DNA of 62,375 nucleotides, counting the filler. It is 5 parts of 5 records of this genome, joined end to end, with 100 filler letters (N's around TTAATTAATTAA, not from the genome) between each part and the next. Parts side by side here need not be neighbours in the genome. Positions count along the whole stretch, not along the records: positions 1 to 25,873 come from SRR2962707_1137; 4 more parts are not named here. One strand, 5' to 3'. Within the stretch, counting starts at the first letter, position 1, and the number at the start of each line of letters is the position of its first letter. A program made the translations under genes and the position numbers. The notes beneath the pieces were generated by a model, which did no database searches, was not told the DNA's origin, and worked only from the letters and a program-made list of their open reading frames with translations. This document shows positions 1 to 62,375 of this stretch, piece after piece.

Positions 1-1
1 T

Positions 2-799
2 CGTCGTAAAGCAATGCTTGAAGACATCGCGATCCTAACAGGCGGTCAAGTGATCTCTGAAGATCTTGGTATCAAGCTTGAGACTGTTACTTTGGACATG
101 CTCGGTACTGCGAAAAAAGTGAGCATCACTAAAGAAAACACAATCATCGTTGATGGCGCTGGCGAGAAAAAAGACATCGAAGCTCGCGTTGCTCAGATCA
201 AAGGTCAGATCGAAGAAACTTCTTCTGATTACGACAAAGAAAAACTTCAAGAGCGTTTGGCTAAATTGGCTGGCGGTGTTGCTGTTCTTCGTGTTGGTGG
301 TTCAACTGAAGTTGAAGTTAAAGAGAAAAAAGACCGCGTTGATGATGCATTGAATGCAACACGCGCTGCTGTTGAAGAAGGCATTGTTGCCGGCGGCGGC
401 ACAGCATTGCTTCGTGCTTCAACACAGATCAAGTCTAAAGGCGCAAATGCTGACCAGGAAGCTGGTATCAACATTATTCGCCGTGCATTGCAGGCACCTG
501 CGCGTCAGATCGCTACCAATGCTGGTGAAGAAGCTTCAATCATTGTTGGCAAAATCCTTGACAAAAATGATGCGAATTTCGGCTTCAACGCTCAAACAGC
601 TGAATATGGCGACATGATCAAAATGGGTATCGTTGACCCAGTTAAAGTTGTGCGCACTGCACTTCAGGACGCTGCTTCAATCGCGGGCCTATTGATCACG
701 ACAGAAGCTATGGTTGCTGATGCTCCATCTAAAGATGGCGGCCATGGCGGCGGCATGCCTGATATGGGCGGCATGGGCGGTATGGGCGGCATGATGTAA
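2..799 (+). CDS. groEL: Chaperonin GroEL, 5'-truncated
   Basis: [43 protein letters not shown] and the C-terminal GGM repeats; frame is open from the window start. Confidence 0.99.
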
Positions 800-838
800 T
801 CATCATGAAGTCTTAAAGCCTAAACGCTTTAACCTTTT

Positions 839-865
839 AAGGCCGTCCCTCGGGGCGGCCTTTTT
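839..865 (+). terminator. Rho-independent terminator of groEL
   Basis: GGCCGTCC-ctcg-GGGCGGCC stem followed by TTTTT. Confidence 0.85.
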
Positions 866-898
866 GTTTGCACGGTTTTGCTCCTTAAAACGCGCGAA

Positions 899-1915
899 TC
901 AAATTCTGCTTTTGCGCCACTGGGTCGGGCTCTGGCCGGTAATGCGCAAGAACTCACGGTTGAAGTTTGACTTGCTGATAAAGCCAGCATCAAACATCAA
1001 TTGGGTGACGGGTTCATCCGTTTTCTCCAGCAGTCTGCAGGCTTCCTCAATACGGAATTTATTGACATAGTGAGAGACACTCATGCCTTTGGTTCGGTTG
1101 ATGGCTTCCGAGACATGCCGAGCAGGCAGCCCAAGGCGGCGCGCTAAGCGCGACAGATTGAGATCTGCGTCTTTAAAAAGCCCCCTTGAGATCATTAAGG
1201 TGTCAATCTGTTCGGCGATTTCGGCATCTTGCGGCGTAGCAATAGCACTTGTTTTTTGACCAGAATTGATCGCTTCTCCCTCATCTTCAATGCTGCCTGT
1301 CACAGCAACAGCTCCGCCCAAAGCAAACAAAATGATCGTATTGAAAATCGAGATAGTTAAACCGGCGTAATCGCCTTGAAAGATGTCAAAATCCAGATTG
1401 ATAAACATATCTAATATGGCAGATAAAATCAGCGCCACACCGGTTATCCATAGCGCGCGATAAGACAAAACAACGCCGTCCAGCCGAGACTTCACTAAAA
1501 TGTCGGGTCCGCGACGTGCCATGTTTAGCAGCGCAAAACCATAGCCCAAAAATGTTGCCGTTATCACAAGACCAAGCGGGGCCGTTTTAATCATAAAGAA
1601 AAGACCCGCTAGAAGCGTCGGCGTAAGATGCAAAAGCTGCCATGGTGAATTTTGATGGGGGCTATCGGTCAGGCTTTGAAAAGCGAGAAACGCTAAAGTG
1701 GCAAGCAATGTCGCCAACAATATTTGAAACGGCATTACCGCGTTAATCTGATAGCCCCAACGCAGACCGATGATGATTGATTGCAACGCATAGGTGCCCA
1801 TCAATGCGATGAAAAGCCAATCGGAATAAGACGGACGCTCCATCCGCATAATTTTTTGAGCAATGATGATCGTCAACAGCAGCGCAACAACAAAGGAGAT
1901 CGGAACGAAAAGCAT
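899..1915 (-). CDS. AraC-family regulator with N-terminal multi-pass membrane domain
   Basis: About 7 hydrophobic segments, then a C-terminal AraC HTH (LNLSRLARRLG...YVNKFRIEEAC...AGFISKSNFNREF). Confidence 0.9.
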   Translation of the reverse strand: MLFVPISFVVALLLTIIIAQKIMRMERPSYSDWLFIALMGTYALQSIIIGLRWGYQINAVMPFQILLATLLATLAFLAFQSLTDSPHQNSPWQLLHLTPTLLAGLFFMIKTAPLGLVITATFLGYGFALLNMARRGPDILVKSRLDGVVLSYRALWITGVALILSAILDMFINLDFDIFQGDYAGLTISIFNTIILFALGGAVAVTGSIEDEGEAINSGQKTSAIATPQDAEIAEQIDTLMISRGLFKDADLNLSRLARRLGLPARHVSEAINRTKGMSVSHYVNKFRIEEACRLLEKTDEPVTQLMFDAGFISKSNFNREFLRITGQSPTQWRKSRI

Positions 1916-1964
1916 GTATGTTTTCCAAACTTGTCAGCAGATGCTGCATGTTTTGTACTGAATT

Positions 1965-1988
1965 GCGTTCTGGGTCGACCTCAAACGC
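1965..1988. promoter_or_regulatory. Imperfect inverted repeat in the divergent AraC/exported-protein intergenic region, possible operator
   Basis: GCGTTctgGGTC|GACCtcaAACGC. Confidence 0.35.
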
Positions 1989-2061
1989 GTTTTAGGTCTC
2001 AATATCTATTCCGCACATCTCTTATCGGGACATCGCTTGTTGCGAAAAACCGATTAGGAGA

Positions 2062-2772
2062 ATGATAATGAATAGAGTGATTGTATCAGTTTGCGCCGTT
2101 TGCGTCTCATGCAGCGCGGCGCAGACCGCGAGCGAAATATCTGCGCTCGACCTTTCTGGGGTCAAAATAGTGAAAATTACAGGCGGTGCGAGCAAGGTTT
2201 CTTTGACTGCTTTTGATGACGCTCCATACGCCGCTACGATGAAGATTACGCATAAAGGCTGGTCATCGGGCTGGGTATCTAGCTGGTTTTATAATGATTG
2301 CCTTGCATCCAGCCGACTGAAGTTGGATGGAACAACGCTGCTGGTCAATTTGGTGTCATCATCTTGGTACAGCGTGAGCGATTGTTTCGTGGCAGCGGAG
2401 ATAAATGTTCCGTCTGAGGCTATCGTCACTATTGATCTCGACGCCTCAATGCTCAGTCTCACCGGGTCCTTTGATCATATTGATGCTGGTGGACAGGCGC
2501 TCGATTTTACCTTTGATGGTCATGTCAATCAGGCATCACTTTCGGGTAAAGCTATGAAAGCGAATATGCGGTTTTCTCATTTGGATGGAAACGAAAAGAT
2601 TTTGCTTTCTACCAGAGCGCTGATTGCAGATTTTTATTTTGGCACAGATGCGCATGTAAATTACGACATTTCAGGCATTGCCAATATCGTTAATAGTCGT
2701 CTCACCAACTATCCAGATGCGGGCACGAAACTAACGATTGATGGCAATTTCGGCATTGTTTCAATTCGCTAA
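2062..2772 (+). CDS. Putative exported protein, beta-rich (GIN/adhesin-head-like by inference)
   Basis: AGGAG RBS, N-terminal signal-like segment with Cys residues, repetitive beta-strand/Gly pattern. Confidence 0.6.
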   Translation: MIMNRVIVSVCAVCVSCSAAQTASEISALDLSGVKIVKITGGASKVSLTAFDDAPYAATMKITHKGWSSGWVSSWFYNDCLASSRLKLDGTTLLVNLVSSSWYSVSDCFVAAEINVPSEAIVTIDLDASMLSLTGSFDHIDAGGQALDFTFDGHVNQASLSGKAMKANMRFSHLDGNEKILLSTRALIADFYFGTDAHVNYDISGIANIVNSRLTNYPDAGTKLTIDGNFGIVSIR

Positions 2773-2838
2773 ATTTTCGCCGAATGCACATCCCAGAACG
2801 AGCACCGCCGTAAAGCGGTGCTTTGGAGGTTATGAATC

Positions 2839-3036
2839 TTATTCATGTTCGATGATAATGGCTTCATGTTCTTTGCGCGCTTTGTGAATTGCCCAAGCGC
2901 CGAAGAATGAGCCAAACAGCGCCGCAAGAACCGCTGCGCCAATAGCAGCAAGGCCAACCCAAACGAGAATTGGTACCGCGATTACGGCAATCGCAATGGC
3001 AACTGCAAAGCGTAAAAATGATTTGATCGTGTTCAT
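2839..3036 (-). CDS. Small two-TM membrane protein (65 aa)
   Basis: AAGGGA RBS, basic N-terminus, long hydrophobic hairpin, charged tail. Confidence 0.7.
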   Translation of the reverse strand: MNTIKSFLRFAVAIAIAVIAVPILVWVGLAAIGAAVLAALFGSFFGAWAIHKARKEHEAIIIEHE

Positions 3037-3060
3037 AATAAATCCCTTTCCATACCCAAT

Positions 3061-3088
3061 AAATGGGATGGGCGATCATTCGTTTCAA
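3061..3088 (-). promoter_or_regulatory. Putative RpoH (sigma32) promoter for the 65-aa membrane protein
   Basis: Minus strand TTGAAA-N14-TCCCATTT against the sigma32 consensus TTGAAA-N13/14-CCCCATWT. Confidence 0.55.
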
Positions 3089-3208
3089 TAAATCCCAAAT
3101 TACAGTTTCGTAAGGTTAGCAGCCGCAAAGTCTGTCTTAGCATTGCAATGTGAGCCCGTTACTCTATTAAAGGGCAAAACTCCCTGATGATTACCAACGG
3201 ATATATAT

Positions 3209-4843
3209 ATGCTTAAGCCAACATTGGCCGCGATTGCTTCGCGTATCGGCACGCCAGAAGGCGCGCGCGCGACGATTACTCATTTCACACCTAACGTTTT
3301 AAAAACTGAGCTGCTATCGGGCTTAACTGTTGCGCTCGCCTTGGTTCCAGAAGCGGTTGCTTTTGCGTTTGTCGCGGGCGTTCACCCGCTTGTTGGTCTT
3401 TATGCAGCCTTCATCGTTGGGCTTATCACAGCATTGATCGGTGGTCGTCCAGGCATGATTTCTGGTGCGACTGGTGCTCTGGCCGTAGTTATGGTTGCGC
3501 TGGTTGCGCAGCACGGCATTGAATATTTGTTTGCGACCGTTGTTTTGATGGGCATTTTGCAAATTCTTGCCGGTATTTTCCACCTCGGCAAATTCATCCG
3601 TCTCGTGCCCCATCCGGTGATGTTGGGCTTTGTGAACGGCTTGGCGATTGTTATTTTTCTAGCGCAGCTAGGCCAGTTCCAAATACCAGGTACGGCTATT
3701 GCCGGTGAAGGCCACGGCCTTCCAAATGGTCAGTGGCTCACGGGTTTTCCATTGATGCTCATGCTCGCCTTGGTCGCGCTGACGATGTTTATCATCTGGT
3801 TTATGCCGCGCATTACTAAAGCCTTTCCGGCCCCGCTTGCGGGCATTGGTATTGTTGCTGCGATTGTTATCCTGTTTGGTCTTGATGTGCCGCGCGTGGG
3901 TGATCTTGCTTCGATTAAAGGCGCATTGCCGCTTTTCCATATTCCAATGGTGCCGCTCAATTATGAAACGCTGAAAATTATCATTCCTTATGCTGTCATT
4001 TTGGCGGCGATTGGCCTGATCGAAAGCCTGCTAACGCTCAACCTTGTGGGCGAAATTACAGGCCAGCGCGGCGGTGCATCGAAAGAATGTGTAGCGCAGG
4101 GCGTTGCTAATACCGTAACTGGCTTCTTTGGCGGCATGGGCGGCTGCGCGATGATTGGTCAGTCTATGATCAATGTGAAATCAGGTGGCCGCACACGTCT
4201 ATCAGGCACAGCGGCAGCCTTGTTCCTTCTTGCGTTTATTCTGTTTGCATCATCGCTCATCGAGCAAATTCCGCTGGCCGCTTTGGTAGGCGTTATGTTC
4301 ATGGTGGTTATCGGCACATTTGCGTGGAACTCACTGCGCATCATGACGAAGATTCCGCGCATGGATGCTTTCGTGATTGTGCTTGTGACAGTGGTGACTG
4401 TTTGGACTGATTTGGCGACAGCGGTTGTTGTTGGCGTTATCGTTTCTGCGCTTGCCTACTCATGGCAGAACGCATCGCGGATTTGGGCGAAATCTCATAT
4501 CACGCCAGAAGGCGCAAAAGTCTACTCCATCGAAGGCCCATTGTTCTTTGGCTCAACGGATGGTTTTTCGGAGATTTTTTCACCAGAAAGCGATCCGTCT
4601 GTGGTGATTGTTGACTTCATGCGATCACGCGTTGTGGACCAATCTGCGCTGCAGGCGCTTGAAGATTTGGCAAACCGCTATGAAGCAGAAGGCAAATCCT
4701 TGCAGCTTCGCCATCTTTCGCATGATTGCCATAAATTGCTTAATCGCGCAGGTCAGCTGATCGTTGATGCTGATGACGACCCCGATTATGGGATCGCCGT
4801 TGATTATAGCGTGCGTACCGGCTCTTTTACCGGCGGCCACTAA
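3209..4843 (+). CDS. SulP family inorganic anion transporter with STAS domain
   Basis: ELLSGLTVALALVPEAVAF, GGRPGMISGATG, GGCAMIGQS and C-terminal STAS (GPLFFGS). Confidence 0.96.
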   Translation: MLKPTLAAIASRIGTPEGARATITHFTPNVLKTELLSGLTVALALVPEAVAFAFVAGVHPLVGLYAAFIVGLITALIGGRPGMISGATGALAVVMVALVAQHGIEYLFATVVLMGILQILAGIFHLGKFIRLVPHPVMLGFVNGLAIVIFLAQLGQFQIPGTAIAGEGHGLPNGQWLTGFPLMLMLALVALTMFIIWFMPRITKAFPAPLAGIGIVAAIVILFGLDVPRVGDLASIKGALPLFHIPMVPLNYETLKIIIPYAVILAAIGLIESLLTLNLVGEITGQRGGASKECVAQGVANTVTGFFGGMGGCAMIGQSMINVKSGGRTRLSGTAAALFLLAFILFASSLIEQIPLAALVGVMFMVVIGTFAWNSLRIMTKIPRMDAFVIVLVTVVTVWTDLATAVVVGVIVSALAYSWQNASRIWAKSHITPEGAKVYSIEGPLFFGSTDGFSEIFSPESDPSVVIVDFMRSRVVDQSALQALEDLANRYEAEGKSLQLRHLSHDCHKLLNRAGQLIVDADDDPDYGIAVDYSVRTGSFTGGH

Positions 4844-4846
4844 GGC

Positions 4847-6067
4847 TTAGCCAAGAATATTATGTTCTGGTCCGTAAGGGAATTTGGTGATGTTTTCGAC
4901 ATCGCCATTTTCACCAATGACCAGAATATCGTGTTCACGGTAACCGCCGGCTCCCGCAGTTCCTTCAGGTATCCAAACCATTGGCTCCATGGACACCACC
5001 ATGCCCGGCTCTAAAACTGTATCGATGTCTTCGCGCAGTTCTAGGCCCGCCTCGCGGCCATAATAATGCGACAGCACGCCGAAGGAATGGCCATAGCCAA
5101 ACGAGCGGTATTCCAGCAGTTTTTCCGCTTCAAAGAACCTGTTGAGTTCTTCGCAAATGCCGGAACATGTTGCGCCCGTTTTAATCAGGGAAATACCAAG
5201 CTCATGGGCGGCGACATTGGCCTCCCAAATTTTGCGCGATGCGGCATCTGGTTCACCTAAGAAAAGCGTGCGTTCAAGCGCGGTGTAATAGCCCGAAATC
5301 ATCGGGAAGGTGTTGAGGCTTAGAATATCGCCTTGCTGCAATTGGCGCGCAGTCACCGGATTATGTGCACCATCAGTGTTGAGACCTGACTGGAACCAAA
5401 CCCATGTATCGCGGTATTCCGCATCAGGGAAACTTTTTGCGATTTCCAGTTCCATCGCACCGCGGCCTGCCATCGCAATATCAATCTCGCGTGCGCCCTG
5501 TTTAATCGCCGCATGGATTGCAAAGCCGCCCACATCGGCAACGCGCGCACCTTGTTTAATCAGCGCAATTTCTTCCTGCGATTTGACCATACGTTCGCGC
5601 ATGGCGGCAGGCGCTACATCCACCAAGTCCGAAACACCGAGCATATCGCGCAGTTTTTCATGCGCTGCGAGTGTCAGATGATCATCTTCAACGCCAAGTC
5701 GTTTTGCATCGCCAATGAGATGCTTGACCGCACGCCAGTAATTATCGCGTTTCCAGTCCGTATAAATCACATTGTCTTCGAGCGAGCGACGCCAAGGCTG
5801 GCTGGCATCAATATTTGCCGACACGGTTGTGCATTCATCTTGCGTGACGATGCAGCCGTAAGGGCGGCCAAATGAACAATAAAGAAAGCCCGAATAATAG
5901 GCGATATTGTGCATTGAGGTAAAAAGAGCCGCATCAATATCCCGCGCAGCCATGATCGTGCGCAGACCCTTGAGACGGCGTTCATATTCTAAGTTTGAGA
6001 AAGGGAGTTTAGCTTTTCCGCCATCATAGCGGCTAAAGAATTCTGGGCGTTGTGTTTGTATCGACAT
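4847..6067 (-). CDS. Creatinase (creatine amidinohydrolase, M24 fold)
   Basis: HNIAYYSGFLYCSFGRPYG, DTWVWFQSGLNTDGAHNPVT, YYTALERT, HYYGREAGLELRED, GGYREHDI; ATG at 6067 follows GGAG. Confidence 0.92.
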   Translation of the reverse strand: MSIQTQRPEFFSRYDGGKAKLPFSNLEYERRLKGLRTIMAARDIDAALFTSMHNIAYYSGFLYCSFGRPYGCIVTQDECTTVSANIDASQPWRRSLEDNVIYTDWKRDNYWRAVKHLIGDAKRLGVEDDHLTLAAHEKLRDMLGVSDLVDVAPAAMRERMVKSQEEIALIKQGARVADVGGFAIHAAIKQGAREIDIAMAGRGAMELEIAKSFPDAEYRDTWVWFQSGLNTDGAHNPVTARQLQQGDILSLNTFPMISGYYTALERTLFLGEPDAASRKIWEANVAAHELGISLIKTGATCSGICEELNRFFEAEKLLEYRSFGYGHSFGVLSHYYGREAGLELREDIDTVLEPGMVVSMEPMVWIPEGTAGAGGYREHDILVIGENGDVENITKFPYGPEHNILG

Positions 6068-6144
6068 ACTCAAATCTCCGAAGCGCTTGCCGGATTTTGA
6101 GCTGCCGGTGCGCTGTTAAAAACAAAGCATCCGGGCGTACAGGA

Positions 6145-6186
6145 CTATTCTTGGGAGTGGTTCAAACGGGCGACGCCATCGTCCAT
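6145..6186 (-). CDS. Putative leader peptide/uORF MDDGVARLNHSQE upstream of creatinase
   Basis: ATG...TAG, 13 sense codons, lying between the predicted promoter and the structured leader; translation is unproven. Confidence 0.45.
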   Translation of the reverse strand: MDDGVARLNHSQE

Positions 6187-6195
6187 TTGAACGCG

Positions 6196-6224
6196 AAACT
6201 ATTGAAGGAATGTGGCCCCGTCAA
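6196..6224 (-). promoter_or_regulatory. Putative sigma70 promoter of the creatinase leader
   Basis: Minus strand TTGACG-N17-TAGTTT. Confidence 0.6.
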
Positions 6225-6250
6225 TCGGCAAATTTTCGGGGCCAAATCGC

Positions 6251-6955
6251 TTACTCGGTTGCTGGCACTTTAAGGCCTTTAATCGATGCAGGGCGCTCTA
6301 GGCAGCGCTCGAGCCAAGCTGAAACATTCGGTAAATCTGCAAAGCCGAGTTCTTTTTCAGCTTTGTAGAAGATTTTAGCGCCGTTGAGCCATGGGAAAAT
6401 TGCGATATCAGCAATGGTATATTCATCGCCCATAATCCATTGGCGTCCTTCCAAGCGTTGCTCCAACACATTGAGCAAGCGTTTAGCTTCGTTTTGATAG
6501 CGCTCGACGGGGCGTTTATCTTCAATTTCCTTGCCCGCAAAGGCGAAGAAATAACCAAATTGGCCAAACATCGGGCCAATGCCGCCCATTTGGAACATCA
6601 ACCATTGGATTGTTTCATATTTACGCGCTGGATCCGCTGGCAGCAATTTGCCGGTTTTCTCAGCCAAGTAAATCAGGATTGCGCCTGATTCCCACAGACC
6701 CATCGCTTCGCCATTGGGACCATTTGGATCGATAATCGCTGGGATTTTGTTGTTTGGATTGAGCGAGAGGAACGGCTCTTTTGTCACTTCGCTAAACGGC
6801 ACATAATGGGCATCATATGGCAGGCCCATCTCTTCCATCGCAATCGTTACCTTAACGCCATTAGGCGTTGGTATTGAATAGAGCTGAATAATGTCGGGAT
6901 GGACTGGTTTCCACGTTTGGCTGATAGGGAAATCTGCGAGGGTTTTCTTGCTCAT
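6251..6955 (-). CDS. Glutathione S-transferase, YfcG/YghU-like
   Basis: TPNG motif, LNPNNKIPAI, ESGAILIYLAEK, QMGGIGPMFGQ, YTIADIA. Confidence 0.93.
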   Translation of the reverse strand: MSKKTLADFPISQTWKPVHPDIIQLYSIPTPNGVKVTIAMEEMGLPYDAHYVPFSEVTKEPFLSLNPNNKIPAIIDPNGPNGEAMGLWESGAILIYLAEKTGKLLPADPARKYETIQWLMFQMGGIGPMFGQFGYFFAFAGKEIEDKRPVERYQNEAKRLLNVLEQRLEGRQWIMGDEYTIADIAIFPWLNGAKIFYKAEKELGFADLPNVSAWLERCLERPASIKGLKVPATE

Positions 6956-7174
6956 AAAACTCTTCCTGTTTGCTGCTGTTGCTGCAATAGGTAGGACAAA
7001 TTTCGTTCAATGCAATGGCGTCACAGCAAATTCACTGTTCACCAATGATGAACGAACTGTTGAAAAACAATTAGAAGTAATTGCTGCAGAAACTGATATG
7101 TTGCGCTTACAACCGGCCGGGCTTTGGGGTTAATTGCGCTTGGTTGGGCATCTTATAAACAAATGGAAAAAAAT

Positions 7175-7555
7175 ATGAACAATCTTCTTCTTCTCGTCGC
7201 CCGCATTTTGATGGCGTTTATCTTTATCATGTCTGGCATTGGCAAATTCGGCGCTATCGAAGGCACAGCCGGATATATCTCATCTGTTGGCCTTCCTGCA
7301 GGTGTAGCTCTTGCATGGCTTTCAGCAATTTTCGAAACAGTTGCAGGTATCGCTCTTTTGGTTGGCTTCCGCACAAAAGAAGCTGCTTGGCTTATGGCAG
7401 CGTTCTGTGTGGTTAGTGGTCTTCTTTTCCACTACGAACCAGCAGATCAAATGCAGATGATCAGCTTCATGAAAAACCTTGCAATGGCAGGCGGCTTCCT
7501 AGCGCTTAGCGTTGCTGGTCCTGGCGCATGGTCAGTTGACCGCCGCGGCAAATAA
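7175..7555 (+). CDS. DoxX family membrane protein
   Basis: LVARILMAFIFIMSGIGK...FMKNLAMAGGFL...GPGAWSVD. Confidence 0.9.
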   Translation: MNNLLLLVARILMAFIFIMSGIGKFGAIEGTAGYISSVGLPAGVALAWLSAIFETVAGIALLVGFRTKEAAWLMAAFCVVSGLLFHYEPADQMQMISFMKNLAMAGGFLALSVAGPGAWSVDRRGK

Positions 7556-7574
7556 GCCAAACGCATAGATAGTT

Positions 7575-7608
7575 AAACGCCGTCTGATTTTTCAGGCGGC
7601 GTTTTTTT
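7575..7608. terminator. Terminator between convergent DoxX and hisG
   Basis: AAACGCCGTCTGA-tttt-TCAGGCGGCGTTTTTTT. Confidence 0.85.
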
Positions 7609-7618
7609 GTGCGTTAAT

Positions 7619-8302
7619 TTAAGCTAGTTTTTGAGCCAGCTCGCCTATCACAGCGCTTTTAGGGCGGGCGTTTGAAGCAAACAGACAGGCTTCAGATTTT
7701 AAGATCACGCCATCATCTAAAACGCGTAGACCATTGGCGCGCAGCGTTGAGCCGGTCTCTGTAATATCAACAATCAAATCTGCCTGACCGCCCGCTGGTG
7801 CGCCTTCTGTTGCGCCCAAGCTTTCAATAATGCGGTAAAGCTGAATGCCATGCTGCTGGCTGAAAAACTGCTGCGTGAGCTGCCAATATTTTGTGGCAAT
7901 GCGCAAACGGCGACCATGCAGCGCGCGGAAGCCTGCGGCAACTTCGGCCAGATCTGCCATTGTGTGCACATCAAACCACGCATCGGGCACGGCGACAATC
8001 ACATCGGCTTTGCCGAAGTTAAGCCGCGCAACAAGGTCCATCTTAACAAAACTATCGGTGATGTTTTCGCGCACCAAATCTTCACCGGTAATGCCTGCGT
8101 CAACATTGCCAGCGGCAACTTCACGGGCAATTTCAGAGGCTGACAGATAGGCAATTTCAATGTCGCTGCGGCCCTTAACGGTGGCGCGGTATGATCGCGG
8201 ATCGGCAGGCGGTACGATCTCAATGCCGCCGCGCATTAATAGCTCAATGGCTTTTTCTTTCAGACGGCCTTTGGATGGCAATGCAAGAACGGTCACACTC
8301 AT
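7619..8302 (-). CDS. hisG: ATP phosphoribosyltransferase, short form
   Basis: [40 protein letters not shown]. Confidence 0.96.
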
Positions 8303-9420
8303 GATTTTGCCCCCTCACCGGCTTTGGCTATGCGGTCGAGCCATAAGGAAAAGCCGACACCGGGCATTGGCGCTTTAGCACCAAGCAGCGGCAGCAAACG
8401 GTCGTAGCGACCGCCGCCAGCCAGCACCAGCGCGTCTTTAGTGCGCATTTCAAACACAAGGCCTGTATAATAATCGAGCGGACGGCCAAAGGACGCATCA
8501 TAAACCATTGACGATAAATCCAGCCCCTCAGCTGCAATGGCTGCATTGCGTTTGGCAAAATCCGATAAGGCGGCGGCAAGGTTTAAGCCATGCGCTGACT
8601 CAAAGAGCTCCAGCGCAGAGGTTGCCTCATCAAGTGGCACAGTCAAATTTAGGAATGCGCGCAGCACATCGAGCTTCGACGGGTCGGGGCGATCATTGGC
8701 TGCTTGAACTTTTGCCATCAACCGAGCGGTGATTTCAGAAGGTCCACGGCCGCCGCTGTTCAGCAAGCTCGCCTCAGCTAATTGTTCACCAACCAGCGCT
8801 TCAAGCTTTGCCACATCGCCCGCTTTGGCAGCGTTTAGAAGCGCTGCTGGAAGGTCGGGCATTTGCGGCGGCTGGCTTAGCGCATCAAGCGCATTATCCA
8901 GCGATGTTTTATTGCCGAAAGCATGGGCAAGCTGTAAGCGCCAACCTTTTGGCAGGCCAAGGGCTGCAAGCACTGCATCAAAAACCGCCTGATCGCCGAT
9001 CAGCATTTGGCAGTTTTTTGCAGCGCCTAATTTTGAAACGCAATAGACCGCATCGGCAATAGCGCGGCTATCGGCGGCGGTGCGGTTTTCATTGCCAATG
9101 TCTTCAATACCCGCTTGCAAAAATTCAGACCCACCGGCGCGGCGCTGGCGAAATACCGTGCCAACATAGCCATAACGGCCCTTTGCTTCGCCAGATTTGA
9201 TGTGGCTTAAGCACACCGGAATGGTGAATTCAGGCCGCAAGCAGAGCGCTGCGCCCTTATCATCCGAGGTCAGGAAAATACGGCGGCGCAGCTCTTCGCC
9301 CGCTGTGTCCAAAAACGCATCGGCAGGCTGTACAACCGGCACATCTAAACGCTGAGCGCCGCGCGCTTCTAAAATGGCCTCAATGCTGGCCCGTGCAGAA
9401 AATGAGCGGTGCGCAGCCAT
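8299..9420 (-). CDS. hisZ: ATP phosphoribosyltransferase regulatory subunit
   Basis: [38 protein letters not shown]; lies between hisS and hisG with an ATGA overlap. Confidence 0.94.
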
Positions 9421-9423
9421 GGC

Positions 9424-10971
9424 TTAGGCCCCTGCCTGCTCAGCGAGGCGTTTTTTGACTTCTGCCACAAGGTTCGCGCGATCAATCGGGTATTGGCCAG
9501 GCCGTGCGGCCTTATAATCCTCATGGTTTTCAATGGCGGCGGCTTCGCGTTTACCTTCGATCATATCTTTGATCTGCACGACATTGCGTCCGCGTTCGTC
9601 TGAGCCTTGGATGATTACGATTGGACAATCGCGGCGGTCGGCATAGCGCAATTGGTTCGGGAATTTCTTCCAATTGCCCTGATACATTTCAGCGCGAATG
9701 CCTGCGCTGCGCAGTTCCTGCACCATCTTTTGATAGGTGCCGAGCGCTTCCGTGTCGCCGTCCATCACAGTGACAAGCACTGGCGCAAGCACATCGTCTT
9801 GGCCCAATTTGCCAAGATTTTTCAGCGCTGTCATGAGGCGGGATACACCGATAGAAAAGCCGGTTGCGGGCACGTCTTGGCCAGTAAAGCGTTTGACGAG
9901 ACCGTCATAACGGCCACCGCCGCCGACAGAACCGAATTGCACTTTCTCGCCTTTTTCATTGGTCACATCGAAAAGAAGTTCAGCTTCGTAGACAGGGCCG
10001 GTGTAATATTCGAGACCACGGACGACGGATGGGTCGATAAAAATCTGATCCGTATTATAACCAGCCTTACGGATGAGCTTCCGAATAATTTCTAGTTCTT
10101 CTAAGCCGTCCTCAATGCCAATAGGAAGTGTATCAAGCTTCGCCCAACGCCGTAAATATTTCTTATAGACCGTAATCGAAAAAGCCTTTTTCCATTTGAA
10201 ATTGAGAATGCGATAATAACCAATTACAATTCTGAACTGCTCTTCATCCAATCCTGCACCCGGTGTAAAGTCGCCCTCACCTTCTTTGCCGCCATCCCAA
10301 CGCCCTGCGCCAAGAAGCAAGCGAACACCATCCATGCCAAATTTATCGAGCTTGTCGATTGAGCGCAGAACCGTCAGGCGGCGCTCAGCATTTTCATCGC
10401 CGCCAAGACCAATCGCTTCCATCACGCCATCAAGCACTTTGCGGTTGTTGACTCGGATAACATAATCACCGCGCGCAACACCCAGCGCTTCCATCGTGTC
10501 AGCCATCATCATGCACATTTCCGCATCGGCCTGAACGCCCGGTGCGCCGACCGTATCGGCATCAAATTGCATGAATTGGCGGAAACGGCCTGGACCTGGC
10601 TTTTCGTTTCTGAACACCCAGCCATTGCGATAGGTGCGGTAAGGCAATTGAATTTCATTGATGTTTTGCGCAACATGGCGCGCCAATGGCGCAGTCAAAT
10701 CATAGCGCAGGCTCATCCATTGCTCATCATCATCCTGAACGGAAAACACGCCCGCATTAGGCCGGTCTGTGTCTGGCAAAAACTTGCCCAAGCAATCAGT
10801 AAATTCAAATGCCGGTGTTTCAATCGGATCAAAACCATAGCGCTCGTAGACTTCGCGGATTTTGCCGATCATCTCATCGGTGGCGCGAATATCGGACGCT
10901 GAACGGTCGACAAAGCCGCGCGGCTGGCGGGCTTTGAGTTTTTGCGGTTTTTTCTGCTTTTTATCGGCCAT
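9424..10971 (-). CDS. hisS: Histidine--tRNA ligase
   Basis: [56 protein letters not shown]. Confidence 0.97.
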
Positions 10972-11083
10972 CGAAATATCAATTTTCTATGTGAAACGCT
11001 GTTGCGTTCTCATAAGCGACAGCGGCCTTTGTCGCAAGCCATCAGATAAATCTCGATTGGCGAATATAAGCGGCCTATTTGGC

Positions 11084-11434
11084 TTAGGTTTTGAGCTTAT
11101 AGGTCAGCGCTAAAGCGATGCAATGTTTGAGCGCTTCACGGTCATAATCTTCGCCGGTTTTAAAAATGATCGCGCGGCCATTGCGGTAATCAAATTTGTC
11201 TGGATATATTTCTTGAAATTTACCCACCAAATGGGTGGTGCAGATAAAATACATACCAACTCCTTGATCGCCCAACAGATCAAGGCGAACTGAACTGCCG
11301 ACATTTTTCTTTTTCGGCGTAAAGCTCGCCTGTCCCCATTTCACACTTTCTTCCAGCTGACCAATTTTCTCATGGCTGGCGGCAGCATCAAAAATCAGGG
11401 CTTTGAGTTCTTCATAAAGGGCGTTGGAAGCCAT
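11084..11434 (-). CDS. DUF1801-like protein
   Basis: EESVKWGQASF...YFICTTHLV...NGRAI...LKHCIALALTY pattern. Confidence 0.65.
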   Translation of the reverse strand: MASNALYEELKALIFDAAASHEKIGQLEESVKWGQASFTPKKKNVGSSVRLDLLGDQGVGMYFICTTHLVGKFQEIYPDKFDYRNGRAIIFKTGEDYDREALKHCIALALTYKLKT

Positions 11435-11440
11435 TGCGGA

Positions 11441-11824
11441 TTAGTACTTTTCTATCTGCGGCGCATCGTCGGTGATCTCATAATAATCGCCTTTGTCTTT
11501 GACGAAGATATGCTTGCCGATTTTCATATCTGTTGGCGCATCTAAACAACCGGCAGCAATGGCAATTCCGTCCTCATCATTCATGCGATAAAACAGGCTT
11601 GAACCGCAAGATTTGCAAAAGCCGCGCTTGGCGTAATGTGAAGATTCGTACCACTCAAGGCCCTCATCGGTTAAAAAGCGAACAGCGTCATAAGGTGCAT
11701 GGGTTGATGCCCAAAGATGCCCGCTCGTGCGGCGACACTGGCCACAGTGGCAGATCGTCACTGACTTTTTAACGTCCTCAACTTCAAAGCTAACTTTGCC
11801 GCAGTCGCATTTTCCCGTGAACAT
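11441..11824 (-). CDS. GFA/CENP-V family zinc protein
   Basis: GKCDCG, CHCGQCRR, RGFCKSCGSSLF. Confidence 0.93.
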   Translation of the reverse strand: MFTGKCDCGKVSFEVEDVKKSVTICHCGQCRRTSGHLWASTHAPYDAVRFLTDEGLEWYESSHYAKRGFCKSCGSSLFYRMNDEDGIAIAAGCLDAPTDMKIGKHIFVKDKGDYYEITDDAPQIEKY

Positions 11825-11839
11825 TTTCTTCTCCTAAAA

Positions 11840-12472
11840 CTATGCTGTTATTTCTGGGCGTTTGAAGCCATTGCGGATTTCCTCGATTTCATCGCGCATA
11901 CAGCAGCCCTCCAAATGATCATTGACCAGACCCATCGCCTGCATAAAGGCATAGACGGTAGTGGGGCCTACAAAGCTCCAACCGCGCTTTTTCAAATCTT
12001 TGGAAATCTTGGTTGAAATTTCGGTTGAGCCTGGGATATTGCCCTTAATTATTTGCGATGGCCGATCTTCCGCGCTGGGCTCATAGGCCCAGAAATAGGC
12101 GGCGAGAGAGCCAAATTCGGCGCGCATTTCTATTGCTCGTTTTGCATTGTTAATCGTTGAGTTGATCTTGCCGCGATGGCGCACAATCGCCGCATCATTG
12201 ACACAACGCTCAACATCTTCATCGGTAAAGGCTGCAACCTTATCCATATCAAAGCCAGCAAAGGCAGCGCGGAAGCCTTCACGTTTTTTCAAAATCGTCA
12301 GCCATGATAGGCCCGACTGGAACCCTTCAAGGCAAATTTTCTCAAATAGGCGCGTATCGTCGACCACGGGTCTGCCCCATTCATTGTCATGATAATCGCG
12401 ATATCTGCCTAAATCGCCATGCCACCAACAGCTATGTTTTCCGTCTGGACGTTCAATTAAACCGTCGGTCAT
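11840..12472 (-). CDS. tag: DNA-3-methyladenine glycosylase I
   Basis: YHDNEWG, LEGFQSGLSWLTIL, IVRHRGKI, FVGPTTVYAFMQAMGLVNDH. Confidence 0.96.
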   Translation of the reverse strand: MTDGLIERPDGKHSCWWHGDLGRYRDYHDNEWGRPVVDDTRLFEKICLEGFQSGLSWLTILKKREGFRAAFAGFDMDKVAAFTDEDVERCVNDAAIVRHRGKINSTINNAKRAIEMRAEFGSLAAYFWAYEPSAEDRPSQIIKGNIPGSTEISTKISKDLKKRGWSFVGPTTVYAFMQAMGLVNDHLEGCCMRDEIEEIRNGFKRPEITA

Positions 12473-12668
12473 GTGTTCTCCATTTGATTCATCATTGATT
12501 CACCATTTGGCGAAACCCATTGCTAACCTTGCTAAAAGGTTTACGCGAAGAATCGCAATTTATGAATTTTGATTCATAATTTAATCGTTCCCATAAGTCA
12601 TGCTACGCGCTTGAGGCTCCTGACAAATTTGTCAGTGGGCTACGAGCAAATTGTAGAGAGTATGCTTG

Positions 12669-13427
12669 ATGAGAAAATTATTTATGTTGACCGCGTGTGT
12701 CGCGGCGCTGAGCACAACGCCGGTTATTGCCGGTGATCGCTATGCAACACCGCCGCCATTGACCCTTAGCCCTGATCTTGCCAGCCCTTGGATGCTGCAG
12801 CTAAAAGTGCGCCAACCATTGCGCGGCACCATGCAGCCGCAAGGCCAGCGACGTGTTGCTGCGCAACAACCATGGCAAGCACCGCAGCCGCGCCAGCGCC
12901 AAGTTCGCCAAAGCGAGCCGTTTGCGCAGGTTGCTGCCGCTCAGGTTCAAAAGCCGAAAACAAAGACAATGGACCCGATGTTTTTGCCGCAGCGCGTTGC
13001 CTATAATGGCAATGCTGCACCGGGCACAATCGTGATTTCTACCCGCGACCGCTTCCTCTATTTGGTTGAAGATGGCGGCGAAGCCATGCGCTATGGCGTG
13101 GGCGTGGGCAAAGAAGGCTTTAGCTGGTCTGGCACCGAACGGATTTCGCAGAAAAAAGAATGGCCATCATGGACACCGCCATCAGAAATGATCGCGCGTG
13201 AAAAGAAAAAGGGCCGTATTTTGCCTGCGCATTTAGAAGGTGGACCGGACAACCCGCTGGGCGCGCGCGCGCTTTACTTGGGTTCAACGCTTTACCGCAT
13301 TCACGGCACAAACCAGCCGTGGACCATCGGCGGCGCGGTTTCTTCTGGCTGTATCCGCATGCGCAATGAGGATGTCACCGATCTATATTCACGTGTCAAA
13401 GTGGGCACGAAAGTCATCGTGCAATAA
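12669..13427 (+). CDS. L,D-transpeptidase (YkuD/ErfK family)
   Basis: Signal peptide; NPLGARALYL, YRIHGT, SSGCIRM. Confidence 0.95.
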   Translation: MRKLFMLTACVAALSTTPVIAGDRYATPPPLTLSPDLASPWMLQLKVRQPLRGTMQPQGQRRVAAQQPWQAPQPRQRQVRQSEPFAQVAAAQVQKPKTKTMDPMFLPQRVAYNGNAAPGTIVISTRDRFLYLVEDGGEAMRYGVGVGKEGFSWSGTERISQKKEWPSWTPPSEMIAREKKKGRILPAHLEGGPDNPLGARALYLGSTLYRIHGTNQPWTIGGAVSSGCIRMRNEDVTDLYSRVKVGTKVIVQ

Positions 13428-13460
13428 TCTGCACGCATTGTCTTCGGGGGACGAAGGCCG

Positions 13461-13500
13461 AAGCGCCGTTTGATCTTGATTGATCAAGCGGCGCTTTTTT
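13461..13500. terminator. Terminator between convergent LDT and DUF2892 genes
   Basis: AAGCGCCGTTTGATC...GATCAAGCGGCGCTT followed by a T run. Confidence 0.8.
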
Positions 13501-13520
13501 ATTGGTTTTTTTGGTGCAGA

Positions 13521-13721
13521 TTAAAATGCTGCGCCCGGTTTTACGCCGAGCAGTTTAAAAAGCATCGCCGCTGGGCAAAAGCCAGTAAAGGCCGCCTGTA
13601 TTTGATTGACGCCGACGAACACAGTCAGCCAGACAAAATAGGGCGAAACCCAAACGGTAAGTGCAAGCGATAAGAGCACCATGCAGCCTGCAAAGGCCAT
13701 TACAACGCGATCAAGTGACAT
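13521..13721 (-). CDS. DUF2892/YgaP-like small membrane protein
   Basis: MSLDRVV...FVGVNQIQAAFTGFCPAA; directly downstream of sqr. Confidence 0.88.
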   Translation of the reverse strand: MSLDRVVMAFAGCMVLLSLALTVWVSPYFVWLTVFVGVNQIQAAFTGFCPAAMLFKLLGVKPGAAF

Positions 13722-13789
13722 GTGATATTCCTTTCATCCCGCCGCGCTTTGGCCTTGGGTTTTGTGCAGCGGATACAACCGCCATGCGT

Positions 13790-15082
13790 TTAGTTGTCTT
13801 TATCGAGTTTAATCTCTTTGAGCTTTTCAATACCCATAGCTTGCATCGCTAGGCGCTCATAAAACGGCTCTGATTGGCCGCTGCGAACCTTGTGCAGGAA
13901 GTATTTTTCAAACGCAATTTTGGCCAAATGCACCCATTTTCCCGATGATGACCAGTTAACATTGCGCGGCGGAATTTGCGGCTGAGCCACAAAAGCGATG
14001 CCGCCATCGCCAAAATCTGCAAGGCAAACAGCGTTCCATGTGGCGATGGCATCGGGCTCCAGCCCTTTGATGAGCTGGTCTATATTGTGAACGGTTGCCG
14101 TCACCATGGATTCGATCATAAAGCCGGTTTTAGGCACGCCGACAGGCACAGGCGTTTTGCCCACAGGCGGTATCGCCACGCAAACACCCACGGAAAACAC
14201 ATCAGGAAACGCTGGATTGCGCTGATACTTATCGGCCAAGATGAAACCGCGTGGGTTGGTTAAGCCTTCGATGCCTTTGACCGCATCAATGCCTCGAAAG
14301 CCTGGCAGCATCATGGTGAACACTTGCGGTACTTCATGGGTTTTGGCAACCGAACCATCTTCGGCAATTTCTGAAACCAACACTTTATCGGCTTCAATTT
14401 TGTCAATGCGGGCGTTGCATATCCATTTGATGTGATGTTCACGCATCTCGCTTTCCAAAAGCCCTTTGGTATCGCCCACGCCGTCTAGACCCAGATGCCC
14501 AACATAGGGTTCTGACGTTACAAATGTCATCGGCACGCGGTCACGCACTTTTGCATCGCGCAGCGCCTTATCTAGGATAAAAGCAAATTCATAGGCCGGC
14601 CCAAAGCACGAAGCGCCCTGCACCGCGCCAATAACCACAGGACCCGGATTTGCAATCAGTGCATCGACAGCCTCTTTTGCCTGCAACGCATGATCGACAT
14701 GACAGATTGACTGCGTATGCGCCTCAGGGCCAAAGCCCTCAATTTCGTCAAAGGCAAGTTCGGGACCGGTTGCGATGACCAAATAATCATAGGTAACAGT
14801 TTCGCCGTCATTAAGCTCAATGCAGTGCTCTTTGGGGTGCAAGCGTTTGGCCCCTTGCGGATGTAACGCGATGGCGCGTTTGGCAAAGATCGCTTCTAGA
14901 TCAACCTCAATGGAGGTTTTGTCGCGCCAACCCACGCCAACCCATGGATTGGACGGTACGAAATGGAATTTGTTGCCTTTGTTTACGACCGAAACTGAAT
15001 GATCATTTCCAAGCATTTCACGCAACTCATAGGCCGCGATTGTGCCACCAAGACCTGCTCCCAGAACAACTACATGTGCCAT
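13790..15082 (-). CDS. sqr: Sulfide:quinone oxidoreductase, type I (SqrA-like)
   Basis: GAGLGG FAD motif, SICH, GASCFGPAYEF, VPKTGFMIESM, AVCLADFG. Confidence 0.92.
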   Translation of the reverse strand: MAHVVVLGAGLGGTIAAYELREMLGNDHSVSVVNKGNKFHFVPSNPWVGVGWRDKTSIEVDLEAIFAKRAIALHPQGAKRLHPKEHCIELNDGETVTYDYLVIATGPELAFDEIEGFGPEAHTQSICHVDHALQAKEAVDALIANPGPVVIGAVQGASCFGPAYEFAFILDKALRDAKVRDRVPMTFVTSEPYVGHLGLDGVGDTKGLLESEMREHHIKWICNARIDKIEADKVLVSEIAEDGSVAKTHEVPQVFTMMLPGFRGIDAVKGIEGLTNPRGFILADKYQRNPAFPDVFSVGVCVAIPPVGKTPVPVGVPKTGFMIESMVTATVHNIDQLIKGLEPDAIATWNAVCLADFGDGGIAFVAQPQIPPRNVNWSSSGKWVHLAKIAFEKYFLHKVRSGQSEPFYERLAMQAMGIEKLKEIKLDKDN

Positions 15083-15188
15083 CTTTATCTTCTCCCTATT
15101 GCCAAACCAAGCGCAAGTGAGCCCGCGTTCGGACGCCGCATCATCGCGGCAAGCTAACTTTACGTTAGGCCTTTAAGCGAAAAGGGAT

Positions 15189-15202
15189 TTGATATGGATC
15201 AA
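15189..15202. promoter_or_regulatory. FNR/FixK box upstream of sqr
   Basis: Perfect TTGAT-atgg-ATCAA; a minus-strand -10-like TAACGT at 15162-15167 gives class II spacing. Confidence 0.8.
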
Positions 15203-15237
15203 TGGTGTTATCAGCGCTTAGTCGGAGGTGATATTCT

Positions 15238-16611
15238 TCACATCGTTGCCTCGGCAATCAGCGCATCGAGGCTTGAGCGAGAATTTTGTGCTTTTGCAGC
15301 AGATTTTGCATCAGGTGCGTTTTCCGGTTTTTCGCCGCCATAGGCCCAGTGCAGTAGTTCAATCGTGTGCACCAGCGGAATTTTCGTTCCGGTTGAAATC
15401 TGCGTCATGCAGCCAATATTGCCCGTGGCGATAATATCCGGCGCGGTTGCCTCAATATTTTTGACCTTACGGGCTTTAAGCTCAGCTGAAATTTCCGGCT
15501 GCATAATATTATAAGTACCGGCAGAACCGCAGCACAAATGACCTTCCGCAGGGCTGCGCACGTCAAAGCCAGCAGCCGTGAGCAGCGCTTTTGGCGCATC
15601 GGTGATCTTCTGGCCATGCTGCATGGAGCAAGCAGAATGATAGGCGACAACTAGGTTGGGCTTGATGGTTGGCTCAGGCAGTTCGATACTCGCCAAATAT
15701 TCCGTCACATCTTTGGCTAGCGCTGAAACCTGCGCAGCGGCGTCCGCATAATCCTTATCAAGACGTAGCATATGGCCGTAATCCTTGATTGTGGTGCCGC
15801 AGCCAGAGGCGGTGATGATGATCGCATCAAGACCACCATTTTCGATTTCCGCCATCCACGCATCAATGTTTTGGCGGGCCGATTGCATCGCCTGTTCTTC
15901 GCGGCCCATATGGTGCACCAATGCGCCGCAGCAGCCTTCATTTTTAGGCACTACAACTTCGATGTCGAGCTGATTAAGCAGCTTGATCGTCGCCGCATTA
16001 ATGGCCGGATTAAGCACAGGCTGAGCGCATCCGGTCAGAATGGCAACGCGGCCAAGCTTTGTTTTCGTTGCAGCAAAAGTGCCAGTCTTGGCATAGGTAG
16101 AGCTTGGCGCCATTTTTGACGGGGCCAATTCGAGCATCGCGCCAAAGCTTTTAAGCGGTGCAATGGCTTTGAAGAGTGGCGCAAAAGGTGCGCCTAAACG
16201 GGCGGCACGCAAGGCGAATTTAAACCGGCTTGGATAGGGTAAAACAGCCGCCAGAATGTTGCGCGTTAGGCGATTGAAAAATGGCCTTTTATAAGTCTTT
16301 TCAATGTGCACACGGGCATGATCGACCAGATACATATAATTGACGCCCGATGGGCATGTCGTCATACATGACAGGCAAGACAAACAGCGGTCGATATGGG
16401 TTACTGTTTTTTCATCGGCCGGACGATCATTTTCCAGCATTTCTTTAATCAGATAGATGCGCCCGCGCGGGCTATCAAGCTCATTGCCAAGCGTCACATA
16501 GGTCGGGCAAGTGGCCGTGCAAAAACCGCAATGGACGCAGGAGCGCAGTATCTTTTCAGACATCGCAACGCCTGGGTCTTCGAGCTGTAGGGGTGAGAAA
16601 TTTGTTTGCAT
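15238..16611 (-). CDS. glcF: Glycolate oxidase Fe-S subunit
   Basis: MQTNF start; CVHCGFCTATCP, CLSCLSCMTTCP, CCG domains. Confidence 0.96.
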   Translation of the reverse strand: MQTNFSPLQLEDPGVAMSEKILRSCVHCGFCTATCPTYVTLGNELDSPRGRIYLIKEMLENDRPADEKTVTHIDRCLSCLSCMTTCPSGVNYMYLVDHARVHIEKTYKRPFFNRLTRNILAAVLPYPSRFKFALRAARLGAPFAPLFKAIAPLKSFGAMLELAPSKMAPSSTYAKTGTFAATKTKLGRVAILTGCAQPVLNPAINAATIKLLNQLDIEVVVPKNEGCCGALVHHMGREEQAMQSARQNIDAWMAEIENGGLDAIIITASGCGTTIKDYGHMLRLDKDYADAAAQVSALAKDVTEYLASIELPEPTIKPNLVVAYHSACSMQHGQKITDAPKALLTAAGFDVRSPAEGHLCCGSAGTYNIMQPEISAELKARKVKNIEATAPDIIATGNIGCMTQISTGTKIPLVHTIELLHWAYGGEKPENAPDAKSAAKAQNSRSSLDALIAEATM

Positions 16612-16621
16612 AATATTCGCC

Positions 16622-17821
16622 CTAAGCTGCCGAATGGGTAAAGTCAGGCACCATGCGCCCAATATTGAACATGCCGTCTGGATCCATCGCCATTTTGATG
16701 CGGGCCGTAAGCGCTGCAACGGCTGGAATTTCTGGTTGGAAGACAGGCGTTACAGCACGCACCGCATCCGACGCACGGATCAACGTGGCGTGGCCGCCGC
16801 TATGGGCGATGATTGCGCCGCGCACCAAGGCCGCATGGGCGTTTTCTTCATCATCCAGACAGAGCCAGATAAGCCCGCCCTGCCAATCATAATAGGCGCT
16901 GCCATCCAGCTTTGACAACATTTCAGCCACCACCTTATGACCTGCCATTGGCGCAACAGAAATGCGCCACACAGGTCTTTGAGAGCCATCGGCAAAGGGG
17001 GTTACATCGCGCAATGATGCCCAGAGCGCGGACGAGGCCGATACATCCATTTCGTCAATAGAGAGGCCTTCGCCCAATGCAGCGATTAGCCGGTCACGGC
17101 GCGGCACGATGGTTTCTTTAATGCCTTCAAGACGCAAGAAAGTTGCACCATCTGCGCCCGATGTATGCGCTGCGCCTGTAACATCAGCGCTGGTCGATAG
17201 CGCCTTGGCCATATGTTTGGCGGCTTCTTCATCACTTTGATTGCGGATGGCAAGCGTGATTTCAGTTTCTGGCTGCGGCAGCACTTTAAAAGAGACTTCG
17301 GTTAGAAAACCCAGCGTGCCCCAAGATCCAGCCATCAGTTTTACCAAATCAACACCGGTGACATTTTTCATCACCTGACCGCCATTCTTAATCGCCTCGC
17401 CGCGCCCATTGATAAAGCGCACACCGAGCAGGCTGTCGCGGGCGGCGCCTGCGGTCATGCGGCGCGGGCCGGACATATTGGTTGCGGCGATACCGCCGAT
17501 TGTTTGGTCTTTGGCTTCACCGAGCAAAGCTGCCCAATTGGCCGGCTCAAAGGCGTGCATTTGTTTGCCCTTGGCGAGCGCTTTGTTGATTTCGCTCATC
17601 GGTGTGCCTGCCTTGGCAACCATCACCAATTCAGCCGGATCATAGCTGACAATGCCGGATATTTGCGCAGACGAAATCGAAGCATCTGCAATCACTGAGT
17701 TGCCAACACGGGCTTTTGAGCCATTGCCCAAAAGCGCCAATTTAGTGCCAGAACGGCGCGCCTGCCCAATCATCTCGGCGGCTTGTGCTTCATCTTTTGG
17801 TGTTAGAATTTCGCTCGCCAT
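16622..17821 (-). CDS. glcE: Glycolate oxidase FAD subunit
   Basis: YDPAELV, GGQVMKNVTGVDL, YDWQGGLIW; lies between glcD and glcF. Confidence 0.93.
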   Translation of the reverse strand: MASEILTPKDEAQAAEMIGQARRSGTKLALLGNGSKARVGNSVIADASISSAQISGIVSYDPAELVMVAKAGTPMSEINKALAKGKQMHAFEPANWAALLGEAKDQTIGGIAATNMSGPRRMTAGAARDSLLGVRFINGRGEAIKNGGQVMKNVTGVDLVKLMAGSWGTLGFLTEVSFKVLPQPETEITLAIRNQSDEEAAKHMAKALSTSADVTGAAHTSGADGATFLRLEGIKETIVPRRDRLIAALGEGLSIDEMDVSASSALWASLRDVTPFADGSQRPVWRISVAPMAGHKVVAEMLSKLDGSAYYDWQGGLIWLCLDDEENAHAALVRGAIIAHSGGHATLIRASDAVRAVTPVFQPEIPAVAALTARIKMAMDPDGMFNIGRMVPDFTHSAA

Positions 17822-19269
17822 TATGCTTCACCCGTTTTGCGCATATTCATATCCAGCGGGAAAACCTTGGACGGATTTAAAACCCAGTCTGGGTCAAACG
17901 CGGCGCGCACACGCATTTGCTCATTGAGATCAATTTCCGCAAATTGATGGCGCATCAAATCACGCTTTTCGATGCCAACGCCGTGCTCACCGGTGAGGCA
18001 CCCGCCCGCATCAACGCAGAGCTTCAAGATTTCCATGCCTGCATCTTCTGCCGCTTGCGCCTCTTTGGGGTCATTGGCATTGTGCAAAATCAGCGGGTGC
18101 ATATTGCCATCACCTGCGTGGAAAACATTGGCAACGCGCAGCCCATAGCGATCAATAATTTTATAGGTTTCGCGCAACACATAGGACAATTGGCCAAGCG
18201 GCACCGTGCCGTCCATGCAAATATAATCGGCGATGCGCCCGGTCGCACCAAAGGCCGATTTGCGGCCCTTCCAGATTTGTGCGGCCTGCGTTGCAGACTG
18301 GCTTTCCTTGATGTTTTTCACATTGTGTTTTTGCGCGATCTTGATGATCTTTTTGAGCATCGCATCCATCTCGGCTTCCGAGCCTTCAACTTCAATGATG
18401 AGCAGCGCCTCCACATCCATCGGATAGCCCGCATGCGCAAAAGATTCGCAAATATCAATGGCGGGCTTGTCCATAAATTCGATCGCAACGGGAATAATGC
18501 CGCTGCCGATAATATCAGACACGCATGCGCCAGCGACTTCCGCATCGTCAAAACCGAATAGAACCGGACGCGCGCCTTCAGGCTTGGCGATCAGGCGCAC
18601 GGTTGCTTCTGTGACAATGCCGAGCTGGCCTTCAGAGCCGCACAAGAGGCCGAGGATATCAAGGCCCGGCGCATCGAGCGCTTTGCCGCCAATTTCAACG
18701 ATGGTGCCATCATACATAACCAACTTAACGCCCAGCAAATTATTGGTCGTCACGCCATAGCGAAGGCAATGTGCGCCGCCAGAATTCATGCCGATATTGC
18801 CGCCAATAGTGCAGGCAAGTTGCGATGACGGATCGGGCGCATAGAAAAAGCCGTCTTTTGAAACAGCATCAGAGATCGACAAATTTGTTGCGCCAGCTTC
18901 GACAACCGCTGTGCGGTTGTCATAGTCGACATCAATCATGTTGGTCATACGCGATACACCGATGACAACTGCATCTTCTTGCGGAATAGCGCCGCCAGCG
19001 AGTGATGTACCCGCACCGCGCGGAATGACCGGAATGTTATTGGCCGCGCAATATTTCATGACGACGGAGACTTGCTGCGTGGTGTAGGGCAATACAACGG
19101 CCAGTGGCACGCGCCGATAGGGCGTGAACGCATCGGTTTCAAACGGCGTTAGCTCTCTTGCATCGGTGATTAAACATTCGCTGGGCACAAGCGTGGACAG
19201 CACATCAATGATCGCGTCTCGCCGATCAATAATCCCTGCGTTAGGGCTTAAAAATTCAATCTTGGCCAT
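17821..19269 (-). CDS. glcD: Glycolate oxidase subunit
   Basis: PRGAGTSLAGG, APDPSSQLACTIGGN, FHAGDGNMHP, GEHGVGIEKR. Confidence 0.95.
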   Translation of the reverse strand: MAKIEFLSPNAGIIDRRDAIIDVLSTLVPSECLITDARELTPFETDAFTPYRRVPLAVVLPYTTQQVSVVMKYCAANNIPVIPRGAGTSLAGGAIPQEDAVVIGVSRMTNMIDVDYDNRTAVVEAGATNLSISDAVSKDGFFYAPDPSSQLACTIGGNIGMNSGGAHCLRYGVTTNNLLGVKLVMYDGTIVEIGGKALDAPGLDILGLLCGSEGQLGIVTEATVRLIAKPEGARPVLFGFDDAEVAGACVSDIIGSGIIPVAIEFMDKPAIDICESFAHAGYPMDVEALLIIEVEGSEAEMDAMLKKIIKIAQKHNVKNIKESQSATQAAQIWKGRKSAFGATGRIADYICMDGTVPLGQLSYVLRETYKIIDRYGLRVANVFHAGDGNMHPLILHNANDPKEAQAAEDAGMEILKLCVDAGGCLTGEHGVGIEKRDLMRHQFAEIDLNEQMRVRAAFDPDWVLNPSKVFPLDMNMRKTGEA

Positions 19270-19307
19270 AGCTTGCTCCCATGCGCTTAAAGCGCCTACC
19301 ACTATTT

Positions 19308-19326
19308 TGGTAAACTATTTTTACCA
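19308..19326. promoter_or_regulatory. FadR/GlcC-type operator upstream of glcD
   Basis: Inverted repeat TGGTAAA-ctatt-TTTACCA. Confidence 0.7.
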
Positions 19327-19469
19327 CTGCTGCGAGTGATTTACAAATACAAGCACTCTTTCCAAAAAAGAAACAATGGTGTTTAGTTATAAATATATTG
19401 TCATAATTAGCGACTGGGTTCCAGCGGTCAAAATGACCCAATTTCGCGTTTATAAAGAGCAGCTGTCTT

Positions 19470-20387
19470 ATGAACAAATTTGCCGATTTGGAAGTTTTTG
19501 CCCGCGTGGTGGGTGCCAGTTCGATGTCTGCGGCGGGACGTGAATTGGGCCTGTCTCCTGCGGTGGTGTCAAAGCGCATCAGCCGCTTGGAAGACCGGCT
19601 TGGCACACGGCTTTTTCAGCGCACAACACGGCAAATAACGCTGACCGAAGCTGGGCAAGGTTTCTACGAACGTGTGATCGCCATTTTGGCCGGCGTTGAA
19701 GAAGCCGAAGCCTTTGTGAACCGGCGTTCTGCAAAAGCGCGGGGAACATTAAAAGTGTCTGCGCCTACCAGTTTTGGCCGCATGCATATTGCGCCCTATC
19801 TCAGCGGCTTCATGAAACAAAATGACGATCTGAATATCAACCTGCTGCTGTCAGATGATTTGGTTGATATTGTTGGCGAAGGCTTTGATGTGGCCATTCG
19901 TATCGGCGAGTTGACTGATTCTAGCCTTGTGGCGCGCAAGCTGGCACCGGTGCGGCGTCTGCTATGCGCCTCGCCGCTCTATTTGGCAGAACATCCAGAA
20001 CCTAAAACATTGGCTGAACTGGATTCGCACAATTGCTTGACCCATCAGGTGTCCGACCATTGGCGTCTTAACGGCCCCAAAGGCGCTGTCTCGTTCAAGC
20101 CCATTGGCAATCTTTCAACCAATTCGTCAGAAGTTGTGCGCGAAGCGGTGATGTCCGGCCTTGGCATCGCGCTTCGCTCGACATGGGATATCGGACAAGA
20201 ACTGGCTGAAGGCAAACTCGTGCAAGTGCTCAGCGATTATGAAAGTTCAACCAATATCGGCATCTATGCCATTTACCCATCACGCCAATTTCTACCCACT
20301 AAAGTGAGGGTTTTCATTGACTATCTAGCCGAATTATTCGGTGGCGTGCCCTATTGGGAAGCTGGTTTAAACCGCGCCGCTGATTAG
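19470..20387 (+). CDS. LysR family regulator (CrgA/DmlR-like)
   Basis: SMSAAGRELGLSPAVVSKRI...RTTRQITLTEAG; GFDVAIRIG; PTKVRVFID. Confidence 0.95.
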   Translation: MNKFADLEVFARVVGASSMSAAGRELGLSPAVVSKRISRLEDRLGTRLFQRTTRQITLTEAGQGFYERVIAILAGVEEAEAFVNRRSAKARGTLKVSAPTSFGRMHIAPYLSGFMKQNDDLNINLLLSDDLVDIVGEGFDVAIRIGELTDSSLVARKLAPVRRLLCASPLYLAEHPEPKTLAELDSHNCLTHQVSDHWRLNGPKGAVSFKPIGNLSTNSSEVVREAVMSGLGIALRSTWDIGQELAEGKLVQVLSDYESSTNIGIYAIYPSRQFLPTKVRVFIDYLAELFGGVPYWEAGLNRAAD

Positions 20388-20400
20388 TTTCAATGTCAGA

Positions 20401-21756
20401 TTATTCATCTTCTTCTGAATGGTGAAGCCGCACCCGCCTGACCAAAAGATAGATCCCGAGAATCGCAACCGGCACAAACAGCGCGACCATTGTCGCCTGC
20501 GATACGCCTGGAAACTCTAGGCCAAGGCCTTTTGATAGGTAAGAAAACAGGCCAACGACATAATAAGAAACTGCCGCGACCGATAGGCCTTCAACGGTTT
20601 GCTGTAGCCGCAATTGCAATTTGGCGCGCTTGTTCATGGATTGCAGCACATCGCGGTTTTGCTTTTCCAATTCAACGTCAATACGGGTGCGAAGTAGCGT
20701 GGCTGCGCGGGCTAATTTGCGCGACAAGTTTTGCTGGCGATCTTCGATGGCGCGGCAAGTGCGCATGGCCGGAGCCAAACGCCGTTCAAGGAATACTTTC
20801 AACGTGTCATAGCCACGGATCGGTTCGCTTTCCAAACCTTCGAGGCGATCCTGCACGATGTTGTCATAGGCGCGGCTTGCGCCGAACCGGTAGAGGCTGG
20901 ATGCCGCATCAGCTTCCAATGCGGCGGCAAGGCTGGTCATTTCATCAAGTAAGCTTTCTGCGCCGCCAGATGCCATTTCACGCATTTTATGGGTTAGTTC
21001 CGCAAGGCGATCTTCGGCTTTGCGCATATTGGGTGCAAGGCGCTGCGCTAAAGGAAGGCCAAGCATCGCCAAGGTGCGATAGATCTCAATATCAAACAGA
21101 CGCTGGGCAAGAGAGCCTAAGCGCTGGGGTGCCATTCCTTTGTCCAAAATCACAAAGCGCGTCAGTCCGTCCTTGTCTTGTCGAAAGTCAGTAGCAACAA
21201 TGGCAAGTCCATTGCGCGTGAGCGAGGCGCATAACGTGCTGCGCTCAAAGCGTGCCAAAGCCTCTGTTTGGGCTTCCTCTGACCATTTTACTAGATCAAT
21301 GCGTACACCAGAGATCAACGAGCCGGGTGCTTGAAATGCCTCACCAAAGGGATGATCGAATGCGTTGCTTGACCAATCTTTGGCAGCTGGGCCTTCCCAC
21401 AAATAGGTCGAGGCTTCAGTATGGCGTTCCCACCACAGACTGCCGTTGCCCATTTGCACTTTGTGGTGGCGCGCAGAATTTTGCGGCGGTGAAACGCCAT
21501 TTTGCTGCGATAAATCGCTTAATACGGCCTGATCAGTGAGAATGCTGCCATCGGTTATAAAACACAGTTTTATGAGTGTACGGGGCACCTCGATAATGGG
21601 TGCAGGACGGGCGTGAACTTCGCCAAGGGCTGCAGACCGATCCCAATGCAGCGGAAAGCCAAATACGCCGCGCGGCAAGGTCTCGCTTGTGCCTTTCGCT
21701 CCTTCGCTATGGAACGTCTCGATCTGAGATTTGTTCTCTTGGCTTGGCTGCTTCAT
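20401..21756 (-). CDS. DUF3422 family membrane-anchored protein
   Basis: EVHARP, WERHTE, IEIYRTLAMLGLP, QLRLQQTVEGLSVAAVSYY and two C-terminal TMs. Confidence 0.88.
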   Translation of the reverse strand: MKQPSQENKSQIETFHSEGAKGTSETLPRGVFGFPLHWDRSAALGEVHARPAPIIEVPRTLIKLCFITDGSILTDQAVLSDLSQQNGVSPPQNSARHHKVQMGNGSLWWERHTEASTYLWEGPAAKDWSSNAFDHPFGEAFQAPGSLISGVRIDLVKWSEEAQTEALARFERSTLCASLTRNGLAIVATDFRQDKDGLTRFVILDKGMAPQRLGSLAQRLFDIEIYRTLAMLGLPLAQRLAPNMRKAEDRLAELTHKMREMASGGAESLLDEMTSLAAALEADAASSLYRFGASRAYDNIVQDRLEGLESEPIRGYDTLKVFLERRLAPAMRTCRAIEDRQQNLSRKLARAATLLRTRIDVELEKQNRDVLQSMNKRAKLQLRLQQTVEGLSVAAVSYYVVGLFSYLSKGLGLEFPGVSQATMVALFVPVAILGIYLLVRRVRLHHSEEDE

Positions 21757-21987
21757 TGATCTACTCCGCGCGATTAAATGTCACTAATCACGCATTTTGT
21801 TTGAGAATTTGCACCGATTGAAGAACGAACCTAACGCATCCCTTGCTTACGCAAAGAGGCACATCGCCTGACGATGAAGAAGTTTATTAATAATGCAACA
21901 AATTTGACGCAGTTGCGGAAAATTTGAACCGCGCTATTCAAACATTTAAACTTTAGTCTATGATGCCCTTCGCTGGAGGAACAACAA

Positions 21988-22764
21988 ATGAAGTCGGACA
22001 TATTTTCACAAGTGAACTCTGTTCGCACGGCCAGTGAAATTTGCACCCAAATCGAGGACTTGATTTTGGAAGGTGTGCTGCGTGTTGGCGACAAATTGCC
22101 CGGCGAACGCGAATTGTCCGAACGATTTGGCGTATCACGCCCAATTTTGCGCGAAGCGCTTAAAGAACTTGAGACCCGCGAACTTGTGCTGACCCGCCAT
22201 GGCGGCGGCACCTATGTTGCCGATGTGATCGGCGACGTGTTTTCCAAACCAATGTTTGAACTTATTGCCAGCAAGCCAAAAGCAACGGCTGACTATTTAG
22301 AATATCGCCGCGAAGTGGAATCAATTGCGGCCTCATTTGCTGCGCGCCGGCGCACAGATCATGACTTAGCTCTTTTATCGGATACGATGAGCCGAATGGA
22401 AGCCGCGCACCAAAAAGAGGACTATAAGGACGAGACAAATATTGATGTTGAGTTTCACCAGCTTGTGGCGGAAGCAGCGCATAATATTATCTTGATGCAC
22501 ACGCTGCGTGCTTGTTACCGGCTGTTGTCTGACGGCGCATTTTTCTCACGTTCACTGATATACGGTTTTCCCGGCGCAAGGCGCGAGGTTCTCTCCCATC
22601 ACCGCGCTATCTATGATGCGATTGCAGCCCGTGACTCAGAAGGCGCTGCCCGCGCGGTCACAACGCATATTGATTTTATTGAGACCTGCCGCCGCGAAGC
22701 TGAAAAAGCCGGCGGCTGGGAAAATGTCTCAAAGCTACGCCGCATCATGCGCGACGTAGATTAA
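21988..22764 (+). CDS. GntR/FadR family regulator, GlcC-like
   Basis: GDKLPGERELSERFGVSRPILREAL HTH plus FCD domain; close to glcDEF. Confidence 0.92.
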   Translation: MKSDIFSQVNSVRTASEICTQIEDLILEGVLRVGDKLPGERELSERFGVSRPILREALKELETRELVLTRHGGGTYVADVIGDVFSKPMFELIASKPKATADYLEYRREVESIAASFAARRRTDHDLALLSDTMSRMEAAHQKEDYKDETNIDVEFHQLVAEAAHNIILMHTLRACYRLLSDGAFFSRSLIYGFPGARREVLSHHRAIYDAIAARDSEGAARAVTTHIDFIETCRREAEKAGGWENVSKLRRIMRDVD

Positions 22765-22772
22765 GACGTTTA

Positions 22773-24146
22773 TTAATAAGCGTAAGCCAGGAACGCTGGC
22801 TCAACGCTGCTTTCCCAAACAGAGCGATATTGCAGCAGCATTTGTTCTGCCGATGTCGTGCCGCGTGCAGCAACCTCTTCGAGCGGTGCAAGGAAATGCG
22901 CCTCGCTGAAGCCATCACCATTGAGCTTGTTGCGGGCGAGCAAACCGGCGCGCGAAATGGCAAGCACTTCTTTTGAGATATCTTGAACTGTACGCCCTTT
23001 GATTTTCGCTTGAAGGCCTTCGGTTGGCACAGCATTACGCAGCGCAACCACATCTTCAAACGTCCAATCTTTGGTCAACTGCCATGCAGCATCTAAAGCT
23101 GTCTCATCATAACAAAGGCCAACCCAGAACGCAGGCAGAGCGCAAATACGGCGCCATGGACCGCCATCGGCACCGCGCATTTCGATGAATTTTTTCATCC
23201 GCACTTCAGGGAAAACCGTCGAGAGATGGTTTGTCCAATCGCCCTTATTGGGCGTTGCATCGGGAATTTGACCCTCAAGCGCACCATTCATGAATTGACG
23301 GAATGTGACATGGGTACAGTCGATATATTTGCCATCACGCATTACAAAATACATCGGCACATCGAGCGCCCATTTAACATAATCCACAAAGCCGAAATCA
23401 TCATTAAAGACAAAAGGCAGAACGCCAGAGCGGTTATTATCAGTATCGCGCCAAATATCAGCACGCCAGCTTAGCATGCCATTTGGCTTGCCGTCTGTGA
23501 AAGGAGAATTGGCAAAGAGCGCTGTTGCCACCGGCTGCAAACGATATGACATCTGCATTTTTTTGCGCATATCGGCTTCGGATGAAAAATCGAGATTCAC
23601 CTGAATGGTTGATGTGCGGTGCATCATATCAAGGCCCTGCGTGCCAACTTTAGGCATATAGCGGCGCATAATGTCATAGCGCGATTTTGGCATACGCGGC
23701 GTTTCGTCCAAGGTCCATTTTGGGCTGCCACCAAGACCGAGAAACTTGATGCCGAGCGGCTCAGCGATCGTGCTCAAATCAGACAGATGGTTATTTGATT
23801 CACGGCAGGTCTGGTGGATGGTCTCTAGTGGCGCGCCGGACAATTCAAACTGTCCGCCTGGCTCTAGCGAAATTGCGCCCATGCCATTTGCTTCATAAAG
23901 GCCAATGAGATTGCCTTCATCGACAATCGGCTCCCAGCCCAATTTATCGCGCATGCCTTCAAGCAAGGCTTGAATGCCGCGTTTTCCTTCAAAAGGAACC
24001 GGCGAATTATCGTCTACATAGAACGGGAATTTTTCGTGTTCGGTGCCGATACGCCATTCAGATTTCGGCTTGCAGCCAGATTCCAAATAGGCAGCCATTT
24101 CTTCAATGCCGCCAATGGGGGCTTCATCAGTTGTATCGCGCGCCAT
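22773..24146 (-). CDS. gshA: Glutamate--cysteine ligase (alphaproteobacterial/plant type)
   Basis: RIGTEHEKF, SLEPGGQFELSG, QVNLDF, ALFANSPF, IEMRGADGG. Confidence 0.96.
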   Translation of the reverse strand: MARDTTDEAPIGGIEEMAAYLESGCKPKSEWRIGTEHEKFPFYVDDNSPVPFEGKRGIQALLEGMRDKLGWEPIVDEGNLIGLYEANGMGAISLEPGGQFELSGAPLETIHQTCRESNNHLSDLSTIAEPLGIKFLGLGGSPKWTLDETPRMPKSRYDIMRRYMPKVGTQGLDMMHRTSTIQVNLDFSSEADMRKKMQMSYRLQPVATALFANSPFTDGKPNGMLSWRADIWRDTDNNRSGVLPFVFNDDFGFVDYVKWALDVPMYFVMRDGKYIDCTHVTFRQFMNGALEGQIPDATPNKGDWTNHLSTVFPEVRMKKFIEMRGADGGPWRRICALPAFWVGLCYDETALDAAWQLTKDWTFEDVVALRNAVPTEGLQAKIKGRTVQDISKEVLAISRAGLLARNKLNGDGFSEAHFLAPLEEVAARGTTSAEQMLLQYRSVWESSVEPAFLAYAY

Positions 24147-24241
24147 AGTATCGTCCCGTGTTATATTTGTTGAAGTTCGTTGCCCCATATCAAAGCGAGG
24201 GGCAAGCGCATTTTTATGAACGATCAATCAAATAGATTGAT

Positions 24242-24976
24242 CTACCAATCGCCCGCCAGCGCTTGAATAACCGCCAAAGCTGCCACCGCTGCCGTATCGG
24301 CGCGTAATATGCGCGGGCCAAGGCCAATAGCACGCACAAAATCTAGTGACCGCAATTCATCACGCTCAGCATCCGAAAACCCACCTTCTGGTCCTATCAG
24401 TACACCTAATTTGTGCCCATTGAGCGCTTGTATATCGGCAATCGGATTATCAGTTTCAACGTCTTCATCACAAAAGATAAGAATGCGCTCTTTATCCCAA
24501 TTGGCAAGAAACGCTTCTAACTTCACCGGTTCATGGCAGGTTGGGATGGATAATATGCCGCATTGCTCTGCGGCCTCCATGGCGTTGGCCTGCATTTTTT
24601 CCACATTGAGGCGGTGGTTTTGCGTGTGCTGCGTCAAAACAGGCTGCAAAATGCCCGCGCCCATCTCCACGGCCTTTTGCACCACATAATCGAGCCTGCC
24701 GACTTTGAGCGGCGCAAAACAATAGATCAGGTCAGACGCTTCAGGCTGCGGGCGAGTCTGCTCAATACATGTCAGCGTGACAGACTTTTTGCTGGCGATC
24801 TCAATATCGGCCTGCCATTCGCCATCGCGCCCGTTAAACACCAGCACCGCATCGCCGGACTTCATGCGCAGCACATTGGCCAAATAATTGGCCTGCGCCT
24901 TATCAAGATCCAGACGACCGCCCATTTTCATGGGCGCGTCGAGGAATAATCTCTGCATTTTATAATTTGCACGCAT
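24242..24976 (-). CDS. rsmE: 16S rRNA m3U1498 methyltransferase
   Basis: [32 protein letters not shown]. Confidence 0.96.
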
Positions 24977-25240
24977 GGCAAAGCGTTAGCTTAGGCACTG
25001 GGATGATTGCAAGCATTTCATCAACCAATTATTTTTCAAAAAGTGACATTAAGGGTTGAGCTATCCTTGTGGACAAATTGGCTGATCGAGCGTGCTTGTG
25101 CACAAAAGCGATCAATTTTAGCTTTTTTTATATCAGCCACTAGACTTGTTACAAAAACTTGCGATAAAGGCCTCGCTCAAGGAGTGGATACGGCTCAAAT
25201 ATTCGTATTCAATAACAAAATCAATAGGTTAATCAGAAAC

Positions 25241-25378
25241 ATGGCTACGCGTACGCTATTGCTGGCATTCGGCATGCTCACAGCAACAACATTCTTGGGT
25301 CTATCGGTTTATTCCGAAGAAGCCATGCATGGCGCAATCGCCAGCGATGGTTACGGCGTTTCAGCACCGCGCAATTAA
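25241..25378 (+). CDS. Small membrane-anchored protein (45 aa)
   Basis: MATRTLLLAFGMLTATTFLGLSVY...DGYGVS; single hydrophobic segment in an otherwise empty intergenic region. Confidence 0.55.
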   Translation: MATRTLLLAFGMLTATTFLGLSVYSEEAMHGAIASDGYGVSAPRN

Positions 25379-25468
25379 TAAGCAGCATAGGCCTATTGTC
25401 TATGGCCCAGCAATTGCGCTTTCTAATGACATTCTGATAGACAGTTTTACCGTCTTTAGGAGTGCATT

Positions 25469-25873
25469 ATGTTTGGTCCCGTCACATCAATCGAAGATTT
25501 ACGCAAACGCGCGAAGTTCCGCGTGCCAAAAATGTTCTACGACTATGCCGATTCGGGCGCGTGGACGGAATCCACATACCGCGATAACAGCGCGGCATTT
25601 TCCAACATAAAAATTCGCCAGCGCGTTGCGGTAAACATTGAAAATCGTTCGCTTAAGACCACAATGGTTGGCCGCGAAGTTTCTATGCCTGTGGCGCTCG
25701 CGCCTGTTGGCCTGACCGGTATGCAGCATGCTAACGGCGAAATTCACGCGGCGCGGGCGGCGGAGAAATTCGGCATTCCGTTTACTCTTTCCACCATGTC
25801 GGTGTGTTCCATCGAGACCGTCGCCGCAGCGACCACCGCGCCTTTCTGGTTTCAGCTCTATGTGATGCGCGAC
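25469..25873 (+). CDS. FMN-dependent alpha-hydroxy acid oxidase (LldD-like), 3'-truncated
   Basis: KMFYDYADSGAW, LAPVGLTGMQH, TLSTMSVCSIE, FWFQLY; cut by the contig end. Confidence 0.92.
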
Positions 25874-25973
25874 NNNNNNNNNNNNNNNNNNNNNNNNNNN
25901 NNNNNNNNNNNNNNNNNTTAATTAATTAANNNNNNNNNNNNNNNNNNNNNNNNNNNNNNNNNNNNNNNNNNNN
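25874..25973. other. Artificial contig linker
   Basis: N44-TTAATTAATTAA-N44 (stops in all six frames); GC content changes across it. Confidence 0.99.
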
Positions 25974-26000
25974 GATTGCCGGGTCAAGCCCGGCAATGAC
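25974..26000. repeat. REP-like palindromic element (partial) at contig start
   Basis: ATTGCCGGG-tcaag-CCCGGCAAT-GAC, resembling a common alphaproteobacterial intergenic repeat. Confidence 0.7.
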
Positions 26001-26012
26001 ATTGTTTTTTAT

Positions 26013-27047
26013 TTAGCCGCCCGTGAGCGACATGTGGCGCGAGACGGCGGGGCGGTTGTGGTCGCGGTCGATGATGAAGTCGTGGCCCTTCGGCTTGCGG
26101 CCAATGGCCTCGTCGATGGCGTCGCTCAGAAGATCGTCCGCTTCGCTCGCGCGCAGCGGTGCGCGGAGGTCGGCGGCATCGTCCTGGCCGAGGCACATAT
26201 AGAGCGTGCCGGTGCAGGTGAGACGGACGCGGTTGCAGCTCTCGCAGAAATTATGCGTGAGCGGCGTGATGAGGCCGAGCGTGCCGCCGGTTTCGCGCAC
26301 GCGGACATAACGCGCGGGACCGCCGGTGCGCTCGTCGAGTTCGTCGAGCGTCCAGCGTTCCGCCAGCGAGCGGCGGACCTGCGAGAGCGGCAGATATTGT
26401 TCGGTGCGGTCGCCGTCGATGTCGCCCAAGGGCATGGTCTCGATCAGGGTGAGGCCGTGGCCTTCGCCATGCGCCCATTCGATGAGCGCGGGGATTTCAT
26501 CTTCGTTGACGCCTTTCAGCGCCACCGTGTTGATCTTGACCTTGAGCCCGGCGCGTTTTGCGGCGGCGATGCCATCCAGCACTTGCGGGAGGCGGCCCCA
26601 GCGCGTGATTTCCTGAAAGAGATCGGGCTTCAGCGTGTCGACCGAGACGTTCACACGGCGGACGCCCGCCGCAAAGAGATCGTCGGCGTAACGCGCGAGC
26701 TGGCTGCCATTGGTGGTGAGCGTCAGTTCGTCCAGCGCGCCGGTTTCGAGGTGGCGGCCGAGGGAGCGGATGAGCGTCATTACATCGCGGCGGACGAGCG
26801 GCTCGCCGCCTGTGAGGCGGAGCTTGCGGGCACCCTTCGCGACGAAGGCCGAGCAGAGGCGGTCGAGCTCCTCCAGCGTCAGCAGGTCCTTTTTCGGCAG
26901 GAAGTTCATGTGCTCGGACATGCAGTAGACACAGCGGAAGTCGCAACGATCCGTCACCGAGACGCGCAGATAGGTGACCGCCCGGCCATGCGGGTCGATC
27001 ATCTGCGGCGCGGCCGGGGCGTCCGGGAGGGGCTGTTCCATGTCCAT
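26013..27047 (-). CDS. moaA: GTP 3',8-cyclase
   Basis: [35 protein letters not shown]...C, C-terminal MSLTGG. Confidence 0.97.
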
Positions 27048-27169
27048 GACCGGAATATAGCAATTGGTCAGTGAAATTTCGCCCCCTCCGGCGATAAGGT
27101 TTTCGTGACCGGTTTGCGGGGCGGGGGAGCCGGGGTAGCCTGCGCCCAAGCAAGAAGAGGGGGAGGCCA

Positions 27170-28660
<1,491 letters not shown>

Positions 28661-28690
28661 CCTACGCAGAAATGCGAGAGGGGTAATGCC

Positions 28691-29458
28691 ATGGAGCGTA
28701 AGGAAAGGGAGTACGAAATAGCTCTTTCGTTCGCGGGGGAAGATCGTGCGTTTGCGGACGATCTTGCGCGGATGTTGAGGGAAGCCGGGGTGAAGGTGTT
28801 CTACGATGAATTTTTCCGAGCCACGCTCTGGGGGAAAGATTTGTATCAACACTTGCAAAAGATATATCGGGACCTCGCAGAATATTGCGTGGTTTTTGTC
28901 TCTAAAAGCTATCTGGAAAAAAATTGGACGAAGCACGAGCTTAAACAAGCGCAGGCGCGGGCTTTTGAGGACTCTCGCGAGTATATCTTACCTCTCCGCT
29001 TGGATGACTCATCTTTGCCCGGAGTGAATCACACCATTGGCTACATCGACATCCGAAATACTCCAATGGAGCAAGTCGCAGCTTTGCTTCTGGAGAAGCT
29101 TGGCCGTGACTTGGGTAAAATCAGTGTCGATCTCGAAAGAGCGCGTTGGGACGGTGAATTCGTCCAATTCAACGGAATAGAAATGGCTGGGTACTGGCCA
29201 AAGCGCATCGAGGCAGCTCAGACTGAAACGAACTATATCTTCGCTGTTGAAAAGCCCCGCATCAGATATGGCGACGAGGATTGGTTCTCTGGTCAGAAGC
29301 CGGCAACTCTTCGGCCATGCTCAGACTGCGGTGTTTTGCCGGGTCAGTTCCACGTGCCTTCATGTGACGTCGAACGGTGCCCTTTTTGCGGGGGGCAAGC
29401 CCTGTCCTGTGATTGCTTCCGCTTGGACGGAGCGGAAATAGACGGGTACGGAGACTAG
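28691..29458 (+). CDS. TIR-domain protein with C-terminal Cys/His-rich putative zinc-binding module
   Basis: [50 protein letters not shown]; tail CSDC-x7-H-x3-C-x4-CPFC-x6-CDC. Confidence 0.9.
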
Positions 29459-29523
29459 AACAGGAAATCCGGACCCAAGCGCGCTATAGTCACTCACAAG
29501 AACGCTGATCCCGGGAGGATGAC

Positions 29524-30933
29524 ATGGCGTCGGACGATCTCATCAAGAAACTGAAAGCGGCGCTGGGCGATGCCGGTGTGCTGACGGGGAAGGATGCCGA
29601 GGAGAAGGCCGTTGGCGGCTGGAGCAAGCTTGGCATTCCGGCGGCGGTGCTGCGGCCTGCGTCCACCGAGGAAGTTTCGACGGCGCTCAAGCTTTGCCAC
29701 GCGGCCGGCGAGGGCGTCGTGCCGTGGGGCGGGAAGACGGGGCTGGTCGAGGGCGGCGAGGCGGACGGGCATATCGCGCTGTCGCTCGACCGGATGAACA
29801 AGATCGAGGAGATCGACACGCTGGGCGGCACGATGACCGTTGAGGCGGGATGCGTGCTGCAGACCGTGTGCGAGGCGGCGGAGGCGAAGGGGCTGATTTT
29901 CCCGCTCGATCTCGGCGCGCGCGGCTCGGCGACCATCGGCGGCAACATTTCGACGAATGCGGGCGGCAACCGCGTGATCCGCTACGGGATGATGCGGGAC
30001 ATGGTGCTCGGGCTCGAGGCGGTGCTGGCGGACGGCACGGTGATGACGTCCATGAACAAGCTCATCAAGAACAATGCGGGCTACGACCTGAAGCAGATGT
30101 TCATCGGCTCGGAGGGGACGCTCGGCGTCGTGACGCGGGCGGTGTTGCGCGTCTGGCCGAAGCCCCTGTCGCAGGATACGGGCTTCGTTGCGGTCGAGAA
30201 TTTCGAGGCGTTGCCGAAATTTCTGCGCCACATGGAGCGTGCGCTCGGCGGGACGCTCTCGGCGTTCGAGGTGATGTGGGAGGATTTCTACAAGCTCGTG
30301 ACGATGGAGCCCGCGAAGGGCAAGCCGGTTCTCGACCACGGGCATCCTTATTATGTGCTGGTCGAATCCATGGGCGGCGATCAGGAAGCCGACAGCGCGC
30401 GCTTCGAGGCTGCGATGATGGAGGCGCTGGAGGCGGGCGAGATTTCGGACGCGGTGATCGCGAAGAGCCAGGCGGAGCGCGATCAGATGTGGGCGCTGCG
30501 CGACGATGTGGGGCAGGTGGTGCACACCTATCCGATGTTCACCTTCGATGTGAGCCTGAAGCTCGCCGATATGGAAAGCTATATCGCGGAGGTGAAGAAG
30601 GGTCTTGCCGCGAAATGGCCTGAAAGTTCACTGATGGTGTTCGGGCATCTGGGCGACGGCAATCTGCATGTGATCCCTGGCCGTTTTCCGGATGCGAATG
30701 CGGAGACGCGGCGCGGCGTCGAGGCGATTGTTTATGGCGAGTTGCGCGACAGGCAGGGTTCCGTCTCGGCGGAGCACGGGATCGGGCTCGAGAAGCGGCC
30801 CTATCTCGACTGGTCGCGGAGCGCGGAGGAAGTGGCACTGATGCATCTGCTGAAGCGCACGCTCGACCCGAAGAATATTCTGAACCCCGGCAAGGTGCTT
30901 GAGCCTGTGCCGAAAGCGAAGGCGGCGGAATGA
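29524..30933 (+). CDS. FAD-linked oxidase (D-2-hydroxyacid dehydrogenase-like)
   Basis: PWGGKTGLVEG, ATIGGNISTNAGG, KNNAGYDLKQMFIGSEGTLG, GHLGDGNLH, SAEHGIG. Confidence 0.93.
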   Translation: MASDDLIKKLKAALGDAGVLTGKDAEEKAVGGWSKLGIPAAVLRPASTEEVSTALKLCHAAGEGVVPWGGKTGLVEGGEADGHIALSLDRMNKIEEIDTLGGTMTVEAGCVLQTVCEAAEAKGLIFPLDLGARGSATIGGNISTNAGGNRVIRYGMMRDMVLGLEAVLADGTVMTSMNKLIKNNAGYDLKQMFIGSEGTLGVVTRAVLRVWPKPLSQDTGFVAVENFEALPKFLRHMERALGGTLSAFEVMWEDFYKLVTMEPAKGKPVLDHGHPYYVLVESMGGDQEADSARFEAAMMEALEAGEISDAVIAKSQAERDQMWALRDDVGQVVHTYPMFTFDVSLKLADMESYIAEVKKGLAAKWPESSLMVFGHLGDGNLHVIPGRFPDANAETRRGVEAIVYGELRDRQGSVSAEHGIGLEKRPYLDWSRSAEEVALMHLLKRTLDPKNILNPGKVLEPVPKAKAAE

Positions 30934-31235
30934 AACGGATAGCGGTGACGGCAGGCGCGGCGGTGCTGGTGGCTGTGGGCGCTTATGTGGCGTGGGCCTC
31001 TTCGCCCGACGCATGGGCGGAGCTGCAGGCGAAGGCGGAAGCGGCCTGCATGGCGGCGTCCGGGCTCGATGAGCCGGAAATCGCGACGCCGCCGACGAAC
31101 TTCGAGAAACATGTTTTCGTCGCGGTGAAGGGCATCTGGCCGAAGCCGCCGATGGAGGGCCGCGGGGCCGAATGGGTCTGCCTCTACGACAAGGAACAGG
31201 ACGCCGCGGAGGCGCGGGAGCCCGGTTTCCCGTGA
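30930..31235 (+). CDS. Small secreted hypothetical protein
   Basis: Signal peptide ending AWA-SSPDAW, two Cys, ATGA overlap with the upstream gene. Confidence 0.7.
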   Translation: MKRIAVTAGAAVLVAVGAYVAWASSPDAWAELQAKAEAACMAASGLDEPEIATPPTNFEKHVFVAVKGIWPKPPMEGRGAEWVCLYDKEQDAAEAREPGFP

Positions 31236-31330
31236 TCCTGGCCTCTCCCGTTTGCGGCGGGGCATGGGGCGTGGCAGACTGACCGGAACGAAGAATCCGG
31301 TTTTCAAGAATGATGAGGAAGGCGGTCCCC

Positions 31331-32107
31331 ATGTCCGTGGCGGAGGATTTCAGCGGCGCTTCGGTGCGCGATCAGGTGTCGGAAGAAGAGTGGCAGGTGC
31401 GCGTCGATCTGGCGGCGACCTACCGGCTCGTCGCTCATTACGGCTGGAGCGATCTCATCTACACGCATATCTCGGCGCGCGTGCCGGGACCGGAACATCA
31501 CTTTCTGATCAATCCCTATGGCATGAGCTTCGACGAGATCACGGCGTCGAGCCTCGTGAAGATCGACCTCGACGGCAATATCGTCATGCCGACGGACTAC
31601 ATGGTGAACCCCGCGGGCTTCACGATCCACAGCGCGGTGCACATGTCGGTGCCGAATGCGAATGCGGTGATCCATACGCATTCGGATGACGGCGTGGCCG
31701 TGTCGGCGCAGGCGGACGGTCTGCTGCCGCTCAGCCAGACGGCGATGATCGTGCTGGGCGACCTCGCCTATCACGACTATGAAGGCATCGCGCTTGAACA
31801 TGACGAGCGCGAACGCCTCGTGCGCGACCTCGGCAACAAGCATTGCATGATCCTGCGCAACCATGGATTGCTGACGGCGGGCGCGAGCTGCCCGGACGCA
31901 TTCCTGCGGCTCTACTTCCTGGAGCGGGCCTGCACGATGCAGGTGCGCGCGCTCAGCGGCGGCGTGAAGCTGACCATGCCGAACCAGGGCGTGCCGGAGA
32001 AGACGTCGGATCAGGCCATGTTCCACGAAAAGCACGGCATCGGCAATCTTGCCTGGCCGGCACTTTTGCGCACGCTCGACCGGATCGATCCGTCCTTCCG
32101 GGATTGA
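31331..32107 (+). CDS. Class II aldolase/adducin family protein
   Basis: DLIYTHISARVPG, FLINPYG, AGFTIHSAVH, HTH, ILRNHGLL. Confidence 0.94.
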   Translation: MSVAEDFSGASVRDQVSEEEWQVRVDLAATYRLVAHYGWSDLIYTHISARVPGPEHHFLINPYGMSFDEITASSLVKIDLDGNIVMPTDYMVNPAGFTIHSAVHMSVPNANAVIHTHSDDGVAVSAQADGLLPLSQTAMIVLGDLAYHDYEGIALEHDERERLVRDLGNKHCMILRNHGLLTAGASCPDAFLRLYFLERACTMQVRALSGGVKLTMPNQGVPEKTSDQAMFHEKHGIGNLAWPALLRTLDRIDPSFRD

Positions 32108-32204
32108 TCCGTTTCCGGGGCCTCGTGCGCTCCAACGCCATTCCAATCCGGATGCGGGCTTGCTACGGCCCCCGCATCCCTGACGCATTGAAAGAGGTCC
32201 GTTC

Positions 32205-34544
32205 ATGGTGAAGTTCGGTGTGGGGCAACCGGCGCGGCGCGTCGAGGATGTTCGTCTGGTTTCGGGCGAGGGACGCTTTACCGACGACATATCGCTGCCG
32301 GGGCAGGCCTATGCGGTGATGGTCCGGAGCCCGCATTCCCACGCGCGGATCAGTGGCATCGACACGCAAGACGCGAAAGTGTCGCCCGGCGTCATCGCCG
32401 TCTATACGGGCAAGGATGCGGAGGAGGCGGGGCTCGGCACGGTTTATTCGCCTGCCGCCGACATGCTGAAGAACAAGGACGGTACGCCCATCTTCAAGAC
32501 GACGCGCTGGCTGATCGCGCGGAGCCATGTGCGCCATGTTGGCGATCTTGTCGCCGTGGTCGTCGCGGAAACGCCCGCGCAGGCGCGCGACGCGGCGGAC
32601 CTCGTGATGATCGACTATGACGACCTGCCGGCCGTTGCAGATACGGCGGGCGCGATCGCGGACGGGGCGCCGGTGATATGGGAAGAGCTTGGCAGCAACC
32701 TCGCCTATGACTGGGATATCGGCGATGCGGAGAAGGTCGAGGCGGGGCTGAAGGCCGCGCATCATGTGACCAAGCTGAAGCTCGTCAATAATCGCATCGT
32801 CGTGAACGCGATGGAGCCGCGCTCGGCGCTAGGGAACTACGAAGCGGACCGCGACCACTACACGCTCTATACGGGGAGCCAGGGCGTTCACAGCATGCGC
32901 AACTTCATCGCGCAGCATTCGCTGAAGATCCCGGTCGAAAAACTGCGCGTCGTCACGGAAGACGTGGGCGGTGGTTTCGGCATGAAGACATTCGTCTATC
33001 CCGAATATCCGCTGGTGCTGTTTGCGTCGAAGATGCTGGGACGGCCCGTAAAATGGACGGCCGACCGCTCCGAAAGTTTTCTGAGCGACACGCAGGGTCG
33101 CGACCATGTGACGGAAGCGGCAGTGGCGCTCGACAAGGACGGCAAGATTCTCGCCGTTCAGGTGTCGACGATTGCTAATCTCGGCGCGTATCAGAGCCAG
33201 TTCGGCCCGTTCATCCCATCGCTCGCGCCGCGCGGCATGCATGTCGGCGTCTACATGGTGCCTGCGATGCACAACCGCGTGCGGGCTGTCTACACGAACA
33301 CGGTGCCGGTGGACGCCTATCGCGGCGCGGGACGGCCCGAAGCGTCTTACGTGATCGAAAGGCTGATGGAGAAGGCGGCGCGGGAAATGAACCTTGCGCC
33401 CGACGAAATCCGCCGCCGGAATTTCGTGCCGCCGAGTGCGATGCCGCTCAATGCGGCGCCGTCGCTGCCGTTCGACTCCGGCGATTTCGAGCGGAACCTC
33501 AACGATGCGATGAAGAAGGCCGATGTCGATGGCTTCGCGGCGCGGCGCAGCGCGGCGGAGAAGGACGGCAAGCTGCTGGGGCTCGGCTACAGCTATTATG
33601 TCGAGCGCACGGCGGCGGGCATGTCCGACTATGCGCGCATCGCGGTGGGTGGCGAGGACGGGCTCGTCCATGTCTGGACCGGACAGCAGACGAACGGGCA
33701 GGGCCATGAGACGACATGGACGCAGCTCATCTCGTCGCGGCTCGGCGTCGATGCTGAAAAGATCAAGGTGCATCTCGGCGACAGCGACGTGCTTCCGGGC
33801 GGCGCGGGAACGGGCGGCTCCAAGGCCGTCTACATGGTCTCGGGCGCGATTTCGGATGCCTCCGACAAGCTGATCGACAAGGGCCGGGAGATTGCCGCGA
33901 ACGAACTCGAGGCAGCGAAGGCGGATATCGAGTATCGCGGCGCGGACGGCGAACCGGTCTTCGCGGTGGCGGGCACGGACAAGGCGATCGACCTGTTCGC
34001 GGTGGCGAAGCTTGCCGAGGGGCAAGCCGATATCGGCGAGTTGGCGGGCGACGGCGAATACACGCAGAAGGGCAACACGTTTCCGAACGGGGCGCATATC
34101 TGCGAAGTGGAAATCGACGGTGACACAGGCGTCTATCGTATCACGCGGTTCACGGCGGTGGACGATTTCGGGCAGATCCTGAACCCGATGCTGGTCGCCG
34201 GGCAGGTCCATGGCGGCATCGTGCAGGGACTCGGGCAGGCGATGGGCGAACATGCGGTTTATGATGCAAACGGCCAGCTCGTGACCGGCTCCTTCATGGA
34301 TTACTGGATGCCGCGTGCGGGCGACTTCCCGGATTTTAATGTGAGCTACAACGAGATCCCCGCGCAGTCGAATGCGCTCGGCGTCAAAGGGGCGGGCGAG
34401 GCGGGCACGGTCGGAGCCCCTGCGGCCTTCATCAACGCAATGATCGATGCGCTGCGGCCCTATGGCATCGAGGAAATCGACATGCCTGTGACGCCGCTGA
34501 AGCTCTGGAACATCCTGCAGAGTGGACGCAAGGCGGCGGAGTAA
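32205..34544 (+). CDS. Xanthine dehydrogenase family molybdopterin-binding subunit (CoxL form II-like)
   Basis: VGGGFGMK, AYRGAGRPEA, GQGHET, GQVHGGIVQGLGQ, KGAGEAG. Confidence 0.93.
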   Translation: MVKFGVGQPARRVEDVRLVSGEGRFTDDISLPGQAYAVMVRSPHSHARISGIDTQDAKVSPGVIAVYTGKDAEEAGLGTVYSPAADMLKNKDGTPIFKTTRWLIARSHVRHVGDLVAVVVAETPAQARDAADLVMIDYDDLPAVADTAGAIADGAPVIWEELGSNLAYDWDIGDAEKVEAGLKAAHHVTKLKLVNNRIVVNAMEPRSALGNYEADRDHYTLYTGSQGVHSMRNFIAQHSLKIPVEKLRVVTEDVGGGFGMKTFVYPEYPLVLFASKMLGRPVKWTADRSESFLSDTQGRDHVTEAAVALDKDGKILAVQVSTIANLGAYQSQFGPFIPSLAPRGMHVGVYMVPAMHNRVRAVYTNTVPVDAYRGAGRPEASYVIERLMEKAAREMNLAPDEIRRRNFVPPSAMPLNAAPSLPFDSGDFERNLNDAMKKADVDGFAARRSAAEKDGKLLGLGYSYYVERTAAGMSDYARIAVGGEDGLVHVWTGQQTNGQGHETTWTQLISSRLGVDAEKIKVHLGDSDVLPGGAGTGGSKAVYMVSGAISDASDKLIDKGREIAANELEAAKADIEYRGADGEPVFAVAGTDKAIDLFAVAKLAEGQADIGELAGDGEYTQKGNTFPNGAHICEVEIDGDTGVYRITRFTAVDDFGQILNPMLVAGQVHGGIVQGLGQAMGEHAVYDANGQLVTGSFMDYWMPRAGDFPDFNVSYNEIPAQSNALGVKGAGEAGTVGAPAAFINAMIDALRPYGIEEIDMPVTPLKLWNILQSGRKAAE

Positions 34545-34612
34545 GGGCTGGGATTGAACGAAACGCTGCTCCATGAGTTGACCTGTCGGACAATCGACGG
34601 AAATCCTTCCTC

Positions 34613-36064
34613 ATGGGCGAGACAGCTCGGTCCGACGCGGCCATCTACGAAACCGATATTCCCTCGCGGCTGGACAGGCTGCGCTGGGGGCGTTTTCACA
34701 CGCTGGTTGCGCTTGCGCTCGGGATCACATGGATTCTCGACGGGCTGGAAGTGACGCTGGCGGGGTCGGTCGCCGGTGCGCTGAAGGACAGCCCGGTTCT
34801 CGGCTTTTCAGCCGGCGATATCGGCCTTGCCGCCAGCGCCTATCTTGCGGGCGCCGTGGCGGGCGGACTGTTTTTCGGCTGGCTTACCGACAGGCTGGGG
34901 CGGCGGAAGCTCTTTTTCATCACGCTCACGCTCTACATCGCGGCTACGGCGGCGACGGCTTTTTCGTGGAACCTCTGGAGTTTCATGCTGTTCCGGTTTC
35001 TGACCGGAGCGGGGATCGGCGGCGAGTACACCGCGATCAATTCGGCGATACAGGAGCTTATTCCCGCCCGCTATCGCGGCTGGACGGACCTTGCGATCAA
35101 CGGCAGCTTCTGGGTGGGCGCGGCGCTTGGCGCGGGGCTTTCCATCGTGCTGCTCGATCCCGAGATTGTGGGCGGCGCCGATCTCGGCTGGCGGCTCTGC
35201 TTCTTCATCGGTGCCGTTCTCGGACTTTTCATTTTCGCGATGCGGTTCTGGATTCCAGAAAGTCCGCGCTGGCTGATGACGCATGGGCGGGTGCGCGAGG
35301 CAGAGAAGATCATCGGCGATATCGAGGGGAGACATATCGGACGGGGGCATGTGCTGGCGGAAGCCGAGCTCGTCAGAATGAAGTTTTCGCCGCGCGGGCC
35401 GCTCGGACTGCGCGAGATCGCGCATACGCTTTTCAACCTGCATCGCCGCCGCGCGTTTGTCGGCCTTGCGCTGATGTCGGCGCAGGCGTTTTTCTACAAC
35501 GCGATCTTTTTCACCTATGCGCTGGTGCTGACCGATTTCTACGCCATCCCCTCCGCGCAAGTGGGCTGGTACATCTTGCCTTTCGCGGCGGGCAATTTTC
35601 TCGGTCCGCTGCTGCTCGGGAGGCTGTTCGATACGGTGGGGCGGCGCGTCATGATCGCGTCCACCTATGCGCTGTCGGGCATTCTGCTGGCGGGAAGCGG
35701 CTGGCTCTTTCAGCAGGGCGCGCTCGATGTGCAGATGCAGACGGTGGTCTGGATGGTGATTTTCTTCTTTGCCTCGGCGGCGGCGAGTTCCGCCTATCTC
35801 ACGGTGAGCGAAACCTTCCCGCTCGAAATCCGGGCGATCGCCATTGCCGTTTTCTACGCGGTCGGGACGGGGCTTGGCGGGGTGGCGGGGCCGCTGCTCT
35901 TCGGATGGCTGATCGACACGGGATCGCGGGATGCGGTTTTCGCGGGCTATCTGCTCGGGTCCGTGCTCATGCTCGCCGCCGCCATCGTACAGGCGATATG
36001 GGGCGTTGCGGCGGAGCGGCGGCCGCTGGAGGCCATTGCCCGGCCGCTTGCGCACCGGGATTGA
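34613..36064 (+). CDS. MFS transporter (sugar-porter/aromatic acid-like)
   Basis: GWLTDRLGRRK, RFLTGAGIGGEY, PESPRWL, SETFPLEIR. Confidence 0.93.
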   Translation: MGETARSDAAIYETDIPSRLDRLRWGRFHTLVALALGITWILDGLEVTLAGSVAGALKDSPVLGFSAGDIGLAASAYLAGAVAGGLFFGWLTDRLGRRKLFFITLTLYIAATAATAFSWNLWSFMLFRFLTGAGIGGEYTAINSAIQELIPARYRGWTDLAINGSFWVGAALGAGLSIVLLDPEIVGGADLGWRLCFFIGAVLGLFIFAMRFWIPESPRWLMTHGRVREAEKIIGDIEGRHIGRGHVLAEAELVRMKFSPRGPLGLREIAHTLFNLHRRRAFVGLALMSAQAFFYNAIFFTYALVLTDFYAIPSAQVGWYILPFAAGNFLGPLLLGRLFDTVGRRVMIASTYALSGILLAGSGWLFQQGALDVQMQTVVWMVIFFFASAAASSAYLTVSETFPLEIRAIAIAVFYAVGTGLGGVAGPLLFGWLIDTGSRDAVFAGYLLGSVLMLAAAIVQAIWGVAAERRPLEAIARPLAHRD

Positions 36065-36129
36065 TCTTCCGCTGCCCCCGCCTTCCGGTTACTCGCCGGA
36101 AAAATACCCATAAATTGAATCCTGTTACG

Positions 36130-36143
36130 TTGACATTTTGTCA
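36130..36143. promoter_or_regulatory. Putative TetR operator overlapping a -35 hexamer
   Basis: TGACA-ttt-TGTCA palindrome overlapping TTGACA, just upstream of the TetR gene. Confidence 0.6.
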
Positions 36144-36164
36144 TTTTGGTCCGACGCTTTCGTC

Positions 36165-36866
36165 ATGACCATGGAGGAAACGGGTTCCAGAACCCGAGAA
36201 GCCGCTGAAGCGGCCGTTCTGGACGACACGGAGAGGGACGAGTCGACGCCCGCGAAAGCGGCGGCGGCAGACTCCGCTCCCATGACCGGTGCATCGCGAC
36301 GCAAACTTGAAAGCCGCCGCAAGCTGATGGCGGCGGCGCGAAAGCTTTTCGTCGAGCGCGGCTATCATGAGACGCGGCCGCAGGATATTTCCAAAGCCGC
36401 CGGCGTCGGCCACGGCACCTTCTATCTGCATTTCGAAGACAAGCTGGATTGCTTCCTCGCCTTCACCGAGGAAGCAGCCGACGAGCTTCACGCCTTCGTC
36501 GTCCAGCACCACGAGGTGGCGGGGTCGCTGGAAGAAGGCATTCACGAACTGCTGACGGCGGTGTTTGAATATTCGGACGAGAATCCGGGCGTGCTCGGCG
36601 CGGCGCTGACCGATATCAGCGTGCTCTCGACCGGCGATACGGGGCGGAAGATGCCCGTGGACCGCTGGGCGGAGGTCTGGTCGGAGCTTCTCGAGAAGTG
36701 GCGCGAGGCGGGCGAAGCGGCGGCGGACCTCGATACGCGGATGGCCGGCTATCTCATTGTCGGCGCGATCAAGCAGGGTGGCGCCTATGGCTTTCGCCGC
36801 AGGCTCGACCGCAAGCGCATGATTGACGGGATGACGAAATTATTTGTCCGTGCGCTGAAGAAATAA
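36165..36866 (+). CDS. TetR/AcrR family regulator
   Basis: LMAAARKLFVERGYHETRPQDISKAAGVGHGTFYLHFEDK; exact start uncertain. Confidence 0.93.
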   Translation: MTMEETGSRTREAAEAAVLDDTERDESTPAKAAAADSAPMTGASRRKLESRRKLMAAARKLFVERGYHETRPQDISKAAGVGHGTFYLHFEDKLDCFLAFTEEAADELHAFVVQHHEVAGSLEEGIHELLTAVFEYSDENPGVLGAALTDISVLSTGDTGRKMPVDRWAEVWSELLEKWREAGEAAADLDTRMAGYLIVGAIKQGGAYGFRRRLDRKRMIDGMTKLFVRALKK

Positions 36867-36911
36867 CGGTATCTAAAAACGGCCCGAAGCGGCCGGGCGG
36901 AGGAACGGGAA

Positions 36912-37946
36912 ATGACGAAGCTCACCTATACGCGTGACGAACTCATGGCGAGCCATGATTATGCGCGACCGCATGAGCGGGCCGGATACAAGCTGCATGG
37001 CGGTTTTCTCGCGGACGGAACTTATGAATCGCCGCGCGTGCTGTATCGCTGGCCTGCGGTGAAGGCGTGGCAGGCGGCGCTGACGGAGAAGGGCTGGCCG
37101 CTGATCGACGCGACGGTGCAGCTTCTGAAGCGCGGTAACTATCCGAATATCCCGCAGGAGAGGTTCCTGCTGAGCCACGGCATCGGCCAGCCGCTCTGGA
37201 ACTCGCTCACCATCACCGGAATCATCGAGGCGCGCGGGCGGCAGCTTTGCGACCTGCAGGCGCCGGACTTCCAGAGCATCATCGTCGACGATATTTCCGA
37301 GACCTGCACCGGGCATTTGCACAAGGGCCTGCTCTATGCGCATGGTGCGGACGAGGGCGGCGACCCGGAAGCGCCGGAATATGGCGCGCATGACGACATG
37401 TGGTATGCGGCGCGCGATCTCTGCTTCGGCGCCGGGCGCTATCCGCTGCCCGAGGTGCCTGAAAGCATCGGGCGGCCGGATACGGGGCGCTTGATGCCGC
37501 AGCTTCCGGCGGGCTTCGAGCAACTTATCCTTCTGCTGATGAACGTGCTGATGATCGAAGTGCGGGCGGAGAGCTTCTTCGCGTTCTGCTGCGAGATCAT
37601 GCGCGACACGGACGCCTTCCCGGATAACAGCACAGAAGCGGCGGAAGCAGCGGAAATGGTGGAGCGCATCCGCACCGACGAGGCGATTCATGTCGGCTAT
37701 CTGCAGACCACGGTTTCCGAGATGCGGAGCTTCACCTTCAAGACGGTCGATGGCGGCACGGTGAAGGGCAAGGATCTGATCGACCCGATCTGGGAAGGCA
37801 TGGTGCACTGGCATTCGGTGACGCAGGCCGACTTCTCGCGCGAGCAGACGCGCGAGGCGATCCAGGCCGGGCTCGCCAAATTGCCGGATGGCGCAAAGCT
37901 CTTCGCTCAGTTCGACAAACTTGACGATATTGCAAAGGCGGCGTGA
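36912..37946 (+). CDS. Putative ferritin-like diiron-carboxylate protein
   Basis: Helical protein with IEARG, ADEGG...GAH, IEVRAE and TDEAIH ligand-like motifs. Confidence 0.6.
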   Translation: MTKLTYTRDELMASHDYARPHERAGYKLHGGFLADGTYESPRVLYRWPAVKAWQAALTEKGWPLIDATVQLLKRGNYPNIPQERFLLSHGIGQPLWNSLTITGIIEARGRQLCDLQAPDFQSIIVDDISETCTGHLHKGLLYAHGADEGGDPEAPEYGAHDDMWYAARDLCFGAGRYPLPEVPESIGRPDTGRLMPQLPAGFEQLILLLMNVLMIEVRAESFFAFCCEIMRDTDAFPDNSTEAAEAAEMVERIRTDEAIHVGYLQTTVSEMRSFTFKTVDGGTVKGKDLIDPIWEGMVHWHSVTQADFSREQTREAIQAGLAKLPDGAKLFAQFDKLDDIAKAA

Positions 37947-38818
37947 TGAAGGATCTTTCAGGCAAGACAGCGTTCGTTACGGGCGGCGCGAGCGGCATCG
38001 GGCTTTCGATGGCGCGGGCATTCGGGGCGGCGGGCATGAACGTGATGCTGGCCGACATCAACGAGGACGACCTCGCAGCCGCCGTGACCGAGCTTAACGA
38101 GCGGCAGGTGAAGGCGGCGGGCGTGCGCTGCGACGTGACCGAGCGCGCGTCGATTGAGCGCGCGGCGAAGGAAACCATAGACACGTTCGGCAAGGTGCAT
38201 GTCGTCTGCAACAATGCGGGCGTCGGCGCGGGCGGGCCCATCGACACCGTCAAGCCGGGCGACTGGGACTGGACCATCGCGGTCAACCTGATGGGCGTCG
38301 TGTATGGCATGGAGGTTTTCCTGCCGCATATCCGCGCGCATGGCGAGGGCGGGCACTACATCAACACGGCATCGATGGCGGGGCTGATTTCCATGCCGGG
38401 CATGGAGCCCTACACGGCGTCAAAATATGCCGTGGTCGGCATGTCGGAAGGCTGGGCAGGTCAGCTTGCGCCCGAAAATATCGGCGTGTCGGTTCTCTGC
38501 CCCGGTTTCGTGAAGACGCGCATCTACGAAAGCAATCGTGCGCGGCAGGACAAGTTTGGCGCGGCCGACGAGCGCGATCCCGAGGAGGCGGATTTCGCCA
38601 AGGAACTCGTGTTGGGCGGCATCGATCCCGACCGGGTAGGCGCGCGTGTTGTCGAAGCCATTCTCGGGAACGAACTCTATGTCTTCACGCATCCCGACAT
38701 GGCGCCGCTGTTCGAGCAGCGGGTGAAGAACATCGCGGAGGCCTTTGCGCGCGCCAGCGAGAGCCCGGCGTTGCAAGGCATGGACTATAAAACACCGGCG
38801 ATCAACGTGCTCGACTGA
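37946..38818 (+). CDS. Short-chain dehydrogenase/reductase
   Basis: TGGASGIG, NNAG, YTASK; TGATG coupling to the upstream gene. Confidence 0.95.
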   Translation: MKDLSGKTAFVTGGASGIGLSMARAFGAAGMNVMLADINEDDLAAAVTELNERQVKAAGVRCDVTERASIERAAKETIDTFGKVHVVCNNAGVGAGGPIDTVKPGDWDWTIAVNLMGVVYGMEVFLPHIRAHGEGGHYINTASMAGLISMPGMEPYTASKYAVVGMSEGWAGQLAPENIGVSVLCPGFVKTRIYESNRARQDKFGAADERDPEEADFAKELVLGGIDPDRVGARVVEAILGNELYVFTHPDMAPLFEQRVKNIAEAFARASESPALQGMDYKTPAINVLD

Positions 38819-38919
38819 GCAAAGCCAGATGCCTGTTTGTCATGAAGGCGCCGCTTGACGGAAAAGCCGCCGGCACTAAGTGTTTCTGGAGCGTGCGAAA
38901 ACGAGCGAGGAGAGAAATC

Positions 38920-39372
38920 ATGAAGAAGCCAGCGAAGGTCTTGCTTGGCGCGGTGCTTGGTGCGGCGATGGTTGCCGGCGGCGCGGCTGCATCCGATATC
39001 GAAGACGGCGATCAGCTTGTGGCGGCCTGTCAGGCGCTGCTCGATGGCGGCTCCGCGCCGGAAACGGAAGGCGAGCCCTGCAAGGATTTTCTTGTCGGCA
39101 TGGTGACGGCACAGCAGGAGACGCTGACGCTGGGCGAACCGTTCCGCGCGCTTCGCATCGGGCCCGACGAAGACGAGACGGCGTGCTTCGAACTGCCGGA
39201 CAAGCTCAGCTATCGCGAATTCGCGATGCAGACGGTTTCCTATGCCGGGGCCAATCCGCAGGCGGCGGAGCGCCCGGCCTATGAGCTCGCGACGAGAGCG
39301 CTCGAAGCGAAGTACCCTTGCGATCCGGAAGACCTGAAGGAAATGGAGAAAGCGAACTCCCCGAAGGAATAA
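38920..39372 (+). CDS. Rap1a/Tai-like periplasmic immunity protein
   Basis: Signal peptide; GDQLVAAC, CKDFLVG, CFELP, NP...PA...AL...YPC four-Cys pattern; GGAG RBS. Confidence 0.7.
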   Translation: MKKPAKVLLGAVLGAAMVAGGAAASDIEDGDQLVAACQALLDGGSAPETEGEPCKDFLVGMVTAQQETLTLGEPFRALRIGPDEDETACFELPDKLSYREFAMQTVSYAGANPQAAERPAYELATRALEAKYPCDPEDLKEMEKANSPKE

Positions 39373-39378
39373 AGCGGG

Positions 39379-40743
39379 TCAGACGTTTCTCAGATACCAC
39401 TCCACATCGACATCGCTTACCGCTGCGAAGAAGCGGTCGCACTCCGCTTCCTTGATGGTGAGGAAGATGTTGGTGAAGCCTTCGCCCAGTCGTTCGGAGA
39501 GGAAGGATGAGCCGCGCGCGACTTCGAGTGCCTTCCACCAGTTGAGCGGCAGGGTTGCTTCCTGGTCCTTGCGGTAGCCGTCTCCGGTCACGGGCGCGCT
39601 TGGTTCGATCTTCTTTTCAATCCCCTCTGCGATGCCGGCGAGGACGGCGGCAAGCGCCGCATAAGGGTTTGCGTCCGCGCCGCAGACGCGATGCTCCAGA
39701 TGGCGCGTTTCGGGCTTGCCCGATGTCACGCGGAGCGGCACCGAGCGATTGTCCACCGCCCAGGCGGGTGTCAAAGGCGCATAGGTGTTGCGGCGGAAGC
39801 GGCGGAAGGAATTCGCGTTGGGTGCGAAGAGCGCCATGCTCTCGGCCATGGTCCGCTCCAGCCCGCCGATGGCGTGAGCGAGATGCGGCGTGAGCGCGCC
39901 GTCGCCCGCGAAAAGATTGCCTCTGCCTTCGCCCGCCAGCGAGACATGCATGTGCATGCCGCTTCCCGACACTTCCGCGTAGGGCTTCGCCATGAAGGTG
40001 GCGACATAGCCATGCCTGTCGGCGACGCCTTTCACGAGGCGCTTGTAGAGAACGGCGTCGTCGGCGGCGCGCATTGCGTCGGCGCGATGTTCGAGCACGA
40101 TTTCGAACTGGCCCGGCGCGTATTCGGAAATCAGCGTGCGCGCGGGGAGGCCCATTTTTTTCGCGCCGCTGAAGACATCGTTCAGGAACGGCGAGAAATC
40201 CTCAAGGTCCTGCATGAGATAGGCCTGAAGATGCGAGGGCGCGAAACCGTTGGGCGCGGCGGGCGGCGCGATGCGGCGGTTCGCGGCGGCGGCGCGGTCG
40301 ACGAGATAGAATTCGAGTTCGATGGCGACGACGGGCGTGAGGCCCATCGCGTCGAGCGCGGCGACGGTGCGGGTAAGCGCGTGGCGCGGATCGGCGGGTG
40401 TCGGTGTGCCGTCGCGCTCCCAGGATTCGAGGATCAGTTGCGCCGTCGGCACCTCGTGCCAGGGCGCATGCGTGAGCGTGCCGGCGACGGGAAGGCAGGG
40501 ACGGTCGCTGTCGCCTTCCTCCCAGACGAGACCGGTTTCGAGCACGTCGGCGCCCAGCATGTCGAGCGACTGGATCGAGCAGGGGAGAGGGCGGCCATCG
40601 CGATAAGCGGTCAATAATTCTTCCGGGCGCAGCACCTTGCCGCGCGCGACGCCGGAAGGATCGGTGAGGAAGGCCTGTATCTGGACCGTGTCCGGGTGGG
40701 CGGTGAGAAAATCCGCCGCTTCCTTTTCCGTTGCGCGCGCCAT
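39379..40743 (-). CDS. Glutamine synthetase family protein (PuuA-like gamma-glutamyl ligase)
   Basis: ARGK, IELEFYL, SEYAPGQFEI, TFMAKP, GSGMHMH, DNRS, EHRVCGADANPY. Confidence 0.9.
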   Translation of the reverse strand: MARATEKEAADFLTAHPDTVQIQAFLTDPSGVARGKVLRPEELLTAYRDGRPLPCSIQSLDMLGADVLETGLVWEEGDSDRPCLPVAGTLTHAPWHEVPTAQLILESWERDGTPTPADPRHALTRTVAALDAMGLTPVVAIELEFYLVDRAAAANRRIAPPAAPNGFAPSHLQAYLMQDLEDFSPFLNDVFSGAKKMGLPARTLISEYAPGQFEIVLEHRADAMRAADDAVLYKRLVKGVADRHGYVATFMAKPYAEVSGSGMHMHVSLAGEGRGNLFAGDGALTPHLAHAIGGLERTMAESMALFAPNANSFRRFRRNTYAPLTPAWAVDNRSVPLRVTSGKPETRHLEHRVCGADANPYAALAAVLAGIAEGIEKKIEPSAPVTGDGYRKDQEATLPLNWWKALEVARGSSFLSERLGEGFTNIFLTIKEAECDRFFAAVSDVDVEWYLRNV

Positions 40744-42116
40744 CAGTCTATCCCGCTTTCGCCGCACAGAACCGACAAGGCTTCGCCGAAGCGGGCGACG
40801 AGGTTTTCGACATCCGCTTCGGTCGTCGATGGTGCGACAAGGGTCATGTTGTGGAACGGCGTCACCAGCACGTTCCGGTTCAGAAGAAAGAGATGGATCG
40901 CGCGCTCGACCGTATGGTCGATGGCGGCGGCCGCTTCCGCGCCGTTTTCGAGCGGGCGCGGGGAGAAGACGAGTTCGGCGCGGGCTCCGATCTGCGACAC
41001 CGTCCATGGCAAGCAGCGGCGCGCGACTTCGGCGCGGAGGCCGCTTGCGAGTTTCTCCGCGAGCGAGGTCATGTGAGCATAGTTTTCCGGCGTCATCACT
41101 TCTTCGAGGCAGGCGCGCATGGCGGCGAGCGCGAGCATGTTGCCGGAGAGCGTGGTGCCGATGCCTGAATAGCCGGGCGTCTTCGTTTCGAGGACGCGGT
41201 TCATGCCCGCCGCAACCTCGCCCGTGAAACCGAAGACGGCGGCGGGGAGGCCGCCCGCGACGGGCTTTCCGAGGACGAAGAAATCAGGAGCGATGCCGCG
41301 TGCGCGGGTGAAGCCGCCGGGGCCTGTGGAGATCGTATGCGTTTCGTCGATGCAGACGAGCGTGCCGTGGCGGCGGGCGGCGGCGAGAAGTCCTTCAATG
41401 AAGCCTTCCTTCGGCAAGACCATCGCCGTGTTGGTGAGCGCGGGCTCCGTCAGCACAAGCGCGACGTCTTCCTTTGCGAGGATGGCTTCGACGGCTTCAA
41501 GATCATTGAAGGGTGCGGCAATGCTGGTCCCGGCGATGTCCGTGACTTGACCGAGCAGGCCTGTTTTCATCTTCGTCGCTTCGCCTTCGAGCTTCACGAA
41601 GGCGTCTTCCACCTGGCCGTGATAGCAACCGTCGAAGACGAGAATTCTGCGGCGGCCCGTCAGCGCGCGGGCCCAGCGGATGACGGCGCGGTTTGCGTCG
41701 CTCGCCGTTGCGGTTACCTGCCAATAGGCAAGACCGAAGCGCTCCGACAGGAGGTCGCCGACGCGTGCGGTGAGCGCCGAAGGCAGCATGGCGGTGAGGC
41801 CGTTCGCGGCCTGCTCCGCGATTGCCTTTGCGACGGGCGCGGGCGAATGGCCGAACATTGCGCCCGTGTCGCCGAGGCAGAAATCCGCATAGGCGAGCCC
41901 GTCAATATCGGTGACGGTCGAGCCTTGCGCCTCTTGCACGAAGAGGGGAAAGGGCGTTTCCCAATCCAGCATCCAGTGGAGCGGCACGCCGCCGGGGAAA
42001 TGCACGCCCGCTTGCGCCGCCATCTGCTGTGACCGGGGATGAAGCTCGGCAAAGCGCACCCGCTCGGAAGCGATGAGGGCTTCCGCTCGTTGCCGGATGT
42101 CGGGCGGCATGGACAT
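40743..42116 (-). CDS. Class III PLP aminotransferase (GSA-aminomutase-like)
   Basis: PGGVP, DFCLGDTGAMFGHS, GCYHG, IDETHT, LGKPVAGG; TGATG coupling to the GS-like gene. Confidence 0.9.
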   Translation of the reverse strand: MSMPPDIRQRAEALIASERVRFAELHPRSQQMAAQAGVHFPGGVPLHWMLDWETPFPLFVQEAQGSTVTDIDGLAYADFCLGDTGAMFGHSPAPVAKAIAEQAANGLTAMLPSALTARVGDLLSERFGLAYWQVTATASDANRAVIRWARALTGRRRILVFDGCYHGQVEDAFVKLEGEATKMKTGLLGQVTDIAGTSIAAPFNDLEAVEAILAKEDVALVLTEPALTNTAMVLPKEGFIEGLLAAARRHGTLVCIDETHTISTGPGGFTRARGIAPDFFVLGKPVAGGLPAAVFGFTGEVAAGMNRVLETKTPGYSGIGTTLSGNMLALAAMRACLEEVMTPENYAHMTSLAEKLASGLRAEVARRCLPWTVSQIGARAELVFSPRPLENGAEAAAAIDHTVERAIHLFLLNRNVLVTPFHNMTLVAPSTTEADVENLVARFGEALSVLCGESGID

Positions 42117-42147
42117 GCGAGGGCTCCAAGGGATAGGAGCCGATTTC

Positions 42148-42696
42148 TTACCCGATGGGCGGCGTGCCGCCTAGGGGCGCTGCCGGTGGCTGCCGTTTCC
42201 TGAAGAAAAGCTCGCGCATCCGGGCCTCGCCAACGGCCTTGCTCAACTCGCCGATGCCGAAAAACGGGATCAGCGAAACGAAGGCCATCACCGCGAGCGA
42301 CAGTGTTGTCGAGATGCCGGTCAACTGAAGTCCGTCGTCGCCGGCTTCTCCTGTGTGGGGCCGAATCATGCCGACAAGACGCTCTTCCGCGAGGTCGAAA
42401 CCGATCAGCAGGATTGCGAACAGGGCGGATTTTATGAGGACGACCCAGATCAGCGGGAGATGTTCGGCCCGCGAGCCTAGTTTCAGGTGTTCGCCGATCA
42501 GGACGAATTTCGCGAAGACCAGCGCCTTCAGCGTTGCAGAGCCGAGATGGGCGGCAAGGCCCCAGTCCGGGAGGATCACCGAATTGTGCAGCGTATAGAC
42601 ACTGAGCAACAGCCAGAGATAGGCGAAGACGATCAGAAAATGGCTCATGCGGCTGAGCAAGGTTATCTTGCCGCGATGCGCGTCAGCGGTGGACAT
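42148..42696 (-). CDS. Hypothetical four-TM membrane protein
   Basis: Four hydrophobic segments, KALVFAKF motif, GGGAG RBS before the ATG at 42696. Confidence 0.7.
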   Translation of the reverse strand: MSTADAHRGKITLLSRMSHFLIVFAYLWLLLSVYTLHNSVILPDWGLAAHLGSATLKALVFAKFVLIGEHLKLGSRAEHLPLIWVVLIKSALFAILLIGFDLAEERLVGMIRPHTGEAGDDGLQLTGISTTLSLAVMAFVSLIPFFGIGELSKAVGEARMRELFFRKRQPPAAPLGGTPPIG

Positions 42697-42764
42697 GGCC
42701 TGCGCTCCCCCCGAATGAAGCGTTGCGCCCGATGCGCCTGCGTTCATTTTTCGCTGGCAGACGG

Positions 42765-42818
42765 TGCCCCCGGAGAGACTCGAACTCCCGACCCCCTGAT
42801 TACAAATCAGGTGCTCTA
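42765..42818 (-). tRNA. tRNA-Thr(TGT), 5'-truncated by contig end
   Basis: Minus strand TAGAGCAC-CTGAT-TTGTAA-TCAG-GGGGTC-GGGAG-TTCGAGT-CTCTC-CGGGGGCA: anticodon arm with TGT and a TTC T-loop. Confidence 0.92.
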
Positions 42819-42918
42819 NNNNNNNNNNNNNNNNNNNNNNNNNNNNNNNNNNNNNNNNNNNNTTAATTAATTAANNNNNNNNNNNNNNNNNNNNNNNNNN
42901 NNNNNNNNNNNNNNNNNN
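42819..42918. other. Artificial contig linker
   Basis: N44-TTAATTAATTAA-N44; bacterial DNA on the left, eukaryotic on the right. Confidence 0.99.
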
Positions 42919-43098
42919 CGTCGTTGTTGTTGTTGTCGTCGTCGTCGTGGTCGTGTGCATTTGCTCTGCAGGGGAGCGAGGTGTTTGGGTGTTCCTGTTT
43001 TACAACCCCACGCGTACGTGGTTGGTCTTGGTGGAAGGAAGCAGGTAACAGAAAGTCCCCTTCACACCGCCGCCGCCGCCACCGCTGCTGCTGCTGCG

Positions 43099-44472
43099 AT
43101 GGAGCGGTATCAAAAACTGGAAAAGATTGGCGAGGGCACGTACGGGGTGGTGCACAAGGCCAAAGACCGCACTTCTGGCGAGATCATTGCCCTGAAACGC
43201 ATCCTGCTGGAGGCGGAAGACGAGGGGATTCCCAGCACCGCCATCCGTGAGATCTCGCTGCTGAAGGAGCTGCAGCACCCCAACATCGTCAGGCTGTACG
43301 ACGTGGTGCATACGGAACGCAAACTGACCTTGGTCTTCGAGTACCTTGACCAAGACTTGAAGAAATACCTCGACCAGTGCGAGGGCGGGATCGAGCCCCC
43401 GTACCTGCAGTCTTTCCTCAAGCAACTGATCCGTGGCGTGGAGTTCTGCCACCACCACCGCGTGCTGCACCGCGACTTGAAACCGCAGAACCTGCTCATC
43501 AACCGCGAGGGAGAGCTCAAGCTTGCAGACTTTGGACTGGCCCGCGCCTTTGGAATACCCGTCCGCAACTACACGCACGAAGTTGTCACACTCTGGTACC
43601 GAGCCCCGGACGTGCTGCTGGGCTCCCGCAAGTGAGTGCGACTCTCGACACACACGCGCACGCGCACACGCACACGCACACACACACCGACCTGCGTTGT
43701 TATTCGACTATTCCTGGTTGTTGCCCCCCACCCCACCCCCAGCCTTGAACAGTGATTGAAACCTGTTCTGAAACGTCCACTGGTTGTGTGTCTGTGCTTG
43801 CGGCAGATACTCAACGCCGGTGGATGTGTGGAGCATCGGCTGCATTTTTGCCGAGATGAGCACCGGGCGCCCGTTGTTCCCCGGCACGGCCGAGGGAAAC
43901 CAGCTTGACCGAATTATCAGAAAGCTGGGCACTCCCTCACCGGAGATCTACCCTGGCATCGTGGAGCTCCCTGACTACAAACCTGACTTGTACGTGAGCG
44001 TGCCTGTGGCCTGTGACTGTGCGAGCAGCGGGCCGGCGCCCGTCCGCGGGGGAGGGCCTTGCCTGCGCCGACCATAACAGTGTTTGTGCGAGTGATTGTC
44101 TTGGGCCGCCTGCTGCTGTGGCCGCCATCAATCCTCGTCCTTCTTCTCCCAATCATGCATTTGTGGAACACTTTGCCGTTCAGGCCTTTGTACCCCACAC
44201 CTGAGTCGCTTCGTCACTTGGCCCCAAAGCTGTCTGCAGCAGGAGTAGACCTTTTAGAGAGCATGCTCGTGTACGACCCTGAAGCGCGCATTGACTGCCG
44301 CCGAGCTTTGAAGCACCCGTATTTTAGTGAACTTGCCCCTGGCGCAGAAGTTGGCGCTAGCAGCCAGAGAGGAGATGGCCGTGAGCCCATGGCAGGAGGC
44401 GGCGCCGCGCAGTCAGGTGGCGTCGACCTCAATCAAGGAGCAGCTGGCGCCGAGCCTGGAGATGCGAAGTGA
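43099..44472 (+). CDS. Eukaryotic PSTAIRE cyclin-dependent kinase; join(43099..43631,43807..43989,44184..44472)
   Basis: [39 protein letters not shown]; two GT-AG introns restore GSRKYSTPVD and PDLPLYP. Confidence 0.95.
43648..43686. repeat. Imperfect (CA)/(CACG) microsatellite in CDK intron 1
   Basis: acacacacgcgcacgcgcacacgcacacgcacacacaca. Confidence 0.85.
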
Positions 44473-44770
44473 TATGTCCGCAAAAATGCTTGATCGGTCG
44501 GCGGAGACGCTGAGTGGGCATGACGAGAACGAGACCCAAATTGGGACAACAAGTTTACATGAATTGTAATATCAAACGCGAATACTACAACTTGCGGACC
44601 ACGGCACTCAGGGCACGCTTCGCGGAACGGCGTTGACTGCAAGAGTTGTTGCGTCACCGATGCCCATACACCGCCAAAATGCACCCTTTCCCATGCCTTG
44701 ACTACGCTGCTGCCAATGATCACCACACAGCAAACACCAACCACACTGTGTGCACGCATCTCACACCAAA

Positions 44771-47700
44771 TCAATGCTTCGGCGACCCATGGTATTGCAC
44801 GGGCCTACTTGGAGGCTCCCGAAGGACATAGAACAGGAGGTACGCTGATACGCCGTCAAGATCTTCTGCTGCCATTTCGCTGACTCTTGCATCATTGAAG
44901 CGGTACCTGGCGAGGAGGAGGGGGGGGGGGGCACAATTTTCAAACTTGGGTGAGCGCACGCTCTCATCAGGCCCATTATCGAACACAGTGCCAGCTGATA
45001 GTTCCAATCATTCGCTCTCCACTGCAACACATACCATCGCCCGTCCTCTTTCTTGAAGCAGTCGGCTGTATAGTGCCCACCACCGCAATCGCCCATGTGG
45101 TTCGATACAGCCACCAAGTCATACATGGGTCGCGCAGAAGGTGGTAGCGTCGTCGCAAAATCTTCGTTCGTGGCACCAGTTTCGCTGGTACAAGCTGGGT
45201 GCTGGGCGAGAAATGCCTGCCGTGGCACCTGTGTGGGGCTGGACGCCCGCTGCTGTCTGCTCCTGTCATCAGCGGGCACCTCCTGCGAGGCAGACGTCCA
45301 GCAATAGTCGTAGAGATCCAGACCAGACAGCGGGAAGTCGACGCGGGTCTGCAACTTCGTGCGACGATACGCGCGGTACCTTTGGCAATCAGAAATCCCA
45401 AAAACGCATTTCATCCAGAATGGCATAAATACAAAACTCGAGACCTCTCAATCACTGCTGACAGACGGGGGCGGGAACGGGGACGGTTGGGGAAGGCCAT
45501 CACCAAAGTGCCACAGCAAAATAACGCACGAAAAACGTTTCAAGTGCAGCACGAGCACTTTCGGTACCCGGAAAATGCACATGCGCTTCAGCGATGTTTG
45601 ATGCTGCTTGCACTTGGAACAGTAGTAAGCGTCATCGCCGGAAAGCTCTTCAGACTCTGTCAGCTGCGAAAGGCATTCGTACAAACTGCATTTCCCTTTG
45701 ACTTTTCTGCGACCACCCCCTTTCGGCGACGAACGACGCCGGCTGCTCGTGCCCGCGGCTCCACCAGGGCTCATTCCGTCGCCACTTCCCCTCGCTTGGT
45801 GGCGTTTTGGGATTGACACAGACAAGTCCCAGAAAGGGTCATATGCGATGGACACAGACTTGCAGGTTTGGCAAACGACTTCCGAGCGAAGCTGTCCGCA
45901 AAAAAGGTCTTTAATGCAAGAAATATTCCGGCAGCAGTAGTTGTCCCACCAACGGTTTGAGGCTTCGAGATCAGACTGCTCGGGATCATCCTTCAGCTCC
46001 ACGTATCTGTGCAGCCCAAAAACACAAGCACTCTGGATCTAAGAATCAACGTGTGATTGCCACAGGAGATTTGATGGGGGCATGCGCGTCACAGCCTCAG
46101 GAAAGCACGTCAAAGACGAGACGGCTCAGCGCAGCAGGCGCAGCAACGCCTCGCACACAAGTGCAAAACAACCGGAACTCGTGAGTGAGCCGGCATGCAC
46201 ACCAGCAACGCCGACACCGCCCAGCAGGCCACACAAAATACCCCCAAACGTACGCAGGCTTTGTGACGACCTTGTTAAGATCGTCGTGAAGACCATCGAG
46301 CAGGAATCGAAGAAATTCCTGCGCGTCCTGCTGTTTGAATCCAATGAATCGCTTTGCAAGCTTGCCCACGGCCTTTTTCACTGCGGCGGGCCGAGTGGAC
46401 GTAAAAGCTTGAGCGTTGCGGGTGACAGTCAAGAGTCGCTTGTACGCAAGTGCAAGCTGGCCCTTGGTAAAGCTGTTCGGGTTGAGGTCAATCTCATCTT
46501 CGAACCCCAAAACATGCTCAATCAACGAGTCGACGTTGGAGACACATTGAAGACAGCTGTTCATGAAGCACGTGTTCCCCAGGTTCTGAAGGCCAACAAG
46601 CCCTTGCGGCCGAGCCGTCGTCCCGCGTTGGATACCACTGGGCCCAGGTGTGCCACGCAACGATGGGTTACTTAGCGAACCGCCGTCACTGCCCCCCACC
46701 TCTTCTGCATCCGTCCCAGCCGATGACTGCACGTTTGACGTGGACGAAGGCAGCGGGGTATGGTGACGAAGCATCGCAAGTCGCTGGCGACTTTCCTTCC
46801 GAGGGCCAAGTGCAGATACAGGTCCTCGACCAGTGCCTTCGCCGTCGGACGTGCCGCCGTCCTGGCGCACATGGGCGGCATCGCGGGCAGCCTTTTTCGA
46901 GCGGCCCCGTCTAGTGTTTTGGTGTGCAGCGCCATGGTAGTCGCTGTTGGTTCCCAAGGCGTGACGCCGAAGTTCTGGAACCAGCACGCCACTGCTGCTG
47001 CGCGCGAAATTCAGGCTGGGGGCTCGGCGAGGCAAGCTGGTGAGGGATATCCCAGCACCTTCGCCGCGGCCAACAACAACGCCAGAGTTCGATTGCACGC
47101 GGACACCGGCGCTATTGTCAGTCAACTCACCGTCAGTGAGCTGGCCACCTCCATCAGAAAAGTCCCCCGTACTGCCCGGCACATGCGCGAGCCGTCGCTG
47201 GCTGTGGCCTCGGCTGAGGCTCTTCAGACTGCCTCTATCCAAAGACGACGCTGCAGTTCCGAGGTGGCGGTGCGCGACGTCCGCGCCATGGCTGGCGTTG
47301 GATGTGAATGACTGATGAGAAGTTGTGCTGCCGTCGCTTTCATGGCCCCCGTCCAAATCATGTGTGCTGTGCAAGTGGCGAGAATGGCTGTGATGGTGGT
47401 GATCGTGAATGTTTCTAGGTAGCACGGATTGGAGTTTCTTTGAGCTTGCGCTGGCGTTGGCGCCACTGCCGGCTGCGTAGAGGGAATTGGCACGAATCGC
47501 AGCAGCCGTGCCGTTGGTGCAGCTAGAGGACGAGAAGTATTCGAGGGCCCTATTCGCCGTCGCTATCTTTGCACTCGCGGCAGATTCATGAGCCACCGGG
47601 ACGCCTGCCACCCCGAACGTGGAACTGGCAGCCGAAGCCGCGGCTAGCCCCATCTTGCGCGAACGAAGGCGGCCCGGGCTGGCGTCTGCCCGCACCGATC

Positions 47701-48445
47701 GGGAGTCCCGGAGGGGAAGCAGTTGCGCCTTTGAGGTTTCTGCAAGAGGTTCAAGTGAATCCTCTTTCGCAAAGCTCCCGTCTCGACGGTGTTTGCGCGA
47801 GGAAGACAAAAACGGGGAAGTCGTGCCATGAATCCCACTAATGGCCGCAACAGGCAATGCGTCGGCACCGCCATCGCGGTGCTCACGGGAAGCGGCGGCG
47901 GCGGCGGCGGTTGGGAACGAGCTCCGTGGCAAGCTATCATTGAGCCCACCGCCCACGGTGGAGGAACTGTTGGAGTCAATTGGTCGCTGCGCAGCACGGT
48001 GGCTGTGGCGGGTGTTGTGCTTACGACCTGCGGCCACGGCACCGACCAGCCTTTTCACGAGCGTTGATTCTGATGACCGAGCATTGCTCCCTAACGAGAC
48101 AGTCGTGCCACCACTACCACCACCGTGGTGTTGTTGCTGCTGGTGGTGGCGGCGGTCGTGCAAAAATTGCGAGTGAACGCGACCACCTGCACCGTGTTGT
48201 CGAGACTCCAGTTCTCGTGGAGCTGCCGAAGGGTATCGAAAATTTGCTGTTGTGAGGTTGGAATGGGCGCTGGCGTCCGTTGTGGTGGGCACGGACGAGA
48301 CGATGCTGGAGGCAGCGGAGCTCACGTGACTGCTGTTGACTTCGTGTGGCGTTGAGGCCGCCCCACCAGACTCTCCAAACCCCCGGCGCCGGGCGAGCAT
48401 CCCTTGAAGTCCAACCCCCAGCCGGGAACTGCGGTGACGAGGCAC
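44771..48445 (-). CDS. Ubiquitin-specific protease (C19, USP2/8/21-like) with long low-complexity N-terminus; exons 46254..~48445, 45530..46006, 45035..45379, 44771..44906
   Basis: [32 protein letters not shown]...GHYTA, FND, AYLLFY; three GT-AG introns; 5' start uncertain. Confidence 0.93.
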
Positions 48446-48489
48446 GGCGGAGGAGGAGGACGACGACGAGGAGGTTGGGGAGGAAGAAG

Positions 48490-48519
48490 TGTTGTTGCTG
48501 CTGCTGCTGCTGCTGCTGC
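48490..48519. repeat. (TGT)/(TGC)n microsatellite at contig end
   Basis: tgttgttgctgctgctgctgctgctgctgc. Confidence 0.9.
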
Positions 48520-48619
48520 NNNNNNNNNNNNNNNNNNNNNNNNNNNNNNNNNNNNNNNNNNNNTTAATTAATTAANNNNNNNNNNNNNNNNNNNNNNNNN
48601 NNNNNNNNNNNNNNNNNNN
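48520..48619. other. Artificial contig linker
   Basis: N44-TTAATTAATTAA-N44. Confidence 0.99.
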
Positions 48620-48640
48620 AACAACAACAACAACAACAAC
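48620..48640. repeat. (AAC)7 microsatellite at contig start
   Basis: aacaacaacaacaacaacaac. Confidence 0.9.
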
Positions 48641-48724
48641 AAGAGCAGCAGAAGCAAAGGAACGCAATCTTTCGTTTGCGTGTGAAGAGTTGCTGGCGGA
48701 GCGAGCAAACGGCAGAATACGCCG

Positions 48725-51198
48725 ATGAAGTTCTCCTCCTCGTCTGCTTCTTCTCGCCGCCGCGGTGAAACCAATCAGCTGACCGTGGGCTTGCTGGACC
48801 CAACGCGCGACTTAATAAGTGACTCTTACGACGAGGATAGCAACGAAGCTCACCCTCAGAGCCAGGGAAATAATCAGAGACAGAATCATCATCATCAGCA
48901 GCAGCAGCAGCACCAACAGCAGCACCAACAACGACAACGACAACGGCAGCGGAGCAGGCAAGCTGCTGCACATTCACGTCGAGGCGCGACATGCTGCTGT
49001 TCCTCTCGAAGCAAGGCCTGGGAAGCCAACTCCAACTCCACACAGCAAGGCCGGCGCTCACGCAAAGTTGGGACGGGTGCCTTGAGGTTGACTCTCTTCC
49101 AGCTGCTGCCCAAGCCTTCAATGCTGAATGCTGTGGCGGGTGTGAGTTTCTTGGTCTTGCACACTTTTGAAAAAGTATCGCTGAAGTTGCTCTCCACGGG
49201 AAGCCGCGGATGCCGATTTGTTTGCCTGGAGCTTTTACTCATTTGTCACGCTTTCACGTGGGGTGTCTTGGTGACTGTCCGATGGGCCGTTCTTCGCCAC
49301 CGCCGGCTTCATCCGGCGACCGTTGACGACATTGGCACAACCACTGCTGCTGTGAGGGCGCTCCCGAAATGCAGCGTCCTGTGCTTATCTTTGCCTCCAC
49401 TGTTCAAGACCAGCATCCTGGTTATTTACACTGGTGCGTAATTGCACTGCGGAAAGGGCCTTTAATTTCTGCTCTAGTGTTGCTGTGTTCCGTGCTCGAC
49501 GATCCTTCATGCAGCATTGCCAAAGCTGATTGTCCGTGCATGGCTACAGGCTCTGTTCCTGCGGTTCTCTCCGTCACATTGCTGTCATTGTTCGGCCCAG
49601 CTCAACTGTTTGCTCAGTCTTGCTGCAGTGAGTGTATTTGCATCGATCGTTTTTCGTTCTGGTCGAACGTGTCGCCACGCATGCCGCATTGGAAGACGCG
49701 ACGTGTCACATCGTGTCACATTGTGTCATTTTGTGTTTCTCTTTCCTTTTGTGCCGTTGTGGTGCATGTCGTTGTGGATTCGATCCAAAGTGCGCCAGGG
49801 CCGGCTGCGCTCGTGGCAATCGATTGGTGCCGTTCTTGTTCTTGCTGGTATCGTAGTGTCGGCGTTCACTCTGTGTGGCGGGATCGGATGTCCAGCTGTG
49901 GACCCCTTGTCGGTGTTCGGGACGGCAATGGTGCTGCTTGCCGTCGTATGCGAACTCGTTGGAGGACTGGCTCGCATTGAACTTCTCAAAGCACAACGGG
50001 TGGATGTCGTCAAACTCAATGCGTGGACTGCATTATTCCAACTGCTGGTTCGTGTGATTGCATTGCAACATGGACAACGTTGTTGTGTCGGTGCCGCTGC
50101 ACGATTTCGTCCAGGCAAGAGTTGCCGAGACAGGGCCCAATTTACCTTTTTCGCTGAAATACCCGCCATGGTCAACGCCCTCCCTGCAGATTGGACTTTT
50201 ATTCGTGCCAGTCTTCGCCATCCTTGAAATGCAAATTGAGGACGTCAGTATGGGATACGGTAATGGGACGGCAGGACCCGGACTTTCCGCGTTCAATCAA
50301 ACTGCGTTCAACGACTTCATGTGGCGGTTCGTTCACACGGTTTGCTTTCGTGTTTTTCTAGTTGCTCTTTTGTCCTGAACTCATGACATTCTAAATATTG
50401 TGTGTGGACGTTTTTCGCGTCTCACACTTGTGGTGCATGTGCGGATTGCATGCTATTTATTTATGCAATCGGGGTCTTTCCCACTCGCGTGGCAACAAGT
50501 GGACTAAATGGATTTTTCACAGATGGCCTGGACGGTGCCAATGACACGTTAAGTGCTTTCATGGCAGCTGGGCCGTCTTCGGCGATTAGCCCTGCCTGGT
50601 CCTGGGGGGGGCGTGAGTATCGGGACAGCCGCGTTCTTCTTCTGTTCTACTTTGTTGCAAGCATGCTAGCTGTAGCAGCCGAGTACGCTAGCCTGTGGGT
50701 TCAAGGACAACGCCGTGCGCGACACACCCGCAAAGGAAACATTGCAGCGATGCGGTGGAATTCACTTGCGAAAATTTGTGCGGCGGTGAGCGTGCCTGCA
50801 GCTGCAGTTCTCATGACAAGCCTCTCGCCCTTGGTACGATATGGAAGTGCATGGGTTAGCACCACCGTGCTTTGATTAGATGATCAGATGGAAAGTTATT
50901 CTCACTCAGTGTGCATTTGTGGCAGGCTACGTTGCTTGGGGAGCCGGCCACGCTTTCGTACCAGGCATACGCGGCAAGTGGCAGCATTGCTGTATGCTGC
51001 GGCTTGCTCCTCGTGTGGCTGGTTATGCCAGCAATGGCGTTTCGGTTGCCTTCGACGGAACGACAGTTTGAGGCTAACCCACGCATTGCGGGGCCCGTCT
51101 CGTCAACTTCCAGCGCTGTGTCAAATGACAATCAGCAGCAACTTGGACCCTCGGCGACCGGTGGACAAGGTCGCGTGGCTGAGGAAACCATCTTGTGA
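48725..51198 (+). CDS. Multi-exon membrane protein, CRT-like (chloroquine resistance transporter-like/DMT) candidate; exons not resolved
   Basis: Gln/His-rich N-terminus, several TM-coding exons, VDVVKLNAWTALFQLL-(intron)-IGLLFVPV resembling PfCRT IDILRLNAMVSFFQL. Confidence 0.5.
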
Positions 51199-51383
51199 CA
51201 GCACAAGCGCCCACGCAATGAACAAGCAAGATCGAGGGGACGTAATTTTATCGTTTTTATTTGGAAAGACAAGAGGGTGTAGCGTTGATACGCATTCAAC
51301 ACCATGAGAAGGAAGGACGCAGTCAGAGAAAGTGCTGCGCTTTGTTCATCCTGTGTGCTACGAGTCAGGAATTGCACATCCTT

Positions 51384-54300
51384 TCAGTATCCTCGACGGG
51401 ACTGTTGTTGCAGAAATTGTCGAGTGCGTGGCTCGAGAAACTGAAGGTATCGATTGTCAGCACCTATTTCAGCACGTTTGGTTTCCATTGCAGTTACCAG
51501 CGCCTGGTAGGCTTCCAATTTTTGGATCTGCAGAAAGAGTGGCGGAGCAGCAATCAAGATCCGAGTTGAGAGTTGGTTTCGAATACGAGCAAAAAATGAA
51601 AGAGCACACGTCAGCAGCAACACAAACCTGACGATCCCGCTGGGGAGATTCCTCCGCATCGCGAAGTTGCTGAATCCATGTGCGTGTATTTTCAAGCCAC
51701 TCGTGGCGCGATTTGCGGGAGTTTTTGTGCTTCGTCAGGATTTGATGGAGTTCTGATACAATCAGATCGGTTTTGCTAGCTGCTATCTCTTTGTATCCTG
51801 GGGCGATGCTGGCGATCTGTTGAAGTGCGGACATCAATGGTCATTGTACGTCAGCTGCGGAAAAAAGGGAACATGAGACGAAAAAGGAAATCTTGGCGGT
51901 AAAATATAATGCTCCCTTGCGGACCTGTTGTTCGAAACGAGGCGAACCAGTCAAGGCCACTTCTTCACCAACTGTTCGAGACAAGGACGTGCAAGGTTAT
52001 TGTCGCAAACACAATCAGGACACAAACGATTTGAACTTGGTGAATGTCTGTCAATATGGTGCAGGAGCCCGTCAACACCCTCGGCAACCCACTCACTCTT
52101 GATGAAGAGATCCAACGCTTGTTGGTTGAGGCCGTAAGACTTGGCTTCATACGCGGCGTTCGTGCAGGCCACAGCAATCGGAATGAGGCCGGAGTAGCGC
52201 TCTTCCACACCGGCTCCAATTCCGCCAGCCCGACCATAGGCGGCAGAGGCTCCACCAGGGGCAGATACTTTGAAAAGGAACATTCGGCGAAAGTAGTTGT
52301 CTTTGTCCGTCGCGCCAGCAATGGAGCGCAGCCAGTCCTGCTTTGCCGTAAGCACGTTTCCTCGGATCAATGAAATAATTATCTCCTGCAACTGTTTTTC
52401 TGCAAAACGCATACCGGCGATGTACATCTCACGCATCTGTGGCGCAGCTTCATCCCCCCAAAACCTGTTGCAAACAGGGTGCACCGATCAAACCTCGAAT
52501 GCATCCCTTTTGCAAGTCCAGTGATTCGAACACATTGCTGGGCGCACCCACAGATCAACAATTCTCACCGTTCGTGGCGCCCTGCGGCAGCGCGCGTCCA
52601 GTACTCGCTCGTTTTCCAAAATTGGATCCAGAACGGAATTTGGTGGCGCCGCTGATCTTCTTGCGTGGAACGAAATTTCGTGAACAGGGACACAAGGGCT
52701 CCAAGCCGTAGGTACGATGTTCGCCCCAGTGGGCCGACAGTGCTACCGGCTGACGTGAGAAACACGGTGCCGCTCGACGGTCGCTCGTCCACGTCCCAAA
52801 CAACCTGTGTATGATAGAATGCCACAACACATTAGACGGCGAGCCACCGACAACATGCAACTTTTTGGGCTCGAAGAAGAACGTTTGAGGATCAGCAAAC
52901 GCAATGAAGTGCAAACAGGCAACTCGAAATGCTTCCAGTGACCCACTTGCAACAAGCCCCGTTTGTACAGAAATAGTGCAGCATACGCTGCCAACTGCGT
53001 CTCGTCTTTCCGCGCCGCAAAGTCAATGGCAGCCTCAGGAAGCCAAGCGCTGAGCAAACACAAATCCCCGACGGAATCAAGGTCTTGAATCTTGCCCTTG
53101 ATAGCAGTTCGGAACCGCTTAAGACTCTCACTACAAGCAACCGAGCACGGAAGTGCCCCAAGGCCCCCCCAAAAAAAAACAAGATTGTTAGGTCCAAAGC
53201 AAAGCATGCCAGGCACAAACGCAGACAAGATCTCAAGTGCACCCATTCGCATGCACTCGAACGTACCTGAAGCAGTACTTGTCACGAGGGTGCGACGATC
53301 CTGTTTTCAAGTCGTCCTCGCAACCAGCTAAAAACGCCAACTGATACCTACAGTAGCACCACAAGTCACAACGCCATCCGTTCAGCAGCGTGGCAAAGCA
53401 TTTTTGGTCATGATGATCAATGGTACAATCCTTCAGTTGTAACGAACCACAAAAAGTCTTCGGTGTAGAACTCATCGCTACTGCTGTCGCTCTTTAGTTG
53501 TTTCGGGCGCCGCTCGTTGCGGCGACCCGAGTACAGAAGGCTGCCGACGATATCGCGGAAATTTGCGTCCGCCGAACGCCACTGCACATTGGTCCCAGCA
53601 ACCAGCACACAAGTTGTATTGGGTGAGTGTAGATGAATGCATAGCCACCCTGGGCAAAGGTGTCCGAAAGCAAAAATACACACCGACGTCCTCTCGCCTT
53701 GTGGGGTGAGTGCATAGACTGTATTATTCAGGTTCGGATTTTTCGGGTAATTTGCACGCTGCACATACCTGTATCGCAAACAGAACAAGTAGACATGAGT
53801 GCGCGGAGCGACAAAATCATGCAAGGCGTGGCAAAGTCTATGGCTGCAGAGGACAGTGCAGGCAGGAAACGCTAACGTGCCTGGCGACATGGTTCTTGTA
53901 GTCGCCAACACCTTGCGGCTCTCGGTCGCGAATGTGAGCATTTTGGCGTTCAAGTGCACGACCAATCCACTTAACGAGCTGTCGACGCTCATTTTCAACT
54001 TCAGCCTGCCCATGGTCACCCCCATCTTTGAGAATAGATGGATGAGTACCTGGTGGACAGCGTTAAAAACGCCGAAAGGTGCAAAAACACGTGAGGTCTC
54101 CAGGATGTGTAGGGTGCAACACACAAACGAAGCATTCGCTGGCGTGCGACACAGTTTTAGCATGCACTTACCCGGACGATCCCCCGCACCAAGCAGACTG
54201 CCGCGGAGGTTTCGCAAAAGTCTGAACAAAACTTTTCCAAGGTCCACGCGTTTGGACGATCGCTTGCTGCGGCTCTTTTGGTCCTTTTGATCAGTCAAGG

Positions 54301-55150
54301 GCTTCTGTTCTTCGAGGAACCAACGGGCGGCAAACAACGCGCGTCGCTCCAAGTCATGCTCGTCGTCAGAAGGGTCGACAGCGAAAACTTCGCTCAACAC
54401 GTACAGCCAATGCCCAGCCGACGCTCGGCTGCCACGCATTTTCGCCAGAAAACCTTTCGAGCTGGGACGCCGGTTGTCTCCCGCAATTTCTTGCACCATT
54501 GCGTGAATTAGGGCCGAAGCTGAGTCGTGTGACGAGTTTTTGGCGGCGGCCGCCGCGGCAGCTGCAGCTGGCGTCCGCAAGCTCGCAGCAGGAGAGGCGC
54601 TGAAAGGCCCACCTGCAGCACCGTTGGCGCCAATTTCAGCTGCCGCTGCAGCCTTCTGCGCGCTCTGGTTGATGTTGTCCATGAACTGGTCTCCTTGGCG
54701 AATCTTTTCCAGGGCTTTGATTTTTTGATTCCACTCGGCGTGGATGTAGTTCGTGAGCGAGTCCTGACTCCTCCGATTCAGCCGCTTACGGGTGGCCTTC
54801 ATGGTTTCGTCGCGAATGTCCGCGTACTTGTGAGCGAGCCACTCGGCCACGTTTGTGCTCTGCACGGTAGTCGTGACCATCCAATTGCACCGCTGTAGCT
54901 CTTGGCGCATGAGCTCGAAGCTGTCGGTGTCACAACCCAGTCGCTCCAGCAGCTTCACTCCGGCAATCTCATCGTTCTTGGTCAGCTGGCGGTCTGCCAA
55001 AGACTTCCTCGAGTTGGCGTGCACGCGAACAAGCACGGAGATGGGACGCTCCACCGAAGCCTCCGTAGACCCACAAGTCTCACGCTCGAGCTGCTCGGAG
55101 TCTTCCAGCAACGCGTTCAAGTCATCGTCTGCAGCGTGAGCGCCCGCCAT
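51384..55150 (-). CDS. Nucleoporin Nup93/Nic96-like, multi-exon; 3' end approximate
   Basis: N-terminus LNALLEDSEQLERET...VERPI...LLERLG...NVAEWL...EWNQ parallels Nup93; ARWFLEEQ and TEDFLWF motifs. Confidence 0.7.
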
Positions 55151-55166
55151 TTCGCAACTTTCAGGG

Positions 55167-55231
55167 AGAGAGAGCGAGAGAAAGTGAGAGTGAGAGAGAG
55201 AGCGCGTGAGAGAGAGAGAGAGAGAGAGAGA
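55167..55231. repeat. Imperfect (AG)n microsatellite at contig end
   Basis: agagagagcgagagaaagtgagagtgagagagag...agagagagaga. Confidence 0.9.
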
Positions 55232-55331
55232 NNNNNNNNNNNNNNNNNNNNNNNNNNNNNNNNNNNNNNNNNNNNTTAATTAATTAANNNNNNNNNNNNN
55301 NNNNNNNNNNNNNNNNNNNNNNNNNNNNNNN
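55232..55331. other. Artificial contig linker
   Basis: N44-TTAATTAATTAA-N44. Confidence 0.99.
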
Positions 55332-55356
55332 GTGTGTGTGTGTGTGTGTGTGTGTG
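55332..55356. repeat. (GT)n microsatellite at contig start
   Basis: gtgtgtgtgtgtgtgtgtgtgtgtg. Confidence 0.9.
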
Positions 55357-55594
55357 GATGTACGTGTGTGCGCACGCGCGCGATGCATTCCTGGGGCCAG
55401 CCTCCCTCACTGCACCGAGTGCTCGAACGTTGACTGTCTGAGACCACTGAGAAGAAGAAGAACAATAGCAAAGAAGAGGTGGAGGTGGAGGAGGAGGAAG
55501 CGGGTTCTCTTCGTCCTAGCCTGTCTCTCTCTGTGCCTACCTTCCGAGACCAGGCGGTTGCCCTTGTCGAGGCGGTTTCGCAGTCCGTGCAATA

Positions 55595-57772
55595 ATGGCA
55601 GAACACTCGCGAACAATGTCTTTGCCCATCATCATGGACAGCGGGCAGGCGGCTGGTGACGCTGACGACCCGTACGCAGCCTTGCGCTCCTCCAGCCCTT
55701 CCTCAAGGCGGAGCCGAAGGAAGCCAGCGACTGCTGCAGCCGCTGTTGGGAGGGACGAAGACCTCTTGGCCATGGCCCACCTGTCGTTTCGGACGCTGGG
55801 CACAGCACCACGAATGCCCAACTCCACGCCGTCACTGAAGGAGCAGCTGCGAATGGCGCGCATGACATCAAATCGCCCGCTGCCCCAGGTTGAATCGACC
55901 CGCTCGAAGAAGGCGGCCAAGCAGCAAGCCTACAACTTGAACGTCAAGGCACGCATGAACAAGCTGCTGGCGGGATCGGGCGGTGCTGGCCCGAACGACC
56001 GGAGCGTCATCCAGCGTCTTCGGAAAGAAAACAAAAAACTGACGCAGCAGCTCACAGACACACAGCGGCAGTTGGCGGATGCTGACAGTGAACTAGATGC
56101 GCTGCGGGAAGAGGTCGAACGCTTGCGCAGTGGAGGCGATGGTTCCCTGTCCGCCGAAACCCAGAGCTCCAATGGACGAAGTGACTCGCCTGGCAGCACT
56201 GGAGCCGGCAACTCCGGCCGCGGAGGCAAGGCTGGCAGCCGGCCCACCAGCCCGGGGTCGCGGGGTAGCACCCCACGAGCTGGCACTCCGCCAATGCGCG
56301 TGAGGTCCAATAGTAATGGCACCGCGCACGCCATCGGGCGTAGCAGCACCAGCTCGAACCTCGTTCGCCGAACCTCCACTGGTCGCGGAATTGTAACCCG
56401 CAGCACCACGAACGACTTTTCTGCGTTCCGTGCCCGTTCCAACACGCGAATGTTGCGAGGGAGTCTCTACAACCAACACCACGGCGCCAGCAACGTTGGC
56501 AATGCTCCTGTGCTCCCGAATGATCTCGTGGTTAAGTTTCCGTGGAACGTCACAGCACTTAGCCTGGACGATAAGTCGGAAGACCAACTTTTGAAGCTGC
56601 AAGAAAGTGGCGTGGCCGACGCCAATGTCATGGCCCTTCTTTGCAAGGTCTTTGAGGTTGTCCGTCTTATGGCTGTGACTGGCGAGGCACTGAGCGACCT
56701 CGACTCCTTGTGCCGCCAGGCGCAAAACTTGCTGGTTCAGCTCACTGGGTGTGAGGTCGTCAACCTGTGGGTTGTCAACACAGACGGAACTGTGTTACTC
56801 TGCCGTGACAACAAGGACGAACCCCCGCACGCCGTCGCTCTCACTACGGGCTGTGTGGGCCATGTGTTTCAGAACCGCACAACTCTCGCAATCAACAGCA
56901 ACCTTGCCCAGCAGCCCCTTTACGACCCCAGCGCGGACGCATATCGCCTTGCAGGACTGGCTTCGAACATGATGGCCGTCCCGATTGTTGGTGCTAGTCG
57001 ACAGGTGGTTGGGGTCCTTCAATGTCTGAACCGGCCTAAAGGCACGTACTCAGACATCGAGGAGTCCATTTTGCGACAGTGCGGCCTGCTACTTGGGCGT
57101 GTTGTACAGCGAAGCTCTGCGCACATGCGCAAAGAAGCACGATTGGTCGCGTCACAAGCAATTGTGCAAGTCACTGCTCGTTTGTACTCTGCCCTGGCTG
57201 CCGTGTCCATTGATGCAGAAGAGCCTGACACGTTTGACCTGCGGAAAACGTTGGAAAGTCTGCAGACTCAAACGGAAGTGTTTGTCGGGCGCCTTGTTCA
57301 CGAAGCAGTGCAGGTGCGCATCCATTTGGCGAAAGAATACTCGTCAGTGGCCGTGGCAGACATGCTCGCCACGTTGCCTCCGAAACGGCTTCGTGACTCT
57401 CAGGACATCGTGCTGAATCGCAGCGGAAACGGAATCGTGGGAGCAGTATACCACGGAGCCAAAGCAGATTACACGGAGAATGCGTTGACTGCCACTGTGT
57501 TCAACGAAAATATTGACATTGTGGCAGAAGAGGGGTATGGAACGTTCACGGTGCCCGTTTGTGTTGGTGGTCACCGTTCGCCACTGGCGGTGCTTCAAAT
57601 TTGCCAACCTCACTCATTGAGCTCGGCTCAGCGGCAACTGCATATGGATTTCTACACCAGCTTTGCAAATCAGGTGGCATTTGTGCTACTTTACTTTTTC
57701 AACATATCATCGTTGCAGGATCAACTTTTTCAGGCACAGAGCGGTGCTTCAGAAGGACCGAAAAAGAAGTGA
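55595..57772 (+). CDS. Coiled-coil plus tandem GAF-domain protein (single exon, 725 aa)
   Basis: Heptad region LRKENKKLTQQL...LREEVERL; GAF motifs GCVGHVF...MAVPIV...VVGVLQCLN and GIVGAVY...TVPV...LAVLQI. Confidence 0.8.
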   Translation: MAEHSRTMSLPIIMDSGQAAGDADDPYAALRSSSPSSRRSRRKPATAAAAVGRDEDLLAMAHLSFRTLGTAPRMPNSTPSLKEQLRMARMTSNRPLPQVESTRSKKAAKQQAYNLNVKARMNKLLAGSGGAGPNDRSVIQRLRKENKKLTQQLTDTQRQLADADSELDALREEVERLRSGGDGSLSAETQSSNGRSDSPGSTGAGNSGRGGKAGSRPTSPGSRGSTPRAGTPPMRVRSNSNGTAHAIGRSSTSSNLVRRTSTGRGIVTRSTTNDFSAFRARSNTRMLRGSLYNQHHGASNVGNAPVLPNDLVVKFPWNVTALSLDDKSEDQLLKLQESGVADANVMALLCKVFEVVRLMAVTGEALSDLDSLCRQAQNLLVQLTGCEVVNLWVVNTDGTVLLCRDNKDEPPHAVALTTGCVGHVFQNRTTLAINSNLAQQPLYDPSADAYRLAGLASNMMAVPIVGASRQVVGVLQCLNRPKGTYSDIEESILRQCGLLLGRVVQRSSAHMRKEARLVASQAIVQVTARLYSALAAVSIDAEEPDTFDLRKTLESLQTQTEVFVGRLVHEAVQVRIHLAKEYSSVAVADMLATLPPKRLRDSQDIVLNRSGNGIVGAVYHGAKADYTENALTATVFNENIDIVAEEGYGTFTVPVCVGGHRSPLAVLQICQPHSLSSAQRQLHMDFYTSFANQVAFVLLYFFNISSLQDQLFQAQSGASEGPKKK

Positions 57773-57904
57773 CGCGCTTTCAAAGTTTTTTTTAAAAATT
57801 CACACAATTACAGCAGGGTTCTTTTCTTCACGCACATGCATCAAAGCAAAAAAGCGCAACAGCACTCAAGGCGTGCTTTTTCGGCTGAGATTTAGCGTCA
57901 GTCA

Positions 57905-60900
57905 TTACAATGTTTCACTGAGAATTGCGTCTTTAACCCACTCGCCCCGTTCGCGAAGAGTAGTGAAGTTGAGTTTCGGCGCAGGGTTGTCCAGGCGTTC
58001 TATGATCTTCTTCACCTTGTCTTCGCCCTCCAAGAACCGGAACTGTGTGTGATCACGGAAGAACCAATGCGTTATGGACCTGTGCCAACCCAATCAAAGG
58101 GACGGTTAAAAGAGGATCTCGTGAGAGACCATCCCAGACCACCCCAGGCCACGACACCAACCAGCGGCACATCCTCCAACTTTGCAAGCGTTTTCACGAA
58201 AATGCAAAACACCACCGAGGCAACTGTACCTGTATATCCCGTGAGAGCTGATATCGTGTGCCCATCCCCCTGGGACGTACACCGCAGAGCCACCATCGAT
58301 CTCGAACTCGATTTGTGTCGCGCGAGCAAGTCGCGGATGATGCTCTCGAATGAGGTCCGTCATGCCCTGGTGGACCGTTGTGACCTTGCTAAAGCGCGTT
58401 TGTATATTAAAAACCTAGTGCATGAGGGAGTCGGCACGGTAAAAGTTTGGTCGAACCCATTGGCAAGGTTCGACCAATTGGAAAACGCTCCAGCAAGTAC
58501 CTTGAGATCGCCATCCCAGTCAACCTGATGAATGTCGCCTTCCTCGGAAACGTTCTGGACGGGAAGGATATAATCTAAGTTCAGTGCATCGGCGGGACTA
58601 TAGATTTTCCAACGCTGACAAGGAGCATCGAAGGAGCAAGTGAACCAGAAGAAACCGTCAGCAGTTCGAGGTTGGTTGCGTTTGATCAATAACATTGCCA
58701 ATGTGTCCGTTAGTCGCACCTTGCGCCCCGACAGAAGAACGTGAAAATTTTCCAAAGCATCGTAGTGCAGGCCGCATTGCCCAGCATTTTCCCTTGCTGC
58801 TGATCCCATCCAAAAGGTTGCGGAATACATCTTGGCATGGAGGCAAAATCCACGCAACGCAAAGCAATGCAGTGACGGTTGAGTCGAAGAAACGCGCTTA
58901 AAACTCAATATCCAAAGCGCCAGTGCTGAACAACAGCCAGTACCTTCAAAATCGTTTCATTGGCAAATTCGGCGCGAACAATGTCTTCGGTGGGGTGCGC
59001 TCCGGGCGTGGACTGCTGACTCAAGAACGCCGGGAGAGGAATGTCTTGAACCAACTTGTCCAGTGGAAAGTCGTAAGAAAAGTTTCCGTCCACGTGTGTA
59101 GTGCCACCCGAGATGGCATTTGCAGATCCAGCATCGAAATAGCCGACTGTCTTGCTGATATCCTTGTTGGGGCTGTCAGGGTCAAGAACTGCCCGTGCGA
59201 AGGAGCAAAAACTCGTAAAATTTCGGCTGTTTGTTGTGGATCCGCTGAAAGTATCCATGTCTTGTGTGTCGTTGCTCTTCATGGCCAGACTAACTTGCTT
59301 GTTGCCCGAGATTCCGCACATCACATCCGCATCCCAAAGGCATGTGCGCTCCCAGCCGAGCAAATGAAGCAGCGGCGGACAGTCTTCCGACAAATCAACC
59401 ACAGGGCACGTCCCGGGCAGACCACTGCAGTTCCCCCCAAACGCCTTCGGGTTGGCAGGAGGACTGATAATGAATGGTTCACGGCGGCGCACGTAGTCAA
59501 TCATCTCAGCATGAGTGGGAAGCCGTTCGAAGCGTCGAGGTGTCCAACTTGAATTTGGCGGTATGAAGCCTTGATAGTGGTTGGTACCACGGCCCACTTC
59601 TGCGGAAAACAAGTTCAACGATCGATTATAGGCTCGGCGAATTGGACCATCTGGTGGAAGCTTCGGTGACGCAAATACAAGAAGAAAAATTATTTGTAGT
59701 ATGACCGCATTTTGTTGGACTCTTCAACTGCTGGAAGATAGTCTGTGCCGAAACAAAAACCCACCTCAACGCCCTGCTTTGCCATTGTTTGTACAGTCCA
59801 TTCCAGCAAGAACGCGGATACGTAGTCGTGATCATACCGGTCTTCGTTCACAGCGAGGATTTCGGCGGCTTCCTTGTATCTGTCAAACGACGTGCAGAAG
59901 CAAAAAGTACTATTCATCTGTGCGTAGATGATTCATCAAAGCAGACGTGCATGCGGCAGGCAAATTCCACACAGAACTCACTTTTTGAGGCGCAACTTCA
60001 CGAGCGGCAATAGCGTGTCAATTCGCTTCTGAATCTAGCACGGATTAGAACACAAGAACACTTTGTTGACATTTGAACCAACTCAAGCTCTGATGACGAA
60101 AACCGACTCAAAACGTTTAGCAACCGTCATTCGTAGTTTGCGCACCGCTCTAGTTCCCGTGCGGTCTTCCTGGCGGGGCTCCTCGTACATTTTCGCAAAC
60201 AACATCTGCTCGTACATCAATTCAGCAATTTCGTAGCGCCGAGCTTGAATGAGTGTCGGAATCACGTCGTGATAAATGTTGTACAGTGAGTCTGGAGGCA
60301 TCTTTCCACTCATAAGAAATGGAGTTTGATCCTGCCAATGGGCGAACTCGCGAATCACACCGATGTACCTACGCGACCGACGCAAGGAACGACAAGTCAG
60401 CGTTGACGATGCGTCAATTTTTGATATTCAGCATCTGCTATCGCCGTTCGCGCACTGGGCTGAATTGTCCAAGCGGCGCCTAACACTCACTTGTCGGCCG
60501 CTTGGCGCAAGTGCCGCGTCATTAAATCATGATGGGCAGCTCCCATCTTCAATGAAAACAGCCGCCCATGGTCCAGGTACATCACTGGCTGCTCGATTGC
60601 ATGTGCACACACAGCTTTTCCGGCCATCATCGCTTCTGTTGTATCTGAGCCAACAGGCCGTTGGTGCTGTGTGTATGAGAACGTAAAGGCCTGACACTCC
60701 AAGCGCGCACGATTCAATACTTGGGCTCGAGGGGAAACGCCGCTTTCCAAGGGTACGTTGGCTTCAACTGGCGCTTTCATGAGGGCCACTCTAAGGACAC
60801 GATCACCAGGCGCAAAAATATGGCCTGGTTCACATCGCGGAGGGGCGGTCGGAGGGATCAACGTTTGCATCTCGTCCAGAAAGGCTGAGTCACCGTTCCG

Positions 60901-61667
60901 CGACGCAGCAAGGGCGCGCTTGCTGATGTGAGTTTCCCATACAGTTCCGTGGCTTGAGTTCGTCGTCTGAAAGATTTGAGAGTGGTCCGCTCGACCAAGC
61001 GGAACTTGAGGGACGCTGAAACTGTTAAAAATAACCCAGCGGTCGAAATCGCCATTCTCGTTCGCCTTCGCCGGAATGAACAGCAACTGATGGGGAAGAA
61101 CACCGCGAATCATGCTGTCGCTGGCAAACATTTGAACACCGCCGAAATCCTTTGAAGGCGAGCCGAGGGAGAAGTAGCGCCCATCTTGCAAGATGTTGAC
61201 CAAACACAGGGCGAACGGTTAGTCCAAACCAAACAACAGGGGGCAGGGCGGACCTGGACTGGATTATTTTCGCAAGCAGCAGGGTGAGGCAACGCACTCA
61301 TAGATTCAACATTAGTTCCTTCAATTGTGCAAGTTTTCCAACCCTCATGATAGTACAGACGTGGCTTTTCGTGTTCTGGAATATTTTCCTCGGCAGCTGG
61401 GGGGAGGGTTACACTTCCGTCTGCATGCACAATTCGTTCTGTAGCAGCAATTTCTATTCGCTTCTTGCTTGCCTGCATTGGACCTTCAGATCGGCGACGG
61501 CGCGGCGGATTCTTCTGCTGCTGCAGCGGCTGTCGGCTGCCTGGCGCCGATGTTCGTGGAATAGCTGTCGCCAAGTAAGGGGGGGCACCCCGCTCAACGC
61601 ATTCGCCATGTCGCGCGCACAAAAGTGCAACAGCACTTAGGAGAACAGAAACGCGTAGCGCAGGCAT
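57905..61667 (-). CDS. Multi-exon JmjC/cupin-8 2OG-Fe(II) oxygenase with N-terminal signal peptide; exons not fully resolved
   Basis: TFWMG...GLHYDALENFHVLLSGRK-(intron)-RWKIYSP and VYVPGGWAH give the HxD...H triad; MPALRVSVLLSAVALLC signal; joining of the 5' exons is inferred. Confidence 0.65.
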
Positions 61668-62375
61668 TCTATCCCACCTTTTAGTGCGAGCAGTGCAAGG
61701 GTTCTCGTCTCAACTTTTTGCAGAACCTTTTTTTGACTCGCTTTGGACGGCGCAGCGGCAGCGGCAGCACTCTGGGTTAAACGCCAGAGGGCCAATGTGG
61801 GACGACAGCCAACGACCTTGTAAACAGCGACTTCCAAAGTTTGCTCTCACAAACAAGTCAGTGGCAAACCTCCGTTCTCTCTTTTAATATTTCTAATCCT
61901 TTCACTCCCACCCCGCCCGGCTTGCCAGCAACTTGCGAACATCTGCTCTTCAGTCCCGCAGCAAGCAGCAACAGCTCTCCTGGCCTTCTTCACTCAACCG
62001 CTCGACGAACAAACACACACACTCACACACGCACGCGACGAAGGACGAACAGGAGCGAATCGTTGGAGTGGCTTATAATCCACCCACAGAGATCACCATA
62101 GCGTGACACGCAGTGACATTACCTGCCAGAGCCGCTTACCAGCTGGCGCAGAAATAGTAACCCAGTCGCAGCGACTATCGAGAGGGGCGCGGCGATGAAG
62201 TTGCAAAAAAATCGAAAAGGTGGAAACGCAGAATCGCAATTCAGCCGCTGATTGGCCACCAGGTTAAGTCGACAACAACATTCAACAGCAACCAAACACC
62301 ACTGACTGCACACGAAAATTCTTTGCTCGCCTAAATGAATTTATTTATTTTATTTGTGAATTTTGTGTAAATAGA

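Follow-up and report, generated by a model that had tools for sequence, protein, structure and literature searches.

Comparative analysis of the DNA ahead of a creatinase gene indicates that the leader of this gene is a real, strongly conserved cis-regulatory RNA of a kind that appears undescribed. The leader lies on the minus strand of the stretch of DNA analysed here, which is 62,375 nucleotides long and is hereafter called the window. We consider it likely that this RNA works as an ON riboswitch at the level of translation, with creatine or guanidinoacetate as its ligand, and belongs to an undescribed class that would resemble guanidine-II riboswitches in layout without being a member of them. 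This reading draws on the conservation of two hairpins, the covariation of their stems, their position behind a promoter, the genes that follow them and a computed coupling between the second hairpin and the ribosome-binding site (RBS). Creatine is the most likely ligand, because creatinase dominates the instances of the motif, and guanidinoacetate the second most likely, because it links the amidinotransferase found behind other instances. We know of no validated riboswitch for creatine or for any other substituted guanidine.

The original prediction for this region had described a cis-regulatory creatinase leader in which a short upstream open reading frame (uORF) encodes a peptide sensing creatine or a related guanidino compound. 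Its promoter and its alternative folds, which hide or free the Shine-Dalgarno sequence (SD), are retained here, and so is the predicted ligand type as the most likely one; the leader peptide as the sensor is abandoned. The sequence strings on which it was built were all read back from the window sequence where it had placed them on the minus strand. The conserved hairpins, P1 and P2, were absent from its feature list.

The creatinase locus and its promoter

The gene downstream of the leader encodes a creatine amidinohydrolase. A phmmer comparison of its product with creatine amidinohydrolase 1CHM gave a full-length match (E 4e-159), and Pfam identified Creatinase_N and Peptidase_M24 domains. 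The closest relative of this creatinase is that of Ahrensia marina (locus L001), with 83% protein identity. The features of the region are listed in Table 1.

The predicted promoter, TTGACG-N17-TAGTTT, is backed by comparison with homologous leaders. Of 204 leaders, 110 carry a TTG whose position relative to the P1 box is -44 to -47, where other positions have about 4 each; the window has its TTGACG at -44. A TTG accompanied by an A2/T6 hexamer was present in 76 of the 204, and in 11 of 203 when the searched interval was shifted 60 nt upstream. A simple sigma-70 scan does not list this promoter, because its score of 8 out of 12 falls under the scan threshold of 9. Since the TTG stands 44-47 nt before the P1 box in these 110 leaders, the motif would be the 5' end of the transcript, with transcription starting near 6189, about 10 nt ahead of that box. 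A terminator scan of the leader returned zero terminator-like sites. The stability of the leader on its own is ordinary (z -1.26; 15 of 200 shuffles fold equally well). Elsewhere in the window, the minus strand at 46100-48445 carries a 782-aa open reading frame whose residues 617-725 match the Pfam family of ubiquitin carboxyl-terminal hydrolases (UCH; E 5e-24), which is unusual in a bacterial contig.

Table 1. Coordinates of the features of the creatinase leader and gene in the window.
Feature	Position	Strand	Basis
-35 hexamer TTGACG	6219..6224	-	window sequence and homologous leaders
-10 hexamer TAGTTT	6196..6201	-	window sequence; 17 nt from TTGACG
Hairpin P1 (core 6184-6168; invariant loop AUGGCGU 6179-6173)	6160..6192	-	fold and covariation
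Incidental 13-codon ORF MDDGVARLNHSQE*	6145..6186	-	not conserved in homologous leaders
Variable linker (6152-6146 may extend P2 via 6124-6118)	6146..6159	-	RBS-open fold
Hairpin P2 (stem GUCC/GGAU; loop UGUACGCCC 6141-6133)	6129..6145	-	stem covariation
Segment 1 (P2 3' strand; pairs within P2 or with segment 2)	6127..6134	-	fold
Segment 2 (anti-P2 in OFF, anti-anti-SD in ON)	6105..6113	-	fold
Segment 3 (3a, 6093-6083, pairs with segment 2; 3b, 6101-6091, anti-SD)	6083..6101	-	fold
Segment 4 (with Shine-Dalgarno GGAG 6079-6076)	6069..6080	-	window sequence, fold
ATG of creatinase	6067	-	read from window sequence
Creatinase (creatine amidinohydrolase), the regulated gene	4847..6067	-	protein search and Pfam

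Two conserved hairpins with covarying stems

To compare leaders we took the best 80 of 594 creatinase loci, picked by protein alone. Exact copies of two boxes, GATGGCGT and TGNACGCC, were found at 77 of these 80 loci and in the window, where they begin at 6180 and 6141. The other three loci (L025, L032 and L074) lack the boxes, also according to the covariance model. Upstream of the creatinase in L032 there is a P2-like box unaccompanied by a P1 box, which may be a variant of the motif or a copy in decay; its covariance model match is not significant.

The boxes are the loops of two hairpins whose stems vary in sequence yet stay paired. The conserved part of the P2 loop, UGNACGCC, is found at 6141-6134 and is followed by a final loop base that is G or C. 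Among 78 leaders not filtered for stems, P1 pairing is kept by 77 leaders at -2/10, by 77 at -3/11 and by 71 at -4/12, and the P2 pairs -1/9 to -4/12 are formed in 78, 78, 78 and 75. The stem pairs of these leaders occur as G-C, C-G, A-U and U-A versions, with six pair types at P1 pair -3/11 (paired in 77/78) and three at P2 pair -3/11 (78/78). An alignment of 88 sequences, partly stem-filtered and taken from 138 candidate instances, showed 95.5% of the stem cells paired versus 32.7-44.5% with slid partners, and double changes in eight of ten stem pairs. Kinship was allowed for by counting changes on a FastTree phylogeny of 81 creatinases. On this tree six of the seven variable stem pairs showed joint change in 0.73-1.0 of changes and the outermost pair in 0.59, against a background of 293 other column pairs with a mean of 0.32, a 95th percentile of 0.60 and a maximum of 0.75. 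The top of P1 is compensated in single variants: pair 0/8 has gone from G-C to A-U in L356, and pair 1/7 from A-U to G-C in L258.

The two loops are complementary to each other, ACGCC of the P2 loop (6138-6134) to GGCGU of the P1 loop (6177-6173). The five pairs are present and invariant in all 88 aligned sequences, and the kissing helix stays a prediction because pairs that never vary give no covariation support. We regard a kissing pseudoknot between P1 and P2 as probable from this complementarity. One G-C kissing pair is broken in the variant L257, and in L258 the P1 closing pair (A-U/G-C) is favoured over the fifth kissing pair. An alternative register of P1 with an ANTAR-like hexaloop was rejected on inspection: in 17 of 78 leaders position -3 is a C, set against an invariant C.

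In total, sixteen loop positions are invariant while the stems change freely. The leader thus combines a conserved 5' structure, covarying stems and invariant unpaired bases, as expected of a riboswitch. The same boxes might be read as DNA operators that lie directly behind the promoter and are bound by a transcription factor, and the P1 box is indeed an inverted repeat about 10 nt past the inferred start. We consider this very improbable, since the flanks of the boxes change in sequence yet keep base-pairing, G-U pairs included, the distance between the boxes ranges from 31 to 79 nt among 206 leaders, and P2 is coupled to the fold of the RBS.

The upstream open reading frame is not conserved

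The original prediction has a ribosome stall at the stop of the uORF and thereby cover segment 1, so that segment 2 is free to pair elsewhere. In agreement with that proposal, the window contains the uORF, its stop is 10 nt ahead of segment 1, and the computed cost of opening the RBS falls from 11.1 to 8.5 kcal/mol once 6160-6127 is blocked. Comparison of the leaders speaks against it. The alignment of orthologous leaders that it had called for revealed conserved, covarying hairpins P1 and P2 and an unconserved uORF frame. The uORF start position holds an ATG in one of 206 leaders, the window itself, and the frame ends ahead of the P2 box in 27 of 206. Seven of 78 leaders have any in-frame ATG in the 30 nt upstream. 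The uORF is missing in Ahrensia marina, where CGA replaces the ATG and the frame closes after four codons (DGVA). The spacing between the boxes is indifferent to the reading frame (24, 39 and 15 of 78 for the three remainders modulo 3), and the uORF ATG is part of the 5' strand of P1. Segment 1 contains the 3' strand of the conserved P2 hairpin, and this hairpin would take the place of the stalled ribosome in freeing segment 2.

An invariant ATG also lies inside the P1 box, in another frame, and might be taken in favour of a leader peptide. The open reading frames that start there run from 3 to at least 100 codons and fall in all three frames (63/78/65), and this ATG sits in a hairpin without room for an SD. 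DNA contigs near-identical to the window carry few substitutions. In one of them (a single contig of depth 4.2, so that its differences may be errors) both uORF substitutions are non-synonymous, and one substitution turns the A-C mismatch of the window's P1 into A-U. A conserved start, frame, stop and peptide are all absent, which excludes the leader from the leader-peptide attenuators, and we judge attenuation by a peptide to be highly unlikely.

Coupling of P2 to the ribosome-binding site

Since segment 1 is the 3' strand of P2, the four complementary segments of the original prediction would form the expression platform of the riboswitch. The nearest relative, Ahrensia marina, retains all four in altered form; there, segment 2 is present as GTGCACCGG and the same arrangement of segment 3 gives a perfect 7-bp helix between segments 2 and 3. 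Both of the predicted states were recovered by computed folding of the window leader from 6189. The minimum free energy (MFE) fold is the state in which segments 1:2 and 3:4 pair and the SD is hidden (-37.6 kcal/mol). When the RBS alone was forced open, the 2:3 helix formed together with an extended P2 of 11 pairs that appeared unprompted (-27.2 kcal/mol). This ON fold is the MFE fold of a transcript ending at 6078, with segment 4 incomplete, and in the folds of the window ON equals or beats OFF only while segment 4 is incomplete.

At equilibrium the OFF state of the window is about 10 kcal/mol more stable than the ON state, and forcing P2 recovers about 1.5 of the 11 kcal/mol that it costs to open the RBS. 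Because OFF is so much more stable, the kissing interaction, the ligand and co-transcriptional folding would have to supply the remainder; the folds exclude both pseudoknot and ligand, and the naked kissing duplex is estimated at -7.7. In Ahrensia marina, forcing P2 lowers the cost of opening the RBS from 8.9 to 3.3.

The coupling was also found across the homologous leaders. Opening the RBS in 211 creatinase leaders, which are related sequences, led to a gain of P2 in 60 and a loss in 9; among the nine amidinotransferase leaders, P2 was gained in four and lost in one. When P2 was forced in 197 leaders, opening the RBS became cheaper by 0.96 kcal/mol; with the platform shuffled, the saving was 0.21 kcal/mol. 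Ten bases from the P2 3' strand pair with the SD region of their own locus at -7.2, compared with -6.2 for other loci and -4.6 for shuffled sequence. As the sequences compared are related, P values for these comparisons are overstated. The equilibrium accessibility of the SD stayed flat in the window and in 153 of 206 leaders, and went up in 47 and down in 6.

The many flat leaders would agree with a structured leader that works independently of any ligand, such as a 5' stabiliser, a fixed translational damper or the target of a small RNA, and that has spread with the genes. We find such a leader improbable: its sixteen loop positions would be held invariant on freely changing stems, the motif precedes three unrelated gene classes linked to creatine (see below), and the coupling of P2 to the RBS exceeds the shuffled controls.

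Genes preceded by the motif

We collected 255 distinct instances that form the stems. They precede 216 creatinase genes, 17 genes for an EamA transporter, 9 for an amidinotransferase, 1 for a Rieske oxygenase and 12 others; this last group consists of contig ends, a creatinase with a frameshift, one other gene and matches that are probably due to chance. Creatinase and amidinotransferase are non-homologous genes of one pathway, an association which is typical of riboswitch regulons.

The amidinotransferase matches human L-arginine:glycine amidinotransferase (E 5e-84), an enzyme that makes guanidinoacetate (accessible part of PMC12623156). It was found in 78 of 400 Rhodobacteraceae genomes. The animal-like amidinotransferases L247-L316 are 76-97% identical to one another over full-length matches. 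Among the best 30 amidinotransferase loci, the motif precedes the gene at 8, and a creatinase is nearby at 4. Locus L247 has divergent-facing copies of the motif, one before the creatinase and one before the amidinotransferase.

The EamA transporter gene (Pfam EamA) occurs in 17 of 280 genomes. The motif scores above 33 bits at 10 of 17 homologues and one more has a degenerate copy; a link of this transporter to the creatine pathway would follow from its leader. The P2 loop ends in C in 17/17 EamA leaders (loci L138, L159 and L335-L371), in G in 9/9 amidinotransferase leaders and in G in 184/216 creatinase leaders, and a G at a variable loop position occurs in EamA leaders only (3/17). The difference in the last loop base may tune specificity or merely reflect ancestry. 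Before the EamA gene of L159 (779-874), P1 is tandemly duplicated as a 26-nt repeat, giving two P1 and one P2. In L392 (2764-4203), an Acinetobacter creatinase cluster ends in a DMT-family transporter, annotated YddG, which echoes the EamA link.

The Rieske oxygenase was rejected as a gene generally linked to the motif, as 1 of 20 homologues carries it. In L374 the end of a creatinase, a GlxA-family regulator and the Rieske oxygenase are found together. The DNA ahead of the Rieske gene in L374, L379 and L382 resembles what we take to be the end of a urocanate hydratase gene.

Distribution of the motif

Our sampling covers Alphaproteobacteria and one Acinetobacter plasmid, and the leaders counted are related sequences. 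A search with a sequence-only pattern gave at least 119 matches in metagenomes and 11 in 401 genomes of the order of Ahrensia marina. Both stems can form in 82 of the 130 pattern matches listed. A creatinase follows 71 of these 82, against 1 of the 48 without stems; of the remaining 11 stem-forming matches listed, two are at EamA genes, one is at a frameshifted creatinase and three are at contig ends, while five are probably due to chance. The pattern was present in 222 of 400 Rhodobacteraceae genomes, and its reversed control in 0.

With the covariance model, 98 of 150 Rhodobacteraceae genomes gave a score above 34 bits, and 117 had a match at E<=0.01. In 150 genomes drawn from the class, five had matches above 40 bits, all five ahead of a creatinase. 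Matches under about 30 bits are partial or due to chance and were left uncounted. A looser pattern, whose gap could not span the long linkers, failed to recover known copies, and four of its six matches are not the motif. In L343 there is a match with weaker stems before a gene similar to serine hydrolases.

Rfam models returned nothing at the leader in a search of positions 5000-8000 of the window (E<=5) and 0 matches at seven motif loci (E<=1). The search of the window gave a weak RcsR1 match elsewhere, at 7476-7606 on the plus strand (22.5 bits; gathering threshold 60), which is probably a terminator hairpin after a DoxX-like gene.

We found no description of the motif in the literature covered, a survey bounded by the supplementary motif tables of PMC8632094, PMC11109978 and PMC5737381 and by most subscription papers. 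The accessible portions of the main texts of these three papers hold no creatinase motif; PMC8632094 included Ruegeria sp. TM1040 in its analysis, according to the same portions, and a low-ranked supplementary listing of the motif there is possible.

Proposed mechanism and significance

In the mechanism that we propose, transcription would start about 10 nt before the P1 box and yield an aptamer made of P1 and P2 joined by the variable linker, whose loops would pair through GGCG/CGCC and possibly a fifth pair. Without ligand, segment 1 would pair with segment 2, and the 3:4 pairing would hide the SD (OFF). A small molecule of creatine metabolism would bind at or near the loop-loop interface and stabilise the kissing P1 and P2, holding segment 1 within P2. 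Segment 2 could then pair with segment 3 and leave the RBS open (ON).

On balance, we also lean slightly towards a wider proposal: the new class would sense creatine or guanidinoacetate directly through an asymmetric, enlarged form of the guanidine-II kissing-hairpin layout, would replace the regulator CahR in marine Alphaproteobacteria, and would control a regulon of creatinase, the EamA transporter and the amidinotransferase through RNA. We speculate that the amidinotransferase runs backwards in this setting and salvages guanidinoacetate into arginine and glycine.

New classes of riboswitch whose ligand is evident are rarely found, and this motif is small and present in about two thirds of the sampled Rhodobacteraceae. 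If the proposal is true, it explains how creatine of animal origin is sensed by a dominant marine group and gives functions to an orphan EamA transporter and a bacterial amidinotransferase. It would also allow a structural comparison with guanidine-II and offer a compact creatine sensor.

Comparison with known systems

TnaC, SpeFL and ErmCL are ligand-sensing leader peptides, and in ErmCL alternative hairpins free the RBS. The creatinase leader resembles ErmCL in its alternative hairpins, which are predicted to free the RBS. TnaC, SpeFL and ErmCL keep their start, stop and peptide, whereas the creatinase leaders keep none of these.

The descriptions of the systems below come from the accessible portions of the cited sources, and the comparisons are limited to these. 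The targets of the ANTAR proteins EutV, NasR and AmiR are two hairpins with conserved loops in the 5' leader (PMC3369931). Their two hexaloops are alike and carry A1 and G4, the linker has about 5-12 nt, and extending it to 14 nt abolished induction (PMC3369931). The creatinase motif also places two hairpins in a 5' leader and conserves their loops, and it was rejected as a member because its loops of 7 and 9 nt are unlike each other, its boxes are 31-79 nt apart and the leader has no terminator. The resemblance raises the possibility that P1 and P2 bind an RNA-binding regulator, ANTAR-like or other, which would sense creatine, stabilise P2 and open the RBS through the same platform. Such a regulator would suit a short pair of hairpins with conserved loops and closing pairs, which is the layout of ANTAR targets (PMC3369931), and the comparative data would look alike for a protein and for a small-molecule ligand. 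We nevertheless consider it unlikely, since the loops, which here are complementary, and the linker do not match those of ANTAR targets, and since the neighbouring genes vary, with no shared regulator recognised by rough ORF clustering.

A known regulator of creatinase, CahR, is an AraC/GATR DNA-binding protein responsible for the creatine-dependent induction of creA in Pseudomonas putida (10.1101/2021.11.02.466972). No CahR-like gene was found within 3 kb of the 80 best alphaproteobacterial creatinases (0/80), which also argues against a regulator of this kind at these loci; as a positive control, the query found itself and two others at other loci. A probable CahR homologue lies ahead of the Acinetobacter creatinase, where the motif is absent. 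CahR and the predicted riboswitch would do the same physiological job, the creatine-dependent induction of creatinase. They differ in that CahR is a protein acting on transcription through DNA, with no homologue beside the 80 alphaproteobacterial creatinases.

Guanidine-IV riboswitches (GGAM-1/mepA) are ON switches with two hairpins and a proposed loop-loop pseudoknot (PMC7736828), and have an intrinsic terminator before sugE or mepA (PMC7736828; 10.1101/2020.10.21.349134). The creatinase leader resembles them in its two hairpins and predicted loop-loop pseudoknot. It was rejected as a member, having no terminator-like site and no match in Rfam.

Guanidine-II riboswitches (mini-ykkC) consist of two hairpins with identical ACGR tetraloops that kiss through 2 bp and are joined by a linker of 7-40 nt (PMC5558903). 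They act as translational ON switches by freeing the SD and control guanidine carboxylases and SugE (PMC5558903). Membership in this class was rejected, as the loops of the creatinase leader, AUGGCGU and UGNACGCC(G/C), are not ACGR tetraloops, the Rfam model found no match in the searches given above, and 243 of the 255 instances are at creatinase, EamA, amidinotransferase or Rieske genes, and not at genes for SugE or guanidine carboxylase. The two also differ in that the loops of the creatinase leader have 7 and 9 nt, are mutually unlike and share 4-5 complementary bases, and in that its gene set is creatinase, amidinotransferase and EamA. They are alike in having two short hairpins, a variable linker and complementary loops, predicted here to kiss through C-G pairs, and in translational ON control by release of the SD, which is likewise predicted for the creatinase leader. 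In addition, ACGC occurs within the P2 loop, and the regulated substrates carry a guanidino group.
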